A program made the position numbers and the translations under genes. A stretch of DNA of 64,000 nt from an uncultured Actinomycetes bacterium (GTDB lineage: Bacteria; Actinomycetota; Thermoleophilia; Solirubrobacterales; 70-9), in the NCBI GenBank assembly GCA_963843315.1, contig CAWJJU010000002.1:166872-230871 (forward strand). The letters are read 5' to 3'. Shown piece by piece: positions 1 to 64,000 of the stretch. The notes below the pieces were generated by a model. The model searched no databases. It saw only the letters and a program-made list of their open reading frames with translations, and was not told where the DNA came from. Position 1 is the stretch's first letter, and each line of letters begins with the position of its first letter.

Positions 1-794
1 ATCTGCTTGCGAAACGCCTCGAGGTCGGTGATGTCGGCCTCGTCGTCGTGGGTGACGTGCGGGATGTAGACCCAGTTGCGCGCGAGGTTGGGGCCGCTGA
101 TGCGCTTGATGCGAGAGAGCGGGACGCGCTCGACCTCGCCGTACTTGGAGAAGTCGATGGCGGGCCACGGTGCGATCTCCAGGCCGGGGAGCCCGGCGCC
201 ACCGGCCGCGGGCGCGCCGCCGGCCTGGACGGCCTTCTTGACGTCCTCGCGGGTGATTCGCCCCTTGCGCCCGGAGCCCGTGACGCCGGAGAGGTCGACG
301 TCCATCTCGCGGGCCAGACGGCGGACGGACGGCGAGGCGTAGATCGAGTCTGAGGCCGCGTCGCCTGTGGGGTCAGACCCCGGTTGCGTGGGGCCGTCAC
401 CCTGGGGGTCAGGCACCTGAGTTGACTCGGGCTCCGGCGTTTCGGAAGCGAGGGTGCCTGACCCCTTTGCATTCGCGTAATCCTCATCCCCTGCCTGCTC
501 CTCGGCCTCGACCGCGGCGAACGCCACCTCGGCCTGGGTCGAGACCGCCCCGTCCTCGGAGCGGTCGAGCACCAGCAGGGCGTCGCCCTGCGAGACCTTG
601 TCGCCGACCGCCACCTTCAGCTCGACGATCGTGCCCGCGTAGGGCGAGGGCACGTCCATCGTCGCCTTGTCGGACTCGAGCGTGACCAGCGGGGCGTCGG
701 CTGAGACCTCCTCGCCGGGGCTCACCAGCACCTCGATGACGGGGACCTCCTCGAAGTCGCCGATGTCGGGAACGTCTACCTGGTACTCGCTCAT
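1..794 (-). CDS. aceF: 2-oxo acid dehydrogenase E2 (dihydrolipoamide acyltransferase); only the 5' part is present because the gene runs off the window
   Basis: My own translation from the ATG at 794 gives MSEYQVDVPDIGDFEEVPVIEVLV..LESDKATMDVPSPYAGTIVELKV (lipoyl domain), then a Pro/Gly/Asp linker, then IYASPSVRRLAREMDVDLSGVTGSGRKGRITREDV (E3-binding domain), then the start of the catalytic domain. The start forms an ATGA overlap with the aceE stop. It is absent from the ORF track because it is open at the window edge. Confidence 0.85.
   Translation of the reverse strand, partial: MSEYQVDVPDIGDFEEVPVIEVLVSPGEEVSADAPLVTLESDKATMDVPSPYAGTIVELKVAVGDKVSQGDALLVLDRSEDGAVSTQAEVAFAAVEAEEQAGDEDYANAKGSGTLASETPEPESTQVPDPQGDGPTQPGSDPTGDAASDSIYASPSVRRLAREMDVDLSGVTGSGRKGRITREDVKKAVQAGGAPAAGGAGLPGLEIAPWPAIDFSKYGEVERVPLSRIKRISGPNLARNWVYIPHVTHDDEADITDLEAFRKQ
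370..382. repeat. 13-bp palindrome GGGGTCAGACCCC inside the E2 linker coding region
   Basis: Exact copy of the dispersed palindrome family. It is read as Gly-Ser-Asp-Pro in the E2 frame. Confidence 0.9.
406..466. repeat. Inverted pair GGGGTCAGGCACC (406-418) and GGTGCCTGACCCC (454-466), variants of the palindrome family
   Basis: The two 13-mers are exact reverse complements separated by 35 nt, and both lie inside the E2 linker coding region. Confidence 0.85.
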
Positions 795-3433
795 GAGACG
801 GCGGGGTCGGGGGCTTCGGTGTCCACTTCGTACTTCGCGATCGCCTCGCTGACGACCTTGGCGTCGACGCCGCCCTCCACCGCGAGCGCTCTCAGCGCCG
901 CGACGGCGACGTGGTGGCGGTCGACCTCGAAGAAGCGTCGCAAATGCCGGCGGTAGTCGGAGCGCCCGAAGCCATCGGTTCCCAGCACCTCGAAGCGTCC
1001 GGGCACCCACGCGCGGATGCCGTCGGGCAGGGCCTTGACGTAGTCGGTCGCGGCCACCACCGGGGCGTCGCTGCCGCCCAGGCACTGCTCGACCCAGGTC
1101 GCCGGCGCCTCCCTGCCCAGGCGCTCCAGGCGGTCGTGCTCCAGGCCGTCGCGGCGCAGCTCGGTGAAGCTCGTCGCGCTCCACACCTCGGCCTCGACGC
1201 CGAAGTCGGAGGCCAGCAGGTCGGCTGCGGCCAGCACCTCGCGCAGGATGGTGCCGGAGCCCAGCAACCGCACCTTCGCAGTGCCCCCGTCCGCCTCGCG
1301 CACGCGGTGCAACCCGCGCAGGATTCCCTCCTCGGCACCGTCGGGAAGCGCCGGGTGCGAGTAGTTCTCGTTCATCACCGTGAGGTAGTAGAAGACGTCC
1401 TCCTGCTCGCCGATCATCCGCCGCAGGCCGTCGTGGACGATCACCGCGAGCTCGTAGGAGTAGGCGGGGTCGTAGGCGACGCAGTTGGGGATCATCGAGC
1501 CGAGCACGTGGCTGTGGCCGTCCTCGTGCTGAAGGCCCTCACCGTTCAGCGTCGTGCGGCCGGCGGTGCCGCCGATGAGGAAGCCGCGCGCGCGGTTGTC
1601 GCCGGCAGCCCAGGCCAGGTCCATCACCCGCTGGAAGCCGAACATCGAGTAGAAGGCGTAGAAGGGCACCATCTGCACCGCGTGGTTGGAGTAGGCGGTC
1701 GCGGCGGCGATCCACGACGAGAAGGCGCCCGCCTCGGTGATCCCCTCCTGAAGCACCTGGCCCTTGCGGTCCTCGCGGTAGACCATCAGCTGCTCGGAGT
1801 CCTCGGGCTCATACAGCTGGCCCACGTGCGAATAGATGCCGAGCTGGCGGAACATCCCCTCCATCCCGAAGGTCCGCGACTCGTCGGGGACGATCGGCAC
1901 GACCCGCGGACCCAGCTCCTTGTCGCGGATCAGCGCGGCCAGGATCCGCACGAACGCCATCGTGGTGGAGATCTCGCGCTCGCCCGTGCCCTCGAGCTGG
2001 GAGGAGAACACCTCCAGGCTCGGCACGGGCAGCGGCTCGTCGACCTTCCGCCTGCGCGCGGGGAGGGAGCCGCCGAGCGCCTCGCGGCGCTCGCGCAGAT
2101 AGCGCATCTCGGGCGAGTCCTCGGCGGGCCGGTGGAACGAGACGTCGGCGATCTCCTCGTCGGAGATGTCCAGCTCGAAGCGGTCGCGGAAGGCGTGCAG
2201 CGCCTCCTCGTTCATCTTCTTCTGCTGGTGGGTGATGTTGCGGCCCTCGCCTGCTTCGCCCATTCCGTAGCCCTTGATCGTCTTGGCGAGGATCACCGTG
2301 GGGCGGCGGCTCGCCCCCTGGGCGGCGGCGTAGGCGGCGTAGACCTTGCGCGCGTCGTGGCCGCCGCGGTTGAGCGCCCAGATGTCGGCGTCGCTCATGC
2401 CCTTCACGCGCTCGGCCAGCTCCGGGTACTTGCCGAAGAAGTGGTCGCGCACGTACTTGCCGTCGCGGGCCTTGTAGACCTGGTACTCGCCGTCGACCGC
2501 CTCCTCCATGCGCCGCACCAGCAGGCCGTCGTGGTCGGCCTCCAGGAGCGGATCCCAGCGGTCGCCCCAGATCACCTTGATCACGTTCCAGCCGGCGCCG
2601 CGGAAGATCGTCTCGAGCTCCTGGATGATCTTGCCGTTGCCGTGAACTGGCCCGTCGAGGCGCTGCAGGTTGCAGTTGACGACGAAGACGAGGTTGGAGA
2701 GCTTCTCGCGCCCGGCGAGGGCGATCGCGCCCAGCGACTCGGGCTCGTCGGTCTCGCCGTCGCCCAAAAACGCCCAGACCTTGCGCTTGCTGGTGTCGGT
2801 GACACCGCGATCGGTCAGGTAGCGCATGAACCGCGCCTGGTAGATGGCCATGATCGGCCCGAGCCCCATCGAGACCGTGGGGAACTGCCAGAAGTCCGGC
2901 ATCAGCCAGGGGTGCGGGTACGAGCTGAGGCCGCTGGGCCTCGAGACCTCCTGGCGGTAGCCCTCGAGCTGCTCCTCGGTGATGCGCCCCTCGAGATAGG
3001 CGCGGGCGTAGACGCCGGGCGAGGAGTGGCCCTGGATGTAGACGAGGTCGCCCCCGTGCGAGTCCGACGGCGCGTGCCAGAAGTGGTTGAAGCCGATCTC
3101 GTAGAGCAGCGCGGCCGATTGGAAGCTGGCGATGTGGCCGCCCAGCTCGGACGACTCCTTGTTGGCGCGCAGCACCATCGCGATCGCGTTCCAGCGGATG
3201 AGCGAGCGCACGCGCCGCTCCATCGCCGGGTCGCCCGGCAGCGGCGGCTCGTCGGCGCGCGGGATCGTGTTGACGTACGGGGTCGGGCCGACGTACTCGA
3301 TCGCGGCGCCGCGATGGCGCGCCCGCTCGACGACGCGCTCGACCAGGTCGTGCGCGCGGCGCGGCCCGTCGTTCTCGACTACGGCGTCAAGAGCCTCGAG
3401 CCATTCCTCGGTTTCGACTGCGTCGATGTCCAC
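791..3433 (-). CDS. aceE: Pyruvate dehydrogenase E1 component, homodimeric AceE type
   Basis: The 880-aa ORF contains ..RWNAIAMVLRANKESSELGGHIASFQSAALLYEIGFNHFW..GDLVYIQGHSSPGVYARAYLEGR.., typical of AceE. It is translationally coupled to the E2 gene. Confidence 0.93.
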   Translation of the reverse strand: MDIDAVETEEWLEALDAVVENDGPRRAHDLVERVVERARHRGAAIEYVGPTPYVNTIPRADEPPLPGDPAMERRVRSLIRWNAIAMVLRANKESSELGGHIASFQSAALLYEIGFNHFWHAPSDSHGGDLVYIQGHSSPGVYARAYLEGRITEEQLEGYRQEVSRPSGLSSYPHPWLMPDFWQFPTVSMGLGPIMAIYQARFMRYLTDRGVTDTSKRKVWAFLGDGETDEPESLGAIALAGREKLSNLVFVVNCNLQRLDGPVHGNGKIIQELETIFRGAGWNVIKVIWGDRWDPLLEADHDGLLVRRMEEAVDGEYQVYKARDGKYVRDHFFGKYPELAERVKGMSDADIWALNRGGHDARKVYAAYAAAQGASRRPTVILAKTIKGYGMGEAGEGRNITHQQKKMNEEALHAFRDRFELDISDEEIADVSFHRPAEDSPEMRYLRERREALGGSLPARRRKVDEPLPVPSLEVFSSQLEGTGEREISTTMAFVRILAALIRDKELGPRVVPIVPDESRTFGMEGMFRQLGIYSHVGQLYEPEDSEQLMVYREDRKGQVLQEGITEAGAFSSWIAAATAYSNHAVQMVPFYAFYSMFGFQRVMDLAWAAGDNRARGFLIGGTAGRTTLNGEGLQHEDGHSHVLGSMIPNCVAYDPAYSYELAVIVHDGLRRMIGEQEDVFYYLTVMNENYSHPALPDGAEEGILRGLHRVREADGGTAKVRLLGSGTILREVLAAADLLASDFGVEAEVWSATSFTELRRDGLEHDRLERLGREAPATWVEQCLGGSDAPVVAATDYVKALPDGIRAWVPGRFEVLGTDGFGRSDYRRHLRRFFEVDRHHVAVAALRALAVEGGVDAKVVSEAIAKYEVDTEAPDPAVS

Positions 3434-3493
3434 CCCGAGCGAGCCTATCGAGCCAGGCGCTCCGGCCCCGGCGCTGCGCGGCGAGGGCTTCGC

Positions 3494-4084
3494 CTAGGCC
3501 GCGGCGGCCGCCACCGCCTCGTCGAGCATGTCGTCTCCCCAGAAGACGCGGCCGTTGACGACGAAGCTGGGCGCGCCGGTGACGCCCAGCTCGGCGACCC
3601 GGTCGGTGGCCTCGCGCAGCCGGTCCTTGATCGACTGCCGCTCGACCGCCGCGAGGATCGCACGCGGGTGCATCTCGGCCGCGGCGGCGGCGATCAGGAC
3701 GTTGTCGGGGTCGGCGAGGTCGCGCCCGCCGACGAAGGCCTGACGGAAGGCCGCCAGCGAGAACGACACTGTCTTGCCCAGCTCCTTCGCGAACGTCGCC
3801 ACCCGCATGGCGAAGAGGTAGTTGTCCGGCCAGGGGTCGGGCCAGGCGAGCGGCGGCAGCCCGTAGGCCGAGGCCCGGCGCTCGCACTCGGCCATGCCCT
3901 CCTCGCGATCGGGGCCGAGGCCCCATGATGAGCGGCCGAAGCGCTGGAAGAGACCGCCGAGCAGGACCGGCTGCCACTCGGGGACCTCGGCGCCGGCGCC
4001 GGCGAACGCGGCGTTGATCCTCTCCGCGGAGAGGTAGGCGTAGGGCGAGCCGAGGTCGTAGACGAATAGGGCGCGATCAGCCAT
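3494..4084 (-). CDS. DsbA-family thioredoxin-fold protein (2-hydroxychromene-2-carboxylate isomerase-like)
   Basis: Starts at the in-frame ATG at 4084 (MADRALFVYDLGSPYAYLSAERI..) and ends ..GVTGAPSFVVNGRVFWGDDMLDEA, a typical DsbA/HCCA-isomerase C-terminus. Confidence 0.7.
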   Translation of the reverse strand: MADRALFVYDLGSPYAYLSAERINAAFAGAGAEVPEWQPVLLGGLFQRFGRSSWGLGPDREEGMAECERRASAYGLPPLAWPDPWPDNYLFAMRVATFAKELGKTVSFSLAAFRQAFVGGRDLADPDNVLIAAAAAEMHPRAILAAVERQSIKDRLREATDRVAELGVTGAPSFVVNGRVFWGDDMLDEAVAAAAA

Positions 4085-4227
4085 GGGCGGTGGGAAGACT
4101 ATTCGCGGGCCCACCCGCAGCAGGTCACGCTGCGCGCCTCGCGAGGGTGATGACCGACGGCGACCCGTCGATGGACTACGGCATCGCGACCATCGAGGGC
4201 CTGACGGCAAAGCTCGTGCGCTGAGGC

Positions 4228-5727
4228 CTACGGATCGAGGCCGCGCCAGGGCGCGGCGTGCACCCTGCGATGCCCGCGCTTCCCGCCCAACCGGATCCGG
4301 CGGACGACCGAGTTGTTGGCGCGCGAGGCCTCGGTGAGCAGGCCCAGCGGGTTCACCTCCACCTTGATCAGGTAGCGGCCGTTCGGGACGTGGGTGATGT
4401 CGAAGGCCTGCCCGGCGACGATCTGCGTGTAGGTGTCGCCCCAGCCCACCGGCAGCAGCTCGCGGATCCACAGCGCGGTCGAGTCGCCGCATGAGCTGCC
4501 GAGGAAGGCTGGCTCGGTCATCCAGTCGGCGCCGGGCAGCCGCAGATCCACCAGGTCGGTCGGCGCGACGCAGAACGACTGCTTGCGGCTGGCGACGACC
4601 TTGCTGCCGTTGCGATGGCGAAGCGTGTAGCGGGCGAACTGCTCGACGTGCCAGTGGTGGTGGCCGTGGCGGCGATCGAACTCGAAGTGCCCGGCCGGGC
4701 GCCGGCCGATCACGTGCCCGCGCGAATTGTGGAAGTACTCGAACGCCCGCATGCGATCGTGGCCCGGCCGGCGAAAGCCCTCGAGGTCGAGGGGCGCCGG
4801 CCCTGCGTTCCACTCCGTCGCCGCGAACGTGAGCAGGTCGTGCCCGCGCTGCCTCTCCGCGTCGACGTTCCAGGCCGGCAGCGCCGCCAGGTCGGGCCGA
4901 AAGCGCCGCGGCGGGCGGTCCACCTTCGGCACGCCGGCCGGCACGGAGGCCGCTGCCGGGGTCGTGGCCTTCCCGCCGCCGCCGATGCCACGGCCGCCTC
5001 CCCGGACATACGCGCGCAGGTGGACCGACGCCGCAGCGCGGGAGATGCCGAACAGGCGGCGATATGGCTTCTCGATCCGAGCCGTGACGTTGTAGCGGCC
5101 CTTGTCGATCTTCACGCGAGGGTCGGGGCCGCCGAAGTCGAGCACCGGCGCAGCCCAGTCGCGGTCGATCCCCCAGACCAGGCCCTTGACGAACGGCGAG
5201 GTCGAGCTGCAGGTGGGCGGAAAGCGGGAGTTCTCGGGGCCGTGGCCGCCCAGCCGCTGGCGGGCGCCCGACGGGCAGAACGGCATCTCGGCGGCCGCCA
5301 CGAGCTTGCCGCGCCGGTGGAAGCGGACGGAGACGAAGTCGCGCAGTCGTGGGAAGGGAGCGAGCATCTGCCGAGGGGGACCCAGGCCGCGGCCCTGGAA
5401 GCCGCCGCCCTGGACGGAGCGCGAGGCCACCAGCCGCCGGGGGATCGGCCGGATCACCCTTCCGCTCGCGGGCCTCACCTGGGCGGCTCGGAAGCCGTGG
5501 GAATAGCGCTGACGCCAGGCGTCGATGCGAAGCGGGGCGCCCTTGCTGCCCACCTCCAGGCCCAGCTGCGTGAGCGCGACCGAGTGCGAGAACGCGCGCA
5601 CGCCGATGCGCGCCGTGGGCGCGATCAGGCTCAGCCGCGGCGAGCGGGCCTGGGCGACGGCCGGAGCGAGCACCGCAACGGCGAGGGCGGCGAGCGCAAA
5701 GGCGGTGAGCGTGGGGTTACGGCGCAT
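4228..5727 (-). CDS. Secreted lysyl oxidase (LOX)-family copper amine oxidase homologue
   Basis: Signal peptide MRRNPTLTAFALAALAVAVLAPAVAQA from the ATG at 5727. The C-terminal region is ..FEFDRRHGHHHWHVEQFARYTLR..SFCVAPTD..GWGDTYTQIVAGQAFDITHVPNGRYLIKVEVNPLGLLTEASRANNSVVRRIRL. It parallels the animal LOX catalytic domain ([74 protein letters not shown]). Confidence 0.75.
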   Translation of the reverse strand: MRRNPTLTAFALAALAVAVLAPAVAQARSPRLSLIAPTARIGVRAFSHSVALTQLGLEVGSKGAPLRIDAWRQRYSHGFRAAQVRPASGRVIRPIPRRLVASRSVQGGGFQGRGLGPPRQMLAPFPRLRDFVSVRFHRRGKLVAAAEMPFCPSGARQRLGGHGPENSRFPPTCSSTSPFVKGLVWGIDRDWAAPVLDFGGPDPRVKIDKGRYNVTARIEKPYRRLFGISRAAASVHLRAYVRGGGRGIGGGGKATTPAAASVPAGVPKVDRPPRRFRPDLAALPAWNVDAERQRGHDLLTFAATEWNAGPAPLDLEGFRRPGHDRMRAFEYFHNSRGHVIGRRPAGHFEFDRRHGHHHWHVEQFARYTLRHRNGSKVVASRKQSFCVAPTDLVDLRLPGADWMTEPAFLGSSCGDSTALWIRELLPVGWGDTYTQIVAGQAFDITHVPNGRYLIKVEVNPLGLLTEASRANNSVVRRIRLGGKRGHRRVHAAPWRGLDP

Positions 5728-5779
5728 GGGCAGGCGGACGGTAGAGCTACGGGCGGGCGCCCGCACTGTCACGCCCCGG

Positions 5780-7151
5780 CTACTGGTGGGTGGCCCAGCC
5801 GTCGACCGCGCGCGCCGCGTCGAGGATGGCCTCGGAGATCGTGGGATGCGGGTGGACGATCCGGGCGAGCTCCTGGTAGCCGCCCTCGAGGGCCATGACG
5901 TCGACGAGCTCGGAGATCATGTCGCAGGCCCGGTTGCCGACGATGTGGGCGCCCACGATCTCGCCGTACTTGGAGTCGGCCACGATCTTGACCATGCCGT
6001 CGCGGTCGTCGTAGACCGCCGAGGCGCCGACGCCGCCGAGCTTGAACTTGCCGACCTTGACGTCGTGCCCGGCCTCCTTGGCCTGCGCCTCGGTGAGGCC
6101 GACGCTCGCGACCTGGGGATGGCAGAAGGTCGCGCCCGGGACGAGGTCGATGTCGATCGCGTGCGTGTCGGCCCCGGCGATGGTCTCGGCCGCGACGACG
6201 CCCTCCTCGGAGGCCTTGTGCGCAAGCGCGGGCCCGCGCACGAGGTCGCCGATCGCGAACACCTTCTGGTTGGTGGTCCGCTGGAAGTCGTCGATCTTGA
6301 CCTTGCCGTTCTCCTCGACCTCGACCCCCGCCTCGGCGAGGCCGAGCGGGTCGGTGTCGGGACGGCGGCCGCCGGCGATCACCAGATAGTCGACCTCGGC
6401 GGAGCTGCTCGCCGTAGGTGAGCTTCACCGACTTGCCGGTGTCCTCGACGTTCTCGACCGGGTTGCCGGTGGCGACCTCGATGTTCTGCTTCTTGAAGGC
6501 GCGCTCGACCACGCGGGCCATGTCCTTGTCCTCGAGGGGGAGGATCTGGCCGAGCATCTCGATCAGGTGGACCTGGGTGCCGTAGCGCCCGTAGGCGGAG
6601 GCGATCTCCGAGCCCGAGGCGCCCGCGCCCACGACCGCCAGCGACTTCGGCTGTTCGGGCAGCGACCAGGCGCCCCACGTGTCGACGATGCGCCCGCCGA
6701 ACTCGACGCCCGGGATCGGCATGGCGACGGACCCGGTGGCGAGGATCACGGACTTCGCCTCGTACGTCTCGTCGCCGACCTTGACGTTGGCGTCGGCGGT
6801 GAGGGTGGCCTCGCCCTCGATCTGCTCGACCTTGTTCTTCTGCCAGAGCATCTTCACGCCGTCGGAGAGCCCCTGGCTGACGTTCGCGCGGCGTTCGCCG
6901 AGCGCCTTCCAGTCGAGCGAGGGCTTCTGCACCTTGATCCCCAGCTCGGCGCCGCCGTTGGCGACGTGGTCGTAGATCTCCGCCGTGTAGAGCATCGTCT
7001 TCGCCGGGATGCAGGCGTAGTTGAGGCACCGCCCGCCCGCCTTGTCCTTCTCCATAACAGCGGTGCGCTGCCCGAGCTGGGCGGCGCGGATCGCCGCGAC
7101 GTACCCGCCCGGGCCGCCGCCGATGACGATGACGTCGAATGGTTCAGCCAT
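5780..7151 (-). CDS. lpdA: Dihydrolipoamide dehydrogenase (E3), with an apparent +1 frame break near 6392-6410
   Basis: The N-terminal part, MAEPFDVIVIGGGPGGYVAAIRAAQLG..GGRCLNYACIPAK, lies in the frame of ORF 5769..7313. The C-terminal part, ..AGGRRPDTDPLGL..FAIGD..HPHPTISEA, lies in ORF 5780..6382. The total length is 1372 nt, which is 3n+1. Confidence 0.85.
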
Positions 7152-7182
7152 GGCGGCCGACTTTATATGAGGCGCTAGTTGT

Positions 7183-7707
7183 TCAGAGGGGCGGGCGCGA
7201 GGGGCGGTCGGGCATCTGGATGCGCGCCATCGCCCTGACCATGAACCAGAACAGCGTCCCCGAAACCCCGGCCAGCGCCACGAACACGAGGGCTGCGACG
7301 ACGCTCTCGGCACCGATCGCCCCGAGCGCTCCGATGAGGATGAAGAAGGCGAGCACGACGTCGAAGCCGAGCACGGCCCAGTAGCGCACGCGGAACATCC
7401 CGTAGGCGGCCATCCCCATCAGGAACGTGGGCCAGAAGACGTCGATCAGCGGAGGCTTGTCGCCGTTGATCTGTGCCCCCGCCAGCCAGGCGACGGGCGA
7501 GGCGAGCGCGATCAGCCCCGCCACCACCGCACACACCGTCACGACCAGGGGGCGCTCGTTCTCCTCCAGCGGCTCCAGGCGGTCGCGGGCCGCGCGGTTC
7601 TTCGCCTCGTAGCCCGACTCCATGCGCGAGACGAGCTCGGCCTTGCGCTGCGCGCCGCGCTCCTTTCGCTTGCGGCGCTCGACGCGCTTTTGCTCTCGGT
7701 TCGGCAT
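7183..7707 (-). CDS. Hypothetical membrane protein with a basic N-terminus and 3-4 TM helices
   Basis: Starts at the in-frame ATG at 7707 ([25 protein letters not shown]..) and is followed by hydrophobic segments. I recognise no family. Confidence 0.5.
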
Positions 7708-7712
7708 GAGGT

Positions 7713-8771
7713 CTACGAGCTCCGGGCCGTCAAGGTAGGCGAGTCGGCGCTCGCCGCCGTCAGCGCAGCCCTCAGGGCACGCGCCACCGCCTCGGGCTCG
7801 TCCGCGTCGCGGATGGCTCGCACCACGACGGCGCGCTGCGCTCCCGCCGCTGCGACGTCGCCCACGTTCGACTCGTCGATGCCGCCGATCGCGAACCACG
7901 GCAGGGTCGCCGTCGCGGCCGCGTTGCGCACGTACTCGAGGCCGGCGGCGGGGCGACCGGGCTTGGTGGGCGTCTCCCACACGGGCCCGACGCTGACGTA
8001 GTCGGGGCGGGCGAGCCCGCTCGCGCCCTCGGCGCCGGCGAGCTGGTCGGGCGCGTGGCTGGACAGGCCGACCAGGACGCCCTCCCCCGCCTCGGCGCGG
8101 GCCGCGGCGACGGGCGTGTCGTCCTGGCCCACGTGGACCCCGTCGGCGCCGGTGGCGGCGACCAGGTCGGGGCGGTCGTTCAGCACGAAGAGCGCGCCGT
8201 GGCTGTCGGCGAGCCGCCGGAACGGCTCGGCGAGCGACACCAGCTCCTCCGCGCAGCGAGGAGCCTTCTCGCGCAGTTGGATCACGTCGACTCCTCCGCG
8301 CAGCGCCGCGTCGAGGATTCCCTCGACCCCCGGTACGCCCTCGCAGACGAAGTACAGGCGCGCGTCGCCGAGGCGGCCCAGGCGAACCCATCGCCGAGAC
8401 TCATCGAGCGTCCGGAACACCTTGAGGATGGAGACTCGCCCACCCTCCAGCTCGATGCCCATCCCGGTGCCCGCGCGAACCGCCGCGCCGCTGGCCTGTC
8501 CGCGCTGGAGCGTCTCCCCGAAGAGCGCCATCCGGGAGCCGATCTCGAAGGGATCCGACCAATGCAGCTCCCGCGAGGTGAACGCCTGAGCCCGGGAGGC
8601 AAAGAAGGCGGCGAAGCTGTCCGGGCCCTCGTAGAAACCGCGGTCGGGGGCGTCCGAGAGCCTCCAATCCAGCACCACGCTCGGCGTCAGCAGCTCGTTG
8701 AGAGCCGTGAAGTCGCCCGTCTGGAAGCTGAGGCGCATGGCGTCGAGCGCGCGGGTCGTGGCGGCGTCCAT
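7713..8771 (-). CDS. thiE: Thiamine-phosphate synthase fused to an N-terminal NTF2/SnoaL-like domain
   Basis: The C-terminal ~210 aa (..[63 protein letters not shown]) is ThiE. The N-terminal ~140 aa (..[28 protein letters not shown]) looks SnoaL-like. The start could be the ATG at 8771 or the GTG at 8804. Confidence 0.8.
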
Positions 8772-8803
8772 GCCGGAATTATCGCGCCCACTACCATGGA
8801 TCA

Positions 8804-8905
8804 CGCAACGGGAGCCCGCGTACGAGCATGGGCTGAGAGGGCGGCAACGCGGCCGCCGACCGTCAGAACCTGATCCGGGTCATGCCGGCGCAGGGATTGG
8901 TGGCC
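8804..8905 (+). promoter_or_regulatory. TPP (THI-box) riboswitch upstream of thiO-thiS-thiG
   Basis: Contains ..GGGCTGAGAGGGC.. and ..CAGAACCTGATCCGGGTCATGCCGGCGCAGGGA.., matching the conserved CUGAGA and ACCUGAUCUGGxUAAUxCCAGCGUAGGGA cores. It sits just upstream of the AAGGAG ribosome-binding site and the thiO ATG. The boundaries are approximate. Confidence 0.85.
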
Positions 8906-8934
8906 AACGCGGCCCTCCCGGTGACAAGGAGAGC

Positions 8935-10127
8935 ATGGCCAGCAACGACAACACCAGCGGAGGCGACCTCGTCGCCCTGCCCGCCCGCCGGGGCGAGGAG
9001 CTGGACCTGGTCGTGGTCGGCGGCGGCATCGTCGGACTGGCGATCGCCTGGAGGGCCTCCCTTCGCGGACTGCGCGTGCGGGTGCTGGAGCGCGAGCGCC
9101 CCGGCGCGGGCGCGTCCGGTGTGGCCGCCGGGATGCTCGCCCCCGCCGGCGAGGCGAGCTGGGGCGAGGAGGCGCTGCTGGGGCTGGGGCTGCGCTCCGC
9201 CGAGGCCTGGCCGGAGTTCGCCACCGAGCTCGAGCGCTCGTCGGGCATGGAGGTGGGCTACCGCCGCTGCGGCGCCCTGCACGTGGCCGTCGACCCCGAC
9301 GAGGCCGCAGAGCTGCGCCGCCGCCACGAGCTGATGCGCGAGCAGGGCCTCGACGCCGAATGGATGCTGCCCAGCCGGGCGCGCGAGGCCGAGCCGGGGC
9401 TCGCGCCGGCCTGCGCCGGCGCGGTGCTCGCCCCGGGCGACGGAACCGTCGACCCTCAGGCTGCCCTCGACGCCCTGCACGCGGCGGTGATCGCCGAGGG
9501 GGGCGAGGTGATGGAGGGCAGTGAGGCCGTGCAGGCGATCATCGAGGGCCCTGCGCTTCGCGGCGTTCGAACCGCCGACGACACGATCCACCGCGCGCCG
9601 GCCACGGTGCTCGCGACCGGCTGCTGGTCGGGGGCGCTGGGCTGGCTGCCCGCCGAGGCCCGCCCGCCCGTGCGGCCGGTCAAGGGGCAGGTGCTGACCC
9701 TGCTCGGCTCGGCCGAGGAGCCCGCGTGCGAGCGCATCGTCGTCACCGAGCGCGTCTACCTGGTCCCGCGGGCCGACGGGCGCCTGATCGTCGGCGCGAC
9801 CGTGGAGGAGCGCGGCTTCGACCTGAGGGTCACCGCGGGCGGAGTGCACGAGCTGCTGCGCGAGGCCTACCGGGTGCTGCCCGACATCTCCGAGCTGGAG
9901 CTCACCGAGGCGCAGGCCGGGATGCGCCCGGGCACGCCCGACAACGCGCCCATCATCGGCGCGGGTGCCCTCGACGGCCTGTACGTGGCGACGGGGCATT
10001 TCCGCAACGGCGTCCTCCAGGCCCCGTTGACCGCCGAGGCCGGCGCTGCATGGGCGGCGGGAGACCCGCCGCCGCCGGGCCTCGAGGCCTTCGCGCCCAG
10101 CCGCTTCGCGCCGTCGGAGGCGACGCT

Positions 10128-10131
<4 letters not shown>
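8935..10131 (+). CDS. thiO: FAD-dependent glycine oxidase
   Basis: The ATG at 8935 follows an AAGGAGAG ribosome-binding site. DLVVVGGGIVGLAIAW is a dinucleotide-binding fold, and the gene sits in thiO-thiS-thiG context downstream of the TPP riboswitch. Confidence 0.85.
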
Positions 10132-11118
<987 letters not shown>

Positions 11119-11147
11119 AGATCGGCCGGTGCGGGTAGGGCACCGGA

Positions 11148-12791
11148 ATGGCTGATCTCGTCCTGGGCCCGATCCTGCGCCACGTGGGGGAGCACGACGC
11201 CACCGTCTGGGTGGAGACCGACGCCGAGTGCAAGGTGGAGGTTCTCGGGTGCACGGCGACGACCTTCTGCGTCGCGGGCCATCACTACGCCCTGGTCCTC
11301 GTGGACGGCCTGGATCCGAGGGCCCGCACGGAGTACGACGTGAAGCTCGACGGCGAGAGGCGCTGGCCCGAGGACGGCTCTGATCTCCCGGCGCCCGTAA
11401 TCAACACCCTCGACCCCGAGCGCCCGCTGCGGATTCTCTACGGCTCCTGCCGTGTCGCCCTCCCCCACGAGCCGCCCTACACGCTGGAGAAGGACGAGGA
11501 CGAGCGGGGTCGCGGGCACGACGCCCTGTGGGTGCTCGCGCAGGAGATGCTGGCCGACGCCGACCACCACTGGCCCGACCTGATGATGCTGCTGGGCGAC
11601 CAGGTGTATGCGGACGAGGTGTCGCCGGACACCAGGGAGTACATCGAGCGAACGCGTGGGACGGATACGCCGCCGGGCGAGGAGGTCGCCAACTTCGAGG
11701 AGTACACGCGGCTCTACCAGGAGTCCTGGGCCGACCCGCTGATCCGCTGGCTGCTCTCGACCGTGCCGTCGTGCATGGTCATCGACGACCACGACATGCG
11801 CGACGACTGGAACATCTCGGCCTCCTGGTGCGAGGACATCCAGAAGGAGGACTGGTGGGAGGAGCGGGTCCTCGGCGGGCTCGCCAGCTACTGGCTGTAC
11901 CAGCACCTCGGCAACCTCAGCCCCCGCGAGCTCGAGCGCAGCGAGCTGTACGAGCGCGTGCGCAGCGCGGAGGACGGGTTCGAGGAGCTGCGGCAGTTCG
12001 CCGCCGACGACGAGGGCCGTCACAGGGGCGTCCGCTGGAGCTACACCCGCGAACTGGGGCCGGCGAAGCTGATCGTTCTCGACGACCGCACGAGCAGGGT
12101 GCTGAAGGAGGGCGAACGGGAGATCATCGACTCGGAGACCTGGGCCTGGGTGGTCGAGGAGGCGAACGCCGACTTCGAGCACCTGGTCATCGGCGTCTCC
12201 GACCCGGCGATCATGACCCAGGGGCTGAGCTACATCGAGAACTGGGGCGAGGCCGTTTGCGAGGGCCGGTGGGGCAAGACGGCGGCGAGGCTGGGTGAGA
12301 AGCTGCGCCGGGGCGTCGACTTCGACCACTGGCCCGCGTTTCGCAAGTCGTTTCGCGGCCTGGCGGATCTGCTGCGCGACGTCGGCTCGCGTGGGAACGC
12401 CCCGGCCTCGATCACGCTTCTGTCGGGCGACGTCCACCACGCCTACCTGGCGCAGCTCGGCTTCCCCAAGGGGTGGGGGGTGAAGAGCGCGGTGCACCAG
12501 GCGGTGTGCTCGCCATTCCGAAACGCCCTGGACAGCCGCGAGCAGCGGGTCATCCGGCTGACCCGCACTCGGCCCGTCATCGGGCTGGCCCGATTCCTGG
12601 CACGGGCCGCCGGCGTCGGCGAACCGCCGTTCGGCTGGCGCTTCGTGCAGGGGCCCTTCTTCGACAACCAGGCCGGCACGCTGGTGCTCGACGGCCCCAG
12701 GGCGACCGCGGTGCTCGACAAGACGGTGAGCGACGACAGCGTCGACGGAGGCGCGCGACTCAAGCGCACCTACGAGCACCGCCTGGCCTAA
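11148..12791 (+). CDS. PhoD-like alkaline phosphatase / metallophosphoesterase family protein
   Basis: The 547-aa ORF contains ..LGDQVYADE.. and ..VIDDHDMRDDWNIS.., motifs of PhoD-type metallophosphatases. No obvious signal peptide. Confidence 0.6.
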   Translation: MADLVLGPILRHVGEHDATVWVETDAECKVEVLGCTATTFCVAGHHYALVLVDGLDPRARTEYDVKLDGERRWPEDGSDLPAPVINTLDPERPLRILYGSCRVALPHEPPYTLEKDEDERGRGHDALWVLAQEMLADADHHWPDLMMLLGDQVYADEVSPDTREYIERTRGTDTPPGEEVANFEEYTRLYQESWADPLIRWLLSTVPSCMVIDDHDMRDDWNISASWCEDIQKEDWWEERVLGGLASYWLYQHLGNLSPRELERSELYERVRSAEDGFEELRQFAADDEGRHRGVRWSYTRELGPAKLIVLDDRTSRVLKEGEREIIDSETWAWVVEEANADFEHLVIGVSDPAIMTQGLSYIENWGEAVCEGRWGKTAARLGEKLRRGVDFDHWPAFRKSFRGLADLLRDVGSRGNAPASITLLSGDVHHAYLAQLGFPKGWGVKSAVHQAVCSPFRNALDSREQRVIRLTRTRPVIGLARFLARAAGVGEPPFGWRFVQGPFFDNQAGTLVLDGPRATAVLDKTVSDDSVDGGARLKRTYEHRLA

Positions 12792-12820
12792 CCCCCGCCC
12801 ACCTAGCGCCCCCCCGCCCG

Positions 12821-12868
12821 ATGAACGTCCCTCACTGCCCTGCATAGGCATCAGTGCGGGACGTTCAT
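12821..12868 (+). repeat. 48-nt conserved stem-loop element, copy 1
   Basis: The sequence is ATGAACGTCCCTCACTGCCCTGCATAGGCATCAGTGCGGGACGTTCAT, with 11-bp terminal arms ATGAACGTCCC/GGGACGTTCAT. It lies between convergent genes. A second copy is at 43548-43595. Confidence 0.9.
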
Positions 12869-12915
12869 GTGGTGCGGCCATTCTTCCCCGAGCCGCCCTG
12901 CTCGTCAGCCGGCGG

Positions 12916-13490
12916 TCAGTGGCCGAGCAGGACCGAGACGGTCTCGTCCTGAGAGTTCGGGACCACGAGATCGACCTTGCGGTCGCCGTTGAGGTTTCCC
13001 TGCGCGATCCCGTAGGGCTGATCGCCGACGTCGAAGGTGATCGGCTTCGCCAGCTTTCCGCCTCGCTTGCCGCGAACGACCGAGACGGTGCCGACGGGCC
13101 CGAACGCGTCGGAGGCGGCAAAGTCGAGATGGCTGTCGTGGTTGTAGTCGATTGGGACCACGGTTGCCGGAGTAGTCGGCGAGGACGAGGTCGGGGCGAG
13201 AATCGGAGTCGACCTTCGCGATGCAGAGGTTGTTCAGCCCCACTCCGGCCGGCTTGAACTTCGGCGCCTTGAACTTTCCGTTGCCCTTGCCGTAGAGGAC
13301 CGCGACGCGGTACGGCGAGTCGACGACACCGGCCAGGTCGACCTTCCCGTCGCCGTTGAGGTCGCCGGAGTCGATGCCGAAAACGTCGCTCAGCCCATGG
13401 ATGTCGTGCGGCGCAGCGAGGTGGCACGGCAACGGCAGCTGCCGCCGTTACCACCGCGATTCCCGCTCGACGTGTCCTCCCCGACACCAT
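12916..13490 (-). pseudogene. FG-GAP/VCBS repeat secreted protein split over three frames by two +1 breaks
   Basis: Signal-like start MVSGRTRRAGIAVVTAAAAVA at 13490. Frame 2 follows with ..GIDSGDLNGDGKVDLAGVV..DSDSRPDLVLADYSGN, then frame 3 with VVPIDYNHDSHLDFAASD..GNLNGDRKVDLVVPN. The length is 575 nt, which is 3n+2. Confidence 0.6.
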
Positions 13491-13500
13491 CGCAGCAAAG

Positions 13501-14949
13501 TCATTGCTGATCGCGGCTGACCTGGGCGGGGTCGATGTCGTCGCGAAGGCCCTTGAAGGAAGGCGCGCGCAGGGTCCCTGCCTGGGTCCACTCGCGGAAC
13601 TCGACGGTGGCGACCAGGGTTGGCTCGACGAAGATCGCCTCCTTCGGAGGCTTGCGGCCGGTGAAAGGGCTGGCGGCGGTCTCCAGGGGCTTCAGCATCC
13701 GCATGAGGTCGGCGAGGGTGGCGGCGTTGAAGCCGGTGCCAACCCGGCCGGCGTAGCGGAGGCCCTCGTCGCCGGGCTCGGCGTGATAGCCGACGGCCAG
13801 GGCGCCGAGCGTGTTGGCGCGCCCGCCCTGACCCGGAAGCCAGCCGCCGATCACCATCTCGGCAGTCGTGACGTTCTTGACCTTGATCCAGGACTTCGAG
13901 CGGCCGCCGGGGACGTAGCGGGAGTCCAGCCGCTTGGCGACCAGGCCTTCGAGGTCGCGGGCGCGGGTGAGCTCCAGAAGCGAGCCGCCGTCGCCCAGGT
14001 GGTTGGCGGGAACCTGGAGGCTCTCGTGGCGGAGGTCGAGCGACTCGAGCGCTTCGCGGCGCTCGGTGTAAGGCTTCTCCATGAGGCTGTGGCCCTCGGC
14101 GTAGAGGACGTCGAAGATCATGTAGCTGACGGGCGTGTCCGCCATTCGGCGCCGCACCGCGCTCTCCGAGCCCAGGTGCATCCGCCGCTGCAGGCGCTGG
14201 AAGTCGGGGCGGCCCTTCTCGTCGAAGGCGACGACCTCGCCGTCGAGGATGGCCTCGCGCGAGCCCATCGCCTCACGCAGCGCGCGGGTGACCTCCGGGT
14301 ACTGCGAGGTGATGTCGCGGAGGTTGCGACTCTCCAGGCGGATGTGGCCGGGCTCGCAGTAGGCAAGCGCGCGGACGCCGTCCCACTTCAGCTCGAAGGC
14401 CCACCCCGACTCGTCGCGAGGGACCTTGCCGAGAACGGCGAGCATTGGCTTGACCGCGCTCGGCATCGACTCGCGCCCCGGGTCCTGGGGCGGGTCCATG
14501 CGGTGGATCATCCAGTTCCTGCCCTTCGTCGGGAAGAGGGCGTAGCGGCCCCTCACGCGCTCGCCGAGAAGAGCGACCTCGATCTTGCGGTCCTCCCACT
14601 TCTCGACGGCGTAGACGCCGGAGTCCCAGATCGTCATGGAGCCGGCTCCGTACTGGCCCGCGGGGATCTCACCGTGGAAGCCGATGTACTCGAGGGGGTG
14701 ATCCTCGGTGCGGACCGCGAGGCGATTGTCCTTGGGCGCGGGCGGGAGGCCGCGAGGCAGGGCAAAGGAGACGAGCACCCCGTCGCGCTCCAGGCGCAGG
14801 TCCCAGTGAAGGCGGCGGGCGTGGTGCTCCTGGATGACGAAGCGCGAGATCTCGGCGTCGTCCTCGCCGGCGCCCTCGCCCCCCTTCGGCTCGGGCGTCT
14901 TCGCAAACGACCGCTTGGACTCGTACTCCTCGAGCTTGCGCTTGGGCAT
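13501..14949 (-). CDS. ligD: ATP-dependent DNA ligase LigD with phosphoesterase and ligase domains and no polymerase domain
   Basis: The N-terminus FVIQEHHARRLHWDLRLE..LAVRTEDHPLEY is the 3'-phosphoesterase domain. It is followed by ..FELKWDGVRAL (ligase motif I, KxDG)..EGLVAKR..WIKVK. Confidence 0.88.
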   Translation of the reverse strand: MPKRKLEEYESKRSFAKTPEPKGGEGAGEDDAEISRFVIQEHHARRLHWDLRLERDGVLVSFALPRGLPPAPKDNRLAVRTEDHPLEYIGFHGEIPAGQYGAGSMTIWDSGVYAVEKWEDRKIEVALLGERVRGRYALFPTKGRNWMIHRMDPPQDPGRESMPSAVKPMLAVLGKVPRDESGWAFELKWDGVRALAYCEPGHIRLESRNLRDITSQYPEVTRALREAMGSREAILDGEVVAFDEKGRPDFQRLQRRMHLGSESAVRRRMADTPVSYMIFDVLYAEGHSLMEKPYTERREALESLDLRHESLQVPANHLGDGGSLLELTRARDLEGLVAKRLDSRYVPGGRSKSWIKVKNVTTAEMVIGGWLPGQGGRANTLGALAVGYHAEPGDEGLRYAGRVGTGFNAATLADLMRMLKPLETAASPFTGRKPPKEAIFVEPTLVATVEFREWTQAGTLRAPSFKGLRDDIDPAQVSRDQQ

Positions 14950-15006
14950 CTCCGCCGAAGGCTAGAGGCGGCAACCGAACGGCGGCCGGGGCCGTAGTAA
15001 GGGGCG

Positions 15007-15180
15007 ATGATCGCGCTTCTGTTTGCCTGGCCCTCGGGAATGATCGCCGGCGGCCTCTCCTATGCAACGGGCATACGCAGTCACCGCCGGGCCCTTCGAA
15101 TCGCCGGGGCCGCACTGATGCTCGTACCACCCGCGGCACTGCTCGCCGTCGCAACGTTCTGGGGTATCGGAAGCCACTGA
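15007..15180 (+). CDS. Possible small (57 aa) two-TM membrane protein
   Basis: My own translation is MIALLFAWPSGMIAGGLSYATGIRSHRRALRIAGAALMLVPPAALLAVATFWGIGSH. It is below the ORF-track size cut-off, and the only support is the open frame and its hydrophobicity. Confidence 0.25.
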   Translation: MIALLFAWPSGMIAGGLSYATGIRSHRRALRIAGAALMLVPPAALLAVATFWGIGSH

Positions 15181-15197
15181 CCGCGTCCGACAGGTAT

Positions 15198-15213
15198 ACG
15201 AACATATGTTCGT
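15198..15213. promoter_or_regulatory. Perfect LexA SOS (Cheo) box ACGAACATATGTTCGT overlapping the start codon of the HTH/HNH gene
   Basis: A 16-bp perfect palindrome containing CGAAC-N4-GTTCG, the Gram-positive/actinobacterial LexA operator consensus. The ATG at 15206 lies at its centre. Confidence 0.75.
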
Positions 15214-16108
15214 GCCGGGAGCAAAGGTCCACGAACGCGGAAGGGCACGTGAGCTCCGCGCCGAGGGGCAATCCCTCCGCCGGATCGCGCAAGAGCTCGG
15301 TGTTGCCCTGAGCTCAGTGAGCGTCTGGGTGCGGGATGTGGAGCGCCCGGTCGCCGAAGCCGCACCTCGAGCGTTGCTGCGATTGCCCGTGCTGAGGCCC
15401 ACCGCCTTTCGGACCTGCGGGAGCTGCAGGACGCTCCTCCCGATCACGAGGTTCAACCGAAACAAGGGCGGCTATCAGCATTGGTGCCGAGAGTGCTATG
15501 CCGCGTACTTCAAGGCGCGCGGTCAACTACATCGGGACCAGGTCCAGCGGGCGAAGGCAAAGCGGCGAGTCGAAGCCAGGAAGTTGGTAACGAGTCATCT
15601 GACGAGTCACCCATGTCAGGACTGCGGTGAATCCGACCCCCGGGTGCTCGAGTTCGACCACGTCGGGATCAAGGCAAGGGAGATCTCCCTCATGGTCGTC
15701 GACGGTGCAAGTTGCCGGGCTATCCGGCGTGAGATTGCTCAATGCGAGGTCGTGTGCGTCAACTGCCATCGCAAGCGGACCTACGAGCGCCTCGGCTCGT
15801 GGCGAGTTAACCCGAGTGTGCTCGATGCCCATCCACGCGTGCTGGACGGCCGGGCAAGAAACATGCTGTTCGTCCGCGACCTGCTGCTCGAGTCGGAGTG
15901 TGTGGACTGCAACACCCGAGAGCTTTCCGTTCTCGAATTCGATCACGTTCGCGGCAAGAAGCTGGCGAATATCACGGCCCTTACCCGAATGGGTCACAGC
16001 CTCTCCCGACTCCAGGCTGAGATCTCCAAATGCGAGGTTCGGTGCGCGAATTGCCACCGGCGCCGCACGCGCGCCACGCCTGCTCAACTGAGCTTGGACG
16101 CCGCGTAA
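15206..16108 (+). CDS. HTH-containing protein with two tandem HNH-type zinc/nuclease modules
   Basis: N-terminal HTH (RARELRAEGQSLRRIAQELGVALSSVSVWV). Two repeats of C-x2-C..VLEFDHV..(Q/K)CEV(V/R)C(V/A)NCHR(K/R)RT follow. Confidence 0.7.
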   Translation: MFVPGAKVHERGRARELRAEGQSLRRIAQELGVALSSVSVWVRDVERPVAEAAPRALLRLPVLRPTAFRTCGSCRTLLPITRFNRNKGGYQHWCRECYAAYFKARGQLHRDQVQRAKAKRRVEARKLVTSHLTSHPCQDCGESDPRVLEFDHVGIKAREISLMVVDGASCRAIRREIAQCEVVCVNCHRKRTYERLGSWRVNPSVLDAHPRVLDGRARNMLFVRDLLLESECVDCNTRELSVLEFDHVRGKKLANITALTRMGHSLSRLQAEISKCEVRCANCHRRRTRATPAQLSLDAA

Positions 16109-16117
16109 GCTGCCTGA

Positions 16118-16189
16118 GCCCCCGTAGCTCAGTGGTAGAGCAGTCGGCTTTTAACCGATCGCGCGCCAGTTCGATCCTGGCCGGGGGCA
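16118..16189 (+). tRNA. tRNA-Lys (anticodon UUU)
   Basis: Folded by hand: acceptor GCCCCCG/CGGGGGC, D arm GCTC/GAGC, anticodon stem GTCGG/CCGAT with loop CTTTTAA, T arm GCCAG/CTGGC with loop TTCGATC. It is 72 nt and CCA is not encoded. Confidence 0.93.
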
Positions 16190-16202
16190 TGTCGCACCGC
16201 CG

Positions 16203-17687
16203 ATGCGAAAGACTGCGGCCGTGGCAGAGAGTGGAAGGAGCCAGTCTCGGGGCATCACCCGACGGGGGCTCGTCGGGAGTGCCGCCGCGGGGACCGCGGG
16301 GCTCGCGCTCGGCGGGCTGCCGGGCGTCGCCTCTGCCGCCGGCCGAAGCGTCGACTGCATCGTCGTCGGCGCCGGGCTGGCCGGCCTGTCGGCGGCAACG
16401 GAGCTGAAGCGGGCGGGGAGGTCGTTCGTGGTGCTCGAGGCGCGCGACCGCGTCGGCGGGCGCACCCTCAACCACCACCTGGGCCACGGCAGGGTGGTCG
16501 AGATCGGCGGGCAGTGGGTCGGGCCGACGCAGAACTACGTGCTGCGGGAGATCAACCGCCAGGGCCTGAAGACCTTCAAGACGTTCGCGGACGGCGACAA
16601 CGTCTACTACCGCAACGGAACCCGCCAGACCTACACGGGGACGATCCCGCCGGCCAACGTCGCCTCCCTGATCGAGCTGCAGACGATCATCACCGAGATG
16701 GACAACATGGCGGCGACCATCGATCCCGCCAAGCCGTGGAAGGCCGCCAGCGCCCAGGACTGGGACGGCCAGACCTTTGAGACCTGGAAGCAGGGGCACG
16801 GCCTGGCACCCGAGACCCGCGACCTCGTCGACCTCGCGATCGAGTCGGTCTTCGCCGCAGAGCCGCGCGACCTCTCGCTCCTACACGTCCTCTTCTACAT
16901 CCGCGCGGCCGGGAGCTTCGAGAACCTGATCAACACCGGCGGCGGCGCCCAGGACAGCCGCGTCGTCGGGGGCTCCCAGGAGATCTCGATCCGCATGGCG
17001 CGCAGGCTCGGTGGCAGCGTCGTCCTCGGCGCGCCGGTCCACCGCATCGAGCACCACAACCGGAGCGTCGAGATCCGCACCGCCAAGGGCACCTTCACCG
17101 CCCGGCGCGTCATCGTCGCCGTGCCCCCCACCCTCGCCGGTCGCATCCGCTACTCGCCCGACCTCCCCGCCAAGCGCGACCAGCTGATGCAGCGGGTCCC
17201 GATGGGCACGGTCATGAAGTGCCTGGCGATCTACGACAAGCCGTTCTGGCGTGACGATGGCCTGAGCGGCATGGCGACCAGCACCAACGGCCCCATCAAG
17301 CTCACCTTCGACAACTCTCCGCCCGGCGGCAAGCCGGGCATCCTTCTCGGCTTCATCGAGGGCCAGGAGGCGCGCGACCTGCTGGGCGCCCCGCGCGCCA
17401 AGCGCCGCAAGAAGGTGCTCGACGCGATGGCCCGCTTCTTCGGCGAGAGGGTCCACCACACCGTCGACTACGCCGAGAAGAGCTGGGCGGAGGATCCCTG
17501 GACTCGGGGCTGCTACGTCGGCTACTACCCGCCCGGCGTGCTCACCGGCTACCGCAACGCCATCAACGCCCCGACCGGCGTGATCCACTGGGCCGGGACC
17601 GAGACGGCCAGCGAGTGGAACGGATACATGGACGGCGCCCTGCAGTCGGGAGAGCGGGCCGCCGGGGAAGTCCTGTCGAAGCTCTGA
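16203..17687 (+). CDS. Flavin-containing amine oxidase (MAO-like) with a Tat-type signal
   Basis: Tat-like RRGLVGSAAAGTAGLALGG, then DCIVVGAGLAGLSAATEL..VLEARDRVGGR (FAD fold), with a C-terminus typical of monoamine oxidases (..WAGTETASEWNGYMDGALQSGERAA). Confidence 0.8.
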   Translation: MRKTAAVAESGRSQSRGITRRGLVGSAAAGTAGLALGGLPGVASAAGRSVDCIVVGAGLAGLSAATELKRAGRSFVVLEARDRVGGRTLNHHLGHGRVVEIGGQWVGPTQNYVLREINRQGLKTFKTFADGDNVYYRNGTRQTYTGTIPPANVASLIELQTIITEMDNMAATIDPAKPWKAASAQDWDGQTFETWKQGHGLAPETRDLVDLAIESVFAAEPRDLSLLHVLFYIRAAGSFENLINTGGGAQDSRVVGGSQEISIRMARRLGGSVVLGAPVHRIEHHNRSVEIRTAKGTFTARRVIVAVPPTLAGRIRYSPDLPAKRDQLMQRVPMGTVMKCLAIYDKPFWRDDGLSGMATSTNGPIKLTFDNSPPGGKPGILLGFIEGQEARDLLGAPRAKRRKKVLDAMARFFGERVHHTVDYAEKSWAEDPWTRGCYVGYYPPGVLTGYRNAINAPTGVIHWAGTETASEWNGYMDGALQSGERAAGEVLSKL

Positions 17688-19231
17688 AGCGCCTCGTCCG
17701 CACCGCAGCCCTCGCCGCCGCGCTGACCGCGGCAGCCCTCGCCGCGCCGCCTGCTGGCGGTCAGACCCCGTCCGCCCAGGCCAAGCCCAAGGGCTGCGCC
17801 TCCACCAACGCCAGGACCCACCTCCCCCCGATCAAGGCCCTCGACCCCAAGCCGGGAGCCCCACGCGTCTTCGCGATGCAGTTCAAGCAGGAGCTGCGAA
17901 ACGTCACCACCTACGCGACCTTCCGGCACAAGATCGACTGCATGATCCGCGAGTACGTCGTGCCGGACATGGCGAAGCACCGCCCGAACGTGGTCGTCTT
18001 CAACGAGGACGTCGGCCTGATGACCCTCGGCACCGGCACCCGCGGCGACGCGGCCAGGTCGATCTTCCAGGACCCGAGCACCGTGCCCGGGTGCACCCCC
18101 GCCGGCGCTCCCTGCGGAGCCATCGGCGCCCTGGTCGCAATCGGCGGCGCCTACGCCCCGCAGGTGGCCGAGTACCAGTCCCGCTTCCCCGGGATGGGCC
18201 CGTTCGTCTCCGACTTCATCGGTCCCACCGACACCCTCGCCCGCGGCTGGATGCAGACCTTCTCCAACATGGCCCGCCGCTACGGCATCTACGTCGCCGG
18301 CTCTTCCACCCAGGCGCCCTTCAAGGAGTCCCGCAAGCCCGCCGACATCGCCCTCTTCGCCGACCCCGACCTGCCCAAACAGCCCAAGTCCGTATACGTC
18401 GCCACCCAGGGCGCGATCTACAACACGGCCTTCCTCTGGGGCCCGAAGACGATCCGCCCGCACGCCCCCAAGCCGCTGCGAAACGTGGTGCTGGAGAACC
18501 GGAAGGTGCCCGTGACCCCCATCGAGACCGCCCTCGGCGTCTCCAACGGCCCAGCGAGCGGCAGGGCCGCGAAGGACAACCTGCGCCCCTTCCACCTCCC
18601 GGGCACGAAGGCGCGGCTCGGCTTCGCCACCAGCCTGCCCGCATTCCAGTTCGGCAACGACCTCGGCGACCCGAAACCCGCCCACCCCTGCGCCGACGTC
18701 ACCGTCAGCTACATGAACTGCCTGTCGAGCCTGGGAACCAACGTCGTCCTCCAGGACGAGGCCAACCCGGGCCGCTGGGCGGCCAACGGCGGCGGCGGCT
18801 TCTGGCAGCCCCTGGAATGGATGGGCTCGACCTGGCGCTCGGTAGCGGATCGCTCGGTGGGGTTCGACTACAACGTCACGCCGATGATGACCGGCAACCT
18901 CGCCGATCTCCCCTTCGACGGCCAGAGCGCGATCACCCAGCGCGGCGGCGCCCGAACCGCCGGCTGCCACTACGCCGGCAACCGCCGCCTGCACCCCACC
19001 GCACCGAATCCCGATCCCGCCTACGCAAAGCCCTACGCGGGGGCGAAGCGCCAGTTCCTCGCCCTCGCCCCCTGGGCCACCGCGAACGCGCCGCGACCGC
19101 AGCTACGCGCCACCGGCGCCAAGCTCGACTCGGGGTCAGGAGATCCGCTGGAGAACGACTACGTCGAGACGGCGCTCGTCGCGGACCTGCCCTTCCCGGT
19201 CGACCGCTCGCGCCCGGGCTGCGCGCGCTAG
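17615..19231 (+). CDS. Secreted carbon-nitrogen hydrolase (nitrilase-superfamily)-like protein; start uncertain
   Basis: Signal-like KRLVRTAALAAALTAAALAAPPAGG, then ..RPNVVVFNEDVGL.. (possible catalytic Glu region). The only ATG/GTG/TTG start in frame is the GTG at 17615, which overlaps the amine oxidase gene by 73 nt. A CTG at 17683 or a frame error is also possible. Confidence 0.5.
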   Translation: MERIHGRRPAVGRAGRRGSPVEALKRLVRTAALAAALTAAALAAPPAGGQTPSAQAKPKGCASTNARTHLPPIKALDPKPGAPRVFAMQFKQELRNVTTYATFRHKIDCMIREYVVPDMAKHRPNVVVFNEDVGLMTLGTGTRGDAARSIFQDPSTVPGCTPAGAPCGAIGALVAIGGAYAPQVAEYQSRFPGMGPFVSDFIGPTDTLARGWMQTFSNMARRYGIYVAGSSTQAPFKESRKPADIALFADPDLPKQPKSVYVATQGAIYNTAFLWGPKTIRPHAPKPLRNVVLENRKVPVTPIETALGVSNGPASGRAAKDNLRPFHLPGTKARLGFATSLPAFQFGNDLGDPKPAHPCADVTVSYMNCLSSLGTNVVLQDEANPGRWAANGGGGFWQPLEWMGSTWRSVADRSVGFDYNVTPMMTGNLADLPFDGQSAITQRGGARTAGCHYAGNRRLHPTAPNPDPAYAKPYAGAKRQFLALAPWATANAPRPQLRATGAKLDSGSGDPLENDYVETALVADLPFPVDRSRPGCAR

Positions 19232-19413
19232 GCCTCACCTCGGATTTGTAGCCACCCGCACTAATGCCCACAGAGGACTAGTGTGCTTGGTGGAGCGACC
19301 GCGCCGCCGTCGGGCAGACCCCACGGTTCCCCGCGGCCGCTTCGACTCAGGGATGCCCAACTTGGGAGCGACTTGCTCCACCGGGGGCAGCCCACAATGG
19401 AAGGAAGTGGCTG

Positions 19414-19854
19414 ATGGCCACCACACAGGAGAACATCGCCGTCTCACGGCGGCTCCTCGAAGACGTGTTCAACGAGGGCAAAGTCGACCTGATCGACGAG
19501 CTCTGCACCGACGGATACGTCGGACACGACCCGGTGGTCGGCGACGACGACCGCGAGGCCTCGAAGCGGACGATCACGGGCTACCGCGCAGCATTCCCGG
19601 ACATCCATTTCACCGTCATCGACGCGTTTGGCGTCGACGACAAGGTCGTCATTCGCTGGAGCGGCGTCGGCACGTTCGAGAACGAGCTCATGGGCCAGAC
19701 GCCCACGGGCGAGAAGGGGGATCCGGTCGAGGGCATCAACATCGACCGTCTCGAGGACGGCAAGGTCGCCGAGTCGTGGACGCAGTGGGACACCCTGCGA
19801 TTCATGAAGAACATCGGCGCGATGCCCGAGCCGGCCGCAGCGACCAGCTCGTAA
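19414..19854 (+). CDS. SnoaL-like / ester cyclase (NTF2 fold) protein
   Basis: The 146-aa product, ..NIAVSRRLLEDVFNEGKVDLIDELCTDGYVGHDP..YRAAFPDIHFTVID.., shows the typical ester-cyclase pattern. Confidence 0.7.
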   Translation: MATTQENIAVSRRLLEDVFNEGKVDLIDELCTDGYVGHDPVVGDDDREASKRTITGYRAAFPDIHFTVIDAFGVDDKVVIRWSGVGTFENELMGQTPTGEKGDPVEGINIDRLEDGKVAESWTQWDTLRFMKNIGAMPEPAAATSS

Positions 19855-19912
19855 TCACGTAGCGACGAGGCGCGGACGGGCGGCCCCCCAGCGGCCGCAC
19901 GCTCCGTTGGTC

Positions 19913-21535
19913 CTAGTGCCGGAAGTGGCGGCGGCCGGTCATCACCATGACCCCGCCCGCCTCGTCGACGGCCGCGACCACCTCGTCGTCGCGCTTGGAG
20001 CCGCCGGGCTGGATGAAGGCCTTCGCCCCCGCGTCCATCGCCACGCGCGGGCCGTCGGCGAAGGGGTAGAACGCGTCGGAGGCGACGGCCGCGCCGTCGA
20101 GCATGGTTCTCGCCTCCTCCCCACGGGCCTCGTGGCACTTGTCGATGGCGATCTTCACCGAGTCGACCCGGCTCATCTGCCCAGCGCCGATGCCGAGCGT
20201 CGCGCCGTCGCGGGCGAGGACGATCGCGTTCGAGCGAACGTGGCGGCAGACCTTCCAGGCGAAGAGCATGTCCTCCCACTGCTGCTCGGTCGGCTGGCCC
20301 TTGCTGCCCACGGTCATGGTCTCGCGCGTCTCCTCGATCCGGTCGGGGTCCTGCGCCAGCAGGCCGCCGCGCACGCGCTTGACGTCGCGCTCGCGCGGCT
20401 CGTAGCCGCTGGGCTCGGTCTCCTCGAGGATCCGGATCGCCTCCTTGCGCTGAAGCACCGCGAGCGCGTCGGGGGCGTAGCCGGGCGCCAGCAGCACCTC
20501 GACGAAGTTCTCCGAGAGCCGCTCGCCGAGGGCGGCGTCGACCGGCCGGTTGAAGACGATCACGCCGCCGAAGGCCGACAGCGGATCGCAGGCGAGCGCC
20601 TTCTCGTAGGCCTCGGCCGCCGACTCGCCGATCGCCGCCCCGCACGGGTTGTTGTGCTTGACGATCACGCACGCAGGCTGGTCGAACTCGTCGAGCAGGC
20701 GCCTCGCCGAGTCGAGGTCGAGCACGTTGTTGAACGAGAGCTCCTTGCCGTGGTGCTTGGCGACGCGGGAGAGGACGTGCTCGCGGGCGCCGACCTCCAC
20801 GTAAAGCGCCGCCCCCTGGTGGGGGTTCTCGCCGTAGGAGAGCTCCATGAACTTCTCGTGGGCCATGGTCCAGTAGCTCGGGAAGTTCTCGTAGCGCATG
20901 CCGAACCAGCGGCTGATCGCCGCGTCGTAGCGCGCGGTCGCCGCGAACGCCTCGTTGGCGAGCCAGTGGCGGGTCTCCGCCGTGATCGACCCGGCGTTCT
21001 CCTCCAGCTCCGCGAGCACCGCGTCATAGCTCTCCGGCCTGACGACCACGGCCACGAAGCGATGGTTCTTGGCGGCGGCGCGGATCATCGTCGGCCCGCC
21101 GACGTCGATGTTCTCGACGGCCTCCTCCTCCGTGACGTCCTGACGAGCGACCGTCGCCTCGAAGGGATAGAGGTTCACGCACACGAGGTCGATGGGCTCG
21201 ATCCCCTCCGCGGCGAGCGTCTCGCTGTGCGCCGGGTCGTCGCGCACCGCGAGCAGCGCGGCGTGCAGGCGCGGGTGAAGCGTCTTCACGCGTCCGTCGA
21301 GGATCTCCGGCGAGCCCGTCATCTCCGCGACGTCGGTGACGTCGACGCCGCCGTCGCGAAGCGTCCCCGCAGTGCCTCCCGTGGAGACGATCTCGACCCC
21401 CAGCCCGGCCAGGCCGCGAGCGAACTCGACCACCCCGGTCTTGTCGGAGACCGAGATCAGCGCTCGGCGAATCCTGACCCCGCCGTCGGGGGACGCTGCC
21501 CCGCCGCCTTCCAGCTGCGTCGCGTGAGCGCTCAC
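19913..21535 (-). CDS. purH: Bifunctional AICAR transformylase / IMP cyclohydrolase
   Basis: Contains ..[32 protein letters not shown].. and ends ..[31 protein letters not shown]. The GTG start overlaps the purN stop. Confidence 0.95.
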
Positions 21536-22131
21536 GAGACGAGTCTATGCGCCGCGGTGGACTCGCCGCGGGCAATCGCGCGGACGGCCTCGGGCAGCAG
21601 CTCGTGCTCGACAGCGTGGATCTGCCGCTCCAGCTCCTCGCGGTCGCGACCCGCGGGCACCGGGACCTCTCGCTGCAACAGCGCGGGCCCGGTGTCGACT
21701 CCCTCGTCGACCCAATGCACCGTCACCCCGGTCACGGAAACCCCGGCCTCCAGCGCCTGCCCGACCGCGTCGAGCCCCGGGAAGTCGGGCAGGAGCGCCG
21801 GGTGGACGTTGATCACCCGGTCGCGAAACCTGGAGATGAAGGAGGCGGAGAGGATCTGCATGTAGCCGGCAAGCACGACCAGGTCGGCCGCCAGCGACTC
21901 CAGCCAGTCGGCGATGGCCGCGTCGCGCGCCTCGCGGTCAGGGAAGTCGGCGCGCGGAAAGGTCCGGGTGGGCACTCCGGCGCCGGCGGCCCGCTGCAGG
22001 GCGCGCGCGGCGGGCTTGTCGGAGCCCACGCCCACGACCTCGATGCCGTCGCGCCCGTGAACCGTGTCGAGGATCGCCTGGAGGTTGGTGCCTGACCCCG
22101 AGGCCAGGACCGCGACCCGAAACGAGCTCAC
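21532..22131 (-). CDS. purN: Phosphoribosylglycinamide formyltransferase
   Basis: Starts at the GTG at 22131: VSSFRVAVLASGSGTNLQAI..VVLAGYMQIL..INVHPALLP..GVTVHWVDEGVDTG. GTGA overlap with the recQ stop. Confidence 0.9.
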   Translation of the reverse strand: MSSFRVAVLASGSGTNLQAILDTVHGRDGIEVVGVGSDKPAARALQRAAGAGVPTRTFPRADFPDREARDAAIADWLESLAADLVVLAGYMQILSASFISRFRDRVINVHPALLPDFPGLDAVGQALEAGVSVTGVTVHWVDEGVDTGPALLQREVPVPAGRDREELERQIHAVEHELLPEAVRAIARGESTAAHRLVS

Positions 22132-23678
22132 GCCGCTTCCGCCGGCGCCAGCTTGGGGAACTTGCCTCCGGTGGAGCGCAGCCGTCCCGCCGCGATCAGG
22201 TCGTCGACCTCGGCGAGCACCTCGGCGTTGGAGTGGTGGTGGTAGTCGCCGTAGCCGGGGAGCTCGTCGTAGCCGTACCTGGCCACCACCTTCGAGCGCC
22301 CGCCGCGGAGGATCTCCACGCAGCGGGTGCGCCCGACGGCGGGCGAGGCGCTCTCCACGACCGTGAGGATGGCGTCGCGCACCGAGCCCGACTCGCTCGA
22401 GCCGGGCGCCGCGGCCCTCACCGGCGCGCCGCCGATCGCCAGCGGGCCGTCGCACACGTCGCAGCACCGCCCCTCCGCGCGCGGCGCGGTGCGGTCGCCG
22501 AAGTGGCGCAGGATCGACTCGCGGCGGCAGCGCTCGCCCTCCACGTAGCCCCACACCGATCGGTACTCGCCCCAGCGCGCACGCTTTGCGTCCTCGTCGT
22601 TGAGCTGGTTGATGAAGTAGACGTGCAGCCGCTTGTCGCGCTTGTCGTCGAGCAGCACGCAGCGGGCGGGCAGGCCGTCGCGGCCCGCCCTGCCGGCCTC
22701 CTGGTAGTAGGCCTCCAGCGACGAGGGGACCGCGACGTGCAGCACGGTGCGCACGTTTGCCTTGTCGACGCCCATGCCGAACGCGTTGGTCGCGACCACG
22801 ATGGGAGCCTCGCCGCTCATGAACAGGCGCTGCGCCTCGGCGCGAGGCTCGCGGTCCATGCCCGCGTGGTAGGCCGGCACCGGCACTCCCAGCTGCCGCC
22901 TCAACCACTGCGCGGTCTCGTCGGTCTTCTTGCGCGTGCCGGCGTAGACGATCGCGGGACGCGCCTCGGGGTCTCCCAGCAGCGCCAGTGCGGCCCGCCT
23001 GCGCGCCTCGTCGGAGCGCGCCGGGACGACGTCGTAGGACAGGTTCGGGCGCTCGAAGCCGGTGGCGATCCGCAGCGGATCGCGCAGGCCGAGCCGCCGG
23101 GCGACGTCGAGCGCGACCTGCGTGGTCGCGGTCGCAGTGGCCGCCAGCACCGAGCGTGCGCCCACTGCCCTCGCGACATCGCCCAGTCGCATGTAGTCGG
23201 GGCGGAAGTCGTGGCCCCACTGGCTGATGCAGTGCGCCTCGTCGACGACGAAGAGGCCGACATTCGCCTCCGCCAGCCGCTCGGTGAACCCCGGAACGCC
23301 GAAGCGCTCCGGCGCCACGTAGAGCATCCGGCACTCGCCGGCCAGCGCCCGCTCGAGAGAGGCCCGGTTGTCGGCGGGGTCGCGCTGGGCGTTGATCATC
23401 TCCGCCGCTCCTCCCAGGCTCTGAACCTGGTCGCTCATCAGCGCCACCAGAGGCGACACCACCACCGCCAGCCTCGAGTCCATGAGCGCCGGCAGCTGGT
23501 AGCAGAGCGACTTGCCGGCTCCCGTCGGCATCACGACGAGGACGTCGCGCCCGGCGATGGCCGCCTCGACGGCCTCGCGCTGACCCGGCCTGAAGGCCGG
23601 GTGGCCGAAGTGGGTCTTCAGCGCGGCGGCCGGGTCGGCGACTGTGGGGTCAGACCCCGAGGATGGAGGTTGCAACAT
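22128..23678 (-). CDS. recQ: RecQ-family ATP-dependent DNA helicase
   Basis: Starts at the ATG at 23678: MLQPPSSGSDPTVADPAAALKTHFGHPAFRPGQREA..VMPTGAGKSLCYQLPA..VVDEAHCISQWGHDFRPDY..YAGTRKK..ATNAFGMGVDK..YYQEAGRAGRDG, followed by zinc-binding and WH regions. Confidence 0.9.
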   Translation of the reverse strand: MLQPPSSGSDPTVADPAAALKTHFGHPAFRPGQREAVEAAIAGRDVLVVMPTGAGKSLCYQLPALMDSRLAVVVSPLVALMSDQVQSLGGAAEMINAQRDPADNRASLERALAGECRMLYVAPERFGVPGFTERLAEANVGLFVVDEAHCISQWGHDFRPDYMRLGDVARAVGARSVLAATATATTQVALDVARRLGLRDPLRIATGFERPNLSYDVVPARSDEARRRAALALLGDPEARPAIVYAGTRKKTDETAQWLRRQLGVPVPAYHAGMDREPRAEAQRLFMSGEAPIVVATNAFGMGVDKANVRTVLHVAVPSSLEAYYQEAGRAGRDGLPARCVLLDDKRDKRLHVYFINQLNDEDAKRARWGEYRSVWGYVEGERCRRESILRHFGDRTAPRAEGRCCDVCDGPLAIGGAPVRAAAPGSSESGSVRDAILTVVESASPAVGRTRCVEILRGGRSKVVARYGYDELPGYGDYHHHSNAEVLAEVDDLIAAGRLRSTGGKFPKLAPAEAA

Positions 23679-23707
23679 GATCGTTCGCGGTTGAGGGGTC
23701 AGACCCC
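23646..23707. repeat. Pair of exact GGGGTCAGACCCC palindromes (23646-23658 and 23695-23707)
   Basis: Two identical 13-mers with a 36-nt spacer bracket the recQ start codon. The first is read as GSDP in RecQ codons 8-11. Confidence 0.9.
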
Positions 23708-23734
23708 GGTGGCGATTGCTCGAACGCCATCTAT

Positions 23735-25175
23735 CTAAGAGACGGGGACGGTCGCAATCTCCTCCAGGGCGAACTTCCCGTTGCCGTCGCCGCCGTCGCC
23801 CAGCGGGTACTCGCCGGTGAAGCAGGCGTCGCAGTGGGCAGCGCGCGGAGTGCCGACGGCCTCGTAGACGCCCTCGAGCGAGAGGTAGGCGAGCGAGTCC
23901 GCGCCGAGCTCGGCGGCGATCTCGTCGACCGTGCGCTCGTGGGCGATCATCTCCTCGCTCGTCGACATGTCCACCCCGTAGTGGCAGGGGAAGCGGATCG
24001 GCGGCGCGGAGATCCGCAGGTGCACCTCGGACGCGCCGGCGTCGCGGAGCATCCCGATGATCTGCTTGGTGGTGTTGCCGCGCACGATCGAGTCGTCGAC
24101 GACGACGATTCGCTTGCCGGAGACGATCTCCGGCAGCGGGTTGAACTTCATCCGCAGGCCGTGCTTTCGGAGCTCCTGGCCGGGCTGGATGAAGGTGCGC
24201 TGCACGTAGCGGTTCTTGGTGAGCCCGTCGTCCTTGGGCAGGCCGCTCCCGCGGGCGAAGCCGCTGGCCGCCGGGTTGCCCGAGTCGGGCACGGAGATCA
24301 CGAGGTCGGCGTCCGCCGGCGCCTCGCGGGCGAGGATCTCGCCCATCTTCCCGCGCACGACCTGAAGGCGCCTGTCCTCCAGCTTGGTGTCGGGACGCGA
24401 GAAGTAGATGTGCTCGAAGACGCAGTGGGCCGTGCGGGTCGACGGGACGACCTGGCGCGACTCGAGCCCGTGATCGGTGAGCGAGACGGCCTCGCCCGGG
24501 CTCACCTCCCGCACGTACTCGGCGCCGATGATGTCGAAGGCGCAGCTCTCCGAGGCGACGCACCAATGCTCGCCCAGCTTGCCGAGTGCCAGCGGCCTGA
24601 CCCCGTAGGGATCGCGGAAGGCGACCACCGCGCGCTTGGTCATGACGACCGTGGAGAAGGCGCCCTCCAGCCGGGGGACCACCTCGGCCACCGCGTTCTC
24701 GATCGGGCGGCGCCTCGCAGATGGAAAGCGCGGCGGCGATGATCTCCGAGTCGGAGGTCCCGCGGAACTGCACGCCGCGCTCGCGAAGCTCGTTGTGCAT
24801 GGCGACCGCGTTGGTGAGGTTGCCGTTGTGCGCCAGCGCGACCTCGCGGCCGTCGTCGCGCCACACGGGCTGGCTGTTCTCCCACGAGCCGCCGCCGGTG
24901 GTGGAGTAGCGGACGTGCCCGATCGCCATGTCGCCCTCGAGGGCGCGGAGCTTCTGCTCGTCGAAGACCTGGGACACGAGCCCCTTCTCGCGAAGGGTCG
25001 TGATGTGCCCGCCCTCGCAGGTCGCGATGCCCGCCGACTCCTGACCGCGGTGCTGTAGCGCGTAGAGGGCGAAGTACGCCATCCGCGCGACGTCGTGGCC
25101 GGGCGCGTATATGCCGAAGACCCCGCATTCATCGCGCGGGCCGTCGCGATCCGGAAGATCGGGAGGGTCTGGCAA
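23735..25175 (-). CDS. purF: Amidophosphoribosyltransferase, with an apparent +1 frame break near 24700-24725
   Basis: The N-terminal part (TTG at 25175: ..DECGVFGIYAPGHD..YALQHRGQESAGI..HNGNLTN..TSDSEII) is in one frame. The C-terminal part (..PIENAVAEVVPRLEGAFSTVVMT..DPYGVRPL..SVPDSGNPAA..IVVVDDSIVRGNT..C-rich tail) is in ORF 23735..25132. The length is 1441 nt, which is 3n+1. Confidence 0.85.
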
Positions 25176-25293
25176 ACGCCGCTGAATCGGAGTCAGTTGC
25201 TGCGAGCCTCGGTCGCGGGGGAAGAGCCACCACGGGCTCCAAGTGCCCGTGCCCCGCAGGGTAGCAACGGGGGTGGATCGCCCCGGTCGCCGG

Positions 25294-26052
25294 CTACCGG
25301 TCGTAGTCGCGGATCGCGCGCAGCGAGAGGCCGGTGAGGACCAGGCCCATCGCGACGATCACGCCCACGCAGGCGGCCAGGTCGGCGGGCTTCCAGCCGT
25401 CGATGATCAGCGAGCGCAGGCCGACGATCACGTAGCTCACGGGATTGAGCCGCGCGAGCGTTTCCATCACCGGGCTCAGGCGGTCGAACGGGACGAAGTT
25501 CGGCGTGAGGAAGAGCAGGGGGAAGAACAGCAGGAAGCTCGTGTTGGTCGCCTGGATGTTGCGCGTGCGCAGGGCGATCAGCACCGCGAAGCCCGCGTAG
25601 GCCACGCCGAAGGCCGCCGCCAGCCCGACCAGGACGATCGCGCCCAGAACCCCGGCCTCAACGTGGGCGCCCAGCACGATCCCGAACACCAGCACCAGCA
25701 GCGACGCGCCCAGGCCGCGCACGAAGTCGGCGCAGAGCCGCCCGTAGATGATCGCCGTGCGGTGGATCGGGGCCACGAGGAGCTTGTCGAAGTAGCCGTT
25801 CTCGATCTCGGTGACAAGCGCGAGGCCCGAGGTCGCCGTCGCCACGGCGAACATCAGCGAGACCGGAAGCTGAAACGCCACGTAGCCCTGGCCGTTCAGG
25901 AACGGCGTGGTGGACGGGAAGGTCTTCGAGACCTGCCCGATGTTCACCGCCAGGAAGAACAGCGGGATGAACAGCGTCGGGATGGTGGCCTCGGGGTAGC
26001 GGATCGTCTCGCGGATCGCGCGCGCGCCGAGGAGGCGGATCTGGCCGATCAC
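25294..26052 (-). CDS. ABC-2 type transporter permease
   Basis: Starts at the GTG at 26052 (VIGQIRLLGARAIRETIRYPEATIP..), has six hydrophobic segments, and forms a GTGA overlap with the ATPase stop. Confidence 0.8.
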   Translation of the reverse strand: MIGQIRLLGARAIRETIRYPEATIPTLFIPLFFLAVNIGQVSKTFPSTTPFLNGQGYVAFQLPVSLMFAVATATSGLALVTEIENGYFDKLLVAPIHRTAIIYGRLCADFVRGLGASLLVLVFGIVLGAHVEAGVLGAIVLVGLAAAFGVAYAGFAVLIALRTRNIQATNTSFLLFFPLLFLTPNFVPFDRLSPVMETLARLNPVSYVIVGLRSLIIDGWKPADLAACVGVIVAMGLVLTGLSLRAIRDYDR

Positions 26053-27032
26053 CGGCCCTCCACCTGGCCGTCGTCGTGGTCCTCGCCGACCTCCAGCCGG
26101 CGGCCGGTGGCCTCCAGGAAGACGTCGTCGAGCGACGGGCGGGCGACGGAGATGGCCCCGACCTCGATGCCGGCGGCGTGGAGGCGACGCACGATCTCGG
26201 CGACCGAGCCTGCGCCGTCCTCGGTGAACAGGGCGATGGAGTCCTCGCCGTCGACGATCCGCTCCAGGCCCGGGAGCCCGTCGAGCGCCGACTTGGTGCG
26301 GTCGCGGTCGGCACCCTCGAGCCCCACGGAGACCACGTCGTTGCCGATCTCCGACTTCAGCTTCTCCGGCGTCCCCTCGGCGACGAGCCTGCCGTCGTCG
26401 ATGATCGCCAGGCGGCCGCACAGCGCGTCGGCCTCCTCGAGGTACTGGGTGGTGAGGAAGATCGTCCGGCCCTCGGCGTTGATGCGCTTGACCTCGTCCC
26501 AGATCGTCATGCGCGAGGACGGGTCCAGGCCGGTGGTCGGCTCGTCGAGGAACAGGATCTCTGGCTCGTGCACGAGCGAGGCCGCGAGGTCCAGGCGCCG
26601 CTTCATGCCGCCGGAGTAGCCCTTGATCCGGCGGTCGGCGGCCTCGGTGAGCTCGACCATCTCCAGCAGCTCGTTCGTGCGGGTCGTCGCGGCCTCCCCT
26701 CCGATTCCGTACAGGCCGCACTGAAGCTCCAAGAGCTCCCTGCCCGTCTGCACCGGGTCGAGGCCGATCTCCTGAAGGGCCACGCCGATCCGCCGCCGGA
26801 TCGCGCTCCCCTCGGATGCGACGTCGTGGCCGGCAACGGTCGCCGAGCCGCCGCTCGGGGGCAGCAGCGTGCAGAGCATCCGCACCGTCGTGGTCTTGCC
26901 GGCGCCGTTGGGCCCGAGAAAGCCGAAGATCTCGCCGCGCTCCACGGCCAGGTCGATGCCCCGCACGGCCTCGACCTCGTCGCCGAAGCGGCGCGCAAGG
27001 TCCTTCGTCTCGATTGCGATCGATTCGCTCAT
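26049..27032 (-). CDS. ABC transporter ATP-binding protein (DrrA-like exporter family)
   Basis: Walker A GPNGAGKTT, signature YSGGMKRRL, Walker B ILFLDEPTTGLD. Confidence 0.9.
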   Translation of the reverse strand: MSESIAIETKDLARRFGDEVEAVRGIDLAVERGEIFGFLGPNGAGKTTTVRMLCTLLPPSGGSATVAGHDVASEGSAIRRRIGVALQEIGLDPVQTGRELLELQCGLYGIGGEAATTRTNELLEMVELTEAADRRIKGYSGGMKRRLDLAASLVHEPEILFLDEPTTGLDPSSRMTIWDEVKRINAEGRTIFLTTQYLEEADALCGRLAIIDDGRLVAEGTPEKLKSEIGNDVVSVGLEGADRDRTKSALDGLPGLERIVDGEDSIALFTEDGAGSVAEIVRRLHAAGIEVGAISVARPSLDDVFLEATGRRLEVGEDHDDGQVEGR

Positions 27033-27089
27033 GTCTGCGTCGACCGGCGCGCCATCTTGACCTCATCGGCGGCGCCGGCCGGCCGCACG

Positions 27090-28538
27090 CTAGCGGTCGA
27101 GGTGGTCTCGAAGAAACCTGCGGATCTCGCGCGCGGGCGCCGACGAGCCGTCGTAGAGCGAGGCGACGTGACCGACCCCGTGAGCGACGTAGTGCCGGCC
27201 GTTCGGGAACTCGCGGGCGACCCACCTGCCCTCCAGCGGCGTCGTGGTGTCATCGAGCTCGCCCGACACCACGAGCACCGGTGCGGTCGTCGGCCGCGCG
27301 TCCTTGGGCACGGGTGGCTCGTAGTTGGCGTCCGGGCGTGGCCAGGTGATGCACTCGAGATAGGAGAGGTACGGCGAGTAGGCGATCTCGCGCGGGGTGA
27401 ACGGCTCGAACGCGTGCTTCGGGTAGTCGCGGATCTCACGCTCGAACTGGGCGCGTCGCTCGTCGGGAGAGGCGTCCTTGCTCCAGATCATCGGGTAGTC
27501 GTTGCAGCCCACGACCAGCTCGTCGGTGTGGGAGTAGTGGTTGGGGTGCTTGACGCCGGCGCTGCCGCTGTAGGTGAGGTTGCGCCAGGGCTTCGAGTTG
27601 CGGGCCAGGAGCGCGCGGCCCGCGCGATCGATCGCCAGGTACGACGCCGGCGGGCCGTAGGCGGCCTGCGCGATGGCGTCGATCAGCGGCTCCACCCCGC
27701 GCCCGGTTGCGCGCAGGTGCTGTGCGAGGCGGGCCAGGCGCGCGGCCGGATGAGGTGGGCAGGAGGGGTCGCGATTGCACGCCTTCGCGTAGGCGCGGAT
27801 GCCGGTGCGGGGCAGGCTGGGGTACCAGCCGCTCTCGCCGCGTGCCGGGTAGGCGGAGTCCAGCACCAGGGCCCGCAGCGAATCGGGGTGGCGGAAGGCG
27901 AACGACTGCCCGAGGAAGGTGCCGTACGAGTCGCCGTAGAGGGCGATCTTCCCGAAGCCGAGGGTGCGGCGGACCGCCTCGATGTCGTCGGCGGCCATCG
28001 CCGTCGTGAACTCGTCGACGCGCGCCCCGAGCCTCTTGGCGCACTCGCCGAGGGTGATCCACTCCGGGCCCAGCCCCGACTGCACGTCGGGGCAGTTGAG
28101 CCCCGGCGAGCGGCCGGTGCCGCGCATGTCCACCAGGACGAGGTCGTGCGTGCGCTGCAGGCCGCGGAACAGGTTGTTGTAGGCGGGCTCGGTGCGGGTG
28201 CTGCCGTAGCCCGGGCCGCCCTCGACCGCGAAGATCGGGGTCGCGTCCGGCTTGGCATGCGGCGCCGGCCGCACGGCGAACGCCACCTTCGTCGTGCCCA
28301 CCGAGGGGTCGGAGCGCACCCGCGGAACGCTGATCTCGCCACAGCGGAACTCGCGCAGGATCTTGCGAAAGCCGCAGCCATGCAGCTCGGCGACGTCGAG
28401 GTGAGCAGGCTGGATCGGGCCGATGCTCGACCCCTCCGCCGGTGTGCCCGGGCCTGAGCTGGTCGTGCTCGATCCCGTGCCGCCGCAGCCCGCAGCGGCG
28501 ACCAGCGCCAGGGCGACGGCTGCGCGAAGGGGCCTCAT
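27090..28538 (-). CDS. Secreted/lipoprotein alpha/beta hydrolase (tripeptidyl-aminopeptidase-like)
   Basis: Lipobox-like LVAAAGC, nucleophile elbow GDSYG, ..VVSGELDDTTP..GHV. The ATG overlaps the purL stop (ATGA). Confidence 0.7.
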   Translation of the reverse strand: MRPLRAAVALALVAAAGCGGTGSSTTSSGPGTPAEGSSIGPIQPAHLDVAELHGCGFRKILREFRCGEISVPRVRSDPSVGTTKVAFAVRPAPHAKPDATPIFAVEGGPGYGSTRTEPAYNNLFRGLQRTHDLVLVDMRGTGRSPGLNCPDVQSGLGPEWITLGECAKRLGARVDEFTTAMAADDIEAVRRTLGFGKIALYGDSYGTFLGQSFAFRHPDSLRALVLDSAYPARGESGWYPSLPRTGIRAYAKACNRDPSCPPHPAARLARLAQHLRATGRGVEPLIDAIAQAAYGPPASYLAIDRAGRALLARNSKPWRNLTYSGSAGVKHPNHYSHTDELVVGCNDYPMIWSKDASPDERRAQFEREIRDYPKHAFEPFTPREIAYSPYLSYLECITWPRPDANYEPPVPKDARPTTAPVLVVSGELDDTTTPLEGRWVAREFPNGRHYVAHGVGHVASLYDGSSAPAREIRRFLRDHLDR

Positions 28539-30655
28539 GCCACCACGACCGCCTCCATGCGCTCGCCGAGCGAGCGCCAGGCGGCCTCGGCGTCGGCCAC
28601 GGAGACGTCCAGCGACATGGCGCCCGCCCGGATCGCAATCGTCTCGCCCCCGGCGGCCCCGATCACGGCGAACTCGACACCCTCGGCGCCGGCCCGGGCG
28701 GCCAGGCGCCCGATCGCGGCGGGCTCACCGGCCAGCAGCACTCCCGCGGGCCCCTCGCCGAAGACCGCGTCCTCGCCGCCGCCGACCTCGACGCTCGCGC
28801 CCACGCGGCCGGCGATCGCCATCTCGGCGAGCGCACAGGCCAGGCCGCCGTCGCTGACGTCGTGCGCGGCGCCCACCTCACCGGCCCGCACGGCCTCGCG
28901 GACGAAGCCGAGGGCGCGGCGCGCGGCCTGGACGTCGACCTCGGGCAATCCGGCCGACAGCTCGCCGCGCTGCTTGGTCAGCTCCGACCCGGCCGCCGAG
29001 GGCGCGAAGGGGCCCGCGAGGGCGATCGCGTCGCCCTCGCGCAGGGCGGTGCCCGGAGCGCCGGCGGGATCCGGCAGCTCGCCGGCCATGCCGACCACCG
29101 GGGTGGGATAGATCGGGCCGGACTCGGTTTCGTTGTACAGGGAGACGTTGCCGCCCACCACCGGCACGCCGAGCGCTCGGCAGGCGTCGGCCAGGCCCCT
29201 CACGGACTGCGAGAGCTGCCAGGCGACGTGGGGCTTCTCGGGGTTGCCGAAGTTCAGGCAGTTGGTCAGGCCGAGCGGCTCGGCGCCGGCGCAGGCGAGG
29301 TTCGCCGCGCACTCCAGCACCGCCTCCACCGCCCCGCGGTAGGGATCGCAGGCGACGCGGCGGCCGTTGCCGTCGATTGCCAGCGCGACGCCCACCCCGG
29401 ACTCGTGGATATCGAGCACCGCCGCGTCGGCGGCCTCGGGACGGCGCAGGGTGCGCGAGCCCACGATCGAGTCGTACTGCTCGAAGGCCCAGCGCTTGCT
29501 CGCGATGTTGGGCGAGCCGAGCAGCGCCAGCAGGGTCTCCTCAGGGGAGGCGTCGGCCGCGAGGGTCGCGTCGTTGCCGTACAGCCAGCCGTCGGGCTCG
29601 GCGGGGTCGAGGTCGTACAGCGGGCACTCGTCGACCAGCGCCTTCACCGGCACCTCGCCCACCAGCTCCGAGCCGTCGAGCACGCGGATCGTCTCGCCCT
29701 CGGTGATCTGGCCGATCACCGCGGCGCTCGTCTGCCAGCGCTCGCAGACGGCGAGAACCTCGTCGACCCGCGACGGCTCGACCACCGCGAGCATCCGCTC
29801 CTGCGACTCGGACACCATCACCTCGAACGGCTCGAGGTCGGGGTTTCGAAGCGGGACCGCCGAAACGTCGATGTCGAGGCCGACCTCGCCCTTCGAGGCC
29901 ATCTCCCCCGCCGACGAGGTGAGCCCGGCCGCACCCAGGTCCTGAAGCGAGACCAGCAGGTCGCCCGCCAGCAGCTCCAGGCAGCACTCGAGCAGCTTGT
30001 GCTCCTCGAAGGGGTCGCCGATCTGCACGGTCGGACGCTTGGCGTCGCCCTCCTCCAGCTCGGCCGAGGCCAGCACCGAGGCGCCGCCGATGCCGTCGCG
30101 CCCGGTCGAGGCACCGAACAGGACCAGCGCGTTGCCGGGGCCGGCGGCCGCCGAGCGGATCATCTCGTCGGCCCTCGCCAGACCCGCGCACATGGCGTTG
30201 ACCAGGCAGTTCTGCTCGTACGGCGCCTCGAAGGCCACCTCGCCGCCCACCGTGGGGACGCCGATCGAGTTGCCGTAGTGCCCGATGCCGGCCACCACGT
30301 GGTCGAAGAGATAGCGCGAGCGCTCCGAGCTGAGCTCGCCGAAGCGCAGCGAGTCGAGCACCGCGATGGGTCGCGCGCCCACCGCGAAGACGTCGCGCAG
30401 GATCCCGCCGACGCCGGTGGCGGCGCCCTGGAAGGGCTCGACGGCGCTGGGGTGGTTGTGCGACTCGACCTTGAAGGCCAGGGCCCAGCCGCCCGGCAGG
30501 CTGACGGCCCCGGCGTTCTCGCCCGGGCCCATCACCACGCGCTCGCCCTCGGTGGGCAGCTGGCCCAGGAGCTTTCGCGAGTGCTTGTAGGCGCAGTGCT
30601 CGGACCACAGCAGCGAGAACATCGCCAGCTCGACCCCGTTGGGCTCGCGGCCCAT
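28535..30655 (-). CDS. purL: Phosphoribosylformylglycinamidine synthase II; the true start is probably upstream (near 30740) across a frame break
   Basis: Contains ..ELAMFSLLWSEHCAYKHSRK..ENAG..FKVESHNHPSAVEPFQGAATGVGG.. The homologous N-terminus (TPHRELGLTDREYELIVEH) continues upstream of the ATG at 30655 with no ATG/GTG/TTG before an in-frame TGA. An ATG at 30740 lies in another frame. Confidence 0.9.
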   Translation of the reverse strand: MGREPNGVELAMFSLLWSEHCAYKHSRKLLGQLPTEGERVVMGPGENAGAVSLPGGWALAFKVESHNHPSAVEPFQGAATGVGGILRDVFAVGARPIAVLDSLRFGELSSERSRYLFDHVVAGIGHYGNSIGVPTVGGEVAFEAPYEQNCLVNAMCAGLARADEMIRSAAAGPGNALVLFGASTGRDGIGGASVLASAELEEGDAKRPTVQIGDPFEEHKLLECCLELLAGDLLVSLQDLGAAGLTSSAGEMASKGEVGLDIDVSAVPLRNPDLEPFEVMVSESQERMLAVVEPSRVDEVLAVCERWQTSAAVIGQITEGETIRVLDGSELVGEVPVKALVDECPLYDLDPAEPDGWLYGNDATLAADASPEETLLALLGSPNIASKRWAFEQYDSIVGSRTLRRPEAADAAVLDIHESGVGVALAIDGNGRRVACDPYRGAVEAVLECAANLACAGAEPLGLTNCLNFGNPEKPHVAWQLSQSVRGLADACRALGVPVVGGNVSLYNETESGPIYPTPVVGMAGELPDPAGAPGTALREGDAIALAGPFAPSAAGSELTKQRGELSAGLPEVDVQAARRALGFVREAVRAGEVGAAHDVSDGGLACALAEMAIAGRVGASVEVGGGEDAVFGEGPAGVLLAGEPAAIGRLAARAGAEGVEFAVIGAAGGETIAIRAGAMSLDVSVADAEAAWRSLGERMEAVVVA

Positions 30656-30707
30656 GTGCTCGACGATCAGCTCGTACTCGCGATCGGTCAGCCCAAGCTC
30701 CCGATGC

Positions 30708-30754
30708 GGGGTCAGACCCCTTGAGTCGCCTCCGACTCATGGGGTCATGACCCC
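30708..30754. repeat. Palindrome pair GGGGTCAGACCCC (30708-30720) and GGGGTCATGACCCC (30741-30754)
   Basis: Located at the GT4/purL junction. The second palindrome contains the glycosyltransferase stop codon. The spacer carries the hairpin GAGTCGcctcCGACTC. Confidence 0.85.
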
Positions 30755-31875
30755 ATGACGGGGGTCCTGGGGGGCGCGGGGCGGCGGGCGGTGGCGGTGT
30801 CGACCAGCTCGCCCATGCCGTCGACCGTGTGCGACCAGGCTCGCTCAGAGCGCACCTCGCGCGCGCCGGCGGCCAGCCGCTCGCGCTCGGCGTCGTCGGC
30901 CACGCGCTCCATCAGCTCCGTGAGGTGACCGATGTCCGGGTCCCAGGCCGGGATGCCCGACTCGGCCGTGCCGTTTTGGATCGAGCGCACCAGCAGGCCG
31001 TTTCGCTCATGCTCGATCACCTCGTTCAGCGGCGCGAAGTCGCTGGTGATCACCGGCCTGCCGAACGCCATCGCCTCGAACAGGGGCAGGCCCAGGCCCT
31101 CCCAGCGGGCCGGCGTCAGCACCACGTCGGCGCCGGCGACGGTCGCGAGGTGGTCGCTCGTCGTCTGGTCCTCCAGAAGGAACTCGATGCGCGAGTCGCT
31201 CTCGGCCGCCTCGCGGGCGAGCTTGGTGCGCTTGTTGCGCTCGACCTGCGCCTTGATCAGCAGGCGAAGGCGCGGGTTCGTCGTCTTCTGGAACGCCTCG
31301 ATCGCCGGCGCGACGGGCTTGCGGTGGCCGATGAACCCGGCGGGGAAGATGAGCTGGACGACGTCGCCGGGCGCCGTGCGCTTGGGTGTCACGTCGAGTA
31401 GCTCGGGGTTGATGCCCCACGGCACGTACGGAGTCTCGAGGCCGAAGCTCCGGTAGCGCTCCTGCTCGCAGCGGGTCATCGAGTAGACGATGTCGAAGGC
31501 GTCACGGGCGCCGGGCACGTCGGCCTCGGTGAAGTGCTCCCAGACGAACCGGCCGATGGTCACGACCCCGCGGGCGCGCAGCGAGGCGAGCTCGTCGAAC
31601 TGGTAGTTCTGGTCGCACAGGATCACCTCGATGCCGCGGCGCTCGACCCAGCTCTCGTACTCCTCCGCGGTGATGTCGTAGGCCGCCGCCTCGTCGACGT
31701 TGGGCTGGTCCCACACGTCGTCGCGCTGAAGGCGGCCCTTCATCGGCCCCCGCTCCTTCTTGGGGCGGGCGAGGATGAACGTCTCGTGGCCCAGCTCGTC
31801 CATGGCCGAGCGCAGCTGGCGGGCGACCACGGGCTGGCCGCGGTTGAACCACTTCGTGACGAGGCCGACGCGCAC
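30745..31875 (-). CDS. GT4-family (group 1) glycosyltransferase, paralogue 1
   Basis: Starts at the GTG at 31875: VRVGLVTKWFNRGQPVVARQLRSAMDELGHETFILARP.. ..ARWEGLGLPLFEAMAFGRPVITSD (EX7E region). Paralogous to 37966..39063 and 54319..55407. Confidence 0.8.
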   Translation of the reverse strand: MRVGLVTKWFNRGQPVVARQLRSAMDELGHETFILARPKKERGPMKGRLQRDDVWDQPNVDEAAAYDITAEEYESWVERRGIEVILCDQNYQFDELASLRARGVVTIGRFVWEHFTEADVPGARDAFDIVYSMTRCEQERYRSFGLETPYVPWGINPELLDVTPKRTAPGDVVQLIFPAGFIGHRKPVAPAIEAFQKTTNPRLRLLIKAQVERNKRTKLAREAAESDSRIEFLLEDQTTSDHLATVAGADVVLTPARWEGLGLPLFEAMAFGRPVITSDFAPLNEVIEHERNGLLVRSIQNGTAESGIPAWDPDIGHLTELMERVADDAERERLAAGAREVRSERAWSHTVDGMGELVDTATARRPAPPRTPVMGS

Positions 31876-32792
31876 TACGTCGCGGAGTCGACCGGCACGC
31901 CGGTCTCGTAGCCGAGGTCGGCCAGCATGTCGCCGGCGATCGCCTCGAAGGCCTGGCGATCGGCCTCCGGCATCTGGCGCTTCCAGCGGCTGATGCGGTC
32001 GGTGTCGGGCGGCTTGGTGGTCATCGCGTGGGTCGCCATCCTGCGCTCGACGGTGAGGTCCTGCGCGCGGCCCTCGGCGGGCAGCGCTCGCGCCATCTCG
32101 CCGAGGCGGTCCGCCGAGCGCTCGTGGTAGCTCAGCATCGCGTCGTCCCAGGGAAGCTCGATGAACTCGCAGACCCTGCGCAGCACCGGCTCGGTGTCGG
32201 CGATCAGGTCCTCGTAGCGGACCTCGGTGTAGTACGCGAGCTTCGGGCCCATTCGCCGCGCCTTCTCGATCTTCTTCTTCCACCGCCCGCCGACGTGGGC
32301 GGCGTCGATGTCGCGGACCGTCCGGTCGAGCACCGAGAGCGCGACGTCGCGGCCGTCGCGGATGACGTGCACGAAGCGGGCCTCGGGCAGCGCCCTCTCG
32401 ATCTTCCGCATCTGCCCCACGTAGCGAGGGGTCTTCTCACCCCAGCGGGGCTTGCCCTGACGGGCTGCGTAGGCGCGATAGAAGGAGCGCACGGCCTCCC
32501 CGGCGTCGAGACCGTCGATGGCGGCCAGCCATCCCAGGGCCTCTTCGTCGGAGAAGTCGAAGTCGTTCCACTCGCGATGAGCCTTCATGGCCGCCAGCGC
32601 CGACTGCGGCGTCGCGCCGGCGGCGTTGCAGGCGTCGATCAGGTCCGGGACGAAGTGCGTCTCCGGCGGGATCGTCAGCTCGGGGTGAGCGTCGAGCATC
32701 ATCCGCAGCAGGGTCGTCCCCGAGCGGTTCATGCCGACGACGAACGGGAACGACGTGGCGGTGGTCTCGGGTCGGCGTCTGGTCAGCGGCAA
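31875..32792 (-). CDS. PAPS-dependent sulfotransferase family protein, ST1
   Basis: 5'-PSB-like loop VVGMNRSGTTLL and 3'-PB-like VHVIRDGRDVALS. The stop overlaps the downstream GT4 start by 1 nt. Confidence 0.75.
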   Translation of the reverse strand: MPLTRRRPETTATSFPFVVGMNRSGTTLLRMMLDAHPELTIPPETHFVPDLIDACNAAGATPQSALAAMKAHREWNDFDFSDEEALGWLAAIDGLDAGEAVRSFYRAYAARQGKPRWGEKTPRYVGQMRKIERALPEARFVHVIRDGRDVALSVLDRTVRDIDAAHVGGRWKKKIEKARRMGPKLAYYTEVRYEDLIADTEPVLRRVCEFIELPWDDAMLSYHERSADRLGEMARALPAEGRAQDLTVERRMATHAMTTKPPDTDRISRWKRQMPEADRQAFEAIAGDMLADLGYETGVPVDSAT

Positions 32793-32807
32793 GCTAGGCC
32801 TCCCGCG

Positions 32808-33482
32808 TCACGCCGCGAGCTTCTGCTCGGCGGCGACGGCGGCAAAGAGTCGCAGGCCGTCGGCGGATCCCGTCCGCTCGTCGACGGCGTGCTCGGGGTG
32901 GGGCATGAGGCCCATCACGTTGCCCGCGGCGTTGGTGACCCCGGCGATGTCGGCGGTCGAGCCGTTGGGGTTGTCTCCCGGGGCGTAGCGGAAGGCGATC
33001 TGCCCGGCGGCATCGAGCTCGGCCACCGTGGCGTCGTCGGCGAACCAGCGCCCGCAGGCGTGCTTGACGGGAATCGAGAGCACGTCGCCGGCCGTGAGGC
33101 CGTCGGCGAACGGGCCCGAGGCCGAGCCCGCGATCAGGTCGACCTGGCGGCAGACGAAGCGAAGCCCGTCGTTGGGCAGCAGCGCTCCGGGCAGGAGCCC
33201 TGCCTCGCAGAGCACCTGGAAGCCATTGCAGATGCCGAGCACGGGGGCGCCGCCCGACGCCATCTCGGAGACCGCGCCCATCGCCGGAGCAAAACGCGCG
33301 ATGGCGCCGGCGCGAAGGTAGTCGCCGTAGGAGAAGCCGCCGGGAACGACGACCGCGTCGAGGTCGTCGAGGTCCGTCTCCTCGTGCCAGACGAGGCGGG
33401 CGTCGCCCACCCGCGCGCACGCCGCGACGGCGTCGCGCTCGTCGCATGAGCCGGGGAACTGAAGGACGCCGAACCGCGTCAC
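32808..33482 (-). CDS. purQ: Phosphoribosylformylglycinamidine synthase, glutamine amidotransferase subunit
   Basis: Contains ..VVVPGGFSYGDYLRAGA..VLGICNGFQVL..MGLMPHPEHA. Confidence 0.93.
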   Translation of the reverse strand: MTRFGVLQFPGSCDERDAVAACARVGDARLVWHEETDLDDLDAVVVPGGFSYGDYLRAGAIARFAPAMGAVSEMASGGAPVLGICNGFQVLCEAGLLPGALLPNDGLRFVCRQVDLIAGSASGPFADGLTAGDVLSIPVKHACGRWFADDATVAELDAAGQIAFRYAPGDNPNGSTADIAGVTNAAGNVMGLMPHPEHAVDERTGSADGLRLFAAVAAEQKLAA

Positions 33483-33715
33483 GCGGCGGCCTCGTCGACC
33501 ATCTCGATCTCGTAGTCCTCCACAAGTGGGTTGGCGAGAAGCTGCTCGCAGAGCCGGCCGAGGGCCGACTCGTCGTCGGCCTCGAGCTCGACCAGACGGC
33601 CGACGCGGACGTCGGAGATCCCCTCGAAGCCGAGCGCCGGCAGCGCCCTCTCGACGGCCTTGCCCTGGGGGTCGAGGATGCCCTCCTTCGGGCGGATGAG
33701 CACGCGCGCCTTCAC
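33479..33715 (-). CDS. purS: Phosphoribosylformylglycinamidine synthase subunit PurS
   Basis: 78 aa: MKARVLIRPKEGILDPQGKAVERAL..LANPLVEDYEIE. Overlaps the purQ start. Confidence 0.9.
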   Translation of the reverse strand: MKARVLIRPKEGILDPQGKAVERALPALGFEGISDVRVGRLVELEADDESALGRLCEQLLANPLVEDYEIEMVDEAAA

Positions 33716-33752
33716 GCTCGGAGCGTAGATGATCGCCCCGAGCGAACCGGCG

Positions 33753-35207
33753 TCAGGGGGTGGTTGCCACGAGGGTCGGAGACTCGTTGAGCACGTACTC
33801 GCTGAGGCGAACAGGCGACACCGTGACCGGACGGCGAGAGCGGTACTTATCGAGTACGAAAGGCCTGGGCGCCGGCACCCGGGCGATCTCCCGGAGCCCG
33901 TGCCGCGGAGGATTGCCCGCTGCGCCCGCGCTCAGGACGTCGACCTCGCGAAGCCCCTTGGGGACGTCGCTCTTGCCCCGCACCCGAGTGGCCCCCAGGT
34001 AGTAGACGAGGCCCTGGTTGCCGTTGGCAGGGGCGACGATCAGCCTCGGCACCTCAGAAGGCCCGATCGCGGCGGCCGCGCCTCGCCAATCGGGTCGCTG
34101 CATCTGCGGGCTGCGGTAGACCGCCAGGTCGACGGCCGCGAACATGACGACGCCCAGCAGCGCCGCGAGCAGGCCGAGGCGCCCGGCGCCCGTGGCGCCG
34201 CAACCGACCGCCATGACCAGGAGCAGCGGGACCTCCGCAGCGATCGTGTTTCGCGGATCGAGGAAATCGAGGCCGATGTATGCGAGAACGACGGGGACGA
34301 GGAGGGCTGCGGCGCCAACCGAACCGAGAGCCAGCGCCCCGAATCGCTCAACCGCAAGGGGGCTGCGCGCGGCGAACAGGATCGAGCCGATGAGCAGAAG
34401 CGCACCGCCCGCCGCGGCGAGACCCTGGACGGCATCGATCGCTCCCGTCCCGGCGAAGGCGCCGGGTTCTTCGCTCGCAACGTAGTTGAGGGCGGACTCG
34501 CCGGCGCGCGAAACGACGGAGCGGTTAGTGAATTCGTTTCTGCGTCCCGACCCCTCCTGATGAAGGGCGAAGGGGGCAAGCGCCAGGCCCACCAGGCCCA
34601 CTACGGCGACGGCGGCGAGCGTCCCGCGTGGCCGGCGCGACCTCTGCGTCAGCAGCCACACCGCCTGGGGCGCGATCGCGAACACGGCGAAGTAGTGCGA
34701 GCACAGCGCGAGCCCCGAGGCAGCGGCCCAGAGGCCGAGCGAGCGTGGAGTCGGTTCCCGGAGCGACTCGGCGAAGTAGACGAGCGCGACCGCGCTGAAG
34801 AAGACGAGAAACGCGTACGAGCGCGCCTCCTGCGAGTACCAGAGGAGGAAGGGATTGAAGGCGACGAGCGCGGCTGCGATCAGGCCTGCGCGCCTCGAGC
34901 CGAACACCACGGCGGCCCGGTACGCAACCGGGATGGTCAGGGTTCCGGCGAGCGCCGACAGCGACCGCAGTCCCACCTCTCCGGTCCCGAAGAGCTTCGA
35001 CCACAGCCAGGCCGCGAGGTAGTAGAGCGGTGGGCTGCGCTCACCGCCGCCCACCACGTGCATCGTCGCGCCGAGGTTCGCGTGCAGGACGCGGCTGGCC
35101 GTCACCGCCTCGTCGTGGTCATAGGACTGATGGCCGAGGGTGAGGAAACGAAGCAAGCCGCCCGCAACGACGATCGCTCCAAGCAGGCACCAATCCCTGC
35201 GTCCCAT
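33753..35207 (-). CDS. GT-C fold membrane glycosyltransferase (GT39/GT83, PMT/ArnT-like)
   Basis: 484 aa and polytopic. The first loop carries SYDHDEAVTA (acidic DE motif), followed by ..SPPLYYLAAWLWSKLFG..FNPFLLWYSQEARSYA. Confidence 0.7.
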   Translation of the reverse strand: MGRRDWCLLGAIVVAGGLLRFLTLGHQSYDHDEAVTASRVLHANLGATMHVVGGGERSPPLYYLAAWLWSKLFGTGEVGLRSLSALAGTLTIPVAYRAAVVFGSRRAGLIAAALVAFNPFLLWYSQEARSYAFLVFFSAVALVYFAESLREPTPRSLGLWAAASGLALCSHYFAVFAIAPQAVWLLTQRSRRPRGTLAAVAVVGLVGLALAPFALHQEGSGRRNEFTNRSVVSRAGESALNYVASEEPGAFAGTGAIDAVQGLAAAGGALLLIGSILFAARSPLAVERFGALALGSVGAAALLVPVVLAYIGLDFLDPRNTIAAEVPLLLVMAVGCGATGAGRLGLLAALLGVVMFAAVDLAVYRSPQMQRPDWRGAAAAIGPSEVPRLIVAPANGNQGLVYYLGATRVRGKSDVPKGLREVDVLSAGAAGNPPRHGLREIARVPAPRPFVLDKYRSRRPVTVSPVRLSEYVLNESPTLVATTP

Positions 35208-35257
35208 GGGCCGACTCTACGCCGCCGAAGCTATGTCGAAGCTAAGGGCTGCGCCGC

Positions 35258-36145
35258 TCAGGCGTAGCCGGCGGCCGCCATCGGCTCGGCCAGGCCGAGT
35301 TTGTCGATCAGCCCGGCCCAGGCGGGCTCGCCGGCGGCGTAGACCTGCTCCGCCGGGCGAACCTTGTCACGCGTCCATTCGCGCACCGCGGCCGGGGTCT
35401 CGCGGCCGAGCACCGCGTAGACCTGGTCGAGCGCGGCGGGAACGCTAGTGCGCAGGTCCTCGTTTCGAAGCAGCAGGTAGCGGTCGCCGAAGAGCCGGCG
35501 GCCGTCCTCGTAGGCGCTCTCGAAGGAGAGCTTCCACACCAGCAGCACCCGCTCGACGTCGGTGAGGTCCTCGGCCCCGCGGCCCTCGCGATCCAGGATC
35601 GCCTGCGAGATCGCCCGGCTCGACCACAGCTTGCGATCGGTCCGGTCGGTGAACATCGCGGCGGGCGAGGAGTACTTCTGCGCGCGCCGCCGGTTGCGGC
35701 CGAGCACGATCGAGGCGACGACAGCGCGCGGATCGCGGACCACGTGCACCAGCGCCGCGCCCGGGTCGATGTCGTGGACGTCGGCGAGCTTGCAGTACAG
35801 GCGGGTCTCCTTGATGGCGACGGCGGGCGCGAGGGTGAGCAGGTGCTTCAGCAGCTCGCGGGCGTGCTCCGGAAGGTGGTCGGTGATCTCCACAGAGGGG
35901 TCCCGGGGACCGCCCCAGTTGAACTCGTCGATCGGGATGTCCGGATAGCGCTCGCGCTGGAAGTCCTGGCGGATGGCCCGCATCTCGGCGAAGGCGTCGC
36001 CCTCGCGCGCGCCGGAGCCGCCGCCCTCGGTGACCTTCTGCTCGCGAAGCGGCTCGTAGAACGAGCGCAGCTCGGGGTCCTCGACGATCGCGTCGTGGAG
36101 GATCGTCGTCCCCGAACGACGCATCCCCTGGATGAAGAGGTTCAC
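35258..36145 (-). CDS. PAPS-dependent sulfotransferase family protein, ST3
   Basis: Starts at the GTG at 36145: VNLFIQGMRRSGTTILHD (5'-PSB), with HVVRDPRAVVASI (3'-PB). GTGA overlap with the purC stop. Confidence 0.7.
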   Translation of the reverse strand: MNLFIQGMRRSGTTILHDAIVEDPELRSFYEPLREQKVTEGGGSGAREGDAFAEMRAIRQDFQRERYPDIPIDEFNWGGPRDPSVEITDHLPEHARELLKHLLTLAPAVAIKETRLYCKLADVHDIDPGAALVHVVRDPRAVVASIVLGRNRRRAQKYSSPAAMFTDRTDRKLWSSRAISQAILDREGRGAEDLTDVERVLLVWKLSFESAYEDGRRLFGDRYLLLRNEDLRTSVPAALDQVYAVLGRETPAAVREWTRDKVRPAEQVYAAGEPAWAGLIDKLGLAEPMAAAGYA

Positions 36146-37002
36146 GAGGAGGTGAAGTCTTTGCCCGAGAGGCGCTCGTACGCCTCCACGTAGCGGGCGC
36201 GCGTGCGCTCGACGACCTCGGCCGGGAGGTTCGGCCCCGGGGGCGAGTGGTCCCAGCCCGACTCGTCGAGCCAGTCGCGCACGTACTGCTTGTCGAAGGA
36301 GGGCTGCCCGTGGCCAGGCTCGTAGGAATCGGCGGGCCAGAAGCGCGAGGAGTCGGGGGTGAACACCTCGTCGCCCAGGACGATGTCCTCGCCGGCGCCG
36401 CGGCCAAACTCGAACTTGGTGTCGGCGAGGATGATCCCGCGCCCGGCCGCGTGCTCGGCCGCCCGGTTGTACAGCTCGATCGAGGTGTCGCGAAGGCGCG
36501 TCATCAGGTCGCGGTCGCCGACGACCTCGGCCGCGCGATCGAAGTCGATGTTCTCGTCGTGCTCGCCGATCTCGGCCTTGGTGGCCGGGGTGAAGATGGG
36601 CTCCGGGAGCTTCTGCGACTCCTGGAGGCCGTCCGGCAGCTCGATGCCGCAGACCGTGCCGTCGCGCTTGTACTCCTTCCAGCCGGAGCCGGTGATGTAG
36701 CCGCGCACCACGCACTCCACGGGATGCATGTCCAGCTTGCGGACGCGCATGCCCCGGCGCGCGGCCTCGGGCGGGACCTCCTCGGAGATGAAGTGGTTGG
36801 GGCAGACGTCGCCGAGCAGGTCGAACCAGAAGATCGACATCTGCGTGAGGACCGCCCCCTTGTCGGGGATGGGGTCGGGCAGGACGACGTCGTAGGCGGA
36901 GATCCGGTCGGAGGCGACCATGATGAGGTCGTCGCCGTCCGCGTAGATCTCGCGGACCTTGCCGCTGGAGAGCAGTTCGAGGTCGGAAAGAGCCTGGGCC
37001 AT
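36142..37002 (-). CDS. purC: SAICAR synthetase
   Basis: Contains ..SGKVREIYA..MVASDRISAYD..ILADTKFEFG..DEVFTPDSSRFW. Confidence 0.93.
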   Translation of the reverse strand: MAQALSDLELLSSGKVREIYADGDDLIMVASDRISAYDVVLPDPIPDKGAVLTQMSIFWFDLLGDVCPNHFISEEVPPEAARRGMRVRKLDMHPVECVVRGYITGSGWKEYKRDGTVCGIELPDGLQESQKLPEPIFTPATKAEIGEHDENIDFDRAAEVVGDRDLMTRLRDTSIELYNRAAEHAAGRGIILADTKFEFGRGAGEDIVLGDEVFTPDSSRFWPADSYEPGHGQPSFDKQYVRDWLDESGWDHSPPGPNLPAEVVERTRARYVEAYERLSGKDFTSS

Positions 37003-37105
37003 GAGGCGGCGATGCTAGCTATTGCGCCGGCCCAAGGCTGTAAGCGCTTCCAGTCGAAGGGACGGCCCTGTTGTTTGCGGCCGCATCGCCGGGTACCAGG
37101 GAGAT

Positions 37106-37969
37106 ATGGATCAGACCGAGACCGGCCGGGCGTCGATTCCTGACGAGCAGACGAACGAGCGCGTGCGCCTGCTCGTCGTTGCGGCCGATGAGCATGTTGC
37201 CGAGCCCCTCGAGCGCGAAATCGAGCGCGTCGCCAACGGCCGTGACCCCGAGGTCAAGATCGTCGCTCCGGCGCTCGCGCGGACACGATTCGAGCATTCC
37301 GCGGGGGCGGTCGACGAGGGAATGAGCGTGGCACAGACCCGCCTCGGGCGCGCCGAGGACCGGGTCGCCCACGACGCCCGGATCGCGGCCGGGACGCTCA
37401 CCGCCGAGGAGGTGGGCGACGCAGATCCGATCCTGGCGATCGACGATGCGCTGGCGAACTTCCACGCCGACGAGCTGCTGCTCGTCACCCACTCCCAGGG
37501 CGACGGCCGCTGGCTCGAGGACGACATGTTCGAGCAGGTCCGCAGGCGCTTCGCCATCCCCGTCACCCACTTCGAGATCCAGCAGGCGGGCGAGGCCGTC
37601 GAGACCGAGCGCGCCGACGGGACCGACGTCCCCGCTATGGAGAGCACGAGCCGGTCGGGCAACCTCGCCGGGCTGGACTGGCGCGAGCGCCTCGGCATCC
37701 TCGTCGCGATCGTCGGCACCATCGTCCTGATCGTCATCGCCTCGGCCGGCAACAGCCTGTCCGCCGACACCGACCTGGGTCAGCTGCATCTGTCCTCGCA
37801 GGTGATCCGCATCGCGATCGCCGGGCTCATGGCCCTGATCAACATCGGCAACGTGGTCGGGCTGATCCTGTTCTCGAGCGTCGGCTATCGCGGGTTCTGG
37901 CAGCGAGCCTTCGCCCACACGTCGCTGTGGGGAACGCTGATCGCGATCCCCGTCGCGCTGATCGTCTAG
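37106..37969 (+). CDS. Hypothetical protein with a cytoplasmic N-domain and three C-terminal TM helices
   Basis: The ATG at 37106 follows GGGAGA. The N-domain is vaguely USP-like (..LLVVAADEH..DADPILAIDDALANFHADELLLVTH). The C-terminus is hydrophobic. Confidence 0.5.
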   Translation: MDQTETGRASIPDEQTNERVRLLVVAADEHVAEPLEREIERVANGRDPEVKIVAPALARTRFEHSAGAVDEGMSVAQTRLGRAEDRVAHDARIAAGTLTAEEVGDADPILAIDDALANFHADELLLVTHSQGDGRWLEDDMFEQVRRRFAIPVTHFEIQQAGEAVETERADGTDVPAMESTSRSGNLAGLDWRERLGILVAIVGTIVLIVIASAGNSLSADTDLGQLHLSSQVIRIAIAGLMALINIGNVVGLILFSSVGYRGFWQRAFAHTSLWGTLIAIPVALIV

Positions 37970-39063
37970 CCGCCGAGCAGCTCGCGCAGGTCGGCGAGCG
38001 TGTTGTCCCAGCTCAGCCGCTCGCGAGCGGCGCGCGCTCCGCCGATCAGGTCGCGGCGCATACCGGGGTCGGCCAGGCGCTCGATCGCCGCCGTCAGCTC
38101 GCGCCCATCCGGATCCCACGCCGGGATCCCCGAGGGCGCCGGCTCGCGGAACTGCACCCCGCGCACAAGCAGGCCGTTCTCGCCGTCGCGGACGACCTCG
38201 TTCATGGGCGGGTTGTCGTTGGTGATCAGCGGCATCCCGAGCGCGGTCGCCTCGAAGAGGTGCAGCCCCAGGCCCTCCCAGCGGCTCGGCGCCAGGCAGA
38301 CGTCGGCCGCGGCGAACAGGCGCCGGTGCTCGGCCTCAGGGAGGTCGGCGAAGACCGGCTGGATGCGGGCGTCGCCCTTCGTCGCCTTCTGCACCATCCC
38401 CATGCGCTTCTCCACCTGACCCTTGAGCACTAGCCGGAGGTTCTCGCCGTGGGCGCGTGAGAACGCCTCCAGCGCGGGCTTCAGCGGCTTGCGCTTGGTC
38501 ATGTAGCCGCCGGGGAAGAAGAACGTCACCGGCGCGTCCTCCGGACGCGCATCGCGCTCGGCGTCGAGCGTGACCGCCTCCTCGACCAGCTCCGGGTGGA
38601 TGCCCCACCGCACGCGCGGGCTCTCTATCCCCATCTTCGCGTAGCGCTCGCGCTCGCAGGCCGTGACCGAATAGACCTCGTCGAAGGCCCGCTTGGCGCC
38701 CTCCACGTTCTCGGTGGCGAACTGCTCCCACACGAAGCGGCCGTAGGTGCGCACGCCGGATTCCCGAAGCCTCGCGATCTCGTCGAACTGGTAGTTCTGG
38801 TCGAACATGACGGCGTCGAGCTCGTGCTGGCGCGCCCAGCGCTCCATCTCCTCGTAGGGGATGAGGTAGTGCGAGGCGGCGGTGACACCGGGCTGGTCCC
38901 AGACGTCGTCGGTCTGCAGGTGTCCCGGCTTGGCGGCGGTGTCCTTGGCCGGTCGCGCCAGCACCCAGGTCTCGTGGCCGAGCGTCTCCAGCGCCGAACG
39001 CAGGTGCCTGCCCACCACCGCCTGGCCGCGGTTGAACCAGAAGCACGAGACGCCTACTCGCAT
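37966..39063 (-). CDS. GT4-family glycosyltransferase, paralogue 2
   Basis: MRVGVSCFWFNRGQAVVGRHLRSALETLGHETWVLARP....SRWEGLGLHLFEATALGMPLITNDNPPMNEVV...RLSWDNTLADLRELL. Very similar to 54319..55407. Confidence 0.8.
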   Translation of the reverse strand: MRVGVSCFWFNRGQAVVGRHLRSALETLGHETWVLARPAKDTAAKPGHLQTDDVWDQPGVTAASHYLIPYEEMERWARQHELDAVMFDQNYQFDEIARLRESGVRTYGRFVWEQFATENVEGAKRAFDEVYSVTACERERYAKMGIESPRVRWGIHPELVEEAVTLDAERDARPEDAPVTFFFPGGYMTKRKPLKPALEAFSRAHGENLRLVLKGQVEKRMGMVQKATKGDARIQPVFADLPEAEHRRLFAAADVCLAPSRWEGLGLHLFEATALGMPLITNDNPPMNEVVRDGENGLLVRGVQFREPAPSGIPAWDPDGRELTAAIERLADPGMRRDLIGGARAARERLSWDNTLADLRELLGG

Positions 39064-39070
39064 GGGCGGC

Positions 39071-39868
39071 TCAGGCCGGCGCGACGTCGGTGAAGTTGGG
39101 CCAGACCGAGAGGTCGAGCTCGGGCACCAGGCCCTTCAGCCGGGCCACGTCGTCGCGAAAGCGGCGCACCAGCTCGGCGTGGCGCTCGGGCGAGAGCTCC
39201 GGCTTGGTGCCCGGCGGCCGCTTGTGCTGGGCGAGCTTGTCGGGCATCTCCGTCAGCGGCTCGAGACCCAGGAACTCCTGGGTGCGGCGCATCTGGCCCA
39301 TCGCGTCGTTGCGACAGGCCTCGTGCTGGAGGATCAGGACGCGCTCGCGCGGATAGAGCTCGTAGATGCCCCTGACCTGCTCGTAGTAGAGGCCGCGGTA
39401 CACCGCCTCGGAGAGGTGGGACAGCGAAAAGGGCTCCCCCGCCTCGTCGGCGAGCATCCGCTCGCGCTGGATGCCCGACCGCAGGCGCTCGACTGGGTCG
39501 CGCAGCATCACCAGGATCTTGGCGTCGGGCGCCGCGTCGTGCAGCAGCTTCATCGCCCACCAGTCGACCATGTAGCGCGGGGTCCACTCGCCCGTGATCG
39601 CGCCCTCGGGCTTGGGGAAGAACGAGTGGTAGGTCTCCACGAGGTCGGGCGGCTCGGCGCCCTCCCAGAAGCGGTCGAAGTAGTGCAGCTCCTTGCCCGG
39701 CTTGGCGACGCGCACGACGTCCGGGTGCGAGCGGATCGTGCCGCGATACCACCACGACGTCCCGCAGCGCTGCGCGCCGACGCCCACGAAGTCGGGTGGG
39801 CCGGCGTTCCAGCCGGCGGGGGTCTCCGGGACCTCGATCCCCATGGTCCAGCGTTCCTGAGGGCTCAT
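39071..39868 (-). CDS. PAPS-dependent sulfotransferase family protein, ST2
   Basis: GVGAQRCGTSWW (5'-PSB) and VMLRDPVERLRSG (3'-PB). Lies 7 nt upstream of GT4 paralogue 2. Confidence 0.75.
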   Translation of the reverse strand: MSPQERWTMGIEVPETPAGWNAGPPDFVGVGAQRCGTSWWYRGTIRSHPDVVRVAKPGKELHYFDRFWEGAEPPDLVETYHSFFPKPEGAITGEWTPRYMVDWWAMKLLHDAAPDAKILVMLRDPVERLRSGIQRERMLADEAGEPFSLSHLSEAVYRGLYYEQVRGIYELYPRERVLILQHEACRNDAMGQMRRTQEFLGLEPLTEMPDKLAQHKRPPGTKPELSPERHAELVRRFRDDVARLKGLVPELDLSVWPNFTDVAPA

Positions 39869-39913
39869 CGTGCGCAGCAGCGTAGAAAGTCCGGCGCGCC
39901 CGCCGCGAAGCCG

Positions 39914-39930
39914 ATACCCCCACCCGGTAT
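39914..39930. promoter_or_regulatory. Candidate CsoR operator ATACCCCCACCCGGTAT
   Basis: A GC-tract-centred inverted repeat ATACC-N7-GGTAT ends 9 nt upstream of the csoR ATG. It resembles described CsoR operators (ATACC..GGTAT arms around a C/G tract). Confidence 0.55.
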
Positions 39931-39939
39931 GCTCTCAAC

Positions 39940-40242
39940 ATGGCAGATGCACCTCGTCCGCCGGGCTACGTCGCCGACAAGGAGGCTGTGCTGCGCCGGC
40001 TCTCGCGAGTCGAGGGACAGGTGCGCGGGATCCGGGGAATGGTCGACGACGAGGCCTACTGCATCGACGTCCTCACCCAGATCGCCGCCGCGACCAAGGC
40101 GCTGGACGGGGTCGCGCTGACCCTGCTGGCCGACCACACGAATCACTGTGTCCGCGACGCGGTCGCCGAGGGTGGCGACGCGGCCGACGAGAAGGTCGGC
40201 GAGCTGATCGCCGCGGTCGAGCGCTTCGCGCGGACGCGCTAG
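39940..40242 (+). CDS. csoR: CsoR/RcnR-family metal-sensing transcriptional repressor (Cu-type C-H-C fingerprint)
   Basis: RLSRVEGQVRGIRGMV, YCIDVLTQ and ..DHTNHC.. are the DUF156 hallmark motifs. Confidence 0.85.
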   Translation: MADAPRPPGYVADKEAVLRRLSRVEGQVRGIRGMVDDEAYCIDVLTQIAAATKALDGVALTLLADHTNHCVRDAVAEGGDAADEKVGELIAAVERFARTR

Positions 40243-41738
40243 CCCGGGGGCCCGGGGATCGCCGGCAGCGGGCGGCGGCAGGAGTCGCCGCTGCACTTGG
40301 CGAGCTGCACGAGGAGCGGGCGCAGGGCGTCGAGCGTGGCGGAGTACGTGGGATCGTGCGCGACGTTGTGGAGCTCGCCAGGGTCTCGCTGGAGGTCGAA
40401 GAGCTCCTGGGCACCGTTCAGGTAGTGCGTGTAGACGTAGCGCGGCGTACGGATCGAGTGGTAGCCGAGCCCCTCGACCGCGGCGCCCTCGTAGAGGATC
40501 GGCCGCCTGCTCCACGCGGAGGGGTCGTTCGCCTGCGCGACCAGCGACACGCCGTCGGTGCCTCGGCGCCAGGGGGCGCGGGCCAGGCTGAGGATGGTCG
40601 GCATCAGGTCCATGTTCCCCACGAGCTGGTCGCGCACGACGCCGGCCGGGAAGCCTGGGCCCCGGATCACGAGCGGGACCTTCACCGACTCCTCGTACGG
40701 GCGCTCCTTGCCCGCGGCCCGGTGCTCGCCGAGGAGGAAACCGTTGTCCGAGGTGAAGACGAAGACGGTGTTGTGCAGCTCGCCGGTGCTGCGCAGCGTG
40801 TCGACGAGGCTCCCCACGCCGCGGTCCACGGCCAGCAGGCTGGCCAGCCGGTCGCGGTATGCGGACGCGATCGCGGCTACAGGCCGGTCGGCGTGCTGCG
40901 GTGCCCGGAGCCGCTGAGGCTCCCCTGTGATCGGCGCCTCGAAGGACGGGGGACGAGGAAGCGGCCGATGCTCGAAGGCAGACTCATCCTGTGGCGCCGG
41001 CTGGGGGTTGCGCTGCCCCGGGACGACGGGAGCGTTGTGGGGGGCGGTTGGCGCGTAGGTGAGGAAGAACGGCTTGGGCCCTCCCGCGCTCTGCCGGATG
41101 AAGCCGGCGGCGAGGTTCGCGAGCGCGGTCGTCTGGTAGTCGGCGGGTCCCGCGGGCGGCTGGACCATCGTCCCGTTCTCATTGGCGCTCCAGCCGTACA
41201 TCAGGTACTCGGTGGGGCCGAACAGCCCGTCGAAGACATCCCACCCCCGCGGCATGTCCGTCGCCGGGTCCTCGGGCGCGTATTCGTTCAGGAACTTCCC
41301 CACGTATCCCGTTCGGTAGCCGGCGCTCTGCATCTCCGCGCCGATCGTGCGCCTCTGGTCGACGTGTGCGATGTACCCGACGTAGCCGCCATCCGGCGCA
41401 TCATTCGTGAGGATCCCGTGGTTGTGCGCGTACTCGCCGGTCATGAACGTGGTGCGGGAGGGGCAGCAGAGCGGGTAGGTGGCGAAGTTGTTCGCGAACG
41501 TGGTGCCGTGCCTGGCCAACTCGCGCCGGACCGCGGGCATGACGCTAAGGTCATCCGCTCGCTGGTCGTCGGTCATGACCACGACGACGTTCGGTTGACG
41601 CGCCGGCAGATGCGCCGTCAGGCTGGGGAACACCAACGGCCGGCCCGCGGGGGGGCCCTTCGCGTTGTCGGCGGAGCCGCACCCCGAGGCCATGGCCGGC
41701 ACAACGAGGAGCAACGGGATTAGGGCACGTCGGAACAT
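40239..41738 (-). CDS. Formylglycine-dependent sulfatase (arylsulfatase family), lipoprotein
   Basis: The ATG at 41738 gives MFRRALIPLLLVVPAMASGC (lipobox). Also NVVVVMTDDQRADD and LCCPSRTTFMTGEY (CxPxR FGly motif). Confidence 0.85.
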   Translation of the reverse strand: MFRRALIPLLLVVPAMASGCGSADNAKGPPAGRPLVFPSLTAHLPARQPNVVVVMTDDQRADDLSVMPAVRRELARHGTTFANNFATYPLCCPSRTTFMTGEYAHNHGILTNDAPDGGYVGYIAHVDQRRTIGAEMQSAGYRTGYVGKFLNEYAPEDPATDMPRGWDVFDGLFGPTEYLMYGWSANENGTMVQPPAGPADYQTTALANLAAGFIRQSAGGPKPFFLTYAPTAPHNAPVVPGQRNPQPAPQDESAFEHRPLPRPPSFEAPITGEPQRLRAPQHADRPVAAIASAYRDRLASLLAVDRGVGSLVDTLRSTGELHNTVFVFTSDNGFLLGEHRAAGKERPYEESVKVPLVIRGPGFPAGVVRDQLVGNMDLMPTILSLARAPWRRGTDGVSLVAQANDPSAWSRRPILYEGAAVEGLGYHSIRTPRYVYTHYLNGAQELFDLQRDPGELHNVAHDPTYSATLDALRPLLVQLAKCSGDSCRRPLPAIPGPPG

Positions 41739-43551
41739 CAAGCTTGGGCCACGCAAGAGAGCCGTTTGCCCTTTATGCGCGGTTGTCGCCGCCCTCGCTC
41801 TCACGGGATGCGGAGCGGGCGGGAGCGGATCGGCGGAATCGTCGCAGACCCCGCGGCCGCTCGGCTGCGCCAAGACGTACGGCATCCACCTCGGGAATCC
41901 CGACGAGGCTGAGCTGCGCGCCGCCCTGCACCACGAGTTCCGCGTGTTCAACCGCCGCGAACGGCTGGTCGTGCCGGTGAACTGGATGCAGGACCCCGAG
42001 CACAGCCATCGCTACCGCCAGAACCTCCAGAAGCTGCGGTTCCTGCGTCCGCTCCTCGACTCATACGAGGAGACCAGGGACATGCGGGCGTTGCGCGAGG
42101 CGCTGGGGCTGGGAATCGACTGGGTGCGCCAGAACCCGCGCGGAGGCCACGGGACTTCGCCCGACGCCTGGGAGGGGAAGGCGATCGGCGATCGTGTGCC
42201 GTTCCTCGGCGTTCTCGACTCCGCTGCTCACTGCGAGCACCTGCGGCGGCCGGCGCGGATCCTCGACGCGGCCCTCGTCGCGCACGGCAAGGCCCTTGCC
42301 GATCCGGCTGTCTACACGCCCAACAATCACGGCCTCTTCACCGACATCGGCCTCTATCTGGTCACCCGCTACGCCCCCGTGCTCCCGCAGGATCGATGGT
42401 GGCAGCGGCTCGCCACGACGCGATACGCGCAGACCCTCCAGGACCGCCTCTCACACGGCGTGTGGCTGGAGCACTCCTCCGCCTACCAGTTCCTGGTCGA
42501 GACCTCACTGGCGGGCTTCATCGAAGACGTCGGGCACAACCCGAGGCTGGAGCGGATCGACCGTCAAATGCGCCGCGCCGGCGGATGGTTCCTGGAACCC
42601 GACGGACGGATCTCGCTGCTGGGCGACTCCGACGAGAAGGACACCTCCGGATGGGCACACCGCCGGGCGGAGCGGACCTTCGGGCTGAAGCTCTTCCGCG
42701 GGGCTGGCTTCGCGTTCGTCCGCGCTCACGAGGACGGCGGCGGGACCGGCTACCTGACGGTCACCGACGGCTTCCACAACCTCACGCACAAGCACGCCGA
42801 CGAGCTCTCATTCGAGCTCTACGACCACGACCAGCGGCTGGTCGCCGACACCGGGCTCTACGACAAGGACCCGGGGCCCATCCGCGACTTCGACCTCTCG
42901 ACCCAGGCGCACTCGACGATCTCCGTCGACGGACGCAGCTACCCCATCGCCGATCCGAACGCGGTCTACGGCTCGGGACTGGAAGCGGCCGGCTCGACGG
43001 GGACCCTCTTCGCGATCGAGGGCCGCAACCGCATGCTCTCCCAGGAGGGCGTGAAGCAGCAGCGGCTGTTCCTCTACGAGCCCGGCGCCGGGCTGCAGGT
43101 GATCGACTGGCTCAGCTCACCGGCCGCTCACACCTACGACTCCTATCTCCAGCTCGGACCGAACGTCCAGGTGAGCCGCGACGGGCCGGGAGCCCTCTCC
43201 CTTTCCGCGGGCGTGCCCGAGGAAGGCGGCCTTCAGGGAGCCCTGTACGAGTGGGGAACCCCTCATCCCGCGACGAGCACGGTGCGGGGCAGCCGCCACC
43301 CGCTCGCCGGCTTCACGTCGCCTCAGTTCCGGGTGCTCATTCCCCGGACCACGGTTGACATGCGCACCCAGGGCACCGACGAAGTGCAGGCGTACTCGAT
43401 CGCGATGGACCCGACGGGCATTCACGTGGGGCGCGTAAGCGGCTCTCCCCGGCGAACCGATGTGCAGCTGGTCGATCGCACCGGCGAGCCCCAGGAAACG
43501 CTGCGGGTGACCCGCCGCGGCCACACGCTCACCATCCACCGCATCCCATGA
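41692..43551 (+). CDS. Heparinase II/III-like polysaccharide lyase family protein, lipoprotein; start uncertain
   Basis: Contains ..VVAALALTGCGAGG (lipobox) and ..NLTHKHADELSFELYDHDQRLVADTGLYDKD.. (Hepar_II_III signature region). A start at the ATG at 41692 overlaps the sulfatase 5' end. Alternatively, the ATG at 41777 could be the start if a +1 frame error is present. Confidence 0.65.
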   Translation: MAGTTRSNGIRARRNIKLGPRKRAVCPLCAVVAALALTGCGAGGSGSAESSQTPRPLGCAKTYGIHLGNPDEAELRAALHHEFRVFNRRERLVVPVNWMQDPEHSHRYRQNLQKLRFLRPLLDSYEETRDMRALREALGLGIDWVRQNPRGGHGTSPDAWEGKAIGDRVPFLGVLDSAAHCEHLRRPARILDAALVAHGKALADPAVYTPNNHGLFTDIGLYLVTRYAPVLPQDRWWQRLATTRYAQTLQDRLSHGVWLEHSSAYQFLVETSLAGFIEDVGHNPRLERIDRQMRRAGGWFLEPDGRISLLGDSDEKDTSGWAHRRAERTFGLKLFRGAGFAFVRAHEDGGGTGYLTVTDGFHNLTHKHADELSFELYDHDQRLVADTGLYDKDPGPIRDFDLSTQAHSTISVDGRSYPIADPNAVYGSGLEAAGSTGTLFAIEGRNRMLSQEGVKQQRLFLYEPGAGLQVIDWLSSPAAHTYDSYLQLGPNVQVSRDGPGALSLSAGVPEEGGLQGALYEWGTPHPATSTVRGSRHPLAGFTSPQFRVLIPRTTVDMRTQGTDEVQAYSIAMDPTGIHVGRVSGSPRRTDVQLVDRTGEPQETLRVTRRGHTLTIHRIP

Positions 43552-43595
43552 ACGTCCCTCACTGCCCTGTATAGGCATCAAGGAGGGACGTTCAT
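43548..43595 (+). repeat. 48-nt conserved stem-loop element, copy 2
   Basis: The sequence is ATGAACGTCCCTCACTGCCCTGTATAGGCATCAAGGAGGGACGTTCAT. It has the same length and orientation as 12821-12868, overlaps the heparinase-like stop codon, and ends 1 nt before the purB stop. Confidence 0.9.
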
Positions 43596-43596
43596 C

Positions 43597-44907
43597 TCAG
43601 GGGGCGAGGGCTTTCAGGCGCTCCATCACCTCGGGCACGTGGCTCAGGTAGTCGGTCCACTCCATCGCCGTGACCCTCTCGGCGACGCCCTCGGGCGCGT
43701 CGGGGCTCTCCCGAATGCTCGCGGCGAGCAGCTCCTTGAACGGCCGGCGCTCCTCCAGCGCCCGGTGGGCGGCGGCCTGGACCACCCGGTAGGCGTCGTC
43801 GCGGGGCATGCCCGCCTCGACGAGGGCGGTGAGCGCGCGCTGGCTGAAGAGCGCGCCGTGGGTCATGTCGAGGTTCTCGCGCATCCGGTGCGGGTCGATC
43901 GTCATGTCGGCGGCGATCCGCGCGGCGAGGTGCTGCATGTAGTCGAGGCCGATGGTCGCGTCGGGCAGGATCACCCGCTCGGCGCCGGAGTGGGAGATGT
44001 CGCGCTCGTGCCAGAGGGCGACGTTCTCGAGGCCGGCCTGGCCGTAGCCCCGCAGCACGCGGGCGAGCCCGGTGATGCGCTCGGCGAGGATCGGGTTGCG
44101 CTTGTGGGGCATCGCCGAGGAGCCCTTCTGGCCCGAGCCGAACGGCTCGCGCACCTCGCCGACCTCCGTGCGCTGAAGGTTGCGGATCTCCGTCGCGAAG
44201 CGCTCGAGGCCGGCGCCGGCCAGCGCGATTGCGCTCAGCACGGCCGCGTGGCGGTCGCGCGGGACGACCTGGGTCGAGACGTCGTCGGCGCGCAGCCCGA
44301 GCGTCTCCATCACCCGCCGCTCGATCGAGGGTGGCACCGTCGCGTAGGTGCCGACGGCGCCGGAGAGCTTGCCGACCGCCGCGGCATGGAAAGCGTCCGT
44401 GAGCCGCGTGAGGTTGCGGTCGGCCTCGAACGCGAAGCCGGCGAGGCGCAGGCCGAACGTGGTGGGCTCGGCATGGATGCCGTGCGTACGCCCGACGCAG
44501 AGCGTGTCGGCCTGCTCGACCGCGCGGGCGACCAGCGCGTCGCGGTACGCGCGGGCGCCGGCGACCACGATCTCCCCGGCGGCGCGCAGCTGCAACGCGA
44601 GCGCGGTGTCGAGCACATCCGAGGACGTCAGCCCGTAGTGGATCCATCGCCCCTCCTCCCCGCCGATCGAGGCCGAGACCACGTCGACGAACGCGGCGAC
44701 GTCGTGGCCCGTCGTGCGCTCGCGCTCGGCGACCTCCTCGATCGAGAATTTGGCGCGCTCGCGGCACGCCGTCGCCGCAATCTCGGGCACCACGCCCTCC
44801 GCCGCCCACGCGTCGGTCGCGGCGAGCTCCACCTCGAGCCATCCGGACATGCGCTGCTCGTCGGTCCAAACGGAACCGATCTCCGCGCGTGTGTAGCGAC
44901 GGATCAA
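43597..44907 (-). CDS. purB: Adenylosuccinate lyase
   Basis: Contains ..HYGLTSSDVLDT..GRTHGIHAEPTTFG..GSSAMPHKRNP. Confidence 0.93.
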   Translation of the reverse strand: MIRRYTRAEIGSVWTDEQRMSGWLEVELAATDAWAAEGVVPEIAATACRERAKFSIEEVAERERTTGHDVAAFVDVVSASIGGEEGRWIHYGLTSSDVLDTALALQLRAAGEIVVAGARAYRDALVARAVEQADTLCVGRTHGIHAEPTTFGLRLAGFAFEADRNLTRLTDAFHAAAVGKLSGAVGTYATVPPSIERRVMETLGLRADDVSTQVVPRDRHAAVLSAIALAGAGLERFATEIRNLQRTEVGEVREPFGSGQKGSSAMPHKRNPILAERITGLARVLRGYGQAGLENVALWHERDISHSGAERVILPDATIGLDYMQHLAARIAADMTIDPHRMRENLDMTHGALFSQRALTALVEAGMPRDDAYRVVQAAAHRALEERRPFKELLAASIRESPDAPEGVAERVTAMEWTDYLSHVPEVMERLKALAP

Positions 44908-44914
44908 GCGATCT

Positions 44915-45427
44915 CTAACTGTTGATGATCCGGGTGGCCAGCACGCCGGCGTTCTTGGCGCCGTCGATCGCCACGCAGGCGACAGGGATTCCGGGAGGCA
45001 TCTGCACGGCGGAGAGCAGCGCGTCCAGGCCGCCGAGGCTCTTGCCGAGGATCGGCACGCCGATGACGGGCAGGTCGGTATGCGCGGCGGCGACGCCCGG
45101 AAGGGCCGCCGACATCCCGGCGCCGGCGATGAGCACCCGCAGTCCGCGCATGCGCGCGTTGTGGCAGTACTCGCGGACCTTCTCGGGGTCGCGGTGAGCG
45201 CTCATGACGCGGACCTCGTAGCGGATGCCCGCGTCCTGGAGAGCCTGCCCGGCGGGCTGCATCTTGGGCTTGTCGTTCTTCGAGCCCATGATGATCCCGA
45301 CCAGCGGGGCGTCGACCTCGATCTCCTCGAAGGCCGCCTCGACCTCCGGCATCGGGATGGGGGCGGTGGCGGTGGTGGGCTGGGCCTCACCAGATCCCGG
45401 CGCCGGCATCTGTCCCTCTTGCTCCAT
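44915..45427 (-). CDS. purE: N5-CAIR mutase, with a ~40-aa N-terminal extension if the start is at 45427
   Basis: Contains ..VGIIMGSKNDKPKM..VRVMSAHRDP..IAGAGMSAALPGVAAAHT..PVIGVP. Confidence 0.9.
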   Translation of the reverse strand: MEQEGQMPAPGSGEAQPTTATAPIPMPEVEAAFEEIEVDAPLVGIIMGSKNDKPKMQPAGQALQDAGIRYEVRVMSAHRDPEKVREYCHNARMRGLRVLIAGAGMSAALPGVAAAHTDLPVIGVPILGKSLGGLDALLSAVQMPPGIPVACVAIDGAKNAGVLATRIINS

Positions 45428-45447
45428 TTGCGCTCAGTTCCTCTCGA

Positions 45448-46734
45448 TCAGTTGGCCGGGGCGCCCTGGGTCTCGACGGCGCGCGCCCCGATGTCGCGCC
45501 GCATCTGCTTGCCCTCGAATTCGATCATGCCCGCGGCCTGGTATGCGCACTCGCGCGCCTCGGCGGGCGTCGCGCCGATGCCAGTGACGTTCAAGACCCG
45601 CCCGCCGGCGGTCACGACCTCGTCGCCGCTGCGGGCCGTGCCCGCGTGGGTCACCTCGACGCCGTCCACGGCCGCGGCCTCCTCCAGTCCGGAGATCACG
45701 TCTCCCTTCGAGCTCGACTCCGGATAGCCGGCCGAGGCCAGCACCACGGTCACGGTCCAATCCTCGGCGAACTCGGCCCGAGCGCCCGCCAGGCCGCCGG
45801 GCACGCGGGCAGCCTCGAAGAGGCCGGCCAGGTCGCTGCGAAGGCGCGGCAGCACGGCCTGCGTCTCCGGATCGCCGAAGCGACAGTTGAACTCCAGCAC
45901 CTTCGGCCCCGACTCGGTGAGCATCAGCCCGGCGTAGAGCACGCCGTGGAAGGGCGTGCCGCGGCGGCGCATGAGCTCGACGATCGGACGGTGCACCTCG
46001 TCGGCGAGGCGCTCCACCAACTCGGGTGCGATCGCCGGCACCGGCGAGTAGCTGCCCATCCCGCCGGTGTTCGGGCCGGTGTCGCCCTCGCCGATCCGCT
46101 TGTAGTCCTGGGCCGGCGCCAGGCAGAGCACGTTCTCCCCGTCGCACAGCGCCAGCAGCGATAGCTCCTCACCCTCCAGGAACTCCTCCAGCACCACCTC
46201 GGTCTCGCCGAAGCGCTGCTCCACGAAGAAGGCCTCGATCGCCGCGCGAGCCGCGTCCTCGGACCCGCAGATCACCACGCCCTTGCCCGCTGCCAGGCCG
46301 TCGGCCTTCAGCACCAGCGGGTACGGAGCGCCCGCCACGGCCTCCAGGGCCTCGTCGTGCTCCCGCAGGATCTGGTGGCCCGCCGTGGCCACCCCGGCTT
46401 CGGCCATCAGCTCCTTGGCGTGAGCCTTCGAGCCCTCGATACGTGCCGCCGCCCCGCTGGGCCCGAACGCGGCCACGCCCGCTGCCTCGAGCGCGTCCAC
46501 CAGGCCCGCGACCAGCGGTGCTTCGGGACCGACGACGACCAGGTCGACCCCCTCCGCCACCGCCGCCTCCACCAGTCCGCCGACGTCGTCGGCGACGATG
46601 TCCAGACAGCGCGCGTCGGCGGCGATGCCCGCGTTCCCGGGCGCCGCCAGCAGTTCCGGCTCGCGAGGGGACCGCGCCAGGGCGCGGACGATCGCGTGCT
46701 CGCGCCCGCCCGCGCCAACGACGAGGATCCGCAA
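45448..46734 (-). CDS. purD: Phosphoribosylamine-glycine ligase
   Basis: [53 protein letters not shown]. Confidence 0.93.
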
Positions 46735-46735
46735 A

Positions 46736-47017
46736 CTAGAGGCCCTCGGTGAACGCCTTGGCGTCGATCGCTGTGAGGGTCTGGTTGCTGGTGGTCCCGC
46801 GCGAGCCGAGCTCGACGGAGAGCTTCGCCATCGTGGCCTCGTCGGGGGCCTCGACGACGCTCACGAAGTCGTACTGCCCGAGCGTGGCCCACTGGTTGAG
46901 GACCTTGACGCCGAGCTGCTCGACCTCGTTGTTGACCTCGTGGACGCGCGCCGGGTTGTTCTTGATGGTCTTCACCCCGTCCGCGGTGAGATTGGTGAGC
47001 ATGATGTAGGTGGGCAC
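46736..47017 (-). CDS. GYD-domain protein
   Basis: 93 aa: [39 protein letters not shown]. Lies 1 nt upstream of purD. Confidence 0.7.
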
Positions 47018-47067
47018 TTCTCCTCCTGTTTCGGTCGCCTGCGTCTGAGCCTATCTACCCTCGAATG

Positions 47068-47087
47068 AGCCGGGCGATCGCCCGGCT
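47068..47087 (-). terminator. 20-bp perfect palindrome AGCCGGGCGATCGCCCGGCT downstream of clpB
   Basis: GC-rich hairpin 17 nt after the clpB stop. It has no U tract, which is common in high-GC actinobacteria. Confidence 0.4.
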
Positions 47088-47103
47088 GCCCGCCGAGCGC
47101 GGT

Positions 47104-49650
<2,547 letters not shown>

Positions 49651-49658
49651 TGAGCTTC

Positions 49659-49687
49659 AGTCTACGGACCATGAGTCAGCATGTCAA
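49659..49687 (-). promoter_or_regulatory. Sigma-70-type promoter TTGACA-N17-TAGACT for clpB; the transcript is probably leaderless or nearly so
   Basis: On the minus strand, TTGACA (49687-49682), a 17-nt spacer and TAGACT (49664-49659). Only 8 nt and no Shine-Dalgarno sequence lie between the -10 element and the ATG at 49650. Confidence 0.6.
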
Positions 49688-49712
49688 GAAAATCTAAGTG
49701 ACTTCCTATCAA

Positions 49713-49725
49713 GGGGTCTGACCCC
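49713..49725. repeat. 13-bp palindrome GGGGTCTGACCCC upstream of the clpB promoter
   Basis: Exact family member, followed by a partial second copy (TCTGACCC). Confidence 0.85.
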
Positions 49726-49762
49726 CCCTCTGACCCAAGTTCACAGTCAAGAAGAAGTAGTC

Positions 49763-50134
49763 TCAGCCGAGGCGGTCGGCGAGCCACAGGCCGAACGCGG
49801 CCGCTCCAAGCGCGCCGGCAAGGCCCCCGGCCGCGGCGCGGTCGATCCCCTGGCGCCTCGCGAGCGCGACGGCGAACGTCGCGGCGTCGCCGGCGTCGAT
49901 CGCGGCGTTCATCCGCGCGACCCCCGCCGCCCGCTCGGGGTCGCCCGCCGTGGCGACGGCGAGCGCGCCCGTGGCGAGGTCGCGGGTGCCGGCCAGGCGC
50001 GCGAGCGCCATCACCTGAGGGTCGGCTCGGTCGAAACCGAGGGCCGGCATCGCGGCGCACGGGGCCAGCCAGATCCCGGCCCCCAGGGCCATCCGCCCCG
50101 CCCCGGCGAGCCTCGCCAGCGCGGCGGGGCTCAC
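49763..50134 (-). CDS. Hypothetical Ala/Gly-rich small membrane-associated protein, last gene of the hspR operon
   Basis: 123-aa ORF whose start overlaps the hspR stop by 4 nt. I recognise no family. Confidence 0.45.
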
Positions 50135-50637
50135 CGCGGGCGCTCGTCGTCGGGTCGCTCGACGGGAATCTGAACCGGCCCTGCCTCCACGGGCGGGGCC
50201 ATCGACCGGGTCTCGTAGGCGCCGTAGGGAACGATCTCCGTGCGCAGGGAGCGCCGGACGCGGTCCATCTCGTCGAGCATGCGCTGCTCGAGCTCGGCCG
50301 TGCGCTCGCGCATCTTCGCCAGCTCGGTTCGGGCGCGATCGAGCTGGGCCTCCAGTTGCAGGACGGTCTCGACGCCCGCCAGGTTGAGCCCGTTCTCGAC
50401 GGTCATCTCCTGGATGCGGCGCAGCCGCTCGACGTCGCGCTGTGAGTAGAGACGCGTGTTCTTCGGCGAGCGCTGCGGCGAGATCAGGCCGCGGGCCTCG
50501 TACATCCGCAGGGTTTGCGGGTGCATCTCGGCCAGCTCGGCGGCCACCGAGATCATGAACACGCCCCGCGTCTCGTCGAGCGCGCGTGCGGTCACGCGGC
50601 GAACGCGGCGAGGCCTGTTGCCCTCCTCGCTCATCAC
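50131..50637 (-). CDS. hspR: MerR-family heat-shock repressor HspR
   Basis: [48 protein letters not shown] (MerR HTH), positioned after dnaJ as in actinobacterial dnaK operons. The start is either the GTG at 50637 or the ATG at 50634. Confidence 0.85.
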
Positions 50638-50638
50638 C

Positions 50639-51745
50639 TCAAACCTTCGCGCTCCCGGCGGACGCGTCCCTCAGGAGCTGCTCGCGGGGGTCGTGGTCGT
50701 TCATGTGCTTCGCGAAGTCCTCGAGCGCGCGCTGCTGATCGCGGTTGAGGTCGCGCGGGATCTCGATCTCCAGCCGGTAGTGGATGTCGCCGCGGCCCTT
50801 CCCGCCCGGTCGGGGCGGCCCCTCGCCGCGAAGGCGCTGGATCGCGCCGTGCTCCGTGCCGGCGGGAACCCGGATCCGCTTGGTAGCCGTCAGCGTCGGC
50901 ACCTCCACGGTCGCGCCGCCGACCGCCTCGGAGATGGTGATCGGCACGTGCACGTCCAGATTGCCGTCCGCGCGCTGCTTGAACACGGGCGATGGAGCGA
51001 CCCGGACGACGACGTAGAGATCGCCCGAAGGGCCGCCCAGGGGCCCGTCCTCGCCCTTGCCGGCGATCCGGATCCTCGCGCCGTCGCGAACGCCGGCCGG
51101 GATCTTCACCCGGTAGCGCTTGGTCTGCGCGGTCAGCCCCGAGCCGCCGCACGTCTCGCACGGCGTCTCGATGATCTCCCCCCGCCCACCGCACTTCGAG
51201 CACGGCTGGCTGATGGAGAAGAATCCCTGGCTCTGTCCCTCGACGCCGCGCCCCTCGCAGCGGTCGCAGACCTTGGGGGCGGTCCCCGGCCTGGCCCCCG
51301 AGCCGCCGCAGGTGTTGCAGCGCGCCTGCTTGGGCACGGAAACCGCGACCTCGGTGCCGTCCATCGCCTGGGGAAAGCTCAGCGAGACCTCTGTCTGGAG
51401 GTCACGGCCGGGGATCGGCGCCGCGCCGCCGCCACCGCGGCGGTTGAAGATCGACGAGAAGATGTCCCCGAGGTCGGAGGTGAACCCCCCTCCTCCCCCG
51501 CCGCCGAAGCCGCGAGGGTCGAAGCCCCCGAAGGCGCCACCCGAGTCGAACTCGCGGCGCTTCTCCGGGTCGGAGAGGACGTCGTAGGCCTGCTGGATCT
51601 CCTTGAAGCGCTCCTCGGCCGCCTCATCGCCGGGGTTGCGGTCGGGATGGTGCTCGCGCACCAGCTTGCGGTAGGCCTTCTTGACGTCCTCGGCCGGCGC
51701 CTTGCGGTCGACGCCGAGGACGGTGTAGGGATCGCGGGCCGGCAT
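50639..51745 (-). CDS. dnaJ: Chaperone DnaJ
   Basis: J domain [22 protein letters not shown], a G/F region, and four CxxCxGxG repeats. Confidence 0.95.
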
Positions 51746-51748
51746 GGG

Positions 51749-52301
51749 CTACTCCGCGACGACGACCCGAGCCGGGCGGATCACCTGCCCGTCGAGCCGG
51801 TAGCCGAGCTCAAGCGTCTCGATCACCGAGCCCGAGCCGGCGTCCTCCTCGGCGCGGGTGGCCAGGGCCTCGTGGAAGTTCGGGTCGAAGGCCTCGCCCC
51901 TGGGGTCGTAGGCCTCGATGCCGGCGCGCTTCAGGGCCGAGACGAGGTCTGCTCGAACCAGCTCGACGCCCTTGCGCAGCGGGTCGTCCGCGGTCGCGGC
52001 CGCCAGGGCGCGATCGAGGTTGTCGATCACGGGGATCAGGTCGCGGGCGAGGCCGGCCTTGGCGCGCTTCTCCGCGTCGGCTGCCTCGCCGGCCGCGCGC
52101 TTGCGGAAGTTCTCGAAGTCCGCGCGGGCACGCTGCGCGAGCTCGAGGTACTCGTCGCGCTCGCGAGTGGCGTCGGCGAGCAGCGCATCCAGGTCGCTCT
52201 CGACGGCGGCGCTGTCGGCACTGGGGTCAGACCCCTCGTCGCTCTCGCCCCGGACAGCGTCCGGTGTGCGGGGGTCTGACCCCTGGGTCGCTGACCCCTC
52301 G

Positions 52302-52309
<8 letters not shown>
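51749..52309 (-). CDS. grpE: Nucleotide exchange factor GrpE
   Basis: Starts at the ATG at 52309 ([13 protein letters not shown]..). Contains ..[47 protein letters not shown]. Confidence 0.9.
52223..52283. repeat. Palindrome pair GGGGTCAGACCCC (52223-52235) and GGGGTCTGACCCC (52271-52283) inside the grpE N-terminal coding region
   Basis: Two exact family members separated by a 35-nt spacer. Both are translated as GSDP in GrpE. Confidence 0.9.
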
Positions 52310-54198
<1,889 letters not shown>

Positions 54199-54299
54199 TC
54201 AGTTTCTCCTTCTAATGTTCAAGCTCTGGAAATCTAAGCGGGACCGTAGCAGATATATGTATGCCGGGCAAGGGCTTCAGCCCTGAGGGAAAGCCAGAT

Positions 54300-54318
54300 G
54301 CCGCGGTGAGACCGCGGC
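54300..54318 (-). terminator. Hairpin GCCGCGGT-gag-ACCGCGGC immediately after the GT4 paralogue 3 stop
   Basis: An 8-bp perfect stem adjacent to the stop at 54319. A second hairpin, AGGGCttcaGCCCT, is at 54272-54285, and both lie upstream of the dnaK promoter region. Confidence 0.45.
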
Positions 54319-55407
54319 TCAGGCGAGGAGCTCGCGCAGGTCCGCGAGCGTGTTGTCCCAGGACAGGCGCTGCTGGGATCGCAGCGTGCCCTCGGCGAGG
54401 CCGGCGCGCACGCGGCTGTCGCCGATCCGCTCGATCGCCTTCGCCAGGGCCTTCACGTCGGGGTCGAAGGCGGCGATTCCGGAGTCTGCCGGCTGGTCGC
54501 GCTCGACGCCGGGCACCAGCAGCCCGTTCTCCCCATCGAAGACCACCTCGTTCATCGGCGGGTTGTCGTTGGCGATCTGGGGGAGGCCGAGGCCGACGGC
54601 CTCGAAGAGGTGCAGGCCGAGGCCCTCCCAGCGGCTCACCGACAGGCACGCGTCGGAGGCGGCGAACAGGCGCTGGTAGCCCTCGTTGGGCATGTCCTCG
54701 AAGATCAGCTCGACGCGGGGGTCGTCGGCCGCGAGCTTTCGCAGGAAGCCCTCGCGGCCGTCGATCTGGGCCTTGAGGCGCAGGCGCAGGTGGTCGCCCT
54801 TCGCCCTGTGGAAGGCCTTGAACATCGGCCGCAGGGGCTTGCGCTTGTCGACGTGGCCGCCGGGGAAGAAGAGGACGCAGGTGCCGTCGTCGGCGCGGCC
54901 CTCGGCGCGGTAGCGCTCGCCCGCCTCGATCAGCTCCGGGTGGCATCCCCAGCGAACGCGCGGGCTGTCGATGCCCATCGTCGAATACCGCGACTGCTCG
55001 CAGGCGAGCACCGAGTAGACGACGTCGAAGGCGCCCTTGGCGGCCTCGACGTGCTCATCGGAGAAGGTCTCCCAGACGAAGCGGCCGATCGTCCGCACGC
55101 CGGCCGCGCGCAGCTTGGCGATCTCGTCGAACTGGTAGTTCTGATCGAAGAAGACGGCCTCGAGCTCATGGCTGCGCGCGAACTCGAGCATCTCCTCGGC
55201 CGGGATCAGATAGTGGGACGCCTCGGTGATGCCCGGCTGGTCCCAGATGTCGGTGCGGTCGATGAAGCCGGGGCGAGCGGCGGTGAGCTTCGTGGGCCGG
55301 GCCAGCACGAACGTCTCATGGCCCAGCGCGTCGAGCGCCGAGCGCAGATGCCGGCCGACGATCGCCTGGCCGCGGTTGTGCCAGTAGCTGCAGACCCCGA
55401 GGCGCAT
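54319..55407 (-). CDS. GT4-family glycosyltransferase, paralogue 3
   Basis: MRLGVCSYWHNRGQAIVGRHLRSALDALGHETFVLARP...SRWEGLGLHLFEAVGLGLPQIANDNPPMNEVV..RLSWDNTLADLRELLA. Confidence 0.8.
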   Translation of the reverse strand: MRLGVCSYWHNRGQAIVGRHLRSALDALGHETFVLARPTKLTAARPGFIDRTDIWDQPGITEASHYLIPAEEMLEFARSHELEAVFFDQNYQFDEIAKLRAAGVRTIGRFVWETFSDEHVEAAKGAFDVVYSVLACEQSRYSTMGIDSPRVRWGCHPELIEAGERYRAEGRADDGTCVLFFPGGHVDKRKPLRPMFKAFHRAKGDHLRLRLKAQIDGREGFLRKLAADDPRVELIFEDMPNEGYQRLFAASDACLSVSRWEGLGLHLFEAVGLGLPQIANDNPPMNEVVFDGENGLLVPGVERDQPADSGIAAFDPDVKALAKAIERIGDSRVRAGLAEGTLRSQQRLSWDNTLADLRELLA

Positions 55408-55444
55408 CAGCCTGGGCTACCCCGCTCGATCCTCGGGCGAACGA

Positions 55445-56041
55445 TCAGCCGCCCGACGTCGCCGAGCCGGAGCTGCTGCTCGAGCTCGACGAGGAGCTGC
55501 TCGACGCGCCGCTGGAGCTCGAGGAGCTCGACCCGGTGTCGCAGGTGGTCGAGTCGGCGGTGATCGGCGCGTTGGCGTCCGTGGTGGTCTGCGAGCCCGC
55601 GCCGGTGGCCGACGAGGCCGCCGGCGTCTGCTGAGCCGGGGGCGCCTCGCCGAGGTAGTTGACGTTGCGGGCGACGAAGTTGGCAACCGTCTCGGCCTGT
55701 CCGCCGGTCAGGATGCCCTTCGGCATCCGGCCGCCGATGCCGCCGAGCACGGCGTTCAGCACCCTGGAGCAGTTTCCGTCGACGGTGTCCTGCGACTCGG
55801 TCGCGGAGCCGGCGAGAAGGACATCGAGGTTGGGGCCGACGACGCCGTCGGTGCCCGCGGCTGACAGCGTGTGGCAGGCGCCGCAGTTGGTCTGAAACAG
55901 CTGCTGCGCATGGTGGTCTGACGACGCGATCGGCTTGGCCGCCGCGCCCTCGCTGCCCTTCGACTGGAGGACCCAGAACGGGATGACGATGGCGAAGATC
56001 ACCGCGAAGGTGCCGAATATGGAAATCGCGTTTTTGCTCAT
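55445..56041 (-). CDS. Membrane-anchored c-type cytochrome with a Ser-rich C-terminal tail
   Basis: N-terminal TM helix, heme motif CGACH, a distal Met region GGRMPKG, and the C-terminus ..GSSSSSSSGASSSSSSSSSSSSGSATSGG. Confidence 0.75.
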   Translation of the reverse strand: MSKNAISIFGTFAVIFAIVIPFWVLQSKGSEGAAAKPIASSDHHAQQLFQTNCGACHTLSAAGTDGVVGPNLDVLLAGSATESQDTVDGNCSRVLNAVLGGIGGRMPKGILTGGQAETVANFVARNVNYLGEAPPAQQTPAASSATGAGSQTTTDANAPITADSTTCDTGSSSSSSSGASSSSSSSSSSSSGSATSGG

Positions 56042-56098
56042 CTGACGCTCCGCGCGGCGCAGGCCACGCGGGCGCGGATACTACCTAGATGCCCGGGG

Positions 56099-57301
56099 TC
56101 ACTTCCGCATGCTCAGCGTGCTGAAGAGCCCCGCGTGGTCCGAGTCCCAGAACCCGTTCACCGGCGCGCGGCCCGTGACTGACGAGTTCGCGAGCTTCAC
56201 GCCCTTCGGATCGTCGGTCATGACGTGGTCGACCTGGTGGTCGAAGTCGGTGACGCTCCCCATGTCGTCCGTGAGGATCCCCGTGTTGAGGCAGCAGCCG
56301 AGCGGATTCGCCGTGCTGCGCTCCGTGTAGCCGCGCCCGCGCAGCGCGTTGTAGGCGAGGCGATCGTCGCCGCTCACGGTGTCGTCGTCGGAGTTGCAGT
56401 CGCACACGAGCACCACCGGGAGCTTGCCCTTGGGGTCGGCGACGCTTCCCTTCTTCGTGAGCTCCTTCGCCTGCGCCTCGCGGATCGCCGGATCGCCGAA
56501 CGCCTCGAGGTGCGTGTCGACGAATCGGAACTTCGGCGACTTGCCGACCTTCGCGTCGACGCTCAGCCAGCCCCTGATCACGTGGACCTGAAGCGCGCCA
56601 CCGACCAAGGGCTCGTAAAGGGTGTGGTAGTGGCCGGTCTCGACATTCGACGTCTTGACCCGGCTTCCGACCTTGGCGAGGATGACGTCGCGCATCGTCA
56701 GGCGGTCGTTCTCCTCGCCGTCGCACTGCACGGGACAGGCGTCTCCGTCCCCGGCGATGTCGTTGTAGTCGGCCGGCGCCTCGAAGTCGAACTCCTGGTT
56801 CGCCTTGACCACCCGGTAGCGCTTCTTGCCGGCGTTGAGCTGGCCCAGGAGCTCCTTCAGGTAGTCGTAGCGGACATCGCTGGCAGTGAACGCGCAGTCA
56901 TACGGCGGGTCGCTGTCGACCGAGTCGCCCGTGCAGGTGAAGGGCGCGCCATCGCTGAGCGGTCCCTTGCGCCACAGGGCAACCTCCTGGAGGCCGACGA
57001 GATCGGGGGACTTCGAGCGGATCTCCTTGGCGAGGCCCTTCGCCCGGACGGGGAAGTTGTTGGTGTCGACATCGCGGACGATCTGCCCGTTGGCGTCGAC
57101 GAACTCGTTCGTGGCCGAGGAGTTGATCGCCAGGCCCAGGTCCGCGCCCAGGTAGACGTTGCGGCTCATCACCTTGACCTTCGCCGGCTTCGGCTTGTGG
57201 TGGTGATGGTGATGGTGATGGTGGCCCTTGGCGGCGGCGCCTGCGGCCAGCGCGAGGCTCAGCGCGCCCGCCAGCGCGACGACGCGTCCCATGAACGACA
57301 T
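56099..57301 (-). CDS. Secreted endonuclease/exonuclease/phosphatase (EEP) family protein with a native His9 tract
   Basis: Signal peptide, then KGHHHHHHHHHKPKP, then VMSRNVYLG..VGLQEV..VDTHLEA..DHVMT..WDSDHAG (EEP catalytic motifs). Confidence 0.7.
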   Translation of the reverse strand: MSFMGRVVALAGALSLALAAGAAAKGHHHHHHHHHKPKPAKVKVMSRNVYLGADLGLAINSSATNEFVDANGQIVRDVDTNNFPVRAKGLAKEIRSKSPDLVGLQEVALWRKGPLSDGAPFTCTGDSVDSDPPYDCAFTASDVRYDYLKELLGQLNAGKKRYRVVKANQEFDFEAPADYNDIAGDGDACPVQCDGEENDRLTMRDVILAKVGSRVKTSNVETGHYHTLYEPLVGGALQVHVIRGWLSVDAKVGKSPKFRFVDTHLEAFGDPAIREAQAKELTKKGSVADPKGKLPVVLVCDCNSDDDTVSGDDRLAYNALRGRGYTERSTANPLGCCLNTGILTDDMGSVTDFDHQVDHVMTDDPKGVKLANSSVTGRAPVNGFWDSDHAGLFSTLSMRK

Positions 57302-57337
57302 CTAGTCTCTCCTCCTGGTTGCTCTCTCTCGGCGGGA

Positions 57338-58057
57338 TCACCCTTGCCGATCCCGCCGGGACCGTAGCACTCGCCAGTAGGGGCACATCCGCCGAAGCTC
57401 GCACTCCCCGCATCGCGGCTTCGGGCGGCAGACCCGCCGCCCGTGGGTGATCAGGTTGATGTGGAACTCGTACGCGTCCTCGGGATCGACGATGCGAAGC
57501 ATCTGGTCGTGCTCTTCCTCGAACGAGGAGCCGGGGCGAAACAGGCCAAGCCTTCCGCCCACCCGGTGGACGTGGGTGTCGACCGGGATCTCGGGGCGGC
57601 CGAGGGCGAAGATCATCACGCAGGCCGCGGTCTTGCGCCCGACGCCCCCGAGGCTCGTGAGGAACTCCAGGGCCTCCTCGCGCGGAGCCTGGGCCAGCCA
57701 GTCGAGGGTCGGCTCGCCGCCGTCCTCCGGCAGCTCGCGCAGCGCCTCCTGGATGCGCGGGCCCTTGATGTTCGACAGGCCGCCGGGCCTGATCGCCTCG
57801 ATCACCTCCTCGGTCGGGGCGTCGCGGACGTCGACCCAGGTAGGGAAGCGCTCGCGCAGGCGGTCGTAGGCGCGGTCGCGGTTGAGGTCGGAGGTGTTCT
57901 GGGAGAGGATCGTGCGGACGAGCTCGGCGATCGGGTGGCCGTGCGGGCGGTTGACCGGCCTGCCGTAGAGCTTGCGAAGGCGATCGCGGATCGCCCGGAC
58001 CCGCCGGCGCTCGGGCCGGCGCCAGCTCGCCTCGCCACTCGCCCGCGTCGCCGCCAC
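57338..58057 (-). CDS. nth: Endonuclease III (HhH-GPD DNA glycosylase with a 4Fe-4S cluster)
   Basis: Starts at the GTG at 58057. Contains ..LVRTILSQNTSD.., the HhH LGGVGRKTAACV, ..VDTHVHRV.., and the cluster motif CRPKPRCGECELRRMCPY. Confidence 0.85.
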   Translation of the reverse strand: MAATRASGEASWRRPERRRVRAIRDRLRKLYGRPVNRPHGHPIAELVRTILSQNTSDLNRDRAYDRLRERFPTWVDVRDAPTEEVIEAIRPGGLSNIKGPRIQEALRELPEDGGEPTLDWLAQAPREEALEFLTSLGGVGRKTAACVMIFALGRPEIPVDTHVHRVGGRLGLFRPGSSFEEEHDQMLRIVDPEDAYEFHINLITHGRRVCRPKPRCGECELRRMCPYWRVLRSRRDRQG

Positions 58058-58081
58058 GCCGCCAGGATATGTTCTTGCGCC

Positions 58082-58903
58082 ATGGGCGCGATCGAGGAAC
58101 GACACGTCGAGGCTGGAGGGATCCGCACCTTCCTGCGCAGCTCTCCGGGCGAGGGCGTACCCGCCGTGTTCGTCCACGGCAATCCCACGAGCTCGCTGGA
58201 CTGGGTGCCGTTCCTGGAGCGCCTGACGGTGCCGGGCCTCGCGCCCGACCTGCCCTGCTTCGGCCGCTCCGAGCGCCCGGCGGGCGATCGCTTCAACCCC
58301 ACGATGAGGTCCTACGCCCGCTGGTTTCGCAGGTTCACCGACGCCATGGAGCTCGAGCGCTACTCGCTCGTGGTCCACGACTGGGGCAGCGTCGCCCTGG
58401 CAGGCGCTCTCGCGGCGCCGGAGCGTCTGCACCGGCTCGTCCTGGTGAACGCCGTGGCACTGCTGCCTGGATACCGGTGGCATTGGGTGGCGCGGATCTG
58501 GCGCCGCCGCGGCCTCGGCGAATTCTTCAACGCGATCACCACCGAGCAGGCGACCCGCCTGCTGATGCGCCAGGGGCGGCCGGGGTTCAAGAGGATGCCG
58601 GCGGGCTTCGTCGAGGACCTGTGGCCGCTGTGGGATCGCGATACGCGCCGGGCGGTCCTGCGCCTGTATCGCTCGGCCAACCCGGACAAGCTCGCCGCGG
58701 CCGGCCTGCGACTCGGGCGGGTCGAGTGCCCGTCGCTCGTCGTGTGGGGCGCCCGCGATCCCTACCTGCCGGCCCGCTTCGGGCGCGCCTACGCGGAGCG
58801 CCTGCCGCACTCGCGGTTGGTCGAGCTCGACCGGGCCGGCCACTGGCCCTGGCTCGACGAGCCGGGCGCAATCCGGCTCGTTGCGGACTTCGTCGGCGCC
58901 TGA
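58082..58903 (+). CDS. Alpha/beta hydrolase (haloalkane dehalogenase / epoxide hydrolase-like)
   Basis: VFVHGNPTSS, the nucleophile region VVHDWGS, and ..AGHWPWLDEP. Confidence 0.75.
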   Translation: MGAIEERHVEAGGIRTFLRSSPGEGVPAVFVHGNPTSSLDWVPFLERLTVPGLAPDLPCFGRSERPAGDRFNPTMRSYARWFRRFTDAMELERYSLVVHDWGSVALAGALAAPERLHRLVLVNAVALLPGYRWHWVARIWRRRGLGEFFNAITTEQATRLLMRQGRPGFKRMPAGFVEDLWPLWDRDTRRAVLRLYRSANPDKLAAAGLRLGRVECPSLVVWGARDPYLPARFGRAYAERLPHSRLVELDRAGHWPWLDEPGAIRLVADFVGA

Positions 58904-58954
58904 GCGCGAATTACTTGAGCGTCCGCCACACCGCCTTTACAATCCCGCAACTTG

Positions 58955-59728
58955 ATGTCTCGGCCAATTCGCTTCGCGCACCGCCGTCTCCCGAACGGCC
59001 TGCCCGACGCTCTGCGGCAGGTTCTCCTGTTTGCGCTCGCGTATGGGCTCTACCAGCTCGTCCGTGGCCTGGTCCACTCCGAGCGCGCGCTCGCGTTCGC
59101 CAACACCGAGCACGTCGTCCACATCGAGCGCTCGCTGGGCGCCTTCTTCGAGCCCGGGCTGCAGCAGGCGATGATGACCCACCGCTGGATCATCGACTTC
59201 GCGGACTTCATGTACCTGAACAGCCACTTCATCCTGACCGCGTCGTTCCTGATCTGGCTCTACATGCGCCGCAACGACAACTTCTACTTCGTGCGCAACA
59301 TGTTCATGGTGGCGATGGGGCTGGCGCTGGTCGGCTACGCGCTCTTCCCCACCGCGCCGCCGCGCGTGCTGCCCTCGCTCGGGTTCACCGACACGGTCGC
59401 CGCGGTCGCGCACGTGAACGACAACTCGTCGATCTCCAGCGTCTTCGTCAACCAGTACGCGGCTGTGCCCTCGATGCACATCGCCTTCGCGCTGCTGATC
59501 GCAGTACCTGGCATGCTCGTGTCGCGCTCCCTCGGCGCGCGCCTGTGGTGGTCGGCCTACCCGATGCTCGTCTTCTTCGTGATCGTCGTCACCGCGAACC
59601 ACTTCTGGTTCGACGCGGCGTGCGGGGCGGCCGTGGCCTGCATGGCGGCGGTCGCAGCGCGGCAGCTCGCCCGAGTTCGCCCCGAGGCATGGGCCTGGCG
59701 CGAGCCGCAGGGCGAGATCGCGGCCTAG
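58955..59728 (+). CDS. PAP2-superfamily membrane protein (inositolphosphotransferase/Aur1-like)
   Basis: Polytopic. Carries PSMH and NHFWFD (HxxxD), the PAP2 C2/C3-like motifs. Confidence 0.6.
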   Translation: MSRPIRFAHRRLPNGLPDALRQVLLFALAYGLYQLVRGLVHSERALAFANTEHVVHIERSLGAFFEPGLQQAMMTHRWIIDFADFMYLNSHFILTASFLIWLYMRRNDNFYFVRNMFMVAMGLALVGYALFPTAPPRVLPSLGFTDTVAAVAHVNDNSSISSVFVNQYAAVPSMHIAFALLIAVPGMLVSRSLGARLWWSAYPMLVFFVIVVTANHFWFDAACGAAVACMAAVAARQLARVRPEAWAWREPQGEIAA

Positions 59729-59752
59729 CCAAAGCGGCTACCGTCAGCCACC

Positions 59753-60385
59753 GTGGAGAGTGAGTCCGGGCAGCTGCGCGACGTTCGCACCGCCGCGGAG
59801 CTTCGCGGCTTCGCGCGCAACCGGCTGATCGAGTCGCGGCTGACCCCGAACGCCATCTCGCTCACCGGCTTCGTGCTGAACGTCGTCGCCGCCGTCCTGG
59901 TGGTCGAGCGCCTCTTTTTCCTTGCCGGCGTCGCGTTCATCGTCGGCTCGGTCATGGACACGCTCGACGGCCGCTACTCGCGGATGTCTGGCAAGGGGAC
60001 GCAGTTCGGGGCCTTCCTGGACTCCACCCTCGACCGCGTCGAGGAGGGCGTCGTCCTCACCGCGGCGGCCTGGTACTTCGCGGACACGGGAGACGCAATT
60101 CCCGCGGCGGCCTGCGTCGCGGCGGTCGTCGGGTCACTCATGGTCAGCTACACGCGGGCCCGCGCCGAGGCCCTCGGGGTGGAGTGCAAGGTCGGCATCG
60201 CCACCAGGCCCGTGCGCGTCGTCGTGCTCTCGGCGGGGCTGATCTTCGCGAAGGGCGCTAGCCTTGGCTCCTTCGAGCTGCTCGCTCCCTCCATCTACGT
60301 GATGGTCGGATTGACCGCCGTGACGGTCGTCCAGCGCGTTTGGCACGTGCGTGGGGAGCTCAGGCGAGTGTCTGAGGGGCTTTAG
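59753..60385 (+). CDS. CDP-alcohol phosphatidyltransferase (probable phosphatidylinositol-phosphate synthase)
   Basis: Motif DTLDGRYSRMSGKGTQFGAFLDSTLDRVEE, which fits D-x2-DG-x2-AR..G-x3-D-x3-D. The gene lies directly upstream of ino1. Confidence 0.8.
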   Translation: MESESGQLRDVRTAAELRGFARNRLIESRLTPNAISLTGFVLNVVAAVLVVERLFFLAGVAFIVGSVMDTLDGRYSRMSGKGTQFGAFLDSTLDRVEEGVVLTAAAWYFADTGDAIPAAACVAAVVGSLMVSYTRARAEALGVECKVGIATRPVRVVVLSAGLIFAKGASLGSFELLAPSIYVMVGLTAVTVVQRVWHVRGELRRVSEGL

Positions 60386-60425
60386 CCCCGAAAGGAGCAT
60401 GTAAAGGACGGCGAAGCCGTCCGCA
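60372..60425 (+). repeat. Modular hairpin repeat, copy 1 (module A 60372-60400, module B 60406-60425)
   Basis: Module A is CTGAGGGGCTTTAGCCCCGAAAGGAGCAT, and the gene's TAG stop sits in the loop of its hairpin. Module B is GGACGGCGAAGCCGTCCGCA. Both recur after ino1. Confidence 0.85.
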
Positions 60426-60505
60426 AGAGATGTTCGACCGATGTAACCAGGGTGTGAATCCGGCATATATTCGGTTCCCCACCCGCCGAGGAGGCTTTCG
60501 CACGC

Positions 60506-61705
60506 ATGAGCACGGACAACGGACTTAACGGAAGCGCGGCCACCGGGGCCGCCGCCGGCAACGGGCGCCGCGTCGACGACGGCAAGGTCCGCGTCGCGAT
60601 CGTCGGCGTCGGCAACTGCGCCAACAGCTTCATCCAGGGCGTCACCTACTACAAGGACGCCGATCCTGCCGAGCAGGTCCCGGGCCTCATGCACGTCGAT
60701 CTCGGCGGCTACCACGTCCGCGACATCGAGTTCGTCGCCGCCTTCGACATCGATGCCGAGAAGGTCGGCAAGGACCTCTCCGAGGCGATCTGGTCGGGCC
60801 AGAACGACACGATCAAGTTCGCCGACGTCGATCACATGGGCGTCGAGGTGCACCGCGGGATGACCCACGACGGGCTCGGCAAGTATCTCAAGCAGAAGAT
60901 CAAGAAGGCCCCGGGCGAGACCGCAGACATCGTCGGGATCCTCAAGGAGACGAAGGCCGACGTCCTCGTCTGTTACCTGCCGGTGGGCTCGGAGCAGGCC
61001 ACCAAGTGGTACGTCGAGCAGGCCCTGAAGGCCGGCGTCGGCTTCGTCAACTGCCTCCCCGTCTTCATCGCCCGCGAGGACTACTGGGACGAGCGCTTCC
61101 AGAAGGCCGGCCTGCCGATCATCGGCGACGACATCAAGTCGCAGGTGGGCGCCACGATCGTCCATCGCCAGCTGGCTCGCCTCTTCCACGAGCGCGGCGT
61201 GCAGCTCGAGCACACCTCGCAGCTGAACGTGGGCGGCAACATGGACTTCTTCAACATGCTCGAGCGCGAGCGCCTGGACTCGAAGAAGATCTCGAAGACC
61301 AACGCCGTCACCTCGGTCATGGGCACCGAGCTCCCCGAGCGCGACGTCCACGTCGGTCCCTCCGACTACGTGCCGTGGCTGACCGACCGCAAGTGGGCGC
61401 ACATCCGCCTCGAGGGCAAGGCCTTCGGCGACGTGCCGCTCACGGCTGAGCTGAAGCTCGAGGTCTGGGACTCGCCGAACTCGGCCGGGGTCGTCATCGA
61501 CGCCGTCCGGACGATCAAGCTCGCCCTGAACAACGGCATCGCGGGGCAGCTCGACGGGCCCTCGAGCTACCTGATGAAGTCACCGCACACGCAGCGGCCC
61601 GACGACGAGGCTCGCCTGCAGACCGAGCACTTCATCGCCGATCACGCGCGCAAGCCCGCCGGCGAGCGCGCGGAGGAGTTGGCGGAGAGTCCTGAGGGGC
61701 TTTAG
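60506..61705 (+). CDS. ino1: myo-Inositol-1-phosphate synthase
   Basis: Contains ..[58 protein letters not shown].., typical of bacterial/archaeal Ino1. Confidence 0.9.
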
Positions 61706-61821
61706 CCCCGAAAGCAGCATTTGTTCGGATGAGGAGCTTTAGCTCCGAAACGAGCAGGTAAGGCGCGCAGCGCCGCATGTTCTGGACGGCGAAGCCGTCC
61801 GCATGTGCTTTCGGGGCTGAG
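61692..61821 (+). ncRNA. Candidate structured RNA / composite repeat downstream of ino1
   Basis: Module A is at 61692-61720, an A-like variant TGAGGAGCTTTAGCTCCGAAACGAGCAG at 61730-61757, the hairpin GGCGCgcaGCGCC at 61763-61775, and module B at 61784-61803. ATGTGCTTTCGGGGC (61803-61817) can pair back to GCCCCGAAAGCAGCAT (61705-61720). Confidence 0.4.
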
Positions 61822-61839
61822 ACCCGGTCTGGGACCAGC

Positions 61840-62436
61840 TCAGCAGGGGTTGCCGGTAAAGCTCGCCTGCGACTCCCCGGCGACGATGTCGCCGGCGGGC
61901 GTCGCCACGCGCAGCGCGCGGAACGTGCCGCTGTGCGCGTCGGAGACCGACTCGTTCAGGAAGACGACGTTGCCGACGTTGAGCGGGGTCTGCTGGCGTT
62001 CACCGGCGGCAGCTCCGAGCTGGCGTCGACGCCCGCGATCTGAGGCTGCGCCGACGACGACGGGCTTGCCGCCCTGGCAGCTGACATAGGCGTCGGAGCC
62101 AGCAGGCGAGGTTCGCCGGGCCCTCGACGCCGGTATCGGAGCCGGGCGACGTCGGCGGAGGCCTGTCCCGCCCGTCGGCGAGACGGTCGTCTGGCTGCGC
62201 AGGATGCCGCCGGTGTCGAACTGGCTCCACCGGGTCTGCTGGACGCCCGAGGCGGTGCGGCACGGAGTTCCGGCGGCGTTGGCCACGGACGGCTCGATCG
62301 AGCCGATCCGAAGCGCCGAGGCGCGGCACGAGACCGTCGAAGCGGCGCCGGCGCCGGCCGGCAAGATCGCGGCTGTCGCGGCCACTGCGGCGCACGCGAC
62401 CAGCCCTCTACTGAACGAATCCCTACCCATTCCCAT
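61840..62436 (-). CDS. Hypothetical secreted protein, probably carrying compensating frame breaks
   Basis: Signal peptide ..LVACAAVAATAAILPAGAGAAS. Arg-rich nonsense-looking stretches (GLRRRRPAPIPASRARR and DRGRRRQLGAAAGER) read more plausibly in other frames, for example PQIAGVDASSELPPVNAS. Confidence 0.35.
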   Translation of the reverse strand: MGMGRDSFSRGLVACAAVAATAAILPAGAGAASTVSCRASALRIGSIEPSVANAAGTPCRTASGVQQTRWSQFDTGGILRSQTTVSPTGGTGLRRRRPAPIPASRARRTSPAGSDAYVSCQGGKPVVVGAASDRGRRRQLGAAAGERQQTPLNVGNVVFLNESVSDAHSGTFRALRVATPAGDIVAGESQASFTGNPC

Positions 62437-62525
62437 GAGATTCCTTCCGTCTAGATGCGGGTTGCGGCCATCTTAGCCACCCAGCCAGCCCGGCGGCGCA
62501 GGGCGGGCCGCAACTATCCTGGGCC

Positions 62526-64000
62526 GTGCCTTCCGAGCGCCTGCGGATCGCCCACGTGTCGCCTCACACATGGGGGCCATACAACGAGGTGAACGAGTTC
62601 GTCGGCCACGCCGCTGCCGAGCTCGCCGACGCCACGACGTGGTCATCGCGGCGCCATCGGACTCACGGACCGCGATCCGCGCCTCGCGCGCCGCGATCAG
62701 GGAGATCCGCGGCGGTGGCCGGACCGGCGCCTTCTCGGGCTGGCGCGGTGAGCGCGCGGGCGGCGAACGGGCCGCCGGTGCTGGCCGTCGGGCAGGGGCT
62801 GCCGCTGCCGCGAGGGCCGCGGCCGCGCGCGGCGCCGGTGCCCCTGGACCTCAGCCGGACCCTCGAGGAGCTGCTCAGCGGCGTCGCCTTCGACGTCGTC
62901 CACGTGCACGACCCCTACGCGCCGAGCGCCTCGTCGATCGCCCTGCGCCATTCGCGCTCGCTGAACGTCGGCAGCTTTCACGAGCCAACCGAGCGCATCC
63001 TCTCGACGCAGGTTGCCCGTCCGCTGGTGGAGATCTTCTTCGGCCGCCTCGACTCCCGCACGGCCTCGAGCGCGGCCACGGGTGACGCTCCTCGACCGCT
63101 ACTTCCCCGGCGCCTACACGCTGGTGGAGCCGGGCGCCGGAGCGAAGGGCGTCTGGCCCGGGCTCGCGCGCGCGGCGACGGGCGGTCCGCGCGGATCGCG
63201 TTCTGCGCCGTCGAGGAGCGCGGGGCGATGCGCCTCTTTCTGCGTGCGCTGCGGCGGATCGACCCCGGCTCGACTGGGAAGCGGCGATCTGGCTGCAGCA
63301 GGCGGATCCGCCGCCAGCGCGCCTCGCGCGGTCGCTCCGCGACCGGGTGCACATCACCGGGCCGCGCGAGGCTTCAGCCGGCCGAGCTGATCGCGGGGGC
63401 CGACGTGCTGGTCCTGGCCTCCGGCGGGCCCGACCATCGCGCCCTCGCTGATCCGCGAGGCACTCGCTGCCGGGAGTGAACGGTGGTGGCGTCGCGCACG
63501 CCGGTCATACGCCGAGGCCCTCGGCGACGGCGAGCTTGGCGCGCTGTTCCCGGCAGGCGACGCAATCACGCTCGCGGGACAGCTCGAACGCGGGCAATCG
63601 CCGGCGAGCGCAGGACCGCGCGGCCGCGCGCCGGCGCGCGAACCTGGGAGGACGTCGCGAGCGAGCTCGACGAGATCTACCGGGCGGATCGCCGCCCGCC
63701 GCCACGACCCTGCCGGCGATCCGGCGGTGCGGCGGCGGATCTCGCGACGGCGCACGATCGACATCGATCTGCACATGCACACCGACCACTCGCCGGACTG
63801 CGCGACGCCGGTGGAGGTTCTGCTCGAGACCGCCAAGGAGCAGCGGGCTCGGGGCGATCGCGATCACCGACCACAACGAGGTCTCAGGCGCGCTCGCCGC
63901 GCGCGAGGTCGCGGAGCGGATCGGCGGCATCAAGGTGATCGTCGCGGAGGAGGTGAAGACGGCCGAGCAGGGCGAGGTGATCGGCCTGTTCATCGAGGAG
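62526..64000 (+). pseudogene. GT4 (PimA-like) glycosyltransferase fused or adjacent to a PHP-domain phosphoesterase; heavily frame-shifted and running off the window
   Basis: Recognisable pieces are spread over all three frames: LRIAHVSPHTW..AAELA / RRHDVVIAAPSDS / FDVVHVHDPYAPSAS..SFHEP / LLDRYFPGAYTLVEPGAG / RIAFCAVEERG..LFLRAL / AELIAGADVLVLAS / VVASRTPV / YAEALGDGELGALFPAGD / IDIDLHMHTDHSPDCATPVEVLLETAKEQ / GLGAIAITDHNEVSGA..KVIVAEEV..GEVIGLFIEE. Confidence 0.6.

Follow-up and report, generated by a model that had tools for sequence, protein, structure and literature searches.

A divergently transcribed Cys-type S1 sulfatase and heparinase III-fold protein, both predicted lipoproteins, beside sulfotransferase and GT4 genes in an uncultured actinomycete

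Heparinase III (HepC, PL12), represented by the structures from Pedobacter heparinus (4MMH/4MMI) and Bacteroides thetaiotaomicron (BT4657; 5JMD, 4FNV), and AlgL, a non-cytoplasmic lyase encoded in the alginate operon and proposed to trim or clear the cell's own product, are described systems with which the present locus can be compared. In heparinase III, Asn240 is the neutraliser, and Tyr294 and His424 are the catalytic residues (PMC12088678). According to a section of PMC9067506, the sulfatase BT4656 (S1_11) and BT4657 (PL12) act within one heparin/HS utilisation locus. In addition, xss (synechan) of Synechocystis and wps-1 of Actinoplanes missouriensis are described in passages of PMC13390465 as proposed sulfated-polysaccharide clusters; wps-1, whose host is an actinomycete, carries a glycan-cleaving enzyme (GH26) inside the cluster, and the words "sulfatase" and "lyase" have 0 occurrences each in the text of that paper.

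The window, i.e., the whole 64,000-nt stretch of DNA analysed here (uncultured Actinomycetes bacterium, GCA_963843315.1, CAWJJU010000002.1:166872-230871), holds a sulfatase gene (40239..41738, minus strand) and a heparinase-like gene, called the lyase below (41692..43551, plus strand), as two single-gene units back to back. Both enzymes are new members of ordinary, already-known kinds, and their functions are putative. The lyase has the same two-domain fold as heparinase III but merely 14–16% identity to it in structural alignments, and, unlike the heparinase III systems, it is predicted to be a soil actinobacterial lipoprotein and sits in no utilisation locus. The sulfatase gene has a PL12-type partner, a pairing also described for BT4656 and BT4657 in the account given in PMC9067506; however, GH88, SusC/D and sensor genes are lacking beside it, and searches of the genome revealed neither an FGE nor an anSME. 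Instead of a Bacteroides-type glycosaminoglycan utilisation locus, it is a csoR-like gene, a sulfotransferase, a GT4 and purB that surround the pair. The likeness to AlgL consists of a lyase-type enzyme outside the cytoplasm whose gene lies beside acidic-polymer synthesis genes, but the window lyase belongs to a different fold family, is not in an operon with the synthesis genes and has a sulfatase partner, which the alginate system lacks. Similarly, sulfotransferases beside glycosyltransferases are common to the window and to xss/wps-1, whereas the latter have Wzx/Wzy export genes (PMC13390465, in the passages on these clusters) and the window genes are threaded among purine genes.

The sulfatase frame is open over 40239–41951 (minus strand), and the sensible start, ATG 41738, gives a monocistronic gene of 499 aa. 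Pfam Sulfatase (PF00884) matches with 160.7 bits (cut-off 25) over profile positions 1–299 of 301, the C-terminal domain is SGSH_C (66.5 bits), and the ortholog in the sister species G004 is 72% identical. The formylglycine motif LCCPSR (residues 90–95; 41454..41471, minus strand; Cys91 at codon 41466–41468) is followed by TTFMTG, which supplies the (L/M)TG downstream of C/S-x-P-x-R (LCCPSRTTFMTG, residues 90–101), and both segments are identical in G004. The nearest solved structure in a PDB sequence search is 5g2v, an N-acetylglucosamine-6-sulfatase, at a distant E of 1e-34; we take 5G2V to be BT4656, the product of the gene adjoining BT4657. As in S1_11-type exo-6-O-sulfatases such as 5G2V, the S1 fold and the motif are present, and in the printed sequence alignment MTDD, GK, SDNGF and GEH...K fall on the metal-binding and catalytic positions of 5g2v; LCCPSR aligns with its equivalent GPSR segment, which has no Cys, whereas the window motif is of the Cys type. 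The relatives further include phosphonate monoester hydrolases and hydrolases of the PehA type. The protein is most likely a Cys-type S1 enzyme belonging with the 6-O-sulfatases of hexosamine or galactose. At its N-terminus, the signal peptide MFRRALIPLLLVVPAMASG (41679..41738 with its Cys, minus strand) shows a positively charged n-region, then a hydrophobic core, before the lipobox, in which ...PAMASG precedes Cys20 (codon 41679–41681).

The lyase frame is open from 41599 to the stop at 43551 (plus strand), and 619 aa are encoded from the nearest canonical in-frame ATG. Hepar_II_III_C (PF07940) matches with 93.4 bits (cut-off 24), while Hepar_II_III_N (PF16889) reaches 19.1 bits, below its cut-off of 22, and is carried by most homologs in precomputed annotation; the HepC equivalog model (NCBIfam NF045572) gives 20.9 bits, far below its cut-off of 600. 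The AlphaFold2 model (pLDDT 91.1, pTM 0.88) has an alpha/alpha toroid and an antiparallel beta-sandwich, and its top five Foldseek matches are all heparinase III entries (TM 0.65–0.75), including 4mmi (1.3e-24), 5jmd (1.8e-24) and 4fnv (4.1e-21, TM 0.75); a PDB sequence profile search also aligns residues 61–410 with heparinase III (4mmi, E 2.6e-9). With residues counted from 41746, N194, H195, Y247 and H348 are invariant in 60/60 aligned family sequences. Asn194 (Asn194-His195, 42325..42330), Tyr247 (42484..42486) and His348 (in HKHADELSFELYD, 42787..42825), all on the plus strand, align with Asn240, Tyr294 and His424 of heparinase III (4MMH/4MMI), and the DTGLY segment follows at 42847–42861 (plus strand). 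The lyase thus keeps the Asn/Tyr/His set of PL12 heparinase III, by which a uronic acid would lose its C5 proton. Its lipobox, LTGC, has the Cys codon at 41809–41811, preceded by a signal ending in RKRAVCPLCAVVAALALTG. Since lipoboxes occur on both proteins and the host genome (G000) encodes Lgt (PF01790, 144.6 bits) and LspA (PF01252, 94.9 bits), both enzymes are predicted to be lipoproteins tethered at the outer face of the membrane. An earlier note on this DNA had described a sulfatase with an intact LCCPSR motif and a heparinase II/III-family protein, each with a lipobox signal; these family assignments hold in Pfam, the PDB search, AlphaFold2 and Foldseek, and both lipoboxes are present.

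Beyond the sulfatase stop lie a CsoR/RicR-like metal-sensing repressor gene convergent with it (39886..40242, plus strand; PF02583, 101.6 bits; RicR model 116 bits, below the cut-off of 175; 83% kept in G004), a sulfotransferase open frame (39071..39934, minus strand; PF00685, PF13469) and a GT4 glycosyltransferase open frame (37966..39135, minus strand; PF00534, PF13692), the last two each 83% identical to G004. On the other side, purB (43597..44907, minus strand; Lyase_1, ADSL_C; 86% identity to G004) is convergent with the lyase gene and marks the module boundary. The order GT4-sulfotransferase-csoR-sulfatase-lyase-purB is common to the window and G004. The proposed adjacency to a sulfotransferase/GT module stands in that the pair adjoins these genes, but the CsoR/RicR-like gene lies between, and the pair forms no operon with them. 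An S1 sulfatase adjoins a lyase homolog in 3/34 genome loci compared, one of which (L038) matches G004 in both gene order and identities and so adds no independent case. The remaining two loci come from distant MAGs (L053, L054); there the sulfatase is directly downstream of the lyase homolog, and the pair adjoins genes for an LCP ligase and for a UDP-sugar 6-dehydrogenase, a locus that G000 also has without the pair. A lyase paralog of 34–38% identity occurs in all five further genus genomes fetched, between purF and an abhydrolase-purL-GT4-sulfotransferase block; in G006, the lyase paralog adjoins purF on a short contig.

It is proposed, with a probability of about 0.5, that the pair remodels a sulfated, uronic-acid-bearing envelope glycan of the cell itself; we infer the substrate and the order of action. 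The sulfatase would desulfate the glycan first, and the PL12-like enzyme would then cut it by beta-elimination, or possibly epimerise it, for turnover, release or length control. As part of this reading, and at the same even odds, the two genes would travel together as one movable module and come to lie beside genes for glycopolymer synthesis. An endogenous substrate is favoured because the pair adjoins sulfotransferase/GT4 genes here and in G004, because it adjoins the LCP ligase and UDP-sugar dehydrogenase genes in the two distant MAGs, and because GH88/GH105 (PF07470) was found in 0/9 genus genomes; APS kinase, present in 8/8 other genus genomes, also speaks for this reading, and the endogenous sulfated polymer suggested in the earlier note has thereby gained comparative support. 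Against this stand the lack of a known sulfated or uronic-acid polymer in the host, the separate transcription from the sulfotransferase/GT4 genes, the lack of glycan genes near the G000 paralog and near L040, L043, L047 and L050 of the largest lyase-family clade (45–49% identity), and the failure to find APS kinase in G000 itself (88% complete).

The same surface enzymes could instead form a scavenging module that attacks exogenous sulfated soil glycans of plant, fungal, animal or microbial source for carbon or sulfate, the closeness of the sulfotransferase/GT4 genes being an accident of a compact genome in which accessory genes are interspersed with housekeeping ones; we hold this to be possible but somewhat unlikely. 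The nearest solved relatives, the GlcNAc-6-sulfatase and heparinase III BT4657, are catabolic, and BT4656 and BT4657 belong together in a heparin/HS utilisation locus (PMC9067506, in the section cited). The two genes are transcribed as units of their own, other lyase-family members lie among unrelated housekeeping genes, and 1 to 13 sulfatase matches occur in each of 24/24 family genomes, some close together on one contig, a pattern that fits scavenging and counts against an endogenous substrate. However, the GH88/GH105 step needed by such a pathway was found in none of the nine genus genomes, and the Pfam scan of the window found no sugar transporter, sensor or kinase adjoining the pair. The lyase family also recurs by glycopolymer-synthesis genes in three different layouts, and both proteins are predicted to be lipid-anchored rather than released. 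The place of the gene beside biosynthetic genes would also suit a polymer-level uronyl C5-epimerase acting in synthesis (GlcA to IdoA, or ManA to GulA) and not in cleavage, with the sulfatase editing the sulfation pattern like the extracellular 6-O-endosulfatases of animals. The Foldseek matches include human dermatan-sulfate epimerase 1 (6hzn; E 1.1e-16), and it has been reported, in a part of PMC8006597, that this epimerase has its fold and active-site residues in common with heparinase II, and that a lyase could become an epimerase through minor changes in the active site. Nevertheless, the better structural and sequence matches are all lyases and the triad aligns with the one in heparinase III, which makes an epimerase distinctly improbable.

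The search for an FGly-generating enzyme or anSME that the earlier note had called for found neither. Profile searches found no FGE in G000 or in G004 (96% complete); the sole PF03781 locus in each is EgtB (TIGR03440, 338 bits), an ergothioneine enzyme adjoining EgtD. Above its cut-off, the anSME model TIGR03942 has matches in 0/9 genus genomes, and the single anSME-like match in G000 is a GrrM/OscB peptide maturase and was rejected. Known FGE or anSME enzymes thus do not account for activation of the sulfatase, which does not disprove the family assignment but weighs against the endogenous-glycan reading, and because neither enzyme was found in G000 or G004 the sulfatase may be poorly active or inactive. 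In that case it would not be an active formylglycine enzyme in this host, and might act weakly with unmodified Cys, hydrolyse another ester (phosphate or phosphonate monoester) or serve for binding only. Its phosphonate monoester hydrolase and PehA-type relatives are compatible with such a role, and a choline sulfatase has been studied in unmodified form, as stated in a portion of PMC6189696. We nevertheless consider this very unlikely: the motif with its TTFMTG extension is unchanged in G004, the metal-binding and catalytic positions align with 5g2v, and sulfatase matches in every family genome (24/24), against a full-length FGE-type match in only 12/41, argue for another maturation route over dozens of dead genes. 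A third maturation system, beyond the two known, was reportedly proposed for E. coli by Benjdia et al. in 2007. A wider form of the endogenous-glycan reading, in which these soil actinobacteria would have an entire "write, erase and cut" machinery acting on their own heparan-like envelope glycan, seems rather doubtful; here cytoplasmic sulfotransferases and GT4s would build the glycan, the surface 6-O-sulfatase and the PL12-like lyase or epimerase would remodel it, and the formylglycine would come from a route that is neither FGE nor anSME.

The two genes do run divergently, and their coding regions do overlap head to head by 47 nt (41692..41738) when ATG 41692 (plus strand) and ATG 41738 (minus strand) are taken as starts; within the overlap, the lyase is read in the shadow frame of the sulfatase, since third codon positions coincide. 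ATG 41692 had been called the only canonical in-frame start; it is the nearest, since TTG 41665 is also in frame, as are the table-11 codons ATT 41719 and ATC 41737. From ATG 41692, there are 40 residues up to the lipobox Cys, compared with 20 residues in the sulfatase. The segment 41746..41811 (plus strand) is homologous to the 22-codon lipoprotein signal peptide of the G004 ortholog in protein and ungapped DNA alignment; the DNA alignment has zero gaps from the start position to the lipobox Cys codon (21 codons each), but the window reads GGG (41746–41748) where G004 has a GTG start, and no canonical start codon stands at that position. Because the assembled frame is colinear with the ortholog signal peptide codon for codon, it appears to be right, and no indel is needed. 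We infer that the lyase starts either at ATG 41692, with a true 47-nt overlap, or near 41737–41746, where base 41747 may be miscalled (GTG read as GGG), one G may be missing after TTG 41744, or ATC 41737 may serve as start.

An error near the start is conceivable because the assembly contains two demonstrable 1-nt insertions in housekeeping genes, in dnaK near 52969 and in lpd near 6400, in both cases an additional plus-strand G next to another G; related soil contigs are without the extra dnaK base. It had accordingly been suggested that one G of GCGCGGTTG (41777–41785) is spurious and that the lyase starts at an ATG at 41777, with a very short lipoprotein signal and no overlap with the sulfatase gene. 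This ATG actually occupies 41775–41777, out of frame, and skipping one G, such as in GG 41781–41782 (within 41775..41785, plus strand), does join it to the lipobox frame and give a short signal peptide; TTG 41766 would be the other candidate start on this reading. The insertions in dnaK and lpd are of the same kind, and GC3 is 0.64 over 41746–41811 against 0.89 in the rest of the lyase gene. However, GC3 is also lower at the sulfatase 5' end (0.82 in the first 22 codons against 0.92 in the rest), removal of a G would break the ungapped alignment with G004, and at about two insertions per 64 kb an error in a given 10-nt stretch is a priori rare. The upstream in-frame codons supply a textbook n-region (RKR) and extend the hydrophobic core to 14 residues as in G004, whereas the short form would have about 7 hydrophobic residues compared with 10 to 14 in the closest relatives. 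The spurious G is therefore quite unlikely, and what differs from the ortholog is the start codon. In P0005 and P0006, the closest full-length lyase relatives, the lipoprotein signal is 20 residues long, and in the G004 pair an overlap of at least 7 nt is unavoidable with canonical starts.

The sulfatase gene of the head-to-head pair (40239–41738, minus strand) is an open frame with a sensible start, ATG 41738, and encodes 499 amino acids with the N-terminus MFRRALIPLLLVVPAMASGC; the frame of the lyase-like gene on the plus strand is open from 41599 and ends at 43551. The earlier note had described a divergent S1 sulfatase with the motif LCCPSR and a heparinase II/III-type gene, and both the reading frames and Pfam bear this out, with matches of the sulfatase to PF00884 (160.7 bits) and SGSH_C (66.5 bits) and of the lyase-like protein to PF07940 (Hepar_II_III_C, 93.4 bits). 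LCCPSR followed by TTFMTG forms sulfatase residues 90–101. The best solved relatives of the sulfatase are carbohydrate 6-O-sulfatases, headed by the N-acetylglucosamine-6-sulfatase 5g2v (E 1e-34), which we take to be BT4656 and with which the metal and catalytic positions align; the ortholog in the sister species G004 is 72% identical. A gene for a CsoR/RicR-like metal-sensing repressor (39886–40242, plus strand; 83% in G004) lies between the sulfatase and the sulfotransferase, its stop overlapping that of the sulfatase by 4 nt. The sulfotransferase and glycosyltransferase genes previously placed beside the pair are therefore near it but separated from it by this gene, which rules out an operon running from sulfatase to sulfotransferase to GT4 and leaves the sulfatase and the lyase each as single-gene units.

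In the lyase-like protein, the Pfam N-terminal domain reaches 19.1 bits, under the cut-off, and the lipobox LTGC has its Cys codon at 41809–41811. A profile built from nine relatives matched Pedobacter heparinase III (4mmi/4mmh; E 2.6e-9) and, weakly, PL17 alginate lyases. The AlphaFold2 model (60 sequences; pLDDT 91.1, pTM 0.88) consists of a toroid of alpha-helices and, after it, a beta-sandwich; Foldseek ranks 1–5 are heparinase III entries (TM up to 0.75; E 1e-24 to 4e-21), and further down stand lyases of PL15, PL39, PL35 and PL17 together with the human dermatan-sulfate epimerase 1. For 4MMH, whose chain numbering is that of the paper minus 24, the table excerpted from PMC12088678 lists Asn240 as the neutraliser besides Tyr294 and His424; in the profile alignment these residues align with N194, Y247 and H348, respectively (numbered from 41746), which are invariant in 60/60 aligned family members. 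The HepC equivalog model scores 20.9 bits against a cut-off of 600, so that the protein is not an equivalog and, by its sequence, is a new and distant PL12-like member with a predicted intact proton-abstraction machinery. It may cleave or epimerise, two activities that sequence does not separate; an excerpt of PMC8006597 describes the two chemistries as very close in the heparinase-type fold.

In the sister species, the order purC, GT4, sulfotransferase, csoR-like gene, sulfatase, lyase and purB matches that of the window. At all five loci fetched from G001, G002, G005, G007 and G008, other genomes of the genus, a lyase paralog of 34–38% identity is flanked on one side by purF and on the other by a block in which the genes for abhydrolase, purL and GT4 stand with several for sulfotransferases, and no sulfatase is present there; in G006, the paralog adjoins purF on a short contig. 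Among the 34 loci that a lyase-family scan of species-representative genomes returned, relatives of at least 35% identity are mostly from MAGs of Solirubrobacterales or Thermoleophilaceae, and the weakest matches (20–29%) mostly come from Proteobacteria. A sulfatase adjoins a lyase homolog in 3 of the 34; locus L038 shows the G004 layout once more and is no independent case, and at loci L053 and L054 the two genes share a strand, the sulfatase coming after the lyase, and the pair adjoins a UDP-sugar 6-dehydrogenase, which makes uronic-acid precursors, and a ligase of the LCP (LytR-CpsA-Psr) type. The window's own genome, G000, has this same LCP-dehydrogenase locus on another contig, without the pair. 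Across these layouts the pair thus behaves as a movable module that settles beside anionic envelope glycan genes. Around the GT4 gene of the window (37966–39135), a 316-aa open frame of high GC3 without a Pfam match occupies 37019–37969 (plus strand) in the purC–GT4 interval, for which G004 has about 185 nt. Two GT4 paralogs (30802–31875 and 54319–55416, both minus strand) are 49% and 63% identical to this GT4 gene, one of them between purL and the sulfotransferase gene 31875–32807 and the other just past dnaK.

Our main reading, to which we assign a probability of roughly 0.5, is that the pair acts on an endogenous glycan; both enzymes are new members of known families, and this role of the module is offered as a hypothesis. 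The APS kinase needed for the sulfate donor occurs in 8/8 other genus genomes and was not found in G000 (2.8 Mb in 9 contigs, 88% complete). Against an endogenous role count the unrelated neighbours of the largest lyase-family clade (45–49% identity) and those of the lyase paralog of G000 itself. Scavenging by the pair, with which the bunching of some sulfatase matches of relatives on one contig would agree, appears rather unlikely; GH88/GH105, required by the Bacteroides heparin pathway according to an excerpt of PMC9067506, was found in 0/9 genus genomes. The closest known pair, as far as the excerpts of PMC9067506 and PMC10154612 extend, stands in the heparin/HS locus of Bacteroides, where the S1_11 6-O-sulfatase BT4656 is accompanied by BT4657, a PL12 lyase. 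Compared with that pair, the one described here has a Cys-type motif with no known maturase found, is lipoprotein-anchored in a Gram-positive lineage, comes without GH88, transporter or sensor, and is placed beside synthesis genes. The literature searched held no account of the lyase family in Actinomycetota, nor of a sulfatase/PL12 pair beside sulfotransferases. According to the excerpt of PMC13390465, cyanobacteria are the only bacteria with reported sulfated polysaccharides, and a cluster in an actinomycete is no more than a hint of others. The repeated position of the module by sulfotransferase/GT4 or LCP/UDP-sugar-dehydrogenase genes would speak indirectly for the making and remodelling of a sulfated polymer by uncultured Solirubrobacterales, and the module offers two enzymes whose expression could lead to that polymer. 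The interest of the pair rests on a possible actinobacterial sulfated glycan, unproven outside cyanobacteria as far as that excerpt goes, and on sulfatases without an FGE.

The earlier note had also proposed a search of the genome for the formylglycine-making enzymes FGE and anSME, and the candidates found proved to be other enzymes. The sole PF03781 match of G000 (G000:C3:180361-181035, locus L001) belongs to a 405-aa frame that scores 338 bits on EgtB and adjoins EgtD (336 bits, over cut-off), so that its reading as an FGE was rejected in favour of the ergothioneine enzyme; similarly, the sole PF03781 locus of G004 (G004:C14, locus L021) is EgtB by EgtD. Full-length FGE-type matches were found in one of nine genus genomes (G005, a 328-aa frame, 280 bits) and in 12/41 family genomes, and the anSME model was over its cut-off in 0/9 genus genomes. 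The one G000 match to that model belongs to the GrrM/OscB cyclophane maturases (355 bits; cut-off 310), and its reading as an anSME was rejected. This radical SAM/SPASM peptide maturase (G000:C2:704850-705392, locus L027) suggests a RiPP locus. S1 sulfatases are present in 24/24 family genomes searched, with 1 to 13 matches each; both family tallies count G013, a genome flagged as unpublished. Four or five close S1 sulfatase matches lie on one contig each at G005:C8:773584-779580, G007:C7:20427-26384 and G014:C150:22075-28250. The formylglycine motif of the predicted sulfatase is thus intact and conserved, without FGE or anSME found in G000 or G004. A third sulfatase-maturation system has reportedly been proposed for E. 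coli, and the contrast between sulfatases in 24/24 genomes and an FGE-type match in 12/41 offers a clean genomic setting in which to seek a missing one. The excerpt of PMC3920027 names FGE and anSME only as systems of sulfatase maturation. The classical FGE is a copper enzyme according to a work cited in PMC10154612; a link between the CsoR/RicR-like gene and a copper-dependent FGE would be a guess, as no FGE was found in G000.

The start codon of the lyase gene is of local interest only. The coordinates confirm that a start at ATG 41692 gives a 47-nt head-to-head overlap with the sulfatase, and the signal peptide would then have 40 residues; this ATG is not the only canonical in-frame start, as had been claimed, since TTG 41665 is likewise in frame, and no in-frame ATG, GTG or TTG occurs from ATG 41692 to the lipobox Cys. 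The G004 ortholog, the closest, is 65% identical, and its proximal start is a GTG (L004:1534; translation VPQLRALSVAGVAASLLALSSC). From this position, occupied in the window by GGG 41746–41748, to the Cys codon the two genes align ungapped in protein and DNA over 21 codons each, with CCA and the rare AGA at equal places. The upstream in-frame codons of the window give RKR and then a 14-residue hydrophobic core, equal in length to that of G004, and the closest full-length relatives, P0005 and P0006 (57% and 56% identical), have lipoprotein signals of 20 residues. That the frame stays open upstream of 41738 is no evidence, because there it is a shadow frame of the sulfatase (third codon positions coincide; codon lists). 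A Tat signal (RRNIKL) in the long N-terminus was ruled out by reading, since basic PRKR stands between the motif and the hydrophobic core.

A true start at ATG 41692 (or TTG 41665) is preferred tentatively, at a little under even odds. A start at or near 41737–41746, through a miscall at 41747, the loss of a G behind TTG 41744 or the use of ATC 41737, is a doubtful but substantial possibility. The spurious G near 41781 put forward previously, with which the lyase would start at TTG 41766 or at an out-of-frame ATG that does exist, although at 41775–41777, borrows some credit from dnaK and lpd, both of which carry an error of this type, the insertion of a plus-strand G next to another G. At the lyase start it is improbable: removal of the G would destroy the gapless colinearity with G004, and the frameshifted form would retain about seven hydrophobic residues in place of 14. 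In addition, the innermost possible start of the G004 sulfatase is GTG L004:1540, which makes an overlap of at least 7 nt unavoidable there as well, so that abutting or overlapping 5′ ends are a trait of the gene pair and no oddity in need of repair. Least probable, at a slim chance, is that the start has been lost and the gene is silent.

Of six soil runs from two studies (small shares, 0.06–0.18; no RNA), four were compared with the window. Short contigs that match it exactly or almost exactly cover, for example, 41170–41517 and 42252–42653; among the matches listed, none crosses 41692–41790, and no indel was recorded within that stretch, which their pieces do not span. In metagenomes, neither a protein-guided scan nor a search for a DNA pattern that spans the start gave a match. 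A promoter and terminator scan of 41400–42100 returned 0 sites, inverted repeats in 41550–41950 were weak GC-rich pairs with none at the shared 5′ region, and, as a sign of leaderless promoters, no TANNNT-like hexamer was seen by eye at −12 to −7 before the G004 GTG, ATG 41775 or the sulfatase ATG, an observation of no weight.

The window has a G+C content of 70%, and the case illustrates that a shadow frame in such a genome, combined with an indel-prone assembly, can mislead annotation. dnaK is broken at 52933–52997 by one surplus base within ATTCCCGACC, absent from related soil contigs ("left out 1" at 52969), and lpd is broken near 6400 (about 6395–6410) by one surplus base; in plus-strand terms each is an extra G next to an existing G, and in minus-strand terms a C next to a C. 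These insertions indicate an assembly indel rate of roughly one per 30 kb, to be kept in mind with other odd gene starts or splits in G000. Since two errors are known in the 64 kb, one within any particular 10 nt would be rare a priori, but a selected oddity is enriched for errors. Several frame-shifted pieces make up purL, the lyase paralog and the abhydrolase gene at loci L030 (G002) and L034 (G005).

Follow-up and report, generated by a model that had tools for sequence, protein, structure and literature searches.

A probable short interspersed repeat family of Solirubrobacterales at the ends of two inositol genes

Background

Two neighbouring inositol genes raise the question of why their products should share one tail. 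In the 64-kb window (the whole stretch of DNA analysed in this study), the CDP-alcohol phosphatidyltransferase ORF (59753-60385; PF01066) ends in ...VSEGL-TAG, and the ino1 ORF (60506-61705; PF01658) ends in ...SPEGL-TAG. A sequence-only reading of this DNA had assigned both ends to a modular hairpin repeat and had suggested either a repeat that remodelled gene 3' ends or a cis-regulatory RNA for the inositol genes. Our analyses favour the former. The two odd, identical protein tails are explained as repeat-derived, and the units that supply them are likely to belong to a previously undescribed short interspersed repeat family of the Solirubrobacterales (Thermoleophilia, Actinomycetota), which would be non-autonomous, REP/MITE-like and multiplied to many loci per genome.

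Repeat copies at the two gene ends

The ORF ends and the exact pattern matches agree that both ORFs end in EGL-TAG inside the same module A (TGA-GGGGCTTTAGCCCC-GAAAG), as had been proposed. Exact copies of GAGGGGCTTTAGCCCCGAAAG lie at 60374-60394 and 61694-61714, a further copy with 3 mismatches lies at 61731-61751, and the shuffles matched in 0/100 cases. The claim that a module B (GGACGGCGAAGCCGTCC) follows both genes was borne out by exact matches of GGACGGCGAAGCCGTCCGCA at 60406-60425 and 61784-61803 (0.06 expected), with a 7-bp stem and a GAA loop. The stop codon had been placed in the loop of the hairpin GGGGC-TTTA-GCCCC; this holds at both genes, where TAG (60383-85 and 61703-05) takes its first two bases from the end of the loop and its third from the start of the 3' arm, so that it already reaches into the stem. 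Within the window, modules A and B were restricted to the 3' ends of these two genes, and a family covariance model (CM) applied to the 64 kb gave no further convincing match beyond both sites. Taken by itself, this confinement would speak for a cis-regulatory RNA specific to inositol genes (a riboswitch, leader or attenuator) and shared by the two, as would the very stable predicted fold after ino1. The two gene ends comprise the following features:

60373-60432, + strand: complete repeat unit 1 (CM 78 bits, E = 3.6e-33; exact pattern matches)
60373-60389, + strand: TGA (60373-75) and hairpin A (60376-89) of unit 1, in which TAG 60383-85 is the phosphatidyltransferase stop
60390-60405, + strand: linker of unit 1, holding ATG-TAA at 60399-60404
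60406-60432, + strand: hairpin B of unit 1 (60406-22; 7-bp stem, GAA loop) and its tail GCAAGAGATG (60423-32)
60433-60446, + strand: relic of the ancestral phosphatidyltransferase last codons and stop, TTCGACCGATGTAA (alignment to empty-site relatives)
60447-60505, + strand: conserved ino1 leader ..GGCATATATTCGG..GAGGAGG..ATG, outside the repeat (window compared with L115-L120)
61693-61720, + strand: left half of the outer unit after ino1 (CM 25.4 bits, model positions 9-33; exact pattern match; ORF end 61705), with TGA 61693-95, hairpin A1 61696-61709, in which TAG 61703-05 is the ino1 stop, and linker GAAAGCAGCAT
61730-61783, + strand: complete inner unit of a second subtype (CM 52.6 bits, E = 1.4e-21), with TGA 61730-32, hairpin A2 GGAGC-TTTA-GCTCC 61733-46 (compensatory G:C to A:T change), linker GAAACGAGCAGGTAA with TAA 61759-61, short hairpin B2 GGCGC-GCA-GCGCC 61762-74 and tail GCATGTTCT
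61784-61803, + strand: hairpin B1 (GGACGGC-GAA-GCCGTCC) and GCA, right half of the outer forward unit (exact pattern match)
61784-61825, - strand: reverse-unit remnant of half a hairpin A, GAAAGCACATGC and hairpin B (weak CM match, 11.8 bits, E = 0.005)

Unit 1 folds into two hairpins (-31.4 kcal/mol, z = -4.1) and gave blastn matches of 55-60 nt to about 50 loci. After ino1 the arrangement is a composite of the order A-A'-B'-B, which matches L108 and L025 with 81-84% identity over 116 nt, and the GGAGC/GCTCC plus GAAAC subtype of its inner unit was also found at L093, L030, L105 and L055. Hairpin B1 is common to the outer forward unit and the reverse partial copy, and the latter belongs to the 3' end of the convergent gene at 61840-62436 on the - strand.

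Architecture of the repeat unit

Modules A and B each make up one half of a single unit of ~62 nt, in the order TGA, hairpin A, GAAAGCAGCATGTAAGG, hairpin B and GCAAGnnATTCA, with a conserved 17-nt linker between the two hairpins and the tail consensus GCAAG(A/T)(G/T)ATTCA. Both stems covary strongly and are maintained through compensatory changes. For hairpin B, 98% of cells were paired, with 84 double changes, compared with 28.6 in shuffles and no more than 19 in slid controls; for hairpin A, in the set seeded on module B, 99% were paired, with 128 double changes against 36.6 and the pair types GC66/AU25/CG3 and GC82/AU7/CG6. Across at least 40 species the primary sequence hardly varies, loops and linker included.

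In 99/103 and 99/107 copies, hairpin A is directly preceded by TGA, a triplet that belongs to the element even where the gene stops upstream of it; the base before this TGA is variable (G, A, T or C). Together with TAG and TAA, the TGA places a stop in each frame of the sense strand: all three sense frames are closed in 72/103 copies and, in the B-seeded set, whose search pattern already specified the TAA, in 49/85 (7.2 expected), whereas three-frame closure of the reverse strand was seen in only 4/103 and 1/85. No terminal inverted repeats were found, the left end (TGA and hairpin A) being unrelated to the right end (hairpin B and GCAAGnnATTCA).

Some of these properties are suggestive of an element acting at the DNA level, whose single-stranded hairpins would be recognised by an HUH/Y1 enzyme (RAYT or an IS200/IS605-type TnpA, as in REP- or PATE-like elements) or by a replication protein, the RNA structure being incidental. 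Hairpin B has a G-N-A loop with a C:G closing pair in 83/103 copies (GNRA in 6 more), which corresponds to the d(GCGNAGC)/d(CCGAAGG) mini-hairpin motif, a structure extraordinarily stable as DNA and far less so as RNA (PMC13037366, PMC3201870). The two unlike subterminal hairpins, without terminal inverted repeats or target duplication, recall IS200/IS605 derivatives, and stem mismatches of the G.T (G.U) and A.C types are equally frequent (9 vs 9), a balance that is uninformative on the selected strand and gives no sign of selection on the sense RNA only. The variable base before TGA, however, leaves the unit without a 4-5-nt target or a GTAG-type head.

Dispersal across genomes

Beyond the window, the search for the modules revealed a dispersed, multi-copy family, present in at least 40 species-level Solirubrobacterales genomes and in about 100 soil metagenome contigs. 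Searching with the 19-mer of module A gave more than 114 stretches from about 44 species-level Solirubrobacterales/Actinomycetota assemblies, with up to at least 7-8 loci per assembly among the matches listed, and an independent search seeded on module B gave 99 soil contigs. Matches of the 19-mer in Methylobacter, Acidobacteriota and others were assigned to different elements. Viral contigs gave one AT-rich match that is unrelated to the element, suggesting that the element is not phage-borne. We found no literature on repeats in Solirubrobacterales, Conexibacter or Thermoleophilia; the family is defined here for a very abundant and barely studied soil order.

The unit adjoins unrelated genes (atpA, rplK, rpsE, murA, acyl-CoA dehydrogenase and LigD), and the copies before atpA, before rpsE and between nusG and rplK lie inside operons. 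Most loci carry a single copy, and the others carry direct tandem or nested arrays (L011, L002, L067, L025 and L108), such as the three copies before rplK with 91-nt spacing in L011 and the two at 102 nt in L002; arrays were found before atpA as well. Only the window and L032 showed a forward unit paired with a reverse one. The irregular spacing of the copies rejects a CRISPR, and an integron attC site was likewise rejected, as the core sites are absent and the flanking genes are housekeeping genes.

This distribution tells further against a DNA-level element. The orientation of the copies tracks the neighbouring gene, not the chromosome arm, and is mixed inside the 8-kb loci L009, L078, L023 and L004 and at the convergent ino1 pair. 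No transposase was found between the inverted copies in L009 and L020, where the intervening ORFs, named from their translations, are of housekeeping type: one LigD polymerase-like (N-terminal sequence) and one acyl-CoA dehydrogenase-like. PATEs, which are IS200/IS605-derived, share with the unit the two unlike subterminal hairpins and the lack of terminal inverted repeats and target duplication. In contrast to PATEs, the unit has no defined 4-5-nt target (only the 3-nt TGA is conserved, and the element itself carries it), follows genes instead of the replication strand in its orientation, is much shorter, and had no cognate TnpA among the ORFs between the inverted copies of L009 and L020. We consider a DNA-level element quite improbable; the DNA-type hairpin loop, together with the unusual conservation, nevertheless raises the question of a recognising protein.

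Turnover at the orthologous inositol loci

If the repeat remodelled the two gene ends, as the sequence-only reading had suggested, the orthologues should tell. Of the closest Ino1 orthologues, 0/119 end in EGL. Orthologous phosphatidyltransferase (PIPS) genes without the element end in a different, native tail, ...LESM* or ...LEPV*. At the PIPS gene end, L116, L118, L119 and one soil contig (run X2) lack the element, whereas the window, L115, L117 and L120 carry it, with junctions that differ. On the 3' side of ino1, L119 is empty, L115, L116 and L120 carry a full reverse unit, and L117 and L118 carry the reverse hairpin A only. This presence/absence polymorphism at orthologous sites extends to relatives with 93-96% identical Ino1, in which the element is absent from the same inositol loci, and the spacers of relatives without the element at these gene ends are as short as 1 nt. 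Since no orthologue ends in EGL and the loci are variously empty, filled or reverse-filled, the tails are element-derived, and the element comes and goes. Comparison of filled with empty sites gave no target-site duplication; the junctions are ragged, and the diverged flanks could hide 1-2 nt.

The former end of the phosphatidyltransferase gene can still be traced downstream of unit 1. The sequence at 60433-60446 aligns with CTCGAATCGATGTAA (L118), with CTCGAACCGGTGTAA (L116 and L119) and with the empty-site soil contig (run X2), and the sequence matching it is the genuine gene end in all four; in the window it is a non-coding relic because the element inserted upstream of it. The conserved ino1 leader that follows is kept in 7/7 orthologous loci, with or without the element. 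The dispersed family, the native PIPS tails, the downstream relic and the lack of EGL orthologues together support the proposal that a repeat remodelled these gene 3' ends. One unit probably inserted ~13 nt before the native phosphatidyltransferase stop and replaced the last ~5 codons, the new EGL tail being read from the element's own GAG GGG CTT. At ino1, a nested composite, in which an outer unit was split by an inner one, probably inserted at the gene end and gave rise to the (P)EGL tail. More generally, ORFs that end in ...EGL* or ...EDL* or that run into a unit are repeat artefacts, and gene callers over-extend some of them, such as the phosphatidyltransferase ORF of L115.

The loci compared show that related genomes have acquired, lost and inverted copies, and that copies have become nested or multiplied in tandem. 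Between species, elements at orthologous sites are 95-99% identical, a value partly inflated by copy selection, against 68-89% for the flanking coding DNA. A purely selfish insert undergoing decay fits such high identity less well than does gene conversion or a function selected by the host.

The fold after ino1 and the start-stop mini-ORF

The sequence-only reading had also predicted a junction of ~115 nt with three enclosed hairpins after ino1. The segment 61680-61835 does fold stably (-85.3 kcal/mol, z = -6.95), with a closing helix around three hairpins, and 61803-61820, the A half of the reverse remnant and the 'closing segment' of this fold, can base-pair with the 3' half of module A. 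Hairpin A1, however, does not form in the large fold, where the closing segment captures its 3' arm, and the closing helix was found neither at the two other A-A'-B'-B composite loci nor at the orthologous ino1 loci. The predicted junction is thus thermodynamically real but idiosyncratic, and the large fold arises from the juxtaposition of the forward composite with an older, reverse-oriented copy that goes with the convergent neighbour gene.

The start-stop mini-ORF that had been noted in the ino1 5' UTR, AAAGGAGCATGTAA, is indeed present at 60391-60404. A conserved mini-ORF was rejected, as neither its Shine-Dalgarno sequence nor its ATG is conserved: the GGAG is peculiar to unit 1 (the family consensus is GAAAGCAGC), the position of the ATG is often occupied by GTG, AGG or ACG in other copies, and the spacing from GGAG to ATG is 2 nt.

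These results bear on the proposed cis-regulatory RNA for the inositol genes, which we regard as extremely improbable. Gene-specific RNAs of this kind accompany one gene family and keep a conserved overall fold; here, the unit follows dozens of unrelated genes, is missing at the same inositol loci in close relatives, and has a closing helix that is not conserved. The conserved ino1 leader lies downstream of the element, and an Rfam cmscan of 59600-62200 (E up to 10) gave no relevant family.

Position relative to genes and possible roles

The gene upstream of the unit is co-directional at 41/57 and 35/46 non-redundant callable loci (about 75%). Among these co-oriented copies, the upstream stop lies inside the element in 19/41 and 10/35 (29-46%) and no more than 15 nt away in another 15/41 and 19/35, so that about 80% of them begin within 15 nt of the upstream stop or supply that stop. 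The intergenic spacers in the carrier genomes are tiny (1-60 nt), and the closeness to stop codons is therefore partly forced and not targeted. The unit was not seen to overlap a downstream start, the earliest possible start lying a median of 16 nt past it. Tails of the type GCAAGAGAUUCA provide no U-tract after hairpin B, nor does a U-tract follow hairpin A; a terminator scan gave 2 sites against 1.2 expected, which is the chance level, with only B1+CATGTGCTTT qualifying.

A host-selected 'gene-end punctuation' would account for part of this pattern. The unit would then be an orientation-specific terminator or attenuator (factor-independent or -assisted) or a stabiliser of mRNA 3' ends, used by this lineage in place of hairpin-plus-U-tract terminators, with the three-frame stops keeping ribosomes off hairpin B. 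The predominance of sense copies at gene ends, the convergent ino1/neighbour pair, in which each copy follows the orientation of its own gene, the confinement of the stops to the sense strand, and a near-invariant sequence conserved above its coding flanks in at least 40 species are all consistent with such a role. The chance-level terminator scan and the missing U-tract are not, nor are the copies inside operons where termination is unwanted (atpA, nusG-rplK and rpsE), the close relatives that lack the unit at the same gene ends, and the about 25% of copies that are antisense or lie within divergent promoter regions. On balance, we consider a primary role in punctuation rather unlikely.

For a repeat family that spreads among many loci, the three-frame stops suggest an explanation of position. 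They would render gene-end insertions harmless, since translation would be halted within about 30 nt and before hairpin B, and sense copies may survive at gene ends for this reason. The unit would be co-transcribed as a 3' UTR or as intercistronic sequence, and its GC-rich hairpins, by analogy with REP, ERIC or YPAL, probably act as a barrier to 3' exonucleases or as a brake on the terminating ribosome. Element-bearing metatranscriptome contigs exist (atpH-atpA locus), although they are weak evidence, carrying neither ends nor strand information. None of the RNA runs was from the window's strain (share of sampled words about 0.1), and the metatranscriptome contigs matching the window were only community ino1 homologues and one empty-site contig.

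More speculatively, the unit may be a domesticated, orientation-specific gene-end cassette, consisting of a stop for any frame followed by a hairpin that would set the 3' end of the mRNA or shield it, in a lineage without canonical terminators, and/or may be copied by a process that homes to stop-proximal DNA through the c(GNA)g single-stranded DNA mini-hairpin. Either would account for an element conserved above neighbouring coding DNA across species, and we attach only a low probability to this combined proposal. In any case, three-frame stops followed by two stable hairpins form a compact natural module, which offers a handle on termination, mRNA stability and operon polarity.

Comparison with known repeat families

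The unit resembles the REP/BIME elements of enterobacteria and pseudomonads (REPINs), which are likewise short, GC-rich palindromic units; these elements occur in hundreds of intergenic copies, mostly past gene ends, are co-transcribed and are known to protect the upstream mRNA. According to Liang, Rudd and Deutscher (2015), a REP reportedly stalls the terminating ribosome when it lies within about 15 nt of the stop codon. REPs are defined by an imperfect palindrome of 20-40 nt, and another REP/REPIN hallmark is a RAYT gene flanked by repeats; no RAYT was identified among the ORFs between the inverted copies of L009 and L020. Palindromes are present in the unit too, but, unlike REPs, it combines two unlike hairpins with a conserved 17-nt linker and built-in stop codons, and in place of a 5' GTAG/GTGG head it has a conserved TGA (99/103 and 99/107). 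Nor do the copies follow the inverted-pair organisation of REPs and REPINs, being single, direct tandem or nested, apart from the forward/reverse pairs of the window and L032.

MITEs, among them Correia/NEMIS, ERIC, RUP, YPAL and the Coxiella and Rickettsia elements, are likewise small, non-autonomous repeats with stable transcript structure and with filled and empty sites between relatives (reviewed in PMC2229807). RUP, CIR and the 155-bp Correia form contain stops in all frames, and YPAL, RPE and RU-3 alter protein termini through co-translation or fusion to gene ends (PMC2229807). The unit described here differs from them in its length of only ~62 nt, in having all-frame stops on one strand only, and in lacking terminal inverted repeats and a TA or other target duplication. 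An intrinsic (Rho-independent) terminator has a GC-rich hairpin followed directly by a U-tract, and the unit does not show this arrangement.

Another likeness is to the MIRUs, reportedly described by Supply et al. in 1997 in Mycobacterium tuberculosis. MIRUs are also actinobacterial repeats (40-100 bp) that lie in direct tandem in the intergenic spacers of operons and overlap the upstream stop. In the present family such arrays occur at some loci, most others holding a single copy. They are, however, not made of two covarying hairpins, and their small ORFs couple the stop to the next start, an overlap not seen here. As with MIRU and REP-PCR, the family could serve as a typing marker, and its consensus and covariance model are usable for masking and for following strain-level variation.

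Gene ends in the window and the repeat family

Module A, taken as a 21-mer, has two exact copies in the window (60374-60394 and 61694-61714) and gave no match in 100 shuffles; a third copy with three mismatches lies at 61731-61751. The module B 20-mer is found exactly at 60406-60425 and 61784-61803. Two ORFs terminate at a TAG spanning the loop end of GGGGC-TTTA-GCCCC.

59753-60385: CDP-alcohol phosphatidyltransferase ORF, PF01066 match, C-terminus ...VSEGL
60506-61705: myo-inositol-1-phosphate synthase (ino1) ORF, PF01658 match, C-terminus ...SPEGL

Both modules recur in other genomes. The module A 19-mer GGGGCTTTAGCCCCGAAAG, searched with one genome per species, occurred in at least 114 stretches (the genome set), and about 95 of the 114 listed came from approximately 44 assemblies of Solirubrobacterales or unclassified Actinomycetota, a single assembly contributing up to 7-8 loci among the matches listed. 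A second, independent collection, obtained with the linker and hairpin B alone as the seed (the B-seeded set), yielded 99 soil-metagenome contigs with 117 model matches. Alignment of the genome-set copies revealed that A and B are two halves of one unit of about 62 nt, with the consensus n-TGA - GGGGC TTTA GCCCC - GAAAGCAGCATGTAAGG followed by GGnCGnC GnA GnCGnCC - GCAAG(A/T)(G/T)ATTCA. The flanks of the aligned copies are unrelated to one another, and the neighboring genes, named from N-terminal translations with no Pfam scan, include atpA, rplK, rpsE, murA, an acyl-CoA dehydrogenase gene and a LigD polymerase-domain gene.

The 64-kb window was searched with a covariance model derived from 84 copies; beyond the following four matches, no convincing score was obtained anywhere in it.

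Unit 1, at the end of the phosphatidyltransferase gene: 78 bits
Inner unit after ino1: 52.6 bits
A-only left half of the outer unit after ino1: 25.4 bits
61825-61784, reverse strand, partial copy: weak match, 11.8 bits

The "degenerate" A copy of the window, GGAGC-TTTA-GCTCC with GAAAC, belongs to a recurrent second subtype. Hairpin A was also found without hairpin B (L031:852-912, L042:1260-1320, L007:2094-2158 and L061:1890-1947, stretches from other assemblies), joined instead to GAAAG-TGGCTGGTGCCGTC... or CAGCATGTGCCGGTGG...; thus, the A module has more than one kind of downstream partner.

Conservation of the hairpins

Both helices are supported by covariation. Hairpin B varies in sequence but keeps its pairing (98% of cells paired), with 84 compensatory double changes; column shuffles gave 28.6, and sliding the partners gave no more than 19. 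Selection by the exact 19-mer left hairpin A no room to vary in the genome set. Its stems in the B-seeded set include GGGGC/GCCCC, GGAGC/GCTCC, GGACC/GGTCC, GGAAC/GTTCC, GGATC/GATCC, GCGC/GCGC and GGCGC/GCGCC. Two of its pairs there read GC66/AU25/CG3 and GC82/AU7/CG6, and overall 99% of cells are paired, with 128 double changes versus 36.6 expected, figures that slightly favor structure as the alignment was fitted to the model.

In 83 of 103 copies a C:G pair closes a G-N-A loop in hairpin B, and another 6 copies have a GNRA loop. The c(GNA)g motif is a classic, extraordinarily stable DNA mini-hairpin, its RNA counterpart being much weaker (PMC13037366, PMC3201870). Since G.T and A.C stem mismatches are equally rare (9 vs 9), the data do not tell apart RNA and single-stranded DNA as the folded form.

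The inositol locus in related genomes

The EGL C-terminus, for which the sequence-only reading had proposed a comparison among orthologues, is absent from all 119 of the closest Ino1 proteins (85-96% identity), whose tails vary (e.g., ...AAEQTAS or ...LAES). Six orthologous loci of relatives (L115-L120) were compared with the window base by base. The phosphatidyltransferase gene ends without the element in L118 (...ELIKLESM*), L119 (...ELKALEPV*), L116 (...QLKQLEPV*) and also a soil contig with the window's flanks (...ELKRLEPM*). The unit is present at this gene end in the window, L115, L117 and L120, with differing junctions: the C-terminus is ...GGEGL* in L120, the unit's TAA serves as the stop in L117, and L115 (1912-2514) carries a decayed unit in which hairpin A has suffered a deletion and the TAA has become TCA. 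Because this decayed unit has lost its stops, the L115 ORF is called through it and overlaps the ino1 start; the probable reason is either an artefact of annotation or a recent lengthening of the ORF. In the window, the former last codons and stop are preserved directly 3' of the unit as TTCGACCGATGTAA (60433-60446).

On the 3' side of ino1, L119 has no element, with 1 nt between its two convergent stop codons; L115, L116 and L120 each have one full reverse-oriented unit on the end of the convergent gene, and L117 and L118 have a reverse hairpin A only. The L116 Ino1 (P0005, 408 aa) ends in 13 residues, SVAASPSLHAAFGG, read from the antisense of the reverse unit (L116:3690-3727), and its stop is the TAA in the hairpin A loop. 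Among the seven loci, a forward composite is found only in the window. Given the reverse units or reverse hairpin A at this position in five of the relatives, the closing segment of the window is what is left of the ancestral reverse copy; this copy and the forward outer unit have hairpin B in common.

The closing helix previously proposed around three hairpins after ino1 is borne out by the predicted fold (-85.3 kcal/mol, z = -6.95). Hairpin A1, of the outer unit, is absent from this fold because the closing segment pairs with its 3' arm. Two unrelated loci carry the same A-A'-B'-B composite: L025 and L108, 81-84% identical over 116 nt, have different predicted folds and lack the closing helix.

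Taken together, the data show a unit at gene ends that has multiplied, is under structural constraint, has an orientation bias and rewrites C-termini; it has been gained, lost, inverted, nested and tandemly amplified. Its many copies, the absence of EGL from the 119 Ino1 proteins and the relic of the native tail support the earlier proposal of a repeat remodelling gene 3' ends. The alternative proposal, a cis-regulatory RNA for the inositol genes, is not supported, as the unit adjoins unrelated genes and the conserved ino1 leader is independent of it. This leader of about 60 nt (60447-60505), downstream of the unit, is conserved in all seven loci with or without the unit; it includes GGCATATATTCGG and, 13-14 nt ahead of the ATG, a GAGGAGG Shine-Dalgarno, and it may harbor the ino1 promoter or an operator. 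Nor does the start-stop mini-ORF hold as a family feature: its GGAG is unique to this copy (consensus GAAAGCAGC) and only 2 nt from the ATG, which is GTG, AGG or ACG in many copies.

Between species, units at orthologous sites share 95-99% identity, a value partly inflated by selection with the exact 19-mer, versus 68-89% for adjacent coding DNA. This points to a possible sequence-specific constraint or homogenisation, and explanations by host function or at the DNA level therefore stay alive.

Position relative to genes and built-in stop codons

Coding strand and frame were called from three-base GC periodicity, and orthologous duplicates were removed.

Position of the unit relative to genes (genome set; metagenome set)
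Co-directional upstream gene, callable loci: 41/57; 35/46
Unit supplies the upstream stop: 19/41; 10/35
Upstream stop 1-15 nt ahead of the unit: 15/41; 19/35

The downstream gene mostly begins shortly past the unit. Since its earliest possible start is a median of only 16 nt beyond, the unit takes up more or less the whole of a very short spacer, and its closeness to the stop codon is partly forced by this. Separately, an acyl-CoA dehydrogenase-like gene has last codons, immediately 5' of the unit, that form a 12-bp palindrome, GTCATAGGCCGT-nnnn-ACGGCCTATGAC, conserved in several species (L016:2657-2700, L018, L020:3823-3866 and, on the reverse strand, L083).

The sense strand of the unit carries stops in three different frames: TGA at position 0 (its T), TAG at 10 and TAA at 29.

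Stop codons in 103 high-scoring copies, most collected with the 19-mer, and in the B-seeded set
Position 0: 101/103
Position 10: 101/103 (largely fixed by the search, as the TAG lies inside the 19-mer)
Position 29: 73/103 (65 TAA, 8 TGA)
All three frames closed, sense strand: 72/103
All three frames closed, reverse strand: 4/103
All three frames closed, B-seeded, sense strand: 49/85 vs 7.2 expected after shuffling (one frame closed by construction, since the search pattern requires the TAA)
All three frames closed, B-seeded, reverse strand: 1/85

Insertions at gene ends would be tolerated, and in the sense orientation translation in whichever frame would end before hairpin B, after no more than about 30 nt. 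The orientation bias would thus arise because sense copies end translation in any frame, with no targeting mechanism needed. The unit is presumably transcribed together with the upstream gene; element-bearing contigs in soil metatranscriptomes are weak evidence of co-transcription. The hairpins of REP, ERIC and YPAL influence mRNA 3'-end stability or ribosome release (PMC2229807), and those of the unit probably act likewise.

Relationship to other repeats

The unit works like REP/BIME, bacterial MITEs and MIRUs, although the defining features of none of them are found in it. Terminal inverted repeats, target duplication and a neighboring transposase were not found for the unit, it matched no Rfam family, and the literature search found no paper on repeats in Solirubrobacterales. 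We regard it as a new family among repeats of a familiar type, of moderate interest rather than a surprise, that can serve annotation and provide a module for experiments.

The 19-mer was also met elsewhere. One Methylobacter MAG (L006, L022, L024, L027, L034, L039, L072, L076, L082, L090, L098, L103, L104 and L113) carries it within a different, high-copy element, a long perfect palindrome (GTGGGAGGGGCTTTAGCCCCGAAAGTCGGGGCTAAAGCCCCTCCCAC) flanked by inverted repeats of about 25 nt (GAGACTGTGAAAGTATTCAT...). This element looks like a true MITE, and the shared 19-mer is probably a chance match amplified by copy number. In Acidobacteriota MAGs (L087, L094, L096 and L107), GGGGCTTTAGCCCCGAAAG lies about 20 nt 3' of another hairpin with the loop CTTTAG, CTTAAG or CTTCAG (e.g., GGCATGGCTTTAGCCGTGCC); these may be a separate hairpin-repeat family. 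The sole viral match, in an AT-rich IMG/VR contig (L121:3440-3500), has TAG-AGGGGCTTTAGCCCCGAAAGGGAATGTAAAATG between two genes; the hairpin is the same and the linker similar, and the context is unrelated.

Two further observations concern the window itself. A 400-aa ORF (56099-57301, reverse strand) has a nine-histidine run near its N-terminus (KGHHHHHHHHHKPKP), and its orthologues match Exo_endo_phos (PF03372) weakly. The stretches 30987-31875, 38163-39063 and 54513-55407, spaced by 7188 and 16344 nt, are mutually 65-80% identical in register and are probably three paralogous genes.
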